Positions 1 through 64,000 of a stretch of DNA of 64,000 bases are shown piece by piece (within the stretch, counting starts at the first letter, position 1; every line of letters starts with the position of its first letter). The DNA is from Eledone cirrhosa (lineage: Eukaryota), in contig OZ024743.1 in the NCBI GenBank assembly GCA_964016885.1, forward strand, positions 237,770,001 through 237,834,000, in the 5' to 3' direction. Made by a program: the position numbers and the translations under genes. The notes beneath the pieces are model-generated. The model worked only from the letters and a program-made list of their open reading frames with translations. It ran no database searches and had not been told where the DNA came from.

Positions 1-1290
1 ATATAGTTCTTCACAATTCAGGCATTTAATGCAGTAAATTAGATTTCTGCTTTTGCAGTTCATATTTGCATTTGGGAATATTTTTCCAGTTTTTGTTTTC
101 ATATATTGACCAGCGTGTATGGATTGACATGTGCCACATCGTCTATCATTGCATTTAGATACAGTGAATGATTGGTCTTTGTTGTTAAGGTCAAACTTTG
201 CTTTTGTTAGTAATTGCTTCAAATTTTTCGGTTGTCTTTTACTAAGAGTCAAATATCGATCTGTGATTAAGCCTTTTAATTCATTACTTTGAGCAATGAT
301 CGGTAGGTTTGCTTTGGCAGTGTTGAAGATATTCTGGTGACATGGGTATGACCAGTTCTTGGTTTCTTCTTCCTTGGGTTGTCCTAAGTTGTTGTATAGG
401 TATTTTTATAGCCCGCTGTATGCCATTTTCTATAAGTAGAGATGGGTATTTTTGTTTGAGCAAAAATTCTCTTAGTTCTGTTAGGCGTTTGTACCTGGTA
501 TTCGTATCTTCTACAATGGTACAAATTCTTCTGGCTAGGCAGTATGGGATGTTGCGTTTTGTATGAGGTGGATGGCACGACTTAAAATTCAGATATTGAT
601 GGGTGTCTGTGTGTTTATAATATATATCCGTGGTAATAGTGGTGTCGTTTTTGATTATCATTATATCTAGGAATGGTAATTTGGTCCTACTCATCTCTTG
701 TGAATTGGACAGATGGGTGTAGGTTATTCAGGAGGATATTGAACTCATCCAGAGTATCTCGAGATTCTGTCCAGATGATGAAACAGTCGTCAAGGTATCT
801 CTTCCAAGATTTTTCAATGTACTTTCTAAAGTCAGTACTATATTTTTCCTCTATTTCTTGGTAGAGTTGTTGTTCTAAGTATCCCATTACAGAGTTCGCG
901 TAAACGGGAGCAAACTTCGTTCCCATCGCTGTGCCTCTAATTTGGATGTAATTCTTTCCATTGAAGAAGAAAGTGTTGTTTTCCAGAATAAGTTTAACTG
1001 CGTCTAATATAAATGGCGCTGTGAATCTGATGGGAATCACTTCTCTATGTTTTCCCACCCAGTATTTAACCGCCTTTATTCCTAAATCATGTGTAATGTT
1101 GGTGTAAAGGCTTACCACATCAAAACTAAGTAGAAGTGAATTCGTTTCCGTGATTTTGGGAAGATGGGACAGGAAATCGATATCATCCCGGATGAAACTG
1201 GGTATGTGAATACATAGAAGTTTCAAAATAATGTCAACAAAATTGCTTAGACGATGGGTGGGGCATGTTGGACCAGCTATAATAGGTCTA
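1..1290 (-). mobile_element. Penelope-like retroelement (Neptune-like), 5'-truncated and frameshifted: RT, Cys linker and start of GIY-YIG endonuclease; runs off the window edge
   Basis: ORFs 687-1337 and 284-694 carry PLE RT motifs LRPIIAG, SFDVVSLYTNI, GTAMGTKFAPVYAN, RYLDDCF, LPFLD, YYKHTDTHQYL..SCHP. Hand translation of the minus strand over 1-165 gives CNDRRCGTC and MNCKSRNLIYCIKCLNCEELY. Confidence 0.92.
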
Positions 1291-1337
1291 AGTTTTAAGT
1301 ATACATATTTTATATATACATATATATATATATACAA

Positions 1338-1484
1338 TATATTAATAAATGGAAACTATATTTATAAAACCATATTTATTTCATTATACATATTTCAAGG
1401 ACACCAAAGCAAATTATTTTTGTTTTGCGAGGTTTTTGATATGAAATCATGTGTTGAAACAAATATTGTTATACTTGGGGAGGG
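1338..1484. repeat. Dispersed repeat fragment, also found at ~50690-50750 (direct) and ~31533-31596 (inverted)
   Basis: atggaaactatatttataaaaccatatttatttc recurs at ~50701. gttttgcgaggttt...gaaacaaatattgttatacttggggaggg recurs as its reverse complement at ~31533. Confidence 0.75.
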
Positions 1485-1680
1485 TAGAATAGATTATAGT
1501 GCGAGTCTCTAGAAGACAGAGGGTTACATAATTTATTCGGTTGTTTATACAATGCGGCCTTATCTATTACTTCCCATTGAAGTGTATATGGTCTATTCTT
1601 AGTTTTCAGAGAGTGTATGTAGTTCGATAAAGGAGTGGTGTTGGCTAGGTTACGATTTGCCTATGAACTTGATACAGCTC
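1480..1680 (-). mobile_element. Naiad-like PLE GIY-YIG C-terminal fragment
   Basis: Hand translation gives NTTPLSNYIHSLKTKNRPYTLQWEVIDKAALYKQPNKLCN/LCLLE, matching the T.LS.YI..LK...W.I...A..Y...C.LC..E pattern also seen at 48046-48414. Confidence 0.72.
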
Positions 1681-1805
1681 ACTGACTCCGCCACCACAAT
1701 AACATCTACACTCGCTCTCTACCACCACCACCGCATTTACATACGTCATTACCCTATCTACACTAAGGTGACTGACCAGTTGCCAAACTACTTTCTCTGT
1801 GTTGA

Positions 1806-1806
1806 A

Positions 1807-1894
<88 letters not shown>

Positions 1895-1924
1895 TATATA
1901 TATATATATATGTATGTATGTATG

Positions 1925-1985
<61 letters not shown>

Positions 1986-2056
1986 TGACCTGTTGCTTTT
2001 CTCTGTGTTGAATGTGTGGTGTGTATATATATGTATATGTATGTATATATATATAT
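1806..2056. repeat. (TA)n / (TATG)n microsatellites
   Basis: Direct inspection. Confidence 0.97.
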
Positions 2057-2681
2057 AAATGGAATAGAATGAAACGAAATTTCATTTCTCACTCTTAGTA
2101 CGGCGCTTACTTAAATGTAAGTATGTATGTATACGTACATACATATATGTATACAGACGTACAGTAGTATGTATATATATATACATACATTCACACATAT
2201 ATATATGCACGTATCGGTTTACCGAACATTTATTATAAGGCTCGGTCTGTTTGTTTGTAAACAAACAAACAGCCCGAATTACGCCGTACAGTGTTTAGGC
2301 AACCACGTCACCTTTTTGTTCAACACTGACACAGGAATGATGTACTAGTTTCAAGCTTATTAGCTATCGTCAGCATCGTATACCTTCCTGCCAGATGGTT
2401 GAACGTCTGAAAGTATATACTTTCCTTATGCATATTAACGGCTGAGCAGCCTAATTTGCATATCGAGTGAGTTCAGTCGGCCGGGCGCACCGAAAACGAT
2501 AAATGGAATAGAATGAAACGAAATTTCATTTCTCACTCTTAGTACGGCACTTACTTAAATGTAAGTATGTATGTATACGTACATACATATATGTATACAG
2601 ATGTACAGTAGTATGTATATATATATACATACATGCACACATATATATATGCACGTATCGGTTTACCGAACATTTATTATA
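2055..2681 (-). mobile_element. Non-coding partial-tandem unit (444-bp period, 183-bp direct repeats) containing a hammerhead ribozyme; PLE pseudo-LTR or retrozyme-like
   Basis: 2055-2237 and 2499-2681 are near identical (ataaatggaatagaatg...gaacatttattata). The HHR lies between them. Confidence 0.75.
2332..2390 (-). ncRNA. Type I hammerhead ribozyme, canonical core
   Basis: Minus strand reads caggaa-ggtatac-gatg CUGACGA u-agcu-aaua-agcu-u GAAA cuag UA cauc-a-uuccug. Stem I is gaug/cauc plus caggaa/uuccug; stem III is the palindrome ACUAGU. Confidence 0.88.
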
Positions 2682-2749
2682 CACACATATATATATATAT
2701 ACACATATACATATGTATATATATATATACATACATATATATATATATG

Positions 2750-2870
2750 ACAATACTATATCTCATTTCACACCTTTTATTATTAATGTTTCTGATGTTC
2801 TCTTGAGAGAATCGTTTTTGCTGAAAATATCGAATAATGTACACCATTTTTACCAGTATCACAAAAATAC
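2750..2870 (-). mobile_element. Possible degenerate PLE GIY-YIG C-terminal tail upstream of the HHR unit
   Basis: Hand translation ...FDIFSKNDSLKRTSETLIIKGVK* weakly resembles the R..E..I...P.LN end motif; contains stops. Confidence 0.3.
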
Positions 2871-2880
2871 TGGTCCCCCC

Positions 2881-2998
2881 CCACACACACATACATACAC
2901 ACACACATATATACACACACACATACACACGCGTACACTAACATACAAAGAGACATATACACACACACATACACACGCGTACACTAACATACAAAGAG

Positions 2999-3084
<86 letters not shown>

Positions 3085-3192
3085 CTCCGTATGAGACAAG
3101 AGCTGAAAAATATCTTTCAACATGTTAAAATATTCCCCACACCCGTACAGACATATTCCTACTGACCGATCCCTCTACCACGAATTACTCTG

Positions 3193-3288
<96 letters not shown>

Positions 3289-3410
3289 TTGTCTTAATAG
3301 ACACCTGAACTGTTGACCTGTCAACTTGACTGCAATTCACACACACATCCCTACTGACCATTATCACAACAATGAACCTCTTTACTACACACACACACAC
3401 ACACATATTT
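2881..3410. repeat. (CA)n microsatellite cluster with a short local duplication
   Basis: Long CA runs; acgcgtacactaacatacaaagagacatatacac occurs twice. Confidence 0.95.
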
Positions 3411-3815
3411 GTCTTAAAAAACTTATTTTTCAGTGACTTCTTAATCAGGCGAAAAAAGACACTCTTCGACAAACCTACATTTGGCGCAAAATCAATTTTT
3501 AACATTCACGTGACCTCAAAATTGTTTTGACCACGAGAAATTTTGCAACACGAATTGGCGCGAAACTTATTTTAATACATCTGGAGCCAGTTTTTTCACA
3601 TAAAGCAGGTAGAATTTCCAAAACTGATCAGATTAGAGCAAACATCACGGGCGCTCTATCTCAAAATTATTTTTGAAAAGCATTAGAAATGCGCAACCGA
3701 TAAAAACTTAAAACCAAAACTGAATACTAACCAATACTTATTACTAATTTTTACTTATTCCTAATTAAACTATTTTTCACTGGGAACAATTTGTCAGCAT
3801 TTTCTTTTCCTTTTA

Positions 3816-3818
<3 letters not shown>

Positions 3819-3908
<90 letters not shown>

Positions 3909-4060
3909 ATATATATATACACATATACATACGCACGTACAAACACACACACGCACGCGCATACACTCAACCACATGTATAAGAACATATACACAAATGT
4001 AGGTGTATATACACACATATACACACACATACACACATATACATACATATACATAAGACT
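3819..4060. repeat. (TA)n and degenerate (CATA) microsatellite
   Basis: Direct inspection. Confidence 0.95.
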
Positions 4061-4191
4061 ATACAGACAAAAAACAAAGGCCTATAATCACCGCATATAC
4101 ACAACTAAAACTGTAAACACATGCATAGAGCCAAATAAGGGTATAATATAAACATAAACTCACACACGAGGAAAAATACATGCAACCACAT

Positions 4192-4224
<33 letters not shown>

Positions 4225-4710
4225 CGCTTGAGATCGGTGCGGAAGTCGGACCTTCGTAAAGACTTGAAAATCCGCCTCTTCATTGCTGTAGTGGAGTCTG
4301 TGCTGCTGTACGGGTCTGAGACTTGGACACTGACCAAGAAACTCACTCAGATGGTGGCTGGGTGCTACATGAGAATGCTGAGGATGCCTCTGAACATTAA
4401 TCAGTATACACTGAGGGTGAAAAACTCAGAGCTGTATGGGAGCCTCCCAAAAGTAAGCTTAAAAGTGACACAGAGGAGACTGAGGTTAGCTGGACATGCT
4501 CATCGACATCCAGAGTTGACATTGCACTCAGTGCTCCTGTGGGAGCCCCTACATGGACACACTGGAAGAGGAAGACCAAGGTTAACATATGTTGATGCCC
4601 TAAGGACAGACACTGGTCTGTTGGAGACGCAGGACATGGCAGCGATAATGAGGGACAGAGACCGCTGGAGAGAACTCGTCCATGGATCTCGGGAATTTCA
4701 CCCGCCCTAG
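4225..4710 (+). mobile_element. RTE-clade LINE, 3' RT fragment (5'-truncated)
   Basis: KIRLFIAVVESVLLYGSETWTLTK...RMLR...RRLRLAGHAHR...GRGRPRLTYVD...DRDRWR is the typical RTE C-terminus. Confidence 0.9.
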
Positions 4711-4774
4711 AATACACATGATGGCTTCACCCTCGTTATCGAGTATGGCTAATGCACGATATACCATTATTAAT

Positions 4775-4984
4775 AATTATTAATTAATTCTATCGTGCAA
4801 TGCCTGTGCGTGAAGATATTTTTTTAAAGTGAGGAAAGACTGTGCACTGAGCCAATCCCACTCTCTGAGCGACAGTAGCTATAACCCGAAAAGAAGAAAA
4901 GATTAACATAATCGGGAGCTACTGAGCCGCAGGTTTTATATCGGAGTTATCCCAGTTACCTGAGTTGCCTTCTCCTAGAAGAAT
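4775..4984. repeat. Dispersed ~210-bp repeat; inverted partner of 6543-6750
   Basis: attaattaattctatc...gccttctcctagaagaat matches the reverse complement of 6543-6750 with scattered substitutions. Confidence 0.85.
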
Positions 4985-5461
4985 ACCCTACATATATATA
5001 AACATACATACAAATATACACACATACGCATATGTACAAATACATACGCACGCACACACACACACGCACACACATATATATATACACACACACAAACACA
5101 TACACATAAACATACATCTACACACATGTATATATATATACATATATACATATACACACATACATACACACACAATACATACACACTTACATATGTACAC
5201 ACACACATATATATATATACAATAAAGTATGTCCAATAGAATCATTTGATAAGATATATACACCATCTCCTGTGTGTATGTATGTGTGTGTGGGTATATA
5301 TGGATATATTTTATATATATATATATATAAAATATATCCATATATACCCACACACACATACATACACACACACATACAAGTGTGCACATCAAACAATATA
5401 TATATATATGTGATATATATATATCACACACTCGACGCGACCAAATTTCAACCCAGCGACT

Positions 5462-5552
5462 ACAGCACCAGCAACAACAACAGCAACAACACCATTGTCT
5501 GCAGCAGCAGCAGCATCAGCAGCAGCATCAGTGTGAAATGAACAACAACAAC

Positions 5553-5632
<80 letters not shown>

Positions 5633-5680
5633 CTGCCAGCACCATCACTGACACTATCCACCACCATCACCATCACCAGC
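5462..5680. repeat. (CAG)n/(CAA)n/(CAC)n trinucleotide microsatellite
   Basis: Direct inspection. Confidence 0.95.
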
Positions 5681-5711
5681 GATCAGGCCTTAAGAAGAAA
5701 ATAACAACTAT

Positions 5712-5822
5712 AATAATTGTTTCTACTTTAGGCACAAGGCCAGCAATTACCCAGTGCATTACTGGTACTTTATTTTATCGACCCCGTAAGGATGAAAGGC
5801 AAAGTCAACCTCGGCGGGATTT
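5712..5822 (-). mobile_element. tRNA-derived octopus-type SINE, 3' half
   Basis: Reverse complement of the 3' part of the SINE at 6244-6432. A second tail fragment lies at ~5932-5992. Confidence 0.85.
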
Positions 5823-6090
5823 TCTGTTCTTGGCACAGGGCAGCAATTGTCCCAGCGCATTGCTGATGCCTTGTTTTGGGCCCGGAGCGTGGAGGGCCGT
5901 AGCTCTATGCTGTAAAACAAACAATTATTCTAATAATTGTTTCTACTTTTGGCACAAGGCCAGCAATTATCTCAGTGTATTACTGGTACTTTTATAATAA
6001 TACTGAACAGTAAAACTCGGCTTCAATTATATGAGCTCCTTCTAAAGTCAACAGTTGACATGATCTTGTATCAGTAATGACGGTAATATA

Positions 6091-6142
<52 letters not shown>

Positions 6143-6243
6143 TGGCGTGTGTGTGTTTGTATGCATGAGTGTTGGTGTGTGAGTTAGTGTGTCTGTGTGC
6201 CGTACATATGTGTGTCAATAAGTGATTATTATTATTATTATTA

Positions 6244-6445
6244 GGGCGGTGGATTGGCAGTATCGGTAGAGGGTCGGAAGCCATGCTTTCCAGCATAGTT
6301 ACGTCCCTTTACGATTTGAGTTCAAATCCCGCCGAGGTTGACTTTGCCTTTCATCTTTACGGGGTCGATAAAATAAAGTACCAGTAATGCACTGGGTAAT
6401 TGCTGGCCTTGTGCCTAAAGTAGAAACAATTATTATTATTATTAT
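6244..6445 (+). mobile_element. tRNA-derived SINE (octopus OR/OK-like), full length
   Basis: A-box tggcagtatcgg, B-box gagttcaaatccc, body gccgaggttgactttgcctttcatc...ggggtcgataaaataaagtaccag, and (TTA)n tail. Multiple copies occur in the window. Confidence 0.9.
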
Positions 6446-6542
6446 TTTTTTTTTTTGCGCGGGGACATAAAAATAATCGGGCTGGATACCCGATCGCGCA
6501 GTTAAACCACTGGGAGTGAAGGACCCCTAGCTCTTGTCGGAG

Positions 6543-6750
6543 AATTCTTCTAGGAGAAGGCATCTCAGGAAACTGGGTTAACTCCGAAATAAAACCTGCG
6601 GCTCAGTAGTTACCTATGATGTTGATCTTTTCTTCTTTTCGGGTTATAGCTACTGTCGCCCAGGGAGTGGGATTGGCTCAGTACACAGTCTTTCCTCACT
6701 TTAAAAATATTCTTCATGCACAGGCATTGCATGATAGAATTAATTAATAA
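6543..6750. repeat. Dispersed ~210-bp repeat; inverted partner of 4775-4984
   Basis: See 4775-4984. Confidence 0.85.
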
Positions 6751-6789
6751 CTATTAATAGTGTTATTGTTATTGTTATTATTGTTATGA

Positions 6790-9310
6790 CCATGCTGTAA
6801 AATGGAGGGGTAGAGAGGGCCCATGACTCCAGTAAGACATACTCTCTAGTGCTGGGGGCATGAATAAAAACACCCAGTCCATGCTGCAAAGAGGCACTGG
6901 TGTTAGAAAAGGCATGCAATCAGTGTATTAATGCCAAAACAATTATGAGCACAACAATAAATATATATCGCAATAACTGCGTAAACAGCAATAGCACTAA
7001 CCATGTTAGGGCTGCGCACGGTAGTGGGGTTAAAATGCAGCCATGTTCGAGAACCCCTTGCCCATCTTCAAGCAATCGCACTACAGGAAAAGGAACAACA
7101 AAAATATGAAGACTTCGCATCTCAGAGTTGCAACACTTAATGTTGGCACTCTCACAGGGAGATCTGGTGAAATAGCGGAGATGCTGGGGAGAAGGCATGT
7201 GGATGTGTGCTGCATGCAAGAGGTGAGACGGGGAGGTGCCTCTGCGAGACTAATCGCAGGCAAACATCTTAGTTATAAGCTTTTCTGGGTAGGTAAGGAT
7301 GATGGGTTAGGTGGAGTAGGCATTTTCCTGGCTGAGAGATGGATCAATAAGACAATAGAGGTAGTTCGAGTTAATAATAGAATAATTTAGCTTAGATTAG
7401 TTGTAGGCAGGAGACTACTGACAATCATCTCTGCCTATGCTCCCCAAGCAGGCTTAGGTAAAGAAGAGAACGACTGTTTTTACGAGCAACTTTTACAAAC
7501 AGCCGCATTGACAGAGGACGGAGACATCGTTATGCTAGCAGGGAACTTCAATGGTCATGTTGGACAGCTCCAGGATGGATACACTGGTGTACATGGTGGG
7601 CACGGTTACGGCTCAAGAAATGAAGAAGGAGTGAGACTTCTTGAATTTTGTGATGCAAGTACACTGACCATTTGCAACACTAACTTCCATAAACCTGCCA
7701 ACCACCAAACCTACAATCAGACAAGCACATAAGCCAGATTGACTTCTTACTCGTTAGGCAGCGGGACAGGCAGATGGTGTCAAATACCAAGGCATACCCT
7801 GGGGAAGAATGTACCCCACAGCATAGGTTAGTCGTTAGTGATATCTCAGTAAGCAAGAGACGGAATGAGACATACAGGAAGGTGTGGAGAAGAAAGGTCT
7901 GGAAGCTAAAAGACCTTTCACTAAAATACAAATTTAGGAAAGCCCTTCAAAATGTGTATGACGAAAAAGAAGACGATTTAGAGTCGTATGACATAGATGA
8001 TAACTGGAATTTCTTACGTGAAAACTTACTGCAGGCTACTGATGAAACTTGTGGCTGGAGCAGAGCTCCAAACCAGACAGAGAGTGACCTGGTGGTGGAA
8101 CAGCACAGTAGATAGGGCTATTAGAGACAAAAGACTAGCATGGAAGGCTTGGGAAAAGGGTGGGAGTAGAGAAGGATATACAGCCGCTAAGAGAGAAGCT
8201 AGACGTCAGCTGTATTTAGCACGCAGGGAGGCCGAGAGTAGGAGGTTTGCCAATGTTCTGCGACGGGAAAATCAGAGACGTGCGGTGTTCCACATTGCAA
8301 GGCAGTGTGTCAATGCAAATCAGGATGTTGTTGGAGATAAATGTGTCAGGAATGATGCCGGTGTACTTAATGTCACAAATGATCAGAAAAAGGAGGCCTA
8401 GAAATGTCATTATGAGAGACTGATGAATGTGGAGAACGAATAGGAGAGAGAGAAATTATCCCCAGTAGATTCGACAGAAGGACCAGCTATTGAGATTGAC
8501 GAATATAGAGTCCAAGAGGTGATTAAGGAAGTGAAAAATGGTAAGGGGTTTAGTTACTGAGATGCTGAAGGCATCAGGGGAAATAGGCACTACACTGGTG
8601 GCACGCATCATCAATTAGGCTATATATAGCGGTGTCATACCCAAAGACTGGTGCAGCAGTATTCTCATAAATTGCTACAAAAGTAAAGGGGTGCTCTAGA
8701 GTGGAGCAATTATAGGGGAATAAAGCTGGGGGATCAGGTTATGAAAGTGGCAGAGAGAATATTAGCACAACTGATTAGAGAAAGGGTAAAATTAGATGAG
8801 ATGCAGTTTGGTTTTGTGCCCCGGAAAAGTACAACGGATGCCCTCTTCTTAGTGAGACAAATACAAGAGAAGTTCTTAGAGAAGAATAAGCCACTATACT
8901 TAGTTTTTGTTGACTTAGAGAAGGCCTTTGATAGGGTGCCCTATCTGTCATCTGGTGGTCCCTAAGGAAACTAGGTGTTGAGGAATGGCTTGTGAGGACA
9001 GTGCAAGCTATGTACAGAGGTGATGTCAGTAAAGTCAGAGTAGGAAAGGAGTTTAGTGAAGAATTCCCGATACAAGTAGGTGTACATCAGTGTTCAGTCC
9101 TCAGCCTGCTCTTGCTCATTATAGTCCTCTAAGCCATAACAGAGGAGTTTAAGAGAGGCTGCCATGGGAAGTTCTCTATGCTGACGATCTGGTTCTTATA
9201 GCAGAATCAGTAGAGGAGCTAGGGAATAAATTCTGGCTATGTAAACAGCAGTTGGAATTAAGAGGACTGAGAGTGAACCTAGCTAAGCCAAAAGTGTTGA
9301 TGAGTAGAAA
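6790..9310 (+). mobile_element. RTE-clade LINE (APE endonuclease + RT), decayed, truncated at the 3' end by the satellite
   Basis: EN motifs: LRVATLNVGTL, DVCCMQEVR, SAYAPQ, GNFNGHVG, QIDF, PQHRLV. RT motifs: QFGFVPRKSTTDA, VFVDLEKAFDRV, LYADDLVL, GLRVNLAK. Many stops and frameshifts. Confidence 0.93.
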
Positions 9311-12300
9311 AAACGGTCTCCAAATAAAAAACGAACACCCCCAAAGAAAAAACGGACACCTCCAAATAAAGAACGTACCTACCCAAATAAAAAAACCACC
9401 CGCCCCCAAATAAAGAACTAACCCTACTAAATAAAAAACGATCCCTCCTCTAAATAAAAAATGGATTCACCCAAATAAAAAACGGATCATCCCTAAATAA
9501 AAAACGTTCCGCCCCAAATAAAAAACGCCCCCCCCCCCGACCCCAAATAAAAAACGGTCTAACAAATGAAAAACGCCCCCTCCTCAAAATAAAAACGGAC
9601 ACCCTAATAAAAAACGGACCATCCCAAATAAAAACGGACCCCTCCCCCGAATGAAGAACGGATCCACCCAAATATAAAACGGATCCTCTCCAAATGAAAA
9701 ACGGCCCTCCAAATAAAAAATGGACCCCAAATAAAAATCGGACACCCTCAAATAAAAGACGGCACGCCCCTCCAAATAAAAAATGGATCCCTCCAAATAA
9801 AGAACGAACCCCACTAAATAAAGAACTGGTCCCCCTAACCCAAATAAAAAACGGACCCACAAAGGAAAACGGCCACCCAAATAAAAAATGGATCCCCAAA
9901 TAAAAAACGGAATCCAAATAAAAATTGGATCTCCCAAATAAAAAAACCGACCCCCAACTAAAAAACGGAACCCCAAATAAAAAACGGATACCACAAATAA
10001 AAAACGGAACCACAAATAAAAAACGGATGCCCCCAAATAAAAAACGGACCTCCGCCCAAATAAAAAACGCCCCCCCCCAATTAAAAACGGACCCCCAAAT
10101 AAAAAATGGATCCCCTCCAAATAAAAAACGGATCTCCCAAATAAAAAACGGACCACCAAATAAAAAACCGATCGCCCCCAAATAAAAAACGGACCCCCCA
10201 TATAAAAAACGGGCCTCCAAATAAAAAACGGAGTCCCCCCAAATAAGAAATGGATCCTCCAAATAAAAAAATGGATCCACCCAAATAAAAAACGGATCCC
10301 GCCCAAATAAAAAAACGGTACTCCAAATAAAAAACGGACCCCCCACTCCAAATAAAAAATAGATCCCTCCACATAAAAAATGGATCCCACCAAAAAACGG
10401 ATCTCCAAATAAAAAACGGCCCCCAAATAAAAAACGTTCCCCCAAATATTAAACGCCCCCCCAATAAGAAATGCATTCCCCAAATAAAAAATGGATCAGC
10501 CTCAAATAAAAAATGATCACCCCAAATAAAAAACGGATCGCGGCCAAATACAAAAAGGACCTCCAAATAAAAAATGGATCCCCCGAAATATAAAATGGAT
10601 CCCACCAAATAAAAAACGGACCTCACCAATAGAAAACGGAACTCGAATAAAAAACGGATCCCCCGAAATAAAAAACGGCCCCCAAATAAAAAACGGATAC
10701 CCCAAATAAAAATAAAAAACGGACCTCCAAATAAAAAACGGACCACACCCCAATAAAAAACGGACCCCATATAAAAAACGGATCGCCCCAAATAAAAAAC
10801 GGATCCCCAGATAAAAAAATGGATCCCCCAATAAAAATCGGTTCGCCCCCTCCCAATAAAAAACTGACCCCTAATTAAATAACGGATCCCCCCAAATAAA
10901 AATCGGATACCGAAATAAAAAATGGATCCCCCGAAATAAAAAACGGATCCCCCAAATATTAAACGGACACACCCAAATAAAAAATGGTACCCCCAAATAA
11001 AAAATGGATCCCCCAAATAAAAAAACGACGCCCCCCCCTAAATAAGAAATGGATCCCCCAAATAAAAAACGGACCTCCAAATAAAAAACGGATCCCTCCA
11101 AATAAGAAACTGACCTCCCCTAAATAAAAAACGGGCCGCCTATTAAAAGTCCCCCCCCCCCCACAAAAACGGACACCAAATAAAAACGGATCGCCCCCTA
11201 ATAAAAAACGGATACCGAAATAAAAAACGGACCCCCCAAATAAAAAAATGACTCCCAAAAATAAAAAAACGGATCCCCCCAAATAAAAACCGATCCCGCC
11301 CGAATAAAAAAAGGACCTTCAAATAAAAAACGGAGCACCCCCCCACCCCACCCCACATAAAAAATGGATACCTCCAAATAAAAATTGGATGCCCCAAAAT
11401 AAAAAACGGATCGCGCCAAATAAAAAACGGACCGCTAAATGAATAACGGATGCCCAAATAAAAAATGGATACCCCGAAATAAAAAACAGAGCCACGCAAT
11501 AAAAAACGGCTACCCCCCCCGAATAAAAAACGGACCTCCCCCCAGATAAAAAAACTGGCCCCCCAATAAGAAATGGCTCCCCTCCAAAAAAACCGACCCC
11601 AAACAAAAAATGGATCGCCCCCAAATAAAAAACGGACCTCCAAATAAAAAACGGACCCTCCCAATAAAAAACGGACCCCCAAATAAAAAACGGACCCCAA
11701 ATAAAAAATTGACGCCCAAATAAAAAATGAACCCCAAAAATAGAAAAACGAATCCCCCGAAATATTAAACGGAGCCCCCCCCCCAATAAGAAATTGATCC
11801 TCCAAATAAAAAATGGATCTCCCCCAAATAAAAAACGGATCCCACCCAAATAAAAAACGGATCCCCCCCAAAACGGACCCCTAAATAAATAACGGATTCC
11901 CAAATAAAAAATGGATCACTCGAAATAAAAAACGGAGCCCCCCAATAAAAAATGGAGCCCCGAATAAAAAACGGCTCCCCCCCAAAATAAAAAACAGTTC
12001 GCCACCAAAGAAAAAAGGACCCGCCAAATAAAATACGGGCCTCCAAATAAAAAACGGATCGCCCCCGAATAAAAAACGGAACCCCACATAAAATACGGAT
12101 CCCCCAAATAAAATACGGATCCCCCAAATAAAAAACCGACCTCGAAATAAACCCCCCCCCACCCCCCAAAAAAAACGGACCCCTATATAAAAAAAAATCG
12201 CCCCCAAATAAAAAACGGACACCCAGATAAAAAAACGGACCCCCAAATAAAAAACGGTTCACCCTCAAATTAAAAACGGGCCTCCAAATAAAAACGGAGC

Positions 12301-15300
12301 GCCCCAAAATAAAAAATGGATCCGCCCCACATAAAAAATGCATCCCACCAAAAAAACGGACCTCCAAATAAAAATCGGACCCTGTAAATAAAAAAACGGC
12401 CTCCCAAATAAAAAAAAAACCCAAATATTAAACGCCCCCCAAATAAGAAATGAATCTTCCAAATAAAAAAAGGATTCCCCCAAATAAAAAATGGATCCCC
12501 GCAAATAAAAAATGGATCCCACCAAATAAAAACGGACCTCACCAAACAAATAAATGGATCCCACCAAATAAAAAACGGACCCCCCAATAAAAAACGGACC
12601 CCCAAATAAAAAACTAACCCCAAATAAAAAATGACCGCCAAAAATAAAAAACGGATCCCCCAAATATTAAACGGACCACCCCCAAATAAGAAACGGATCC
12701 CCCCAAATAAAAAACGGACCGCCTAATAAAAAACGGACCCCCACCAATAAAAAATTGACCCCCAAAATAAAAAACCGATTCCCCCAAATATTAAAAGGAT
12801 CCCCAATAAGTAATGGATCCTCCAAATAAAAAACGGACCTCCCCCAAATAAAAAACGGGCCCCCAATTAAAAATTGAACACCCCCCCCAAAAAACGGAGC
12901 CCCCCCCAAATAAAAAAATGGATGTCCTCAAATAAAAACGGATTCCCCCCAAAACGGACCCCTAAATAAAAATCGGACCCCCAAATAAAAGCAGATCGCC
13001 CCCAAATAAAAAACGTACCCCCAGATAAAAACACCGATCCCCAAAATAAAAAACGGACCTCCAAATAAAAAACGGACACCCCCAATAAAAACGGACCCCA
13101 AATAAAAAACTGACCCCCAAATAAAAATGTCGCCCAAAAATAGAAAAACGAATCCCCACAAATATTAAACGACTCCCCCCAAATAATAAATGGATCCTCC
13201 AAATAAAAAATGGATCCCCCCAAATAAAAAACGGATTCCGCCCAAATAAAAAACCGACTTCCAAATAAAAAACGGAGCCCCACACCCTAAATAAATAACG
13301 GATTCGCAAATAAAAAATTTTTCCCCCAAAATAAAAAACGGATCCCTCCCAAATAAAAAACGGACCTCCCCCAGATAAAAAACGGGCCCCCCCAAATATA
13401 AATGGACCCCTCCCCCCCAAAACGGTCCCAAATAAAAAACAGATCGCCCCCAAATAAAAAACGGACCCCCAAATAAAAAACGGATCTCCCAAATAAAAAA
13501 CGGACCTCCAAATAAAAAATGGACACCCCAATAAAAAACGGACCCCCAAATAAAAAACGGACCCCAAATAAAAAACTGACCCCCAAATAAAAAATAAGCC
13601 CCAAATAAAAAACGGATCCCCCAATATTAAACGGACCACACCCAAATATGAAATGGATCCACCAAATAAAAAACGGCTCGCCGCCAATGAAAAAGGACCC
13701 CCAAATAAAAAACGGATCCACCCAAATAAAAACGGACCTCCCCCGAAATATAAAACAGGCTCCCCAATTAAAAATGGACACCCCCAAAACATAAATAAAA
13801 AACGGACCTCCACTCCAAATAAAAAATGGATCCCACAACATAAAAAATGCATCCCACCAAAAAACGGACCTCCAAATAAAATCGGACCCTGCCAAATAAA
13901 AAAACGGCCTCCCAAATAAAAAAAAAAACCCAAAATATTAAACGCCCCCCCAAATAAGAAATGAATCTTACAAATAAAAAATGGATTCCCCCAAATAAAA
14001 AACGGATGCCGCCCAAATAAAAAACGGACCTACAAATAAAAAACGGACCTCACCAATAAAAAAGGACCCCCTTATAAAAAACGGATCGCCCCCAAATAAA
14101 AAAACCGACACCCAGATAAAAAAAACGGATACCCCAAATAAAAAACGGATCTCCAAATAAAAAACGGACCCCCCCCCAATAAAAACGGACCCACAAATAA
14201 AAAACCGAACCCCAAATAAAAACTGACCGCCAAATAAAAAATGACGCCCAAAATAAAAAAAAGGATCCCCCAAATAATAAACGGACCCCCGCCAATAAAA
14301 AACTGACCCTCCCCAAATAAAAAATTGACCTCCAAAAATAAAAAACCGATTCCCCCCAAATATTAAACGGACCCCCCAATAAGTAATGGATCCCCCAAAT
14401 AAAAAAGGGATAGCCCCAAATAAAAAAACGGACCACCACCAAATAAAAAACGGGCCCCCCAATTAAAAATTGATCCCCTCAAAAAAACGGACCCTCAAAT
14501 AAAAAACGGATCCCCCCAAAACGGACCCCTAAATAAAAAACGGATTCCCAAATAAAAACGGATCGCCCCCAAATAAAAAAACGGACCCCCAGATTAAAAA
14601 AAACGGATCCCCCAAATAAAAAACGGACCTCCAAATAAAAAACGGACCCCCAATAAAAAAACCGGCCTCCAAATAAAAAACGGATCGCCCCGAAATAAAA
14701 AACGGACCTCCAAATAAATCGCCCCCCCCCCATAAAAAAGGAACCCCAAATAAAAAATGACCCCCCCCCCCAAAAAAAACGGATCCCCCCAAATATTAAA
14801 CGGACCACCCCCTAATAAGAAATGGATCCACCAAATAAAAAACGGATCCCTCCAAATAATAACGGACCTCCCCCCAAATATAAAACGGGCACCCCAATTA
14901 AAATATGCCCCCCCCCCCAAAAACGGACCCCAAATAAAAGACGGTTCGCCCCCAAATAAAAAACGGACCACCGAAATAAAAAACGGGCCTCTAAATAAAA
15001 AACGGAGCCCCCCAAATAAGAAATGGATCCTCCAAATAAAAAATTGATCCACCCAAATAAAAAACGGATCCCCAAATAAAAAACGGAACTCCAAATAAAA
15101 AACGGACCCCAATAAAAAACGGACACTCAAATAAAAAACTGATCCCCAAATAAAAAATGTTCCCCCAAAATAGAAAAACGAATCCTCCCAAATATTAAAC
15201 GGCCCCTCCCCCCAAATAAGAAATGGATCCTCCAAATAAAAAATGGATCCCCCCAAATAAAAAACGGATCCCGCCCAAATAAAAAACAGACCTCCAAATA

Positions 15301-18300
15301 AAAAACGGAGCCCCCACCCTAAATAAAAAAATGGATCTCCCCAAATAAAAAACGGATCCCCCAAAACGGACCTCTAAATAAATAACGGATTCCCAAATAA
15401 AAATGGATCCCCCGAAATAAAAAAAGGAGACCCTCAATAAAAAACTGACCCCGAATAAAAAACGGATCGCTCCCAAATAAAAAACGGACCTCCAAATAAA
15501 AAACGGACCCCAAATAAAAAATGACCCCCCCAAAATAAAAAAACGGATCCCCCCGAATATTAAACGGACCACCCCCAAATAAGAAATGGATCCACCAAAT
15601 AAAAAACGGATCCTCCAAATAAAAAACGGATCCCACAATAAAAAATGGATCCCTCCAAATAAAAAATGGATCCCACCAAATAAAAAACGGACCTCACCAA
15701 TAAAAAACGGATCCCGACAAAAAACGGAACGCCCCAAATAAAAATACGGATCCCCCAAACAAAAACGGACCTCCCCCTCAAATATAAAACAGGCACCCCA
15801 ATTAAAAATTTAGCCCCCAAAAAATAAATAAATAACGGACCCCAAATAAAAAATGGATCGCCCCCAAATAAAAAACGGATCCCCCAAATAAAATATTGAC
15901 CCCCCAAAATAAAAAACCGATTCCCCCAAATATTAAACGGACCTCCCCAATAAGTAATGGATCCCTTAAATAAAAAACGGATAACCCCAAATAAAAAAAC
16001 GGTCCTCCCCCAAATAAAAAAGGGCCCACCACTAAAACTTGACCCCCCAAAAAACGGACCCCCAAATAAAAAACGGTTCGCCCCCAAATAAAAAACGGAC
16101 CCGCCAAATAAAAAACGGGCCTCCAAATAAAAAGCGGATCGCCCCGAAATAAAAAACGGACCTCCAAATAAAATACGCCCCCCCCAATAAAAAACGGACC
16201 CCAAATAAAAAATGACCCCCAAAAATAAAAAAAGGATCCCCCCAAATATTAAACGGTCCACCCCCAAATAAGAAATGGATCCACCAAATAAAAAACGGAT
16301 CCCTCCAAATAAAATCGGACCTCGCCCCAAATATAAAACGGGCACCCCAATTAAAATATGCCCCCCCCCAAAAAAAAACGGACCCCAAATAAAAGACGGT
16401 TCGCCCCCAAATAAAAAACGGACCACCGAAATAAAAAACGGGCCTCTAAATAAAAAACGGAGCCCCCTCAAATAAGAAATGGATACTCCAAATAAAAAAT
16501 TGATCCACCCAAATAAAAAACGGATCCCGCCGAAATAAAAAACGGACCCCTACTCCAAATACAAAATGGATACGCCACATGAAAAATTGATCCCACCAGA
16601 AAACGGACCTCCAAATAAAAAACGGACCACCCACCCAATAAAAAATGGATCCCCCAAATAAAAAAATGGATCCCACCATATAAAAAACAGACCTCACCAA
16701 TAAAAAAACGGAACCCGAATAAAAAACGGATCGCCCCCAAATAAAAAACGGACCCCCAGATAAAAAAACGATCCCCAATAAAAAACGGACCCCCAAATAA
16801 AAAACGGACCCCCAAATAAAAAAACTGACCCCCAAAAAATAAAAAACGGATTCCCTCAAATATTAAACGGACCACTCTCAAATAAGAAATGTATCCCCCA
16901 AATAAAAAATGGATCCCACCATATAAAAAACAGACCTCACCAATAAAAAGACGGAACCCGAATAAAAAACGGATCGCACCCAAATAAAAAACGGACCCCA
17001 GATAAAAAAAACGATCCCCCAATAAAAGACGGACCCCCAAATAAAAAACGGACCCCCAAACAAAAAAACTGACCCCCCAAAATAAAAAATGGAGTCCCTC
17101 AAATATTAAACGGACCACTCTCAAATAAGAAATGTATCCCCCAAATAAAAAACGGATCCCCCCGAATAAAAAACGGACTCCTGCCCCGCAATAAAAAATG
17201 GATTCCCCCAAATAAAAAATGGATCCCACCAAATAAAAAACGGATCCCACCATATAATAAAACAGACCTCACCAATAAAAAGACGGAACCCGAATAAAAA
17301 ACGGATCGCCGCCAAATGAAAAACGGACCCCCAGATAAAAAAAACCGATCCCCCAATAAAAGACGGACCCCCAAATAAAAAACTAACCCCCAAATAAAAA
17401 AACTGACCCCCAAAAATAAAAAACGGATTCCCTCAAATATTAAACGGACCACCCTCAAATAAGAAATGTATCCCCCAAATAAAAAACGGATCCCCCGAAT
17501 CAAAAACGGACTCCTGCCCCGCAATAAAAATGGATTCCCCCAAATAAAAAAATGGATCCCACCAAATAAAAAACGGACCTCACCAATAAAAAACGGATTC
17601 CGAATAAAAAACGGATCATCCCAAATAAAAAAGGAGCCCCCAAATAAAAAAACGTATATCCCCAATAAAAAAGGATCCCCACAAATAAAAACGGGCCTCA
17701 CCATAAATATAAAACAGGGCCCCAATTAAAAATGGACCCCCGCAAAACATAAATAAAAACAGATCCCTCAATAAAAAACAGACCCCCCAAATATAAAACG
17801 GACACACCCCCAATAAAAAACTGCCCCCTAATTAAATAACGGATCCCCCCGAAATAAAAAACTAATACCGAAATAAAAAATGGATCCCCCGAAATAAAAA
17901 ACGAACCCCCAAATATTAAACGGACACACCCAAATAAGAAATGGATCCCCCAAATAAAAACGGACCCCCCCAAAAAAACGGACCCCCCCCAAATAAGAAA
18001 TGGATCCCCCAAATAAAAAACGAACCTCCAAATAAAAAACGGTTCCTCCAAATAAGAAACGGACCTTCCTCCAAATAAAAAAGGGCCTCCCAAATAAAAA
18101 CGGGCCCCCGAATTAAAAGTACACGCCCCCCACAAAAAAGCGCACCCCAAATAAAAAACGGATCGTCCTCCAAATAACAAACGTCCTCCAAATAAAAAAC
18201 GGACGCCTCCAAATGAAGAACTGACCCCCAAATAAAAAATGACCCCCAAAATAAAAAACGGATCCTGCAAATATTAAACGGACCACCCCCAAATAAGAAA

Positions 18301-21300
18301 TGAATCCACCAAATAAAAAACGGATCCCTCCAAATAAAAAATGGATACCACCATATAAAAAACAGACCTCACCAATAAAAAAACCGAACCAGAATAAAAA
18401 ACGGATCGCCCCAAGTAAAAAAACGGACCTCCCCCAAATAAAAAAAGGGCCTCCCAAATAAAATTTGCCCCCCCCCCAAAAAAAAACGGACCCCAAAATA
18501 AAAAACGGTTCGCCCCCAAATAAAAAAACGGACCCGCCAAATAAAAAACGGGCCTCCAAATAAAAAACGGATCGCCCCCAAATAAAAAACGGACCTCTAA
18601 ATAAAAAACGGACCCCTCCAATAAAGAACTGACGCCAAATAAAAAATGACCACCAAAAATAAAAAAACGGATCCCCCCAAATATTAAACTGACCTGCCCC
18701 AAACAAGAAATGGATCCACCAAATAAAAAACGGATCCCCCAAACTAAAAACGGACCCCCCCCAATAAAAAATGGATCCTTCCAAATAAAAAATGGATCCC
18801 ACCAAATAAAAAAACGGGCCCACCAATAAAAAACGGATCCCGAATAAAAAACGGATCCCCCAAATAAAAAACGTATTCCCCGAAATAAAAAACGTATTCC
18901 CCCCAATAAAAAACCGATCGCCCCAAATAAAAAGACGGACCTCCCCCAAATAAAAAACGAGCCCCCCATTTAAAAATTGACCCCCCCAAAAAACGGACCC
19001 CCCCAAATAAAAGACGGTTCGACCCCAAATAAAAAACAGTCCCTCCAAATAAAAAACGGAGCCCCCCACAAATAAGAAATGGATCTTCCAAATAAAAAAT
19101 GGATCCACACAAATAAAAAACGGATCCCGCCCAAATAAAAAACGGAATTCCAAATAAAAAAATGGAGCCTCCACTCCAAATAAAAAATGGATACCCCACA
19201 TGAAAAATTGATCCCACCAAAAAGCGGACCTCAAAATAAAAAAACGGCCCCCTTCAAATATTAAATGACCCCCCCCCCCCAATAAGAAATGGGTCCCACC
19301 ATATAAAAAACAGACCTCACCAATTAAAAAACGGAACCCGAATAAAAAACGGATCGCCCCTAAATAAAAAACGGACCCCCAGATAAAAAAAACGGATCCT
19401 CCAATATAATCGGACCCCAAATAAAAAACGGACCCCCAAATAAAAAATTGACCCCCAAAAATAAAAAACGAATCCCCTCAAATATTAAACGGACCACCCC
19501 CAAATAAGAAATGTATCCCCCAAATAAAAAACGGATCCCCCAAAATAAAAAACGGATCGCAAATAAAAAACGGATCCCCCCAAATAAAAAAAGACCCCCC
19601 CAAAATAACGTATACCCCAATAAAAAACGGATCCCCCGAAATAAAAACAGACCTCCTCCCCAAATATAAAACAGGCCTCCCCAATTAAAAATGGACCTCC
19701 GTAAAACATAATTAAAAAACGGACCTCCAATAAAAAACGGACCCACCCAAATATAAAACGGACACCTCCCCAATAAAAAACTCCTAATTAAATAACGGAT
19801 CCCCCCCAAATAAAAAACTAATACCGAAATAAAAAATGGATCCCCGAAATAAAAAACGGACCCTCCAAATATTAAACGGACACACCCAAATAAGAAATGG
19901 ATCCCCCAAATAAAAAACGGACCTCCAAATAAAAAACGGTTCCCCCAAATAAGAAACGGACCTCCCTCCAAATAAAAACGGGCCCCCCAATTAAAAGTGC
20001 ACCCCCCACAAAAAAACGCATCCCAAACAAAAAACGGATCGCCCCCAAATAAAAAACGGGCCCCCAAATAAAAAATGGACCCCACCCAAATAAATACCCA
20101 CCACCAAAAAAAAAAAATCAGACACCGAAATAAAAAACGGACCCTCCCAAATAAAAAATGACCCCCCAAAATAAAAAAAACCGATCCTCCCAAATAAAAA
20201 CCGGATTCCGCCTGAATAAAAAACGGACGCCCAAATAAAAAACGGATCGCCCCCCCCCAAAAAAAACGGACACCCAGATAAAAAAACGGATGCCCCAAAT
20301 AAAAAACGGACACCCAGATAAAAAAAACGGATCCACCCAAATAAAAACCGGATTCCGCCTGAATAAAAAACGGACCCCCAAATAAAAAACGGATCGCCCC
20401 CCCCCAAAAAAACGGACACCCAGATAAAAAAACGGATCCCCCAAATAAAAAACGGACACCCAGATAAAAAAACGGATCCTCCCGAATAAAAACCGGACTC
20501 CGCCTGAATAAAAAACGGACCCCCAAATAAAAAACGGATCGCCCCCCCCCCAAAACGGAGACCCAGATAAAAAACGGATCCCCCAAATAAAAAACGGACA
20601 CCCAGATAAAAAAACGGATCCCCCAAATAAAAATCGACCCCCAATAAAAAACGGACCCCCAAATAAAAAAATGACCCCCAAAAATAAAAAACGGATCGCC
20701 ACAAATATTAAACGGACCACCCCCAAATAAAAAAACCGATCCCCACAAATAATAACCGGACCACCCCACTATAAAAATGGATCCCCCCAAATAAAAAATG
20801 GATCCCACCAAATAAAAAACGGACATCACCAATAAAAAACGGATCCCGAATAAAAAACGGATCCCCCCAAATAAAAAAGGACCCCCAAATAAAAAACGTA
20901 TACCCCCAATAAAAAATGTATCCCCCCAAATAAAAACAGACCTCCCCCAAATATAAAACAGGCCCCCAAATTAAAAATGGATCCCCCCCAAATAAATAAA
21001 AAACGGACCCCCCAATAAAAAATGGATCACCCCAAATAAAAAATGGATCCCACCAAATAAAAAACGGACCTCACCAATAAAAAAACGGACCCGAATAAAA
21101 AACGGATCGCCCCCAAATAAAAAGGGACCCCCAGACAAAAAACGGATCCCCCAAATAAAAAACGGACATCCAAATAAAAATAGACCTCCCCCAATAAAAA
21201 ACGGAACCCCAAATAAAAAACAGACCTCCCCCAAATATAAAACAGGCCGCCAAATTAAAAATAGACCCTCCCAAATAAATAAAAAACGGACCCCCCAAAT

Positions 21301-24300
21301 ATAAAACGGACACCACAAATAAGAAATAGATCCCCCAAATAAAAAACAGACCTCCAAATAAAAACGGATCCCCCCAAATAAGAAAGGGACCTCCCCCAAA
21401 TAAAAAACGGGCCCCCAAATTAAAAGTGCATTCCCCCACAAAAAATGGACCCCAAATAAAAAACGGACCCCTTAGCAAAAAAAAACAAACAAAAAAAAAA
21501 CCGACACCGAAATAAAAAACGGATTCCCCCAAACAGAAAATGAGCACCAAATAAAAAACGGACATCCCCACCCAATAAAAAACGGACCCCCAAATAAAAA
21601 ACTGACCCCCAAATTAAAAATGACACCAAAAAATAAAAAAACTGATCCCCCAAATAAAAAACGCCCCTCTCCCCAATAAAAATTTTATCCCCCCAAATAA
21701 AAAATGGATCCACCAAATAAAAAAAGGACCTCACTAATAAATAACGGATCCCGAATAAGAAACGGATCCCACCAAATAAAAATTGGATCGCCCGCAAATA
21801 AAAAACGGAACGCCAAATAAAAAACGGACATCCCCTCCCAATAAAAAACGCCCCACCCCACCCCCGCAATAAAAAACGGACCCTCCCAAATAAAAAATTG
21901 AGCCCCCAAAATAAAAAAACTGATTCCCCCAAATAAGAAATGGATCCCCCAAATAATAAACGTATCCTCCCCAAATAAAAAAGGGACCTCCCTCAAATAA
22001 AAACGGGCCCCCAAATTAAAAGTGCATCCCGCCACAAAAAAACGGACCCCAAATAAAAAACGAATCCCACCGAAATAAAAAAACGGATCTCCAAATGAAA
22101 AATGGACCCCCCACCGAAAAAAAAAAAAAAAACTGACACCGAAATAAAAGACGGATACCCCCAGATAGAAAATGACCCCCAAATAAAAAACGGACATCCC
22201 CACCCAATAAAAAAACGGACCCCCAAATAAAAAACTGACCCCCAAATTAAAAATGACACCCAAAAATAAAAAAGTGATACCCCAAATAACCCCCCCCCCC
22301 AATAAAAAATGGATGCCCCCAAATAAAAAATGGATCCCCCAAATAAAAATTGGATCGCCCCCAAATAAAAAACGGAACGCCAAATAAAAAACGGACCCCC
22401 CCCCAAAAAAACCGACACCGAAATAAAAAACGGATCCCCTCAAACAGAAAATGAGCACCAAATAAAAAACGGACATCCCCACCCAATAAAAAACGGACCC
22501 CCAAATAAAAAACTGACCCCAAATGAAAAATGACACCCAAAAATAAAAAAACTGATCCCCTAAATAAAAAACGCCCCTCCCCACAATAAAAATGTTTATC
22601 CCCCCAATTAAAAAATGGATCCACCAAATAAAAAACGGACGTCACTAATAAAAAACGGATCCCGAATAAGAAACGGATCCCACCAAATAAAAAAGGACAC
22701 CAAATAAAAATTGGATCGCTCTCAAATAAAAAACGGAACGCCAAATAAAAAACGGAATCCCCTCCCAATAAAAAACGCCCCACCACACCCCCGCAATAAA
22801 AAACGGACCCTCCCAAATAAAAAATTGAGCCCCCCCCCCAAAAAAAAACTGATTCCCCCAAATAAGAAATGGATCCCCAAAATAATAAACGTATCGTCCC
22901 CAAATAAAAAGGGACCTCCCTTAAATAAAAAACGGGCCCCCAAATTAAAAGTGCATCCCACAACAAAAAACGGACCCCAAATAAAAAACGAATCCCACCG
23001 AAATAAAAAAACGGATCTCCAAATAAAAAACGGAGCCCCACCAAAAAAATAAAAAAAAAACAGACACCGAAATAAAAAACGGATACCCCAAATAGAAAAT
23101 GACCCCAAATAAGAAACGGACATCCCCACCCAATAAAAAACGGACCCCCCAAATAAAAAACTGACCCCCAAATGAAAAATGACACCCAAAAATAAAAAAG
23201 TGATCCCCCAAATAAAAAACACCCCCTCCCCAATAAAAAATGGATCCCCCCAAATAAAAAATGGATCCCACCAAATAAAAAACGGAACTCACTAATAAAA
23301 AACAGATCCCGAATAAAATAGGATCCCGAATAAAAAATGGATACCCCCAAATAAAAATTGGATTGCCCCCAAATAAAAATCGGAACCCCAAATAAAAAAC
23401 GGACACCCCCTCCCAATAAAAAACGCCCCCACCACAGCCCCCGCAATAAACAACGGACCCTCCCAAATAAAAAATAGAGCCCTAAAAATAAAAAACTGAT
23501 TCCCCCAAATAAGAAATGGATCCCACAAATAATAAATGTATCCTCCCCAAATAAAAAAGGGACCTCCCCCAAATAAAAAATGGACCTCCAAATAAAAACC
23601 GGATCCCCCCAAATAAGAAACGGACCACTCCCAAATAAAACGGAACCCCCCAATAAAAAAATGGATCACCCCAAATAAAAAATGGATCCCACCAAATAAA
23701 AAACGGATCCGGCCAATAAAAAACGCCCCCCCCCAATATAAAACGGACTTCCCTTAAAAAACTGACCCCTAATTAAATAACGGATCCCCCCCCCCAAATA
23801 AAAAACGGATACCGAAATAAAAATTGGATCCCCCGAAATTAAAAACGGACCCCCCCAAATATTAAATGGTAACACCCAAATAAGAAATGGATCCCCCAAA
23901 TAAAAAACGGACCCCCCCAAATAAATAATGGATCCCCCAAATAAAAAACAGACCTACCCCAAATAAAAAACGGGCCCCCAAATTAAAAGTGCATGCCCCC
24001 ACAAAAAAACAGACCCTAAATAAAAAACGGACCCCCCGAAATTAAAAAAAACGGACCTCCAAATAAAAAACGGATCCCCCAAATAGAAAATGACCCCCAA
24101 ATATAAAAAAAGGATCCCGCCCGAATAAAAAACGGACCCCAAATAAAAAACGGACATCCCCACCCAATAAAAAACGGTCCCCCAAATAAAAAACTGACCT
24201 CCAAATTAAAAATGACACCCAAAAATAAAAAACTGATCCCCCAAATAAAAAACGCCCCCACCCCAATAAAAAATGGATCCCCCCAAATAAAAGACGGATC

Positions 24301-27300
24301 CCACCAAATAAAAAAGGGCCCCAAATAAAAATTGGATCGCCCCCAAATAAAAAACGGACCTCCCCCAAATAAAAAACGGGCCCCCAATTTAAAATTGTTC
24401 CTCCCCCCCCAAAACGGTCCCCCAAATAAAAAACGGATCGCCCCCAAATAAAAAGCGGACCCCAAATAAAAAACGGACCTCCCAAATAAATAACCGACTT
24501 CCAAATAAAAAACGCTCCCCCCCCAATTTAAAACAGACCTCCCAAATAAAAAATGCCCCCCCAAAATGAAAAAACCGATTCCCCCAAATATTGAACGGAG
24601 CCCTCCCAAATAAGAAATGGATCCCCCAAATAGAAATTGGATCCACCCAAATAAAAAACGGACCTCCAAATAAAAACGGAACCCCACTCCAAATAAAAAA
24701 TGGAGTCCCCTGAATAAAAAATGGAATCCCACCAAATATAACACGGACCTCACCAATAAAAAACGGAACCGAATAAAAATGGATACCCCAAATAAAAAAC
24801 GGACCCCCAAATAAAATACGGATCCCCCCAATAAAAAACGGATCCCCTCAAATAAAAACGTACCTCCTCCCAAATATAAAACGGGCCCCCCAATTAAAAA
24901 TGGACCCCCCCCAAAAAAGAGACACCAAATAAAAAATGGATCGCTCCCAATTAAAAAAATTGACTGCCAAATTAAAAAACGGACCTCCCCAATAAAGAAC
25001 GGACCCCCCAATAAAAAACGGACCCCCCCAAATAAAAAACGGATCCCCCCAAATATTAAACCGACCCCAAAAAAAGAAATGGATCCTCTAAATAGAAAAT
25101 TGTCTCCACCCAAATATAAAAAACGAATCCCGCCCAAATAAAGAACGGACCTCCAAATAAAAAATGGACACCCCCCCCAAATAAAAAACGGCCCTCTTCA
25201 AATATTAAACGCCCCTCCAATAAGAAATGGATCCACCAAATAAAAAATAGGTCCCCCCCAAATAAAAAATGGATCAGACCATATAAAAAAGAGACCTCAC
25301 CAATAAAAAAACGGAACCCGAATAAAAAAGAACCCCCAAATAAAAAACGTATAACCCCAATAAAAAACGGATCCCCCCAAATAAAAACCGACCTCCCACC
25401 CAAATATAAAACAGCCCCCCCCCCCAATTAAAAATGGACCCCGCAAAACATAAATAAAAAACGGACCCCCCAATAAAAAATGGACCCCCAGAAATATAAA
25501 ACGGACACCCCCCCCCCAAGAAAAAAACTCACCCCTAATTAAATAACGGATCCCCCCCAAATAAAAAACGAATACCGAAATAAAAAATGGATCCCCCGAA
25601 ATATAAAACGGACCCCCAAATATTAAACGGACACACCCAAATAAGAAATGGATTCCCCAAATAAAAAACGGACCTCCAAATAAAAAACGGCCCTCCAAAT
25701 AAAAAACGGTTCCCCTCAAATAAGAAACGGACCTTCCCCCAAATAAAAAACGTCCCCCCCGCAATATAAAAAACGGACCCTCCCAAATAAAACATTGAGC
25801 CCCAAAAATAAAATAAACAAATATTAAACGGACCCCCCCAAAAGAAATGGATCCCCAAAATAAAAAACGTATCCCTCCAAATAAAAAATGGGCCCCCCAA
25901 TTAAAAATTGTTCTTCTCCCCAAAACGGACCCCCAAATAAAAAACGGATCGCCCCCAAATAAAAAGCGGAGCCCCAAATAAAGAACGGATCTCCCAAATA
26001 AAAGACGGACCTCCAAATAAAAAACGGACCCCCAAATTAAAATACGGATTCCCCAAATAAAAAATGCCCCACCAAAATAAAAAACCAATTCCCCCAAATA
26101 TTAAACGGAGCACCCCAAATAAGAAATGGATCCTCCAAATAGAAAATGGATCCGCCCAAATAAAAAACGGACCTCCAAATAAAAAACGGACCCCCCACAC
26201 CAAATAAAAAATGGTTCCCACCCAAAACAGAGCTCCAAATTAAAAACGGACCGCCCCAAATAAAAAACGGACCCTCAAATAAAAAATGGGACCCCCAAGA
26301 ATTAAACCGACCCCCCAAAATAAAAAATGTATCCTCCAAATAAAAAATGGATCCTCCCAAATAAAAAATGGATCCTCCCAAATAAAAAACGGAACCCGCC
26401 CAAATAAAAAACGGTCCTCCAAATAATAAACGGACCTCCAATAAAAAATGGATCCCCCAAATAAAAAATGGAATCCCACTAAATAAAAAACGGACCACAC
26501 TAATATAAAACGGAACCAGAATAAAAACGGATACCCCCAAATAAAAAACCGACCCCCAAATAAAAAACGGATCCCCCCAATAAAAGACGGATCCCCCCAA
26601 ATAAAAACGTACCTCCACCCAAATATAAAACGGGCCCCCCCAATTAAAAATGGACCCCCCAAAAAATACGGACTCCAAATAAAACATGGATCGCCCCCAA
26701 ATAAAAAAAATGGACCGCCAAATAAAAAACGCCCCCCCCCAATAAAAAACGGACCCCCCAAATAAAAAACGGATCCCCCCCAATATTAAACGGACCCCCA
26801 AATAAGAAATGGATCCTCCAAATAGAAAATGGATCCACCCAAATATAAAAAACGAGTTTCGCCCTAATAAAAAACGGACATCAAAATAAAAAACGGCCCC
26901 CCACTCCAAATAAAAAATGGATCCCACCAAAAACTGGACCTCCAAATAAAAAACCGAACCCCCAAATAAAAAAAGGACCCCCAAATAAAAAATGACCCAA
27001 AAAATAAAAAACGGATACCCCCAAATATTAAACGCCCCCCAAAATAAGAAATGGATCCGCCAAATAAAAAATGGATCCACCCAAATAAAAAACGGATCCC
27101 CCTAAATAAAAAACGGATCCCCTCAAATAAAAACGTACCTCCTCCCAAATATAAAACGGGCCCCCCAATTAAAAATGGACCCCCCCAAAAAAAGAGACAC
27201 CAAATAAAAAATGGATCGCTCCCAATTAAAAAAATTGACCGCCAAATAAAAAAACGGACCTCCCCAATAAAGAACGGACCCCCCAATAAAAAACGGACCC

Positions 27301-30300
27301 CCCCAAATAAAAAACGGATCCCCCCAAATATTAAACCGACCCCAAAAAAAGAAATGGATCCTCTAAATAGAAAATTGTCTCCACCCAAATATAAAAAACG
27401 AATCCCGCCCAAATAAAGAACGGACCTCCAAATAAAAAATGGACACCCCCCCCAAATAAAAAACGGCCCTCTTCAAATATTAAACGCCCCTCCAATAAGA
27501 AATGGATCCACCAAATAAAAAATAGGTCCCCCCCAAATAAAAAATGGATCAGACCATATAAAAAAGAGACCTCACCAATAAAAAAACGGAACCCGAATAA
27601 AAAAGAACCCCCAAATAAAAAACGTATAACCCCAATAAAAAACGGATCCCCCCAAATAAAAACCGACCTCCCACCCAAATATAAAACAGCCCCCCCCCAA
27701 TTAAAAATGGACCCCGCAAAACATAAATAAAAAACGGACCCCCCAATAAAAAATGGACCCCCAGAAATATAAAACGGACACCCCCCCCCAAGAAAAAAAC
27801 TCACCCCTAATTAAATAACGGATCCCCCCCAAATAAAAAACGAATACCGAAATAAAAAATGGATCCCCCGAAATAAAAAACGGACCCCCAAATATTAAAC
27901 GGACACACCCAAATAAGAAATGGATTCCCCAAATAAAAAACGGACCTCCAAATAAAAAACGGCTCCCCTCAAATAAGAAACGGACCTTCCCCCAAATAAA
28001 AAACGTCCCCCCCGCAATATAAAAAACGGACCCTCCCAAATAAAACATTGAGCCCCAAAAATAAAATAAACAAATATTAAACGGACCCCCCCAAAAGAAA
28101 TGGATCCCCAAAATAAAAAAACGTATCCCTCCAAATAAAAAATGGGCCCCCCAATTAAAAATTGTTCTTCCCCCCAAAACGGACCCCCAAATAAAAAACG
28201 GATCGCCCCCAAATAAAAAGCGGAGCCCCAAATAAAGAACGGATCTCCCAAATAAAAGACGGACCTCCAAATAAAAAACGGACCCCCAAATTAAAATACG
28301 GATTCCCCAAATAAAAAATGCCCCACCAAAATAAAAAACCAATTCCCCCAAATATTAAACGGAGCACCCCAAATAAGAAATGGATCCTCCAAATAGAAAA
28401 TGGATCCGCCCAAATAAAAAACGGACCTCCAAATAAAAAACGGACCCCCCACACCAAATAAAAAATGGATCCCACCCAAAACAGAGCTCCAAATTAAAAA
28501 CGGACCGCCCCAAATAAAAAACGGACCCTCAAATAAAAAATGGGACCCCCAAGAATTAAACCGACCCCCCAAAATAAAAAATGTATCCTCCAAATAAAAA
28601 ATGGATCCTCCCAAATAAAAAATGGATCCTCCCAAATAAAAAACGGAACCCGCCCAAATAAAAAACGGTCCTCCAAATAATAAACGGACCTCCAATAAAA
28701 AATGGATCCCCCAAATAAAAAATGGAATCCCACTAAATAAAAAACGGACCACACTAATATAAAACGGAACCAGAATAAAAACGGATACCCCCAAATAAAA
28801 AACCGACCCCCAAATAAAAAACGGATCCCCCCAATAAAAGACGGATCCCCCCAAATAAAAACGTACCTCCACCCAAATATAAAACGGGCCCCCCCAATTA
28901 AAAATGGACCCCCCAAAAAATACGGACTCCAAATAAAACATGGATCGCCCCCAAATAAAAAAAATGGACCGCCAAATAAAAAACGCCCCCCCCAATAAAA
29001 AACGGACCCCCCAAATAAAAAACGGATCCCCCCCAATATTAAACGGACCCCCAAATAAGAAATGGATCCTCCAAATAGAAAATGGATCCACCCAAATATA
29101 AAAAACGAGTTTCGCCCTAATAAAAAACGGACATCAAAATAAAAAACGGCCCCCCACTCCAAATAAAAAATGGATCCCACCAAAAACTGGACCTCCAAAT
29201 AAAAAACCGAACCCCCAAATAAAAAAAGGACCCCCAAATAAAAAATGACCCAAAAAATAAAAAACGGATACCCCCAAATATTAAACGCCCCCCAAAATAA
29301 GAAATGGATCCGCCAAATAAAAAATGGATCCACCCAAATAAAAAACGGATCCCCCTAAATAAAAAACGGATCCCCCCAAATATAAAATGGCCCTCCAATA
29401 AAAAATGGATACCCAAATAAAAAATGGATCCCACCAAATAAAAAACGGACCTCACCAATTATAAACGGAACCCGAATAAAAACGGATACCCCCAAATAAT
29501 AAACGGACCCCCAAATAAAAAACGGACCCCACTCTAAATAAAAAATGGATCCCCCAAATAAAAAATGGATCCCACCAAAAACCGGACCTCCAAATAAAAA
29601 ACGGACCCCCCAAATAAAAAAAGGACCCCCAAATAAAAAACGGACTCCCCAAATAAAAAATGACTCTGAAAAATAATAAACTGATCCCCCCAAATATTAA
29701 ATGCCTCCCATATAAGAAATGGATCCTCCAAATAAAAAATGGATCCACCCAAATAAAAAACGGATCCCCCAAATAAAAAACGGATCCCGCTCAAATATAA
29801 ACGGACCCTCTCAATAAAAAATGAATCCCCCCAAATAAAAAATGGATCCCACCAAATGAAAAACGGACCTCACCAATTAAAAACGGAACCCGAATAAAAA
29901 ACGGATCCCCCCAAATAAAAAACGGACCCTCAAATAAAAAACGGATCCCACCCAATAGAAAACCGATCCCCCCAAATAAAAACGGACCTCCACCTCAAAT
30001 ATAAAACGGGCCCCCCAATTAAAAATGGACCCCCCCCCAAATAAAATACGGACCCCAAATAAAAAATGGATCGCCCCTAAATAAAAAATGGACCGCCAAA
30101 TAAAAAACGGACATCCCCCAATAAAAAACGGACCCTCCCAAATAAAAAATTGGCCCCCCCCCCAAAAAAAAATGATTGCCCCAAATATTAAACGGACCCC
30201 AAAAATAAAACGGATCCCCCCAAATAAAAAACGTACCCCGCCCAAATAAAATAACGGAACCTCCAAATAAAAACGGATCCCCCCAAAATAAATAACGGAC

Positions 30301-30440
30301 CCCCAAATAAATAACGGACCCCCAAATAAAAAACGCACTCCCCAATAAAAAATGGATCCCCCCCAGATAAAAACTGATCCCCCCAAATAAAAAACGGATC
30401 CACCCAAATAAAAAACAGACCCGCCCTCAAAGACAAAACT
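9308..30440. repeat. ~21-kb satellite of ~20-bp diverged units, consensus about CCCCCAAATAAAAAA(C/T)GGA(T/C)
   Basis: Continuous array of roughly a thousand units (length/20). The + strand is A/C-rich and the - strand T/G-rich, with higher-order duplications. Confidence 0.98.
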
Positions 30441-30441
30441 G

Positions 30442-30557
30442 ATTATTGTGGGTAAATGGTGGGTAAAATAATTATCGTGGGTAAAATGGTGGGTAAAATA
30501 ATTATTGTGGGTAATGTGGTAGCTAAAATAATTATTGTGGGTAATGTGGTAGGTAAA
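30442..30557. repeat. 30-bp minisatellite, ~4 copies
   Basis: attattgtgggtaa(a/t)(a/g)tggt(g/a)g(g/c)taaaata repeated. Confidence 0.85.
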
Positions 30558-30821
30558 GTGGAGGGTGAAATCAAGAAAGGGAGAAAGAGGGTAGGAAGTG
30601 GAGTAAAGGGGGTTAGGGAAAGAATGGGTTGGAAGAGGCAGAAGTGGAAGAAGGGGAAGAGAAACATCAAGGGAAGGAACGATGGAAAAGAGGAGGGAAG
30701 ACAGCAAGTTAAAGAAATAGGGAAAGAGAGGCTAAAAAATGGGGAAAATTAGGGAAGAGGGGTAAAGAGGGATACGAAGTGTGGGAAAGAGGTGGAAAAG
30801 GGTGTAATGAGGGAGAATCAA

Positions 30822-31350
30822 CGTGTTGTTGTCTGGCATGTTCGTATACGAACATGCCAGACAACAACACGACGGTAACATAGACAACATAGAAATTAGA
30901 ATAATATCTAAACATAGAAATGACCCAGCAGATAGGCAAATCAGAGAGGCCAGTGAAATAGAACTTAGAAGGCCAAGGCTAAACAGAAAAAATGAATGGA
31001 ATAACAACAACACACAAACAAACAACACTGACCTAAGAGAAGTATAAATAAATAAATAGATAGATAAATAAATAAATACATACACAAGCACAATAACAAC
31101 AAACATATAAATGCACACTAGTAAAGATAGAATACATTAACCAATACACAGTCACCCAAACACGAATACACATCAAACAAAACACTATACACACACGCAA
31201 ACGCATGCGCAAAGAAGACAAAATAAAATAAACAAATAAATAAATATATAAACAGACTAAATAAAGATGGCGTAGAAAATACAATGCAACGAGAGGAAAC
31301 AATAGCAGCACTGACGATGTTGCAGATGTGCAACGAAAGAACTTTGATAA
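30822..31350 (+). mobile_element. 5'-truncated PLE: GIY-YIG C-terminal tail, 3' UTR and HHR, with a fold-back palindrome at the 5' junction
   Basis: VYEHARQQH...IEIRIISKH..DPADRQIREASEIELRRPRLNRKNEW is a PLE endonuclease end. Perfect 50-bp palindrome at 30822-30871. Confidence 0.82.
31307..31348 (+). ncRNA. Minimal type I hammerhead ribozyme motif, slightly degenerate
   Basis: agca CUGACGA u-guugca-gaug-ugcaac GAAA gaac UU ugau. Perfect 6-bp stem II, weak stem I. Confidence 0.65.
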
Positions 31351-31593
31351 ACTATATATATGTGTTTGTGTCTATATTGTATCTATTATTTTTGACCGTT
31401 GGTCAGTCAATGGCAACATTGAGGACCGAATAAATTAGATTACCGATATAAAAGACACAGAAGCGAAAAGCGAAAACCAACCAAACAGTGAGTGTGTTCT
31501 GTTATTAATTCTGGCAATATTACACAGATATGACCCTCCCCAAGTATAACAATATTTGTTTCGACACACGATTTCATATATAAAACCTCGCAA

Positions 31594-31668
<75 letters not shown>

Positions 31669-31682
31669 CTTATATATATATA

Positions 31683-31830
31683 CTAAACACCCATGACCCG
31701 TTGGGTCACGTTCACTTCAAAATATTAAAAAAAAATCATGTTCACTTAAAATAATTTTTAAATAATTAAAATATACAGACATGTATATAATGTTAAATGA
31801 AACCGGCAGGCCCATATATATATGTGTGTT

Positions 31831-31875
<45 letters not shown>

Positions 31876-32193
31876 ATATATATATATATATGGGTGTCTG
31901 TGATCTATATACACTGGTCATAGACACATACACACACTCATATATATACACAATAATTCCCCTTGCTCTCCTCACTCTTCCATTCTCCTTCTCTCTCCCT
32001 CTCTATCTTTCTCTCTCAATCTAATCTCTCACAATCACTATCTTTTTCTCTCTATTTCTGAAGGTACCCAGAAAACCCCATCTCGGGAACTCGTGGTTCG
32101 ATTTTTGCGAAACTTGTTTCATTCCATTTCAGGGTCAACTTCCTTTCAAAGTATTTCCCATTATGCGCTCTTTGGCTGTATTATATTAAAGAC
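31683..32193 (-). mobile_element. Non-autonomous Helitron (~510 bp), related to the adjacent large Helitron
   Basis: Minus strand 5' TCTTTAATATAATAC; 3' hairpin gtgaccc-aac-gggtcat then ...TTTAG|T. Its ends are homologous to ~36380-36470 and 32233-32450. Confidence 0.72.
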
Positions 32194-32232
32194 AAGCAAG
32201 CAAGCAAACAATCACAGAATTTTAGTAGTATA

Positions 32233-35200
32233 ATAGACCACCTGTGACCCATGGGTCATGTTCACTTAAAAATAATTTTTAAATAATTAAAATATAAACA
32301 AAATGTATATAATGTAAAATGTCATTGGAAAGCCAATATATGTATACGTGTATATGTGTGTGTGTATATGTACGTGTATATATATAAATGTGTGTGTGTG
32401 TGGGTGTCTGTGGCCTATATACACTGGTTACAGACACACACACACATACATCCTGTCCTAACACTTCGTTCAAAAGAATGCTTTGAACGCAACATTCTTA
32501 GTTGACTGGGTATCTTTCAGAAACACTCTGACATTTTCTTTTCGTTTTCCGCGGCTAAGGGCTACATACATTGACCGTGTTGGAATACAAGTCGTTCCAA
32601 ATAAACCAAGACGTTCTCCATAGTTTGTCCTTGTGCTTTATGAATAGTCAGGGCGAAGCACGATTGAACTGGAAATTGGCTTCGCTGCAAAGGGATATCC
32701 TCACCTTCGGATAGATTAATTCTTATTCTAGGTATCATAACGATCTCATTTATGAAAGCAGCAGTGTTGATTCTTGCTACTATGAGATTGTAGTGCAGTT
32801 CTTCCACGATCATGCGCGTTCCATTACAAAGCCTTGGAGAATTCAAGTTTCTCATAAGAATTATTGGCGATCCTTTTTTCAATTCCAGGTTATGTGGTGG
32901 CAGTCCTGATAGTTCAACCGAATCAAGGAATTCAGTTGGGAAATGAGTGGCATTGGTACCATCACTCACATAAATATAGGATCGGTACTCTTTTATGGTT
33001 CCAGGGAAGCGTCTGATACAGGTGGAATTGATGCTTCTCATCATTTCATTGAGAGGTACTAAGATGCAATTGTTCTTAAACACTTCAGCTGGATTGTCGT
33101 GATGCAGAAGGAGTCTTAAATAATACAGGTCACCACTTCGTGGAGAAACAGTGTATACTCGTCCCAAAACGTTCGCCTAAAAAGTCCCTTGAAATTGTTT
33201 TATTGTTTTCCCCACCTTTCTCTTTTCCCATCTCTTGTTACTCCAAGGGTAAAACTTTTGCACATCGGCATAATACAATGTTTTTGCAAACGGATCGCGA
33301 TCGCAAAGATCCATGAACTCAGCCAGAGTCGTCTTAGCCATTTATTGTTTACTTTAACAGCAGCATTGATCCGAAAGAAGATTTGATTTTCCTCAGGTAG
33401 ATGAACTTGAAGGCGAACTACGGCCGGTTTCTCTCATGAATTGGACATCCAATTACCAAGGCAACAGCTTCTGAAGGACAGGTATATCTTCCTGTTAAAT
33501 ACTGTATTATCTCATCTTCCCTGTTCACTCCAAACATTGCGTGATCACTGCCCTTCATGGTATATTTAATAACGTATTTAATCGATTTCACGGAAGAGCA
33601 CATCTCTACGTTTAGGTGGCAGTTGAACAGTTTTAATAGTTTCATATTGTAGGGAACCACCCATTCCGAAGTTATATTTCGACTTCCCCTTCCTTCTTGG
33701 TGCCCCTCAAATCCTCCCATTCCTGAAGACCGTCTTCTGTACACAGGATAAGAGTCCTCTCCACACAATGTATATTCATTGAAAGGCTTAGAGTACGGCT
33801 TACTGCACTTCCATCTTTCCAACACGGCGAATTGTTAGAGCAATTCGGACCATGGATCATGTGCTTCAGCACCAATTCATGACCCTCTCGATCTTTGTTT
33901 GGATCTGGTATTTCGGCTTGAACAAATTTATCGTATTCCTGCGGTCTGGGCTTGGAGGCTTCATTGAGCCATAGCAAACAGTGCACATGAGGAAGACCTC
34001 GCTTTTGATATTCGACTGTCAGCACGTAAGCAATACACTTACCAAATAGGCCATCTACTCCAGTAAGATACTTTCTTAACAGTTTCCGCTTCAGGTCAAA
34101 TACTCTGGCAATTAAATCTGGCCTGTCATGTGGCTTCTGATTCAGGAATAGGTTTTACCGGATTTCGGGCCAGTTTGGATTGCATGTCATTGTGATGAAG
34201 AACGAAGGATTGCCGTACTTCCGTATGTACATCATGGCATCCTGGCATCGCTCCATCATATATTTCGGTCCACAGATAAATGTGGAAGAGAGTATGATTC
34301 GCCTGCCAATATTGCGAAAATCGTCATCATTATTCAATGCGTCAGTAAGGCCCTTGTATGTTGTAGATCGCAATGATGTTTGATTTATTCGGATGTATTG
34401 CATTCTATCTTCTTCAATCTTCGCAGCCATGTCAACCAAATATTGCTGAAATAAACGACCGCCTCTGAGAAGCTGGTTGAATTTATTCTCATGGTTCATT
34501 ATTCGATAGGCATAGTAGCGCATTGGCGTCAACTTCCTGTTGTTGCTCATTAACAGCTCATGATGCCATCCGTCATCGCCAAAAGGAAAAAAATAGAACA
34601 TACTGCAAACTGTCCTAGGACCGATGGGACTCTGAGATTATTTGCAATTGTCCGCCTTTTTCTTTCAACAGAATGTGCCGTGCTTTTACTTGAAGTTCGG
34701 TGCTGTTTTGTATAATAACGGCAACTTCGTTTGCAGTTTGTGCATTGAATCTTCTCTCATGTTCCATTGCTTGTCTCCTATCAGGATCAATAATAATCGA
34801 AGCTTCGGGAATATTTTTAATTTGTTCTTTTGCCATTCGAAATGAAGCAACTGAGTATTATTTCCAATAATTCAACTATGTCGCGCTGAATGCCATCGTT
34901 ATGGAGTATCCTGATCCTCAAATCAACACTATCCTGAGGATCCAAGAAGTAAATTTGAAGAAATTGGGGTTGTTCGTTGGGATTAGGGGTTAATGAACCG
35001 ATGTAATGGTGAATTTGACCATGGATAACGATAGAAGGATTCCATCCACTCCTTGAGGGACGAACTTCTTCGGCCCCCAAAAATGTCATTGGGAACAGGC
35101 AGTTGTATTGTCTGAGGTTCTTCCTGAACTCGTTTGACCTAGGTTGATCAGTACTAAATAAACTGTGAAGTTCCTTGGGTAAAGGCTGCAATTTCCCCAA

Positions 35201-36470
35201 CCTGACTTTTCCATTCATACAGCAAAAGTTAGCAGTTTCACCATGAAAAAGCATTGCATGACAACAGACACAGATCTTATTAATCTGTCCAACATCAGCA
35301 GAGAGGTCACGTCGTTGAACTGTCCTTGCTCTATCCCTAATGGTTTGTAGGCAAAGACGTTCAGTTGTCCGAACGTCCGATTCATGATCTCTCCTTCTTC
35401 TGTCTCTTTCCCTCTATTCCACCTGACGCTCAGCTCTCCGACCATCCGATTCATGATCTCTCCTTCTTCTGTCTCTTTCCCTCTGTTCCGCCTGACGCTC
35501 AGCTCTCCGACCATCCGATTCATGATCTCTCCTTCTTCTGTCTCTTTCCCTCTGTTCCGCCTGACGCTCAGCTCTCCGACCATCTGATTCATAATCTCTC
35601 CTGGTTCTGTCTTTTTCCCTCTGTTCCGCCAGACGCGCAACTCTCCGACCATCTGATTCATGATTTCTCCTGCTTCTGTCTCTTTCCCTCTGTTCCGCCA
35701 GACGCACAGTCCTTGCTTTATCGGTCTCATCGATCCTTCTATTTGCATACCTGTCCCGACCTTGTTGGCGTTGACCATTGTCTTGCTCACCTTCTTCGGC
35801 TCTCCTTAGCCGTGCTTTCTTTCCAATATCGATAGACCAACCAGATGTTTTCTTTCTTATTCGTCGAGGCATTATTTAAGAATAGAAAATCGTATTCACC
35901 TTAGAAAAAATTCCTATTGCCTCAAGAAATATTTTTTTTAAATCATCATTTAGAAATATTTCTAAATAATGAAAATAATCTCTATTTAAACACTCGTATT
36001 TTTCAAATCATATTCACTTAAAAAATACTTATTAATAATTAAAATATTCTGTTTAAAGAAAGCTGAAATATATATACTCAGTGTACAAATAATTTGTATT
36101 TTTTAAGTCATTTTTACTTTAAAATATTTTTAAATATGCCAAGAAATATTTTTTCCATCGTATTCACTTGAAAATAATAAAAAAAAATGAAGATATGTAA
36201 ATAAAGCTATTTGTGAAATCAAATTCACTTTAAAATATTTCTAAATAATTGAAATATTCTTTTTAACAAAAGCAAAAATATAAACACCTACTGTTTAAAA
36301 CCATATTCACTGAGAAATCACTGAAAAATCTTTTTTTAATAATTATTAACAATATTTCTCGAATGATGAAAATAGTTTATATCGATTTACGTCAAACTTG
36401 TTTTATCCCAATTTCAGGGTTATATCACTTATTTTTCCATTATGCACCGTCTTGGCTATTTACGAAGGTA
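32233..36470 (-). mobile_element. Helitron with decayed, internally deleted Rep-helicase
   Basis: Rep motifs FFITMTCNPNWPEI, VEYQKRGLPHVHCLLW, KYVIKYTMKGSD. N-terminal CCMNGKV and GQIHHYIGSL. Pif1 C-terminus LMRNL...LCNGTR, FPVQSCFALTIHKAQGQT, VFQHGQ. 3' hairpin atgaccc-at-gggtcac plus CTAT|T. Confidence 0.93.
35376..35720 (-). repeat. 69-bp (23-aa) coding tandem repeat, ~5 copies, in the Helitron N-terminus
   Basis: The unit encodes ESDGRRAERQAEQRERDRRRRDH-like repeats (ORF 35414-35872). Confidence 0.9.
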
Positions 36471-36523
36471 TCCTGCACACACACACACAAATATATATAT
36501 ATATATGTCTCTAACTTAAGTAG

Positions 36524-36582
<59 letters not shown>

Positions 36583-36592
36583 CAGGAAAATA

Positions 36593-36872
36593 TTAGCACC
36601 GATCGTTCGTTCTTGCCGTTCTTCTGCTACTCTAGGCTTTGCCTCGCTTACATTGGCACTAGCCGTTTGTTCTTGGCGTCCTTCTGCTACGCTAGGCTCT
36701 TCCTTGCTTGCATTAGTATCGGCTGTTCCTTCTCGCCATCCTTCTGCTATATTAAGACCTACCTAGCTTGCATTAGCACCGACCGTTCGTTCTTATCGTC
36801 CTTCTGCTACGCTAGGCTCTGCCTCGCTTACATTGGCACTGGCCGTTTGTTCTCGCCATCCTTCTGCTATAT
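36593..36872. repeat. 60-bp minisatellite, ~4.7 copies
   Basis: tt(a/g)gcac..ccgtt.gttct...c.tccttctgcta..ctaggct..cctcgctt.ca repeated with 60-bp period. Confidence 0.9.
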
Positions 36873-37934
36873 TTCGAGGATAAAATTACTGAAAAATAAC
36901 AAAGAATTTAATATTTAGTCAATCATAGAACAAGAAAGTAGCATTGGAAAAGATTACAAATGCTATAAATGAGTGGGAAAAGAGGGAAAGCAAGGATTAT
37001 CAGGCAACGAAAGAAAGGGGGAGGGGAGAGGGTGATAGACAATACACCTAAGTCAGAGCGGCGTTTCAGCTGTGGCCCGCGGACAAAATGGCAAAGAAAT
37101 TGAAATCTGTCTTCAGCTCCTCTTGTGATGCTAATACGTAAAGAGAATTCACTTAAGCCTAGAAAAGTTACTGAAACATTTTTTTAATTGTTTCCCATGC
37201 AGGTTGAAAAAAATATTAATTGAAGTATTGTCTTTTAGTAACTGAATATTTATTTTTGACACATCTCTCTTGCTATTTTCCAGGGTAATACGTTCAACAT
37301 TGTCCACCAGGGTCACTAATTCTTAATGTCCTGTAACACTAAGTGGCAAAATATTCTTGAAAAGTACAAGAGGCAATTAACTCTCTACTGTAAGAGGGAT
37401 AATATATGTAATATATTAATAGCTATGCACACAGAACATTATTTTTAGCATATTTGACTGCATCACGTTAATTAATGTCTTTAGTCTAATACAATACGTT
37501 TTCACAACAATTTACCTACTAATAAAAATACTATAAACATTTGAATTAACAAACCTATGTTAAGATATTTTCTGCTAAATCATTACATGATGTTAAGAAT
37601 TGATATTGCAAATTTTTACAACAATCTGTCCACTAGTAAAGATATTGAAAACGTTTGAATTAACAAACCCGTGTTTAGATATTTTCTATTAAATCATTGT
37701 AGGATGTTACGAGTCAAGAAACATCTACACGGTGTTTCACAAAGGATACAAAAGGATATAATAAAGACAGCTCGGGACACATTTTGAAGTAAAGCTGTTC
37801 GTGTAAAACAAAATAAATTCTTTAGAATTATCATAGAATTATTATTTTATGTTAAAAAGGAAAAGAAACCGTTAGAAAAATACTAATTACAAATTATCTT
37901 TTCATACCCCATGTCTTAAATATGATCTCTACTG

Positions 37935-38082
37935 GTAGGCGGCGTATTGTCAGAGTCATTAGAATGTCGGCTAGAATGCTTTGCTCTGACGTTTTGCTCC
38001 GTGAGTTCAAATCCTACAGAGGTCAACTTTGCCTTTCATCTATTTGAGGGCGGTAAAGTACCAGTCTTGTACGGGGTCGATT
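37935..38082 (+). mobile_element. Diverged tRNA-SINE copy
   Basis: gagttcaaatcctacagaggtcaactttgcctttcatc...aaagtaccagt. Confidence 0.75.
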
Positions 38083-38861
38083 CTTCCTTTGTATCTCTTT
38101 CTCTCTTTCCCTATCCTTTTCTGGAAGAATTCTTATCTAGAGACATATTGGGCTCTGCCAAATTTTAAAAAATGCTCCAAGAAACGCCGTATGTCAATAT
38201 GGCGGCACAACGACTCCTTCGGGAGTTACCGGTCCATCCCATACCAACCTACTTGTAATTTAGAATTTTGAATGTGGTATCAGTAACACTGCAGTTTAGT
38301 TCATATCAACTTTGACAAATTCACGATGTCAAAGCAGACACTTTTGTGGACATGAATAACTATGCATATAAGCATGCTTAACAGTAGGTTTTGCTGTATT
38401 AGTTCCAGATATTATGTGAACATTTTAATCTATGCAATAAGAAATTTGAGACGTCTAGGAAGAGTCGACTGGCTATTCATTTTGTGATTTGCAGCTGATT
38501 GTTGTACTTGCTGGTGAGTTGATGGTCCTTTTCGGTTTTGTCTTTGCTCCATCCCCCTTTTTTTCTTTTATTTTTCTTTCTCTCATCCTGGTTATGTGTT
38601 TTGATCCGTACATTATATTTCGATTTATTTAAAGTGCTGTGTCTATTTAAAAAAATATTTTGTAAAAATTATGAATAATTTGTAATGTTTTTTATGCAGC
38701 ATCAAAATATTGTTTCTCATTTAAGAAGTAAGTTTGTTAACTATTAACACCTAATTGTAGGTAGTGGGGTTTAGCTATTATACATTTTGTTGTTTACTGT
38801 ATTTTATGTTGGTGGCCTGAAGTATACGAAAAGAAGATATTTGGTGGTATACTGGTATTGT

Positions 38862-40520
38862 CTAAAATTGTTGTAAAACAGAACCAACAGCTGTATCCGA
38901 TGCATCAACCACAAGCGAAAGCTTTGCGCCGGAGACCGCGTGCGATGGAAGAGACGCTTTAGCAAGCTCAATGTTTGCAGAGTTAAACACTTCCAATTGT
39001 GCCATAGTCAAAGTAATATATTCATTCCTCTTACGACGATTTCTTAATAGTTCAATAAGAGGCGACAGGAGTTCAGCACAGTGAGGAATAAAACGTCTAT
39101 AAAAATTTAACAATCCGAGGAAATGGTGTAACTGACGAAGAGAAGGAGGAGGAAGGTCCTCAATAGCCTGTACTTTTTCAGGTAGAGGTCGAATACTCAC
39201 TTTATCAATCATATGTCCGAGAGAAGATGAGCCAAAAACACATTTAGCAGAGTTAATACATAAACGGTAATCCTGAAGGCGCTGGTAAAGCAGCTTTAAA
39301 TAGTGAATATGTTCTTCAGCAGAAGAACTGGCAATCAGCAGAACGTCGATATACGCATAGACAAAGTCCAAACTACGAATGACCTCGTCTATAAATCGTT
39401 GAAAAGTGCTAGCAGCATTTCTGAGGCCAAATGGCATTGTCAAAAATTCAAAAGAGCCGAAAGGTGTTGTTATTGCTGTTTTCGGAATATCCACAGGGTT
39501 AACTGGGATCTGATGGTAAGCTCGTACACGATCGAGCTTAAAAAATATTCGTGCTTCCTTGTAACGAAGACCCTTGGGAACCATATGCAGCAAGGACTGG
39601 TGGATGGACGAATCATTCCCAGTTGGAGCATGTGATCAAACTCAGCTTTTGCCGCCTTGAGTCAGTCCGGAGGTAAAGAACGAGGGCGAGAAAATACTGG
39701 AGCTCCGTTCGTAGAGATGAAATGCTTTATAGAGTGAGCAGGATTACTCACTTGGAAATTTAAGTTAGTAGGCGCCGGAAAAGAGTTTATGATATTCATC
39801 ACCTGTAGCAGCGATGAAAAATGTCAGGCTAACCGATGGAGCACTGGAATTTTTGCCATGAATTGAAAAGTTGGTAGTATTATCCAGGAGGCGTTGCTTA
39901 CGAACGTCCACCAAAAGCGAGTAGTGGTGGAGAAAATCTGCTCCCTGGATTGGATATGGCTGGTCAGCTATAATGAATATCCATTTAAAGTCGCGACGTA
40001 AATTTAGATCCAAAGAAAGTAAGATCTGACTAAAAGTTTTGATAGGCGAATGATTCACCGCCTGCAGGGTGATCTCTGAAAGAAGAGGGGTGTCCTTGAG
40101 GAATTTCGCAGGCCAAATACTGCAAGCACCACCATAATCCACTAGGAAAAGCTTGCTGGATAGAAAGTCTTCAACGAAAAATGCACGACTAGGGAGATAT
40201 GTACTGGGGACAGCTGTCGTGCTCAGTGTCCCACGCTTGCGTTTCCCGGATTGATATAAAAACAGGGTTTAATGCATCTATGAGCTTTTTCCGCGAAACG
40301 TTCATGGTACCAGCAAATAGATGAAGAGTCAGGAGAAAAAGAACGGCGTCCCAGTGAGGAAGGATGACTGGACGATCGTCGTCGACGCTGGCGAGAACCC
40401 TCTGCCGCGCACCATCCTTTAACTTTCTTGGTTAATTCCAGGATGGCCTGTAACGCTGCTGAATTGAAGCTAGGAGTAGCTGTTGCCATTGTAGCAGGTG
40501 CTAAAGACGAGCGGTTCATA
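38862..40520 (-). mobile_element. Ty3/Gypsy LTR-retrotransposon fragment: gag end, protease, RT and RNase H start
   Basis: CWYHERFAEKAHRCIKPC; FLVDYGG, GADFL; [70 protein letters not shown]. Confidence 0.93.
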
Positions 40521-41102
40521 TTTTCAAAAAGATGCGGTCAGTATGGAATAATACGACAAAGGTGAGCTAAATCTTCAAAGTAACGGATTGATCAATACGC
40601 AAAAAAAAAAAAAAAAATACTAAGCGATTTGTTAAGTTCCCCTCTCGAATTTTTTTAAACACCTATAACGGAATACTCCTATGTTTTACCGGCGAAGATT
40701 CGAAACTGAATCTGAGCTTTCTCGCCTCTGGGACAATCTATCGTTGGAAGTTCTCACCATTGTCTTGTCAAGACAACGATGATAAATGTACATTCCATTT
40801 GACCTGTGACCCTTAACCTCTTGGGAGACGATAACCACAGGGCTGATCATAAATCAACCTCATATATCCATCCTTCTAACTTTAGCACTTATTATAAATA
40901 CAAGGAGTTAAGCAACCAAAGAGGTCAGACACGAAACGGCAGTCAACAAGATAATGATGTAGCATCAGTAGACCTTTGACTCTATCTTTCTCCTGGTCCT
41001 TACTGGCTTACCCCCTCGGCCACCGAAACAGCCTGACAACCAGCCATGCCTGCCTGACAGATTGACCACTACTACTATGAAAATAAGATATTCTAAGAAT
41101 AG

Positions 41103-41184
<82 letters not shown>
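41103..41184. repeat. (CA)n microsatellite
   Basis: Direct inspection. Confidence 0.97.
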
Positions 41185-41189
<5 letters not shown>

Positions 41190-41249
41190 TAGTAAGTTCA
41201 TATTGTTACATTATAGTCTCATCCTATTCTTCATATGTACGAAAACATA

Positions 41250-42348
41250 GGTCCCCGAGGCAATGTCCCTCGGGACCGAAGATTTAACGGCTTGGTGCCG
41301 AGTGCTCATAGGTGGCAGGACATGAAAATACGAGCGCAAACGGTTCACATAGAGTGTAGGATCGACTGGGGCAAGCATCTACCCTGACAAAGACAAAGGC
41401 GCGTCGTACAAATGTTCGGCTAGGGAGAATCCAAGGTCCTCCTTAACTGAAGTGCGGATGCCGAGTAGTACTATGGGGAGGTACTCGCCTTAACGTAGAG
41501 TATCCAAATAGGCACGTAATGCGGCCTTCAACTGGCGATGAAAACGCTCCAGCATTCCATTAGATGCAGGATGGTAACTGGTTGTCCGGATACGTTGAGC
41601 ACCGATGATATTTGTTAGCTCCGAGCAAAGGTGAGATTCGAACTGCCTACCACGGTCTGTAGTAATAGTAGTAAGAACACCGTAGCGCGATATCCATCCT
41701 GATTCCGGGGCTCGCGCTACAGATTCAGCAGTAATGTCACTAAGAGGGATGGCTTCATGCCATCGGGTGAAACGATCAATGCAGGTCAGGATGTACGAAT
41801 ATCCACGACTGACTGGCCAAGGTCCCACGAGATCAATATGTATGTGGCGAAAACGTGCATCAGGTGTACTGAAGGTACCGAATGGGGCGCGGATGTATTT
41901 ATGCACCTTCGACTGCTGGCACAAGAGACAAGAATGAGACCATACAGTAATATCGCGTCTTATATTAGGCCAGAAGAATCTAGCCGTTATGGGTTTTACT
42001 GAGGCCGAGGCTCCAGGGCGTGAAAGGTTATGCAGAGCCTCGAATACGATTCTTCGATGAGTCTCAAGAACGAAAGGACGAGGTGAATCAGTAGACACGT
42101 TACAAGTCGCAACTTCTGAAGAGGACAAATCCAGTGAGTCCAAAGATGGCTGATCTGTAGATAAGAGATTTAGGTCAATCTCCTGAGTTGGTGATATAGC
42201 ACTAATAGGCAGTCTGGATAATGCATCTGCCGCGGTGTTTTTCGTGCCAGAAATATGTTGAATATCACTGGTAAACTGCGAAACCAAATCGCGATGTCTC
42301 GTTTCCCTTGGCGAATATCTATCAGGTTTTGATTTCAAAGCAAAGGTA
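41250..42348 (-). mobile_element. Ty3/Gypsy fragment: RNase H end and integrase
   Basis: [15 protein letters not shown]; HNLSRPG...CLLCQ; [44 protein letters not shown]. Confidence 0.93.
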
Positions 42349-43035
42349 AGTTACGTGATAAATGTAGATAGGAATTTGTAAATATACTTTAGTTGTTTAA
42401 GTAACGCCCGAATGAGTATCTGCCGCCACCAACTAACTTGCCTTCCGCCTTTGGGTCTCGATCGACAGGATGGCGGAGGACGGCGAGAAAAACGCACTGA
42501 AACAGCCACTCCACCTCACAGGGCTCGCACCTGCGGACGGCCAACTCTGCCCCGACAGTGTATATCTTGTTAGCGATTTTGGTATGAATCTTCTTGTTTT
42601 ACGAGTTAGAACTATTTATTTCAAAATGATTATATATTTTAAAAACCTTTCATCATCATTTAATATCAGAACATGTGTTAAGGTGTGCTCCAAACATCAG
42701 ATAAGTAAGGAGAATGTTAATTATATCATTAAATTCCTCTACATTTTTGATTATTTAAAAAAGGATTTGAAAATTACAGGCAGTGTCTTTCATAAGAAAT
42801 ATGGTAACGAAGAGGTTAATGTGTTTATATTTATTTAAAATCCTTCCATGATAATTAGAAATCATAGGCATTGTATGATAGAAAAAGGGTTAAATGGAAA
42901 CATATTTCTGGTTTAAATGAGAACACATATTACAAACACAGATATTCGCACATACTGCTACGTCTCTGTCTAACCACACGCACTAAAAGTCAGTGTATAT
43001 ATTTGTCTAAAAACCTTCTACCATTATTTTTCTGT

Positions 43036-43225
43036 CGGAGTATTGGCAGTATCTGTAGAGAGTCGGACACCATGCTTTGAAGCATAGAGTTACGTCCCTT
43101 TATTATCTGAGTTCAAATCCCGCCGAGGTTAAGTTTGCCTTTCATCCTTACGGGGTCGATAAAATAAAGTACCAGTAATGTACTGGGTAATTGTTGGCCT
43201 TGTGCCTAAAATAGAAACAATTATT
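43036..43225 (+). mobile_element. tRNA-derived SINE, full length
   Basis: Same A/B boxes and body as 6244-6445. A partial head copy lies at ~43643-43722. Confidence 0.9.
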
Positions 43226-43899
43226 TTTCTGAGAATTGTGTTAATTCGTCACACATACTACTAATAATTATTTTTTCCAGCCTGTGGCGTTCGAGACATT
43301 TAGTGGAGTTGGACCGCTGACAGCGATGTTCTTGTCATCGCTGGCGGCTCGCGTTGCTGGGGTGTCAGGTGATGCCCGTGAGGGTGCCTGGTTATTTCAG
43401 CCTCTTAGTCTTTTAATGAACCACTTGACTTAGGAAGCGTTGGGGAAATTTGAAATTTGAAAAGTGTGCATCCCAACGCAAATGCCTATAATAATAGTTG
43501 AGAAAATCAAGTTCAGTACCTCTGGAGACAGAAAATGTGGACAGAGGTGTTTCTATCCACTCTTTTCCATCTTCTACAATATTTTACCTGATTTTCTCAA
43601 GCACTATTTATAGTGGTCAACTGTTATTATTATAGTCAAGGTCGGGAGATTGGCAGTGTCGGTAGAGCACTGGACAACATGCTGTATGGCCCTTTATGAA
43701 CTGAGTTCAAATCCTGCCGAGGAAATATGGTATGCGGCTAGTGTTTGTAAAGGCCATACGAAAGACTATTAGGAAATGTTTTATAGAAAACATATTGTGT
43801 GGGAGAGTACAAAAAAGAAGATAAATAAATAAATAAACCTGTGTGCACACTCACACAGAGGCATATATCCACAACAAATAGATGACCAAGCAGAGGCAC

Positions 43900-46085
43900 C
43901 GTTTACAGCTACAGGCACATTTTCACCAAACCCCACCAGCTCCGAACGCCCCAGACCCCTTCCTCACGCTGGGCCGACGACCATCGTCTTGGACGCCGGC
44001 ACCCGAGCAATTTAGCACCCTGAACACGTTCGTCGACGCCAGCCGTAGCGCAGTAAATAGCTTCGACTTCCGCCGTCGTTCCAAACGGCATAACATCACA
44101 CGGAGCGAACTCCTCGCTCTCCGCTCCCTCCGTAGCCGAGATGACATCATCATCAAACCGGCGGACAAGGGAGACGCCGTGGTGGTGTGGCGCGCTGACC
44201 TCTAAACGGCTGAAGCCCTCAGGCAGCCCCGTCATACCCTCTTCTACAGCCCTCTACCCTCCCACCCCACACCCCTCTACCAACAACAAGTTTCCTCCAC
44301 CATCCAACACCTCGTCTCCTCCTCCCTCCTCCTCCCACCACTTCCCACCTCATCGTCCACACCCCCGCACCCCCTCTATCTACTTCCTCCCCAAACTTCC
44401 CAAACCCGACAACCCAGGCCGCCCCATCATCTCCGCTTGCAACTGCTCCACAGAACCCATCTCCGCCTTTCTTGACTCCATCGTCCCCCCCCCCCCCCTC
44501 GTCACCATTCTCCCCTCCCAAATCTCCGTCACCAGCCACGCCCTTCGCCTGTTCGAATCCCTCACTTTCCCACCCGACCCATACACCTTCCTCTTCACCC
44601 TAGATATGAAGTCCTTCTACACCGTTATCCCCCACGCCGACGGCCTACGTTCCCTCCGGCACTACATCGACCTTCGCCCTCTCCTATCCCCTCCACCCTC
44701 ACCCTCCTTCGCCTCGCCGAGCTGATCCTCACCCTCAACTGCTTCTCTTTCTCGGCTGAGTTTTACAAACAGGTCACTGGGGTATCCATAGGCAAAAGAA
44801 TTGGCGCAAACTATGCCAACCTTTTCGTTTTCCATGTTGAGGCCCAAATCTTTGCCCAGTACACCGGCCCCATGCCCGAACTGTACGGTCGTTACATCTA
44901 CGACTCTATCGCAGCCACGACCCTCACCCGAAAACAGCTCGACTCCTTTCTCTCCTTCTTCTGCTCCTTCCACCCCTCCCTCCACTTCACCACCTCTATC
45001 TCCACTACCCAGATCCACTTCTTGGACATCTCCGTCGTCATCGACTCCTCCCACCGCCCTCTCGTTACCTCCACCTTCTTCAAACCTACCGACTCCCACT
45101 CATACCTCGACTTCACCTCCTCCCAGCCTTCACACACAAAGCACTCCACTCCTTACTCCCAACTCCTCTGGATCTGCCGCCTCTGCAGCCGAAATGCTGA
45201 TTTCGAGTCCCAGGCCCTTTCTCTAGTCAGCCATTTCATCCGGAGAGGTTACCCCCTCCCTCGTCCACACCACCCTCACTCGTGCCCGTGCTGTCCACCG
45301 CTCCACCGCCCTCACCCCACGCCCTCGAACCCCCACCCACCGTCTCCCCTTCCCCATCATCTACCACCCCTATACCCTACCCCTCCACCGCACCGTCCTC
45401 CACCTCTTCCGACGCCTCCAGTCCCACCTCTCCACCTCCCCCATCTTCACATCCCCACCCCACTCCTTCAAACGCACGCGTTTTCTCCGCTCCCTCCTCG
45501 TCCGCAGCTCCCTACCCCCAACCCACGTTATCCCCCCTCCCAGGTTACCTTCCCTGCTCCAAGCCACACCTGCCCCCACATCGTCAACACCACCACGTTC
45601 CAATGTCCCAACGGCCACTCTCTCTCTGTCCGGCACGCCTTCGGCTGCACCACCTCCAACCTCGTCCATGGACTTCGCTGCACGGAGACAGCGCAACCTA
45701 CGTCGGACAGACTGGACGTCGCCTAGCAGATCGGTTCACGGAACACCTCTGTGATATTCGTCTCGGCGGGAGTTCCCCATCGCCCCCCACTTTGGCTCCC
45801 CTGGACATTCCGCCCACCACCTCACAGTCTGTGGTCAGATCCAAAGCCATGGGACACCCGCCACCCGCCTTACGGTCGAGCAACACACCATCTTCACCAG
45901 ACCCCCACACACCCCGGCCTGAACTCCCCACTCCAATTCCTTTAGCATTCGACCGCACACATCTCCCCCACACATACATCCCCACTAACACCACTAACAC
46001 ACTCCTCAGTTTCACCGCCCCTGCCCCCTTGGCCTACCCACAACTAATAATACTAATACCCCCTACCCCGGCCCTCCTCCCAACT
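43900..46085 (+). mobile_element. C-rich Neptune-like PLE (RT + GIY-YIG), decayed
   Basis: IIIKPADKGDAVVVW, IYFLPKL.KPDNPGRPIIS, FTLDMKSFYTVIPH, YGRYIYD, IHFLDISV, FKPTDSHSYL, FGCTTSNLV, YVGQTGRRLADRFTEHL. Confidence 0.92.
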
Positions 46086-47100
46086 GATGGTGTGTATTCT
46101 ATATGTTAAAATCTAGGTGGTTCAGTACTAATTTTGGGGTTGCTGGTTCAATTCATGGTGGTTTAAAGTTTGAGAATCTAGTAGCTATTTTATGTCTACA
46201 GAAAATAGATCTTTCTATTATGCTGTTAAGCAGCACCCCATTGTACCTTAAAATATGTAGCAGTTCTAAATTACAAAGCCCGCAGTGGGACATACCGTTG
46301 CTGTAGGTTTTTGCTACCGATAATTTTGACCAGTACTGAACCACCTAGATTTTAACATATAGAAGACACACCATCGCACTGCTATTAGCTATCAAACGGC
46401 CAACTGGTCACTGGATCATAAATCTCTGAACATTTCTTTCACCCTCTCTCCCTGAAACATCAACCCCATTAAGATAAAACAATCAGCAAAACATTTACAA
46501 CAAGCGTTTATCAAATGTCCCGTCATCCATAGCCCATAAATATCATACATACATCCAGCAATTAATCTTTAATTTATTGTCTCTTTTATCGGACCCTCTA
46601 CACGTATCTATGTACATTTCGAATCTAGCTTCCCACCAATGAATCCTTATAAGAACACTTACTCAAAATCTACTACTATGTACTTACACGCTCTCACCTT
46701 TTTATTTATCCCTCTATATTTTCGATTCCCGCATTTTCTTACTTTTTTATGTACCCTATCTTATATTCTACTTTTACTTTTTACATTTGTAACTTCTCTA
46801 CCTATTTACCATACATGTATTATTATTGATGTTATTATTTAGATTATACGCTATTTTATTATTGATGTTATTGTTTTAATTATACACTATTTCTCTATAT
46901 AAGTCTTGTCTCGAGTGAATTATTTTCATATATACATGCTCTGATGTGTTGACCATAGGTGAATAATGTATTGGAGATCGAATAACGCATCTCAAGCGAT
47001 TAGCGAACTCACGACCCACATGATCAACGAAACAATTGTCAGTACTTTAAATAAAGCCCTTATTGTACAGCCAACCATGTTAATCTTATTCTTTAACTAT
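46086..47100. mobile_element. Naiad-like PLE remnant: minus-strand GIY-YIG tail (46153-46331) flanked by 44-bp inverted repeats; the plus-strand arm extends into an HHR-bearing pLTR-like region
   Basis: W..LSVAKTYS...CGLCNLE...LLN...E...CRHK. Inverted repeat 46086-46129 / 46332-46375 with 1 mismatch. Confidence 0.72.
46937..47044 (+). ncRNA. Type I hammerhead ribozyme with extended stem II and A9U core variant
   Basis: ugcu CUGAUGU guugaccau...(~63 nt)...augaucaac GAAA caauug UC agua. Stem III is the palindrome ACAAUUGU; AATAAA follows. Confidence 0.75.
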
Positions 47101-47114
47101 ATATATATGTATAT

Positions 47115-49757
47115 TTATTAAAATAACAGATTAAAGTTTAAGCAAAGAATCGCTGCTATCACGCTAAACGGGATCTTCTGAAACTAACAAAGTCAATCTG
47201 TGAACGCAGAAGTGAATATTTAAAAAAACGTTGCAAACGGAGGAAGACAGGAAGACGATACTTTGGTTCGTGGAAACGTTCCCTGGCAAAGAACGGGAAA
47301 AAAACGAATATAATACGTTATTATTTGGAGCGGTGAAAAACAATTACACGCGAAGACAAAACCACGTTTATGGTATGAAAGAAGTCGTAGACTAATATTT
47401 TATTAGGTGGTTCATAGAGACGTTCTCTGGCAATGAACTGAAAAAATGAAGATAATACGTCATATGTGGAGCGTGGAGAACAATTGCACGCAAAGACAAA
47501 ACCACGTAAATGGTATAACTGATGTCGTAGACTAAAATTCTAACTAAGAAACCGAATAATTCTCGGCTTCAGAGTGAAGGATAAAGTAAATAAAATACAA
47601 TACAGAGGTAATTGAAATTAAATAAATACATACACGAATCCATATACGTACATACACAAGCATACGCGAAAACACTCGCCATAGGTATACAAATACACGC
47701 ACATAAAAATATGTGTGTGTGTGTGTGCGTGTATACAAATAATTAAATGAACGTATATAAATAAATAAGTACGTATATAACAAGCGCACACACATACCTA
47801 CATGTAAATACACATATGTTCGGAGACGTACGTCAACCAAATCACGAAGTACACATATACACACACACTACCTACGTACGAACCCGCATACTGACATAGA
47901 CGTAAAACTCACGTATACACATAACCAAAAACATATGTACAAGAATATATAAAATATACGCCATAACATATACAATCAAATATACGTACGAGAAAGTATA
48001 CGTACCTTCACAAAACATACAGGTAATATATACTTACCTACACAACTAAGTAATGGTATAAACATAACATATACTTAGCTTCCACACCAAGACGTAAAAT
48101 ATCCGCGTATAGATCGTACTATCCGTTAGGGTATATGTGGGGCTGTAATACAGGAAATGTTTGTGCAATTTATGTTTACAAGCCGAAATTGCCTCAGATT
48201 TTTTGTTTAAGATGTGGACTGTGGCGTAGAGTATTTCCAGGGCCTCAGCGGCGCAGAGGTCACACGGTCTTTTATTTCCGTTATACGATCTAGCCCTAGC
48301 TAGGATCTCCCTGTGTAACTTATATTGGGTGTGGTTGTCTTTTAGACTCCAGATATAAGCTGACAGTGATGTCACATTCCTTCTTCGAAGGTAACGAAAA
48401 GAATGGGTATGCACGTAAAGACGCTGCTTGAATCTATTGCCGGTTAACCCTATGTAGGTCCTACGGGACGTGAGTGTTTCAACCTTACATTTGTAGACAA
48501 CGTTACTAGAGAGGCATTTCCCGGATAGAAGGCAGTCAACCCGATTCCTACAATTAGAGTCAGTACTAAATAGAGGGTTGCACGTGTTCCTACGGCTAGG
48601 TAGTTTAGCTAAATTAGAAGCTGGATGTTATGTGCAAGGTTAGGAGTCGTAGAGTAAAAAATGTTAATAGTATTTCTATTAAAAATTTTACTATATTTAT
48701 GTGTAGGGGGAAAATGCTTCGTAATAAGGGATAGAAAGATCTTAGCTAATGGTGTGGCCACCTCCATATTATATTGTGGGTTATACCATATAATGCGTCG
48801 GGATCTATTTCTTCTAGGTCTATTCTCGTACTCTATGTATGTTACCTTATCGACAAATCCACTCCGAGCAAGAGCTTCATTGTAATATGTGGAATGGTTG
48901 TTGAAAATATGCTCGTTAGTAGATAGACGGAAAAGCCTCAACGAAACGTTTCTTACCAGGTTCTTGGTTATCCTGGTAGGATGGTTAGAATGCTTACTTA
49001 TGTAATTAAGCGTATCATTCGGCTTTCTATACGGATAATACAAGCCATTCGATAAATTGAGGGTAACGTCGAGGTAATTAACGACCGAGAGGTTGGCCTC
49101 AACCTGTATAGAGAGGTTGAAACCTTTAAAGAAGGCTGAGTTCTTTTCGGAACCTGTCGCAAGCACGTGGGCCGCACTTATTCATGGTCAAAAGACCCTT
49201 ATCACGGTACAAACCACCGCCCACGTTGGGGAATTCGTCCTTGATAGAGCAAAGAAGGAAAAGGCCGATAAGATCAGTAACCTCCGCAGAATCGCTGGCG
49301 CCCATACTCACGTCGAATGGGGTACTATTAGATTTTTTAATCCAAATAGAGTCGTCGAAATTAATCACCGACTTACGGGCATTGAGGATGACATCAACTT
49401 CGAAATCCTTAACCACTGTGAGTGTTTTAGCGAAATTGATAGCTCTAAGGAGAAGTGGTAAAGTGATGGAGGAGCAGTAATTATTGATGTCGAATTGGAT
49501 AAAATGGCAATGTTCCTTGTTGCATATGCCGTTGAACCAATCAATCACCGCGAAAGAATTGTTCCACAGTGCAAGAGGGGCCAAACTTCTAATTTCAGGT
49601 ATAATTCTATCAAGAATCCTTTTACTAAGTCTACCTAAATCGGACTTCGTAGGGTTAATAAGCCGAATAGAGGGGTTGTCTCGGAAAATTGGATTTGTGA
49701 TCCTTCAGGGTAAAGTGGGGAGAAATAGGGTCCAGAGGTTCGGTCCGGTCCAGGATG
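47115..49757 (-). mobile_element. Naiad-clade PLE, 5'-truncated (RT + GIY-YIG + long 3' UTR)
   Basis: FIQFDINNY, FDVSMGASDSAEVTDLIGLFLL, GLYRDKGL, VNYLDVTLNL, PYRKPN..YI..SNHP, IIWYNP; SNCRNRVDCLLSGKCL..NVVYKC..YIGLTG..FKQR; TSLSAYIWSLK, CDLC. Confidence 0.9.
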
Positions 49758-49890
49758 TTGATGTTATTGTTTTAATTATACACTATTTCTCTATATAAGT
49801 CTTGCCTCGAGTGAATTATTTTCATATATACATGCTCTGATGTGTTGACCATAGGTGAATAATGTATTGGAGATCGAATAACGCATCTCA

Positions 49891-50400
49891 ATTTAAATTT
49901 CAAAATCCAAACCTGTTCCGTAGATAAGTTTAAACTTCAAAATCCAAATAAGTTTCGATAAATGAAAAAGTGAAAAAATACCATAATCAGATCTCATCAG
50001 CAAGTACCCTGAAAAATTGGTATGTTTCACTTCAAAATATTTAAGAAGACTGATCAACGCACATGGTTTCTCAGTGTCTAGCCACCGCATACTCGTGCTG
50101 GTAGAAATAACAGCCGTTTTTATGGGGCTAAAATTAGCTCGACAGAAGGAGCCGTGACACTTTTTCATTTATCGAAACTTATTTGGATTTTGAAGTTTAA
50201 ACATATCTACGGAACAGGTTTGGATTTTGAAATTTAAATTTGTCCAAGTACCTCGGCCATTTGCCAGTATGGTTTGTTTTTATTGATTTATTATTTTAAA
50301 TCGAGACAGGCAAACTGTATTATTATAATTAGTATTTTTCAATCTAGCTAACTTAGTCATTTACAATACAAACACTTATATGTTGGTATTTGTGTTTATC
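49891..50400. mobile_element. Non-coding element with an 82-bp inverted duplication; diverged relative of 53279-54011
   Basis: 49891-49972 is the reverse complement of 50158-50239 (1 mismatch). The body aligns by eye to 53540-53915. Confidence 0.75.
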
Positions 50401-50425
50401 ATATATATTAATTTATATTAACTTG

Positions 50426-50466
<41 letters not shown>

Positions 50467-50690
50467 GTATATATATATATATACATATATATGTATATAT
50501 ATATATAAATATATATGTATATATATATATATAAATATATACATATATATACATGTAGATATATACATATATATATAAACACACATATATATATATATAT
50601 ATACATATACACATATATATATACACATATATACATATATATATATACACACACATATATATATATATAAATATATATATACATATACGA
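50400..50690. repeat. Degenerate (TA)n microsatellite
   Basis: Direct inspection. Confidence 0.95.
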
Positions 50691-50875
50691 TATTAAACAA
50701 ATGGAAACTATATTTATAAAACCATATTTATTTCGTTATATATATTTCTGGGATATCATATTAAAAATATGGTATGCCTTCCTCGTAAACCTACTCCCAA
50801 AACTGTTGAGTGCTTTTATATCAGTTATAAAATATTTACTCGTTGTAACCCAACAATTTTAAATAAATCTTTTGC

Positions 50876-50930
<55 letters not shown>

Positions 50931-50931
<1 letters not shown>

Positions 50932-51461
50932 TAGCATTAAAGCCCGGAGTTGCTCAGGGTCAGTAAGTTACCAAATTTAAGTTGCACTACCCATTTTATG
51001 GCAGCACTTTTTTGTGTGCCAGGCACTGGGTGAATGAATTACAGACCTGGACTCCCGAAGCAGGAGCTGCACCAGCAGAGACAATTGTAGTTTCGTCTAC
51101 GGATATTATCTTTGTGCAAAGAAGTGTTGAAATTTATTGTTTCACAGTACTTGCGCAACACGCGCGTAGACGATGCCAGCCGAACAACAGAGCTGCAATG
51201 GAGTTGTTCTGCATGGTTGTCTAATGTGTGTTTTCTAAATTTAAGACAGTAGGGAGGGGTGTAATATGGGGGAGAGTTAGCTGGTGTTTATAGCAGGTTT
51301 AATGACCTCATAGAGGATATTGTGTATAGTAAATCATCTGATACTTCTTTCTTCCAAGTTCGTTGAGAGATGTTTTAAAAAAAGATTTATCGCTATTTTT
51401 TTGTGGTTGAATAAATTTATCTGCTGCTTTTGAATATTTGTTGTTTCGACCCAAAAACAAA

Positions 51462-51560
<99 letters not shown>

Positions 51561-51561
51561 A

Positions 51562-51606
<45 letters not shown>

Positions 51607-51961
51607 CCTCTCACTCTCTTCTCTCTCTTCTTTCTTCGACATTCCTAAAGGAAGTTTGGAAGTTTAAGCATATATAAGATAAAGTTGCAGCATGTAAGTA
51701 GTTTTATCGAATTTTAAGGGGAGTAGAGAGAGGTACTCAGATTGTATTAGAGGGGTAAAGCGTCATGTATTTAGTTTTATCGATTATTTCCGTAATTGTG
51801 GGTGAGTTTGAAATAAATAAATAGTCGTTGAACTAAATTAGAGCATTTACAACACTCTTACAGACGTTGAGTCGAATCGGTTTGAAATTGTGCAAAAATA
51901 TAAACATGGAACATGCACACCCCCACACACACAACAACAATCTGCCTTTTATAGATAAGGA
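50931..51961 (-). mobile_element. Non-autonomous Helitron (~1.03 kb) inserted in a TA repeat; carries a (CT)n tract at 51466-51630
   Basis: Minus strand A|TCCTTATCTATAAAAGGC... at the 5' end; hairpin accctgag-caa-ctccgggc then tttaatgCTAG|T at the 3' end. Confidence 0.8.
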
Positions 51962-52112
51962 TTGATATATATATATATATATATAATGTAGGAGGTGAGT
52001 TTTATTGTAGTACAATAAAGCAATGCAGATATCGGATAAGAAGCACTCTACAGTTTGTAGGACTGGAGTATGGATAATATAAGATCAAAAGATGGTTAAA
52101 GGAGTTCCATGT

Positions 52113-52181
52113 ATTTTATTATGCGCATTTCAAAAACAAACATCATCATGCAATAATATTTGTGTTTTCATCAGATAAAAC
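52113..52181 (-). ncRNA. Type I hammerhead ribozyme, canonical core, long stem II
   Basis: guuuuau CUGAUGA aaacacaaauauuauu-gcau-gaugauguuuguuuuu GAAA ugcgca UA auaaaau. Stem III is the palindrome AUGCGCAU; stem I is 7 bp. Confidence 0.88.
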
Positions 52182-52282
52182 AGGAGAACATGATATGGAG
52201 GCTAAAAAACACTTGTGGATAGTGCAGTTTTAAATCAACATATGAAAAGTGGTTTTAGATTGATGTGTGATATTGGGAAAAA

Positions 52283-53032
52283 TATTTTATTTAGAGAGGG
52301 GGGTGGGGTGGAAAGGATGAAAAGGGTAGGAGATGAGAGGGAGAGATGGGTGATAGAGAGAAAGAGATAGTTTTTATAACTGAGAGGAGATATATTTTTT
52401 GCATAGAGAGGTTGAAAACCGTTGGAAGATACTGTATAAATTAAAAATTTTGAAAATTAACGAAGGGAGGATATGTGCGAGGAAAACATATTTTATTTAG
52501 GGAGGGTGGGGGGGGTGGAAAGGATGAAAAATAGGGGGAGGAGATGAGAGTGAAGATGGAGAGGGAGAGATGGGTGATAGAGAGAAAGAGATAGTTTTTA
52601 TAACTGAGAAAAAGATATATTGTTTTAACATAGAGAGGTTGGGAACCGTTGGAAGATAATGTATAAATTAAAGGAATTTGAAAATTAACGAAGGGAAATT
52701 ATGTATGAAGATATAGAGAAAAAAATAATAATTGTGGATGAATATTCTAACGTCAAAAAAAGAAATGTATGTATTGTGGCAATTTCAAAATTAACGAAGA
52801 GAAAAATTATTAAGGTTTGTGTGTAGAAGGATTTGAGAAAAATAATGTGAAGTTAAAGTTTGTATATTGATTGAATTGATAATATATGCGAATAAAGAGT
52901 TAATATGTATTAATAATGAGTTCGTTGATGGGGAGAAAAAAATAATAAATTAAGGATGAAATTGAGATTAAAAAGATTTATGATAGAGAGAAAAAATAAT
53001 AATGATTGTGGATGAATATTCTAACGTCAAAA
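52283..53032. repeat. Local tandem duplications (~206-bp period pair; ~270-bp spaced pair)
   Basis: 52283-52470 resembles 52489-52696. aattgtggatgaatattctaacgtcaaaa occurs at ~52731 and ~53004. Confidence 0.8.
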
Positions 53033-53278
53033 CAACAGATGTATATGTTATGATTTGAGGGTAATGAGTAAACAAGTATTATAGAGTGTATAATGCCCTT
53101 TAAAGTAAGGTAGATGGGTATATTTTAAAGAGGTGTATGTATATGTGCCTTTGAGAAAAGATTCTAAATTGATAAAGAATTGAATATTAACTGTATACTT
53201 TGTGAAAAGTTCTATGGAATTTATGCAGGCAGATAGAAAACAAATCTGTGCGTCTATTTATTATAGAATCTAGGTTAG

Positions 53279-54003
53279 ATTGATATGCTTCACTTCTAAA
53301 TAATTTAAAAGACTGCGTGACGCACATGGTTTAACAGTATCTAGCTAGTTTCATAACCGTACTGCTAGAAATAACAATAAGCATGTGTTGGTATCTGTGT
53401 TTCATCACATACATATTAGTTTATACACGGCTCAGTGGGTATTTTCCTCCTTCGAGCTAATTCCATTGTAAAAGAATTCATTACCTTATTAATATAACTG
53501 CTCCTAGTCTGAGCTGAAAGCCGCCTCATATATACGACTGTTATTTCTAGCAGTACGGTTATGAGACTAGCTAGATACTGTTAAACCATGTGCGTCACGC
53601 AGTCTTTTAAATTATTTAGAAGTGAAGCATATCAATTTGTCCCTGGATGTTTACCGAGGAGAGCAGGACATGATATTCCTACACTTATTTATCTCGAAAC
53701 ATATTTGGATTTTAAAGTTTAAACTTATCTACGGAACAGGTTTGATTTTGAAATTTAAATGTGTCTAAACATCATAGCCTTTTGGCAATGCAGTTCGTCT
53801 TTGTTGATTTATTATTTTAAATCGATATGGACAAACTGTAGTATAATAATTAGTATACTTCAATCTGGCTAAATTTTCTTTTGCAATATATATACAGATG
53901 TGTTGGTATCTGTGTTTCATCACATACATATTAGTTTATACACGGCTCAGTGGGTATTTTCCTCCTTCGAGCTAATTCCATTGTAAAAGAATTCATTACC
54001 TTA

Positions 54004-54011
<8 letters not shown>
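53279..54011 (+). mobile_element. Non-coding ~515-bp monomer with a 114-bp direct terminal repeat and a 98-bp inverted 5' copy; degenerate HHR-like motif
   Basis: 53383-53496 equals 53898-54011. 53279-53376 is the reverse complement of 53539-53636 (1 mismatch). Confidence 0.78.
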
Positions 54012-54057
<46 letters not shown>

Positions 54058-54224
54058 GAGGGAAATGTGGTACGGAACCAGATGGACCATAACGCACCAA
54101 AGTACTCAATACTTAGGGTAGTAGAGTGGGTAATAGGAACGAGTAGGACCCCCATGGCTGAGCTCAAGCCGTTTCGACGGCTAATTCTGGACATATATAA
54201 TTCTGGATATATATATATATATAT

Positions 54225-54854
54225 ATGAAAAATGGCGTGCTGCGTTGTTACAAATGGGATACATATGAATAAAATTAGAGCGAGAGTCCGTCATCAGTGA
54301 TCTTCCAGCCGTCATTGGTATTTCTTCGCATTAAAGATCATATACCTCTGGCTGGTGCGGGCAATAACTAAAAAAAGTTATTGGGACACGTAGAATAGGG
54401 TGAAGCGAGCGAGACATATAAACAAACAGAGATGGTAATGCAACGGAAAGAGAGGAAGAGGGGAAACAAGTCCGTGATATCTATGAACTTAAGTTCGATC
54501 AAATCATGGACGAGGAGAGACACAGACGCGTTCGAGCCATGTGAGATGTAAGCGAGAAAAGGATTTCACACAGGTCAGACTGGAGGAAGTGAGAGAGAGG
54601 GAGTAGCAGAGAGTGAGTGAGTGAAAGTGTGAGGAAGAGGCCAGCTGAGAGAGAGTGACTGGCAGAGGGGGTGAAATGAAGGTGAGCAACAACGCAGCAC
54701 GCCATTTTTCATTTATATTTTGCCCTCTGCTGTGACCAATCTGTTTCTTTCTTACTGCTATCCTCTTTATCTCTCCCTGTATCTCTCACCTTCATTTCAC
54801 CCCCTCTGCCAGTCACTCTCTCTCAGCTGGCCTCTTCCTCACACTTTCACTCAC
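54225..54854. mobile_element. Non-coding element with two interlocked inverted repeats
   Basis: 54225-54249 / 54688-54712 (25 bp) and 54617-54686 / 54785-54854 (70 bp, perfect). Confidence 0.65.
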
Positions 54855-56099
54855 ATCAACCATTGCTCCTCACCACTACCTCGTCACTACACTCACCCCA
54901 CCCCCACCCCCACCTATCATACATGCCAAAACATTCCTCATAATTAAACCACCAATCAAAACAACATAAACTGAGCAACATATTAATGCGAAACGTTAGA
55001 CATTTATATGCCATGTATATTCAATGTCATTACTACAACAGAGGTCAGACGAGCTTTTGATTCCAGAGTCGGACCAGATCGATACAGATCGAACCTTGAG
55101 GTGATAAATAGTGAAACGCAAATCACCAATCAACAAACGTAATGAAGGCTTAACAAATCGTCCTTGTATTAATATTATACTACACTCTGTCTAGCTCTAC
55201 ACCTCGCCACTGACATGAACCTAAACATCGAGTGCTCACCTGGGTGAACCTAGGGTAACCTCACGTTACCCTCCCTGTATATATATATATATATATATAT
55301 ATGAGGAGAAGAAATCTAAAATGCAACTGGAGTCTTTTAACGAATATTTATTTGTTTCCTTATCACCACCACCTCCTCCTCATTAGATGTGACTAACAGA
55401 AGGTGAGTCATCAATATCAGTTAGCATAACAGCTGCAGCAGGGTTGGAACAAACTGGCACTCAAAGAATGAGTTGAGTTTTAGTTTCTGTTGATAAATCA
55501 ATGTTCAAAATTTTACCATCAGTGGTTCTCACATATATAACAGAGAATTGGATATCCTTCATAATGAGGGTAGGGTCAACATTTTCATCCTCCTTGCTTT
55601 CTCTACTCTCTTCAACAAAACTTTCATCCGTTATTTCATCTTTTAACACTTAGTAGGAATGGTTTCCTTTGTCTTCTAGCCAAATTCTACTAACATATTC
55701 TGTGGCATCTGTTTCACCTGCCTTTTGAAGTATATCATAACACAAAACTTTCAAACAGAATATTACAGCCATGAGGTTATAGTAGTTTTTAAATGTTACT
55801 GACAGTTCTTTCTTCTTGTGTGTCTTCCATAAGATTCTCCTTCTCTATCACCATGACACTTTTGTTCACATCTTTAGTCATGAGCTTCAATTATATCTTG
55901 ATCCATTGCTTCAGTCCTCGGGATAACACTGACAGGCATTGACATCAGTACTAACAATCTGAGTGTGCACGTGTGTAGCTCAACATTAACAGCACCATCA
56001 GTTGATCAGTAGAAAGTCATCTTGTTATTTACACACTGCATGTGAAGCAAAATCAAAACTGCAATGATAAACTCGAAAGATAAAGAATAACTGATGGTC

Positions 56100-56920
56100 T
56101 GAAATTTGAAAAGAGATGCATAGGGCTTATAGCTGCAGATACTTGAAGGCATTATACAGAAAAATAAGGCAAGACTTTTGGTCCACAGCCGTAAAAAGTG
56201 AAGTCAAAAGATGGGAACTTCCTCATCATAGATCCAGTGGGAATTATGAGTCAGTGGACTGAACACTTTAAATATATGTTTGATAACCCATCAGTAGTTG
56301 ATGAGGAAAGTATTAATGGACTGTCACAAAAGGAGACGGTAACAGATCAATGATCCAACCATTGATGAGATAAGGTCTACTATCAAAGAGATAAACATAG
56401 GATAAGCTCCAATTTGGATGGAATACCCGTCGAGCCGATCCGCTTTGGAGGAGACAATGCTGCTACAGCCGTTCATAGGCTCTCGATTTACAAGGGCAAG
56501 GGTTCCAATTCAGAATGTGGTGATTGTCATGGTATAAGTCTGCAACAAGTGTCACTATACCAAGTATTTGCAGACCTTACCAAAGCCTTCGATACTGTTA
56601 ATGGTAGTGCATTGTGGGTTATATTAGGTAAACTTGTATTCCCCCATGAATTTGTTGGAATATTTAAAAAAACTCCATCAAAATATGAAAGCAAAAGTGA
56701 ACTTCAAAGGGACACTGTCAGAGCCAATATCAGTGGAAAATGGTGTGAAGCAAGACGACATACTTGCATCCACTCTGTTCTCCATCTACTTTGCCGGGGT
56801 GCTGACATATGCATTCCAAGCCTTCGAAATCGGTGTATACTTGCGAATTAGAACTTCTGGCAAAGTATTTAATCTAAGACTGTTTAACACCAAGTCCAAA
56901 ACAGCATCAGCTCTCTCTTT
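56100..56920 (+). mobile_element. RTE (BovB-like) LINE RT fragment with internal deletions
   Basis: DGIPVE, IYKGKG, VFADLTKAFDTV, NGVKQDDILASTLFSIYF, RTSGKVFNLR. Confidence 0.88.
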
Positions 56921-56924
56921 TTAG

Positions 56925-59640
56925 GGGTAGGTAAACCCATAGCTAAACAGAGAGAGGGTGGTGTTGGCTTCGCCATTAGAACATCCCTGCTTGATCGTAT
57001 GGAATGTCCTACTGGTGTAACCGATGGTATTATGAAGCTTTGTATTCCTCTGAGATATGGCCGTTATGTAACACTTTTATCTGTTTATGCACCAACCTTA
57101 CAGGACAGTGAGATGGTCATTGGTTCTTTCTATGAGTCTCTTCGTGCTGCCATTGCATGCACATCTACTAACGATAAATTATTACTTCTCAGTGATTTTA
57201 ATGCTCGTGGGGGTACTGATCACGAGACATGGGGCGCCCTCGATCCATTTGGTTTTGGTAAAATGGACACCAGCGACCTGAGGTTGCTTGAACTCTGCTC
57301 AGAACTCAACTTAACCATCTGCAACACTCTTTTCCGTCAGAAGCTCAAATATAAATATAACAGATATCATCCAAAATCCAAGCATGGACAGATGATTGAT
57401 TTCATCATAACTCTTAAACGAGATCTAAGTGATGTATGTACAGTGCGTGTGTTGCGTAGTGCAGAATGCGGCTACAAATTAGTGCGAGGAAAGTTCAAGA
57501 TGAGTATTCACAAAAGGATTCGTATTAGTGGAGTGAAAATACCGAAACGCATTGATGTCACCAAATTGAGACAAGCAGATGTGCATGCAACCCTAACTGA
57601 AAGATTTGATGGTCTTTTGAAGGCACTTGGGAAAACTTTAAAGATAAAGTTTACTCAGTGGGAGCTGATGTACTTGGCTTCAGAACCAAGAAACACCAGG
57701 ATTGATTCGATGACAACAATCCTAATATCAATCAGCTACTGAAAACCAAGCACACTCTATGAAAAGCTCCTGAATCAGAATCCCGTAGCACAACCAGCTG
57801 TCAGAAAAGCCTACATAGATCACAGGGCATCACTGCAACTCGAACTGCCCAGGATGCAAAATGAGTAGTGGAGTAATATCTCTTCGGAAATCGAACAGGC
57901 TTTTAACACCAAAGATTCGAAGTCATTTTACTCATTGATACACCAAGTCTTCGGCCCACCAAGTAACTCAGTAACTCCTCTGAGATCTAAAGACGATGGC
58001 AATATCACCGTCAAAGAGTCATCAAAAATCCTTCAGCGTTGGGAGGAACATTTTACTGACCTATTTGACAAACCATCAGCAGTAAATTTTGGAGTAATAG
58101 AGGGCCTTACTCAATGTGAAACAGTCCACCGTATGGGTCGACTTTCCTCTGCTGATGAGATAAAGCTTGCAGTCAAGCAGGTTAACTCTGGCAAGGCACC
58201 AAGTCCAGATGGTATCTCAGTCGAACTGCTGAAAGTCGGTAGTGATAATGTAACAGAAGCAATAAACAACTTCATCACTGATTGCTGGAATGGGACCCCA
58301 GTTCCGCAAGACTGGATCAACAGTATTTTGTTATCATTAGGTGAATTGGCAGTATCGGTAGAGGGTTGGACGCCATGCTTTCTAGCATAGTTACGTCTCT
58401 TTGCAGTCTGAGTTCAAATCCCGCCGAGGTTAACTTTGCCTTTCATCCTTACGGGGTCGATAAAATAAAGTACCAGTAATGTACTGGGTAGTTGCTGGCC
58501 TTGTGCCTAAAGTAGAAACAATTATATAAAGGACGGTGAATTGGCAGTATCGTTAGTGAGTCGGACGTCATGCTTTCCAGCATAGTTACGTCTCTTTACG
58601 GTCTGAGTTATAATCCCGTCGAGGTTAACTTTGCCTTTCATCCTTACGGGGTCGATAAAATAAAGTACCAGTAATGTATTGGGTAATTGCCGGCCTTGTG
58701 CTAAAAGTAGAAACAATTATACAAAGGCAAAGGTGAAAAATCGATATGTGGAAACCGTAGCATCACTTTGTTGGAGGCTGTTGGCAAGGCTCTTGCAGGA
58801 CTTTTGTTCAACAGTCTAGAAGAAGATATCTGTCCTATAGCTATCCCAGAATCACAGAGTGGTTTTAATGGAGGAAGGGGAGCAGTTAACATGATTTTCT
58901 CTGGAAGACAAATACAAGAAAAATGCATTGAGCAGTGTGTCCTATATCAAGTCTGTGTCGACCTAACGAAGGCTTTCGACACAGTTAACGGAGAGGCATT
59001 CTGGATAATACTTGGAAAAGTAGGATGTCCACCCAAGTTTGTGAGTATGCTAAAGCAGCTGCACAGAAATATGAAAGCTTGGGTTACCTTCAATGGTCAA
59101 CTATCTGGGGAAATCCCAATTGACAACGGAGTAAAGCAAGGTGATATTCCTGCTCCTACACTTTTCTCCATCTTCTTTGTTGCCTTGCTCACACACGCTT
59201 TTCATGATTGTGACAGGCATTCTCTTACGGTTCAGAACCACTGGAAAGGTTTTCAACTTAAGAAGGTTTAATGCCAAGACAAAAACTTTGATCAGGGACC
59301 TTCTTTACGCCGACGACGCTGACTTCCTAGCACACACAGAAGCTGACATGCAACACATTATGGACCGTTTCTCATTCTCATGTACATCATTTGGGCTTAC
59401 AATCAGCCTTAAAAAGACGAAAGTAATGTTACCCCTGCTTCTCGAGAACCATATACTGAACCCCATATCATGGTTGATGGAACCAGGTTGGGAGTAGTAG
59501 ATAAATTTGTCTACTTGGGTAACACACTCTCAAATGATGGCTCCTTGGATGCTGAAATACATCTGCGCATCCAGAAGGCCTCTGTTGTCTTCGGAAAATT
59601 GGAAAAGAGAGTTTGGGCAAAATGCAACATTACCGCATAA
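56925..59640 (+). mobile_element. RTE (BovB-like) LINE, EN + RT, decayed, interrupted by a SINE dimer
   Basis: GGVGFAI, SVYAPTL, DFNAR, HPKSKH..MIDFI; GKAPSPDGIS, PESQSGF, VDLTKAFDTV, GVKQGDIPAPTLF, LLYADD, FGLTISLKKTKV. Confidence 0.93.
58340..58718 (+). mobile_element. Head-to-tail tRNA-SINE dimer (58340-58525, 58531-58718) inserted in the LINE
   Basis: Two full SINE units; the LINE frame resumes ILLSL|YKGKG across the insert. Confidence 0.92.
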
Positions 59641-61420
59641 ATCGCATAAAGGGCAGCTGCAAAACTTTTGCGGAATGACGTTGAGAATATAAACAACTGA
59701 AGCGTCAGCTCCGGAAGGGCTGTGCTCACAGTCTTGATGAAATCATTAGTAGTTGGACATGCAATTTCTGTCAGCATGTAATCCTCTCAAAGGTTGGGTA
59801 TGTTAATCAGCTGACGTTGCATATCTACTCAGCTGCCGCTCAGATACAAGTGTCGAGGTCAGCAAGGAGAAATACGTGGCTGTAGCACAAAGCGCTACGA
59901 AGAGTATAGAGGAACTTCGGCATGGCAAAACAGTTCCTCAACAGGAAGAGAAGTGGGTGGGTATCAATCATGCCCATTCAGCTCGTGGGGGCCTTGAGTT
60001 GCTGGAGCCTGGACCTGATGGTGGAGCGGATGGCTGGCGAGTGGATCGGTGACGCGAGGATGAAGACATCCTCTTTAGGGTTCACCTGTACCAGGAGGAG
60101 AATAGACCGCAAATGCGAGACGGAGGCTGCAAAGCTCTCAGCATCGTGGTTGACATTCACCACCTCCGATTTGGACGAGTTGACCTGGAGGCCGATTCCC
60201 GCGAGAGAAGGAACCACCGATTGTAGGTCGTGGCAAACGGTCTCCACGGGCCCGCCCAACGTAGCACCATCCAGGTACTAAACGTTGAGAAGGGCCGTGA
60301 TACTCCGAGCAATGTGGTCTATACCAAGAGCAAATATGACGGGGCCCAAATGGTCACCCTGTTGGAACCCAGGGCCTGAAGGTATGACCATATCAGCAGC
60401 AAGGATTATGTTCGGGGCTCTATATGACAGGGAGGGCAGCGGGTAGACAGACAGGTCTCAGCTGAGGCAGGCATCGATAGATGGTACGGCGTAGGCAGTT
60501 AAAGGCATTACTCATGTCAAACTTGACTATGAGGTGCCTAGAGTCCCTGGATTCCAGTTCCTTTGGGCAACTGCTGAAGAACTTCCTGATTGCATGCCCC
60601 CCCATCCCAGACCCACCGGACAATTCGACACCCAGTTACACCGGGCTGAGAGCCTCGCCCAGTTCAGGTGTGATGGACCTGCAGACCACCTTAGCGGCCA
60701 GCCTCCTGAAGACATTGCCCACAGCGATGGTGCATATGCCACCCTCTTTCTTCCTGAGAACGGTCAGGCGAGCTGAAAAAAAGAGGCATCGGGCATGAGG
60801 ATCCAGGGCACTATGAATGAACATATTAGTGAGTGCCATAATTGCACTAGGAAGGTGGCGCCCGGCCTCAGCGAAGAGGGGGAATAACAATTCCTTGAGG
60901 TGGCCAGGTTGGAGGCCATCAGCACCTCCGCTGCTGCTGACTGGGAAGGACTAGATGGCAGACATGATGTCTGCGTTGGAAGTCACAAGGAGCAAGTGAG
61001 GATCTGGTGGGGATATGGGTCTAAGGTCGACAGGTGGTTCAGGGTGCTTGAGCCGCAGGGCAGCCAGGACCTCCTCGGTGGGTTGGAGGACAGTGTCCTC
61101 CAAAGCAACAACCCTGACTGCAGCCGAGATATCACCCATCATTAGTTTGGCGTTTACGCGGTCGTGTAAACGCTTTGCGCTGGCCTCGGTGGTGGAGGAT
61201 TGAAGACACCCGAGAGCAGAGGGCGTGGTGTCCTCCGGCACACTTGGGATGAGCGCTTGCCCAAAGGTCGAAACATTGGCCTTGACAAAAGCTGTGACAG
61301 GCCACCTTGGTCAGCGCCAGAGCAGGGGAGGCCGAGGGCGAGTGAGGCGAAATATATAAGGCGCTCCCAGTCGCTGGCTTAATTAGAGTCCAGGGTCCTC
61401 TCGATTGAGGAAGCGAGGGC
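59640..61420 (-). mobile_element. CRE-clade-like non-LTR retrotransposon RT region, decayed
   Basis: GDISAAVR, LRLKHP, SSGGADGLQPGHLK, ARLTVLRKKEGGICTIAVGNVFRRLAAK, KFDMSNAFN, QQGDHLGPVIFAL, YLDG, GLQVNSSKSE. Confidence 0.8.
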
Positions 61421-62393
61421 ATCGGCTACCGGCATCGGCTACCGGCACCTGGGCTGTTCTCGGGATTTTGAGCGGAATCTTCCGGAGCCGCCTGAGCCGA
61501 GCGATGTTGACCAGGTGCTGCAGGTGTCGACTTGTGGGTATGGATGATGAGGCGTGGAGCTGGGGACTGGGGTATTAAAATGGCCGCAACGGCAAGTGGC
61601 TGGTTGTTACCGGCCTGGGCACTAGGCTCAACGGTATGTGGGTGGAAGGGAAAAAACAGAATCAGGGTGATGTGGGCAGGGTGCTGATATGAGTGAGGCC
61701 TCATAGCTCAGCTACGCCAGATCCGGAGGCAATAGAAGACAAGACAGAAAAATGGGGTGAGGCATGGAGGGGGACACACGAGAAAATAATAAATAAATAG
61801 GTGGACAAGCAAATCCAGGGGTTGTTCCCAGCGGAAAAGACCCAGAGATTTGTATGCGCACATGTGAGCATGTTAACAGTTCCTCATAGAACCATGTAGC
61901 TAAAGATGCGTCTATAAATCGTGAAAATATATATGTTTGTGTTGCTGGTGTTGTTATTGTCACTGTTGCTGTTGTTGGCCTCGTCTTGTTAATGGTAGTG
62001 ATGGTGATTGCTGATATGATGATGGTGTATACACATATAAGTTGCTGTTGCTGGTGTTGTTATTATTGTCACTGTTGCTGTCGTTGCCTTCCTCTTGTTA
62101 ATGGTAGTGATAGTTGTTACTGCTGCCTATTTCGACTGTCAAGCTGGCTGCTGAATCAACTTCTGTGAGTGAAGCTCTAATGCCTTCTTTATCACAATAC
62201 ACTGGGTAATTGCTAGCCTTGTGCCAAATGTAGAAACAACTAACTTACTTCATATTATTTTATTGTAATTTTATTGTCATTTTGATTTATTCCTGTTTTA
62301 TATTTTCTTAAACCTAAATAGCATTTTTATTCTTAACTTCTCATCCCTGATTTCTATCACGTGGTGGATAGTCACTTCCACAAACAATTATAA

Positions 62394-62503
62394 GCTTTCT
62401 GATGAAGTGTGATAAATACTTAAGTAATGCATATGATTGAACAATATATATTGTAGTCAGCATATGTAGACAATTAAATAGACATAGAAACATATGTTAA
62501 AGC
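62394..62503 (+). ncRNA. Type I hammerhead ribozyme with long branched stem II (solo pLTR-like)
   Basis: gcuuu CUGAUGA agugu...(~71 nt)...acaua GAAA cauaug UU aaagc. Stem III is the palindrome ACAUAUGU; AATAAA follows immediately, then (TA)n. Confidence 0.8.
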
Positions 62504-62562
62504 AAATAAATTCCTAATTTCCTTTCTCGCCGAAGTTTATATTTTTCTTGGTGCATTACTTG

Positions 62563-62564
<2 letters not shown>

Positions 62565-62649
<85 letters not shown>

Positions 62650-62775
62650 GAAGATTATATGAGGCACTTTGAAGTGTCTTTCAAATTAGTCCAGAGGCTT
62701 TTTAATTCAAATATTGTCCACCCAAAGCACCAACAACAACAACCACAGAACCAACAACAGCAACAAAAATAACCA
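62565..62775. repeat. (TA)n and (CAA)n microsatellites
   Basis: Direct inspection. Confidence 0.95.
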
Positions 62776-64000
62776 CTACAACCATGCAAGAAGCGGCCAC
62801 TCCTAAATGACTAGTTCAACTACTACTGTACACATTCTAGCTATTCAAATTTGCTTCTTCCTCAAAGTATCCAAGTGGCTGAACACTACCATTTTCAACA
62901 TTTAGACTCCTTAAATAACTCCTCAAAATGACATTGTGTTGAAGCCTAAATTCTGCAATATCAGGAATATGTTTAGATTTTTTATATAAGACTATTATTT
63001 ATCTCCCTATAGGTTATATGATTATTTTCTTTATCTTTCTGACTTTTTTTATATATTTATAACAGTTTTTTTAAAAACATATTTCTCTTATAAAATTCTA
63101 CCTATCTATAAAATTCTTGTGTACACCCTATCCCACTTTACCATTAGAATCTTTAACAACACTGTTAATAATAAATATCTGGAATACGTTCCAACTCAGA
63201 CTGATTGGGGTGACTTTCGTTCTTAAGCGTAGGGACGGGGAGTTTGGACCACATTCCTGGAGTGGTTGGAAATTATAAAGGTTTCCCTGTTCTCATTTTA
63301 TGATATACTCGGAACGGGTGGTGGATTCCCGGACCCAATGCGGGCACGTGGTCACCACCGAGGTCTGATTAGAACCCTTAACCACGCTTCTTCCTGTATA
63401 TTAGTATAGAATCACATTACACTGTAAAATCTAATATAAACCCAACCTTAGTTAACCAAACCGAACCGAACATTGACCTTTCTTAACTTTGTCCATTCCA
63501 AGATAATTGTATAACTTCCTCATTAAGATCATTAACATAACTCCTACTATTAATTATCTGCTGTACGTGACTACACTGACTGACTCCAGGGACTTCCATT
63601 TCTATCTTTTTGCCACTATCATTTATATACATATTCTAGTTCATTTATTTCTTCAATTAGGATAATAACCGCTATTATTTATCTGATTTATGCTGCACAA
63701 CCAACTAAATAATCTTTTTTTTTTTTTTTATACAGTGATTGTTATAGGCATACATATGTGGATTTGGGATTTCACCTCAGCCCTGTATATCCTTTAGCAC
63801 TATCAACTGGAGATCTATTCAGCATATTTTTCTGTAATTTGATACCCCTTACTGCAGGGACCCGCGATGACAGTTTTTAATTTTTACCTTGTAGGCTTAT
63901 TTAGAATTTTTTCGTAACCGTAATACAATTTTCTGTTAGTTGACCTATATACTAAAGGGCTTCACTGATAGGGTTATGTGTGTTAACATTTCCCAGTTCC

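Follow-up and report, generated by a model that had tools for sequence, protein, structure and literature searches.

The 64,000-nt window of the Eledone cirrhosa genome analysed here (contig OZ024743.1) carries a copy of a short tandem element that is, with very little doubt, a non-LTR retrozyme, a class already known. Its features point, with a probability of roughly 0.7, to a cycle in which the retrozyme would be transcribed from its own octamer-TATA promoter and copied from a circle by the enzyme of a resident Penelope-like element (PLE). Two variants on the class are described: an internal U6-like promoter common to distant families, and an insertion anatomy that links the element to PLE enzymes and to a template without a 5' end. 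In the literature covered on the animal retrozyme cycle, what transcribes the element and what enzyme moves it are two open steps (PMC7229834; bioRxiv 10.64898/2026.07.22.740005). The genome supplies a mutable 12-bp box and TATA, two mapped reverse-transcription starts and candidate PLE proteins with long frames, and transcription and mobilisation are thereby open to direct experiment.

Read on the minus strand, the 627 bp of the window copy run from the end of one unit (2681-2499) through the box, TATA, hammerhead and hairpins to the end of the next (2237-2055), followed by (AT)n (Table 1). Units are numbered from 2681 and again from 2237, which makes 2499 and 2055 position 183; the predicted cut falls after position 339. 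The preliminary description had proposed 1.4 copies of a 444-nt monomer, the whole bracketed by 183-bp direct repeats, and had derived it from a circular or tandem RNA by reverse transcription; we measured 1.41 units, and our analysis supports that origin. The repeats, 2055-2237 and 2499-2681, are 98% alike and lie 444 bp apart. The three differences between them hardly recur elsewhere (1, 3 and 0 occurrences against 175, 206 and 56). At insertion the two were probably identical, and they have since aged by about 1%. The repeat at 2499..2681 shows one difference from its family, rare in other loci, and the unique part of the copy differs from subfamily A at 3 sites. The hairpin previously placed at 2243-2278 with 17-bp arms exists, its actual extent being 2277-2242 with 16 pairs in 17 positions and a 2-nt loop; one pair is due only to a private change at 2247 (A in 31/31 other subfamily-A units). 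AATAAA is found at 2234-2229, but its reading as a polyadenylation signal had to be given up: the C and D units checked lack it, and copies continue for another 120-180 nt to end in (AT)n, without poly(A).

Table 1. Features of the retrozyme insertion and of the adjoining PLE piece (window positions)
Feature	Position	Strand	Remarks
Retrozyme insertion	2055..2681	-	627 bp = 1.41 units of 444 bp; 5' truncation at 2681
3' terminus of retrozyme insertion	2055	-	distal fixed site, then (AT)n
"Tail" between the two fixed 3' ends	2055..2112	-	spans unit positions ~126 to ~183; terminal 14 nt match those ending a resident PLE family
AATAAA	2229..2234	-	not conserved across families; not at copy ends
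(GTTT)n/(AAAC)n hairpin	2242..2277	-	length varies between copies
Type I hammerhead motif	2332..2390	-	dimer type, with palindromic helix III; cut predicted at 2343|2342; helix I mismatch private to this copy at 2338
Predicted transcription start	2384..2389	-	2389 by host TATA-to-start distance, 2384 by box-to-start distance
TATA element (GTATATAC from 2420)	2409..2424	-	within 16-bp palindrome
POU/octamer box TATGCAAATTAG	2451..2462	-	12/12 to box at -78 of host U6 on C9
T4 run	2493..2496	-	possible Pol III stop; not significant against shuffles
5' copy of 183-bp repeat	2499..2681	-	end of previous unit; pseudo-LTR-like
Neptune/Nematis-type PLE (family 2), 5'-truncated 3' end	2746..3818	+	ends in (AT)n

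The hammerhead consists, on the minus strand, of the core CUGACGA (2373-2367), helix II (2366-2353), GAAA (2352-2349) and helix III, ACUAGU (2349-2344), and the motif predicts cleavage at A2343|C2342. Stem I does begin at 2390, where CAGGAA pairs with TTCCTG at 2337-2332. The ribozyme had been called intact, which is true of its catalytic core; a private G>A at 2338 (G in 30/31 other subfamily-A units) breaks the fifth helix I pair. Rfam recorded no hammerhead in the window at its gathering score (0 matches), nor among 97 matches to E = 10, and in the free-energy fold of the 71-nt motif the hammerhead was not formed (z -0.49); as both miss the motif, covariation was used to test the ribozyme, in 174 units from families A-F. 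The Rfam microRNA matches in the window were rejected as AT-repeat artefacts. Pairs 1-5 of helix I and pairs 2-5 of helix II are each kept in 94-100% of the units with both sides changing, pair 3 of helix I being U.G in 68, A-U in 41, G.U in 36, U-A in 21 and G-C in 6. Helix III is palindromic in 162 of the 174 (ACUAGU 153, AUGCAU 9), a motif of the dimer type known from type I hammerheads of animals (PMC4209133). The exact core has 25,110 genome matches, against 0 for its reversed control, and is hence not a chance occurrence. The hammerhead assignment thus follows from core sequence and covariation, and since helices I to III covary while helix III remains palindromic, cutting appears to be selected.

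A U.U lies at the base of helix II in 138/174 units and throughout the family of the window copy. Axolotl HHR_Amex2, which shares this feature, cuts weakly alone and well as a dimer (PMC7229834), and of 9 Xenopus retrozyme dimers a single one showed cleavage in vitro (bioRxiv 10.64898/2026.07.22.740005). The window copy has one ribozyme, other copies of the family 2-8; the 2026 preprint counts copies with two as active. With a single ribozyme it cannot excise a unit-length RNA, and the private helix I mismatch makes strong cutting by this copy the more unlikely. It is therefore not the self-contained cassette that had been suggested, having one mismatched ribozyme and encoding no reverse transcriptase, and is probably an inert dead end.

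Rather than being unique to this locus, the duplication is one copy of a high-copy family that is young and dispersed. Within the 3.0-Gb genome, a 316-bp core gave 2,384 candidates, 40 of which were scored and found to be 98-100% alike on many contigs, and a 24-mer near the 3' end gave 39,204 matches (control 1). Three subfamilies, A (the window type, 444 bp), B (~423 bp) and C (~480-490 bp), differ at 30-48 of ~250-270 sites; a further family, D, is ~65% like A, and another, E, shows no significant likeness to A. Box and ribozyme occur together 19,916 times in A/B/C and 10,077 times in other families, some 30,000 units in all (controls 0), where D and E were found by a pattern requiring the box, so that families without it would be missed. 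The units have the marks of retrozymes: a short low-GC tandem unit, one ribozyme per unit and no protein. Animal non-LTR retrozymes (PMC7229834) are alike in their type I hammerhead with a short palindromic helix III, their low-GC unit of a few hundred bp, their range from dimers to long arrays and their lack of coding sequence. They differ in unit size, 150-450 bp being described there, whereas the 444-490 bp found here lie at or above the upper end; no internal promoter or fixed two-site 3' end is described in the passages covered; and expression and circles have been shown for them. Family D (L192-L221, G000:C1:5738332-5751969) has units of 466-469 bp, a 38-unit array, and two fixed 3' ends and an (AT)n target as in the window family. 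Family E (L196, L227-L235) is more GC-rich with AUGCAU as helix III, and pieces of it are joined directly to PLE sequence at L228 and L225. The latter, a family-E piece with a truncated PLE frame, was considered as a pseudo-LTR and, as one case, not accepted.

The preliminary description had also singled out an octamer, ATGCAAAT (2461-2454, minus strand), and a 16-bp TATA-containing palindrome, GAAAGTATATACTTTC (2424-2409), and both are present. The octamer is kept in 28/32 A, 36/49 B and 16/16 C units. The palindrome is kept in 27/32 A and 15/16 C units and in only 2/49 of subfamily B, in which the TATA core survives in 42/49; it is the core, not the palindrome, that is conserved. Among host genes, U6 (C5, C9 and a cluster on C19), RNase MRP and the best U6atac have TATG(C/G)(A/T)AAT(T/G)AG 77-79 bp before the start and a TATA with a leading G at -31 in all five promoters. 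The element box TATGCAAATTAG scores 19.6 on the profile of these five boxes (host genes 17.7-19.9), and the profile has 2 matches in 492,484 background positions, both of them element copies. Ten further U6 and five further U6atac matches, which have no box and look like promoterless retrocopies, were left out. No such box was found upstream of 10 U1 and 12 U2 loci, which share TCAGT at -56 to -58. Likeness to the U1/U2 promoter was rejected, the element scoring -6.6 to -19, whereas host genes, each omitted in turn from the profile, score +1.1 to +29.8; in A, C and E2 the highest-scoring position is where it would be expected, and a weak likeness remains.

Among families A, D and E, the box is identical at 11-12 of 12 positions while the following 29 nt agree in only 9-13, and box and TATA lie 41-43 bp apart in five families or subfamilies, with 39-60 bp from TATA to ribozyme. 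Since box and spacing are fixed while neighbouring sequence and ribozyme distance vary, the two form a constrained DNA module, conserved in distant families as the earlier reading required and resembling host U6-type promoters. Host geometry also predicts a start at 2389, close to the 2390 proposed before. With the host Pol III type 3 promoters (U6, RNase MRP, U6atac) the module shares the 12-bp box, a TATA mostly preceded by G, and their order; it differs in its spacing (46-48 bp in all five host genes, hence 4-6 bp shorter here), in the sequence between box and TATA, and in its place inside a mobile unit, where the promoter would be heritable only via read-through or a circle. Predicted RNA hairpins also take in both motifs, in five of five folded families for the box and in four for TATA, so that part of their conservation may be structural. 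On balance, we consider it likely that box and TATA are a real promoter. This promoter is not described in the literature covered, though an earlier description may exist.

Some observations on host promoters and read depth are noted here in their own right. The host U6, MRP and U6atac promoters (L141, L142, L143, L185, L186) are unusually compact, with a POU-type box at -78 and TATA at -31, and the U6 promoter is a by-product useful for small-RNA expression in Eledone cirrhosa; host U1 and U2 instead show TCAGT near -57 and a TATA-like run near -32. In 5 of 10 C19 U6 copies (L147, L148, L150-L152), a ~190-bp repeat directly follows TATA, with the TATA region duplicated on both sides; by eye, it resembles window 5699-5992 and 58340-58727. 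Read depth over 2385-2499 is about fivefold lower in run X5 than in X1, which would fit a promoter-skipping transcript; this was not counted as evidence, as the run is not on record as RNA and contig depth cannot rank parts of a gene.

Which polymerase would use the promoter can be judged from several features. Pol III is favoured by the box, which in the host is specific to Pol III genes, by the lack of AATAAA conservation and by the first T4, which comes only at the unit 3' end: in a tandem, that at 2493..2496 is the earliest run of at least four T downstream of the predicted start. The first T4 lies at +339, +347 and +274, distances reached by 702, 600 and 282 of 2000 shuffles (p 0.35, 0.30 and 0.14), and a depletion of T runs downstream of the predicted start is accordingly not significant. 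Units of B, C and D contain T5-T8 runs, at which most Pol III transcripts would be stopped before the next promoter, so that read-through would be needed. An octamer and TATA at such a distance also recall Pol II immunoglobulin promoters. Newt satellite 2 (Coats, Zhang and Epstein 1994) is reported to have an octamer within its promoter. Like the present element it is a tandem repeat containing a hammerhead, and its internal promoter is cited as of the Pol II snRNA type (PMC2220036), whereas the module here matches host Pol III type 3 and fails the host U1/U2 profile. Against Pol III stands the shortened box-to-TATA spacing, snRNA promoter spacing being described as stringent (PMC1761439). Transcription by Pol III would have close to an even chance, transcription by Pol II is only slightly less likely, and it is unlikely that box and TATA are no promoter at all.

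Insertions were mapped as 102 arms in 62 loci, all from the first 22 Mb of one contig and sampled mostly by the 3' 24-mer; five of the loci (L307-L311) were chosen from ribozyme matches and are biased to longer copies, and L305 and L306 served as references, not samples, in the mapping of arms and 5' ends. At one of two fixed sites ~57 nt apart end 87/102 arms, mostly into (AT)n, 38 of them between positions 101 and 140 and 49 between 161 and 200, almost always close to 126 or 183. The 5' ends are scattered round the unit and copy length ranges from 0.1 to >7 units; the endpoints, which had been expected to be circularly permuted, are thus not freely so, as only the 5' ends vary. About a third of the arms (34/102) are longer than one unit, without coding sequence between units. 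Of 27 head-to-head pairs, 20 combine a distal with a proximal end, 7 have a non-canonical end, and none is distal with distal or proximal with proximal. What defines a PLE insertion is the combination of partial tandems, a truncated arm in inverted orientation and a tail confined to one end (PMC8557442), and the PLE tail is the stretch between two reverse-transcription start sites (PMC11167929).

The genome contains 10,596 GIY-YIG candidates and frames of 844-1096 codons with reverse transcriptase (RT) and GIY-YIG. Because the endonuclease is C-terminal and stands behind a Cys-rich linker, as described for Neptune/Nematis-type PLEs (PMC8557442), the resident PLEs are of that type. Their two ends are separated by 68 nt in family 1 and by ~40 nt in family 2, in both cases in (AT)n. 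The family 2 end is TTCTATTCC(A/G)TTTA plus 3 nt and the distal end of the retrozyme is TTCTATTCCATTTAT; 13-14 of 14 nt are identical, in a T-rich 14-mer, with no longer match in 50 PLE loci. Extended homology to an autonomous partner was sought in these 50 GIY-YIG loci, which held only nested retrozyme copies. Seamless head-to-head joints of PLE and retrozyme, with no flank between, occur in 2/62 loci (L287 with family 2, L293 with family 1) and in none of a second set of 69. In the window, the retrozyme stands head-to-head with the PLE piece at 2746..3818 across 64 nt of AT/AC repeat; the two might be a single insertion, but against this stand the intervening simple repeat and the fact that both elements target such sequence. 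Taken together, the element is very probably mobilised by PLE enzymes, and PLEs are well supported as the partner at the level of the class.

Similar to Neptune/Nematis PLEs and the non-autonomous MRC1 (PMC8557442; PMC11167929), the retrozyme has partial tandems, an inverted 5'-truncated arm, a one-end tail, two reverse-transcription starts and AT-rich or (TA)n targets. It differs in having no reading frame, a tail of ~57 nt against 30-40, a hammerhead that is canonical, not minimal, and a match of only 14 nt to a resident PLE end. PMC7229834 names PLEs only as candidate movers of animal retrozymes, and the mechanism is called unresolved in bioRxiv 10.64898/2026.07.22.740005. That work treats vertebrate retrozymes as PLE derivatives; PLE co-occurrence and proposed PLE mobilisation are common to both studies, whereas its case is made from co-occurrence and pseudo-LTR similarity and ours from insertion anatomy, extended homology not having been found. 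Elsewhere in the window, 1-1300 (minus strand) is a 5'-truncated Neptune/Nematis-type PLE, from RT to GIY-YIG, 96% alike to L064, L065 and L070. By eye, the pseudo-LTR of a family 1 PLE (L061, query ~85-125) contains a minimal hammerhead-like motif with U3-A8 replacing C3-G8 and a palindromic helix III, ACCGGU, like the Schistosoma variant (PMC4209133).

As to the template, a linear one is expected to leave its 5' end as a pile-up of full-length copies. Among the 88 arms whose 3' ends are canonical, the cut site is crossed by 50, with 3 more stopping no farther than 8 nt from it, and the predicted start is crossed by 47, with 3 stopping there; by our own estimate from the overall length decay, about 2-3 stops are expected. 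There is no pile-up at either, so the main template is neither cut linear RNA nor RNA beginning at the start site. Within one array, units mostly differ by 0-3 changes, and in some arrays rare alleles are common to all units (12 in L305, 3 in L307); L304 and L015, each two separate insertions, were excluded from this reading. A circular template would fit; conceivable alternatives are a long uncut multimer or local duplication, the latter of which can also give uniform arrays.

In the cycle that we propose, box and TATA in a tandem copy would start an RNA ~47 nt before the cut site, as host promoter geometry suggests, and some transcripts would read into the next unit, gaining two ribozymes and the next promoter. 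The ribozymes would pair via their palindromic helix III and excise a unit-length RNA to be closed by a host ligase, excision and circle closure being established for other animal retrozymes. A protein presumably of the Neptune/Nematis type would then nick (AT)n and prime at either of the two sites, often on both strands, the fixed ends, one-sided tail and inverted arms being what is observed. Synthesis would circle round the putative circle until a random stop, consistent with the observed spread of lengths, and in the window copy would have ended after 1.41 units. A Pol III promoter lying upstream does not normally survive retroposition. It is conceivable, and we put it forward only tentatively as somewhat doubtful, that several retrozyme families of this genome, with about 30,000 units, captured an external U6-type promoter of the host and are Pol III type 3-driven, circle-propagated retroelements; the promoter would survive because ribozyme-cut read-through RNA circularises and the PLE enzyme copies round the circle. 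If true, this would explain the heavy transcription of animal retrozymes and their need for tandems.

The same element and PLE partner could also work from long uncut linear read-through RNA of tandem source loci, with a ribozyme that stays silent or is gated by protein while copying proceeds, as it does in the anole Poseidon element. Arrays as long as the 38 units of family D and the passage of half the arms through the cut site would agree with this, as would the finding that ribozyme mutants left anole PLE insertion in vitro unaffected, with no reads ending at the cut site (PMC11167929). However, the covariation of helices I to III and the palindromic helix III speak for selected cutting, the 5' ends do not pile up at start or cut site, and circles predominate among the retrozyme RNAs of coral, mussel and axolotl (PMC7229834), so that we regard such a template as rather unlikely. 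It is also improbable, though conceivable, that octamer and TATA are arms of two conserved RNA hairpins in units read through from outside promoters: the folds mentioned above, the spacing unlike that of host Pol III genes and the negative U1/U2 profile would allow it, but the box stays constant where its pairing arm varies (ATGCAT, TTTCAT, TTACAC), it is identical to that of host U6 and MRP and nearly absent from background sequence, and subfamily B keeps the TATA core without a TATA hairpin.

Lastly, the units might be solo pseudo-LTRs of an autonomous PLE, or a satellite grown by unequal crossover, in place of an element retroposing in its own right. Xenopus retrozymes do resemble PLE pseudo-LTRs (bioRxiv 10.64898/2026.07.22.740005), and some arrays alternate variants and spacings. 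Yet none of the 50 PLE loci ends in this sequence and the sampled PLE ends are without the box, many arms exceed one unit with nothing coding in between, and the copies, with their fixed 3' ends and inverted arms, are scattered across many contigs, all of which makes this reading very improbable beside that of a retrozyme copied from a circle by a PLE enzyme.

Other repeats share the window with the retrozyme. A 21-kb strand-biased satellite at 9582-30422 has a 21/41-bp unit with a CCAAATAAAAAACGGA core and 68% matches, and fragments of a Helitron (Pif1, Helitron_like_N), an RT, an integrase and an endonuclease/RT lie at 32562-34637, 38862-39635, 41490-42350 and 56888-59497.
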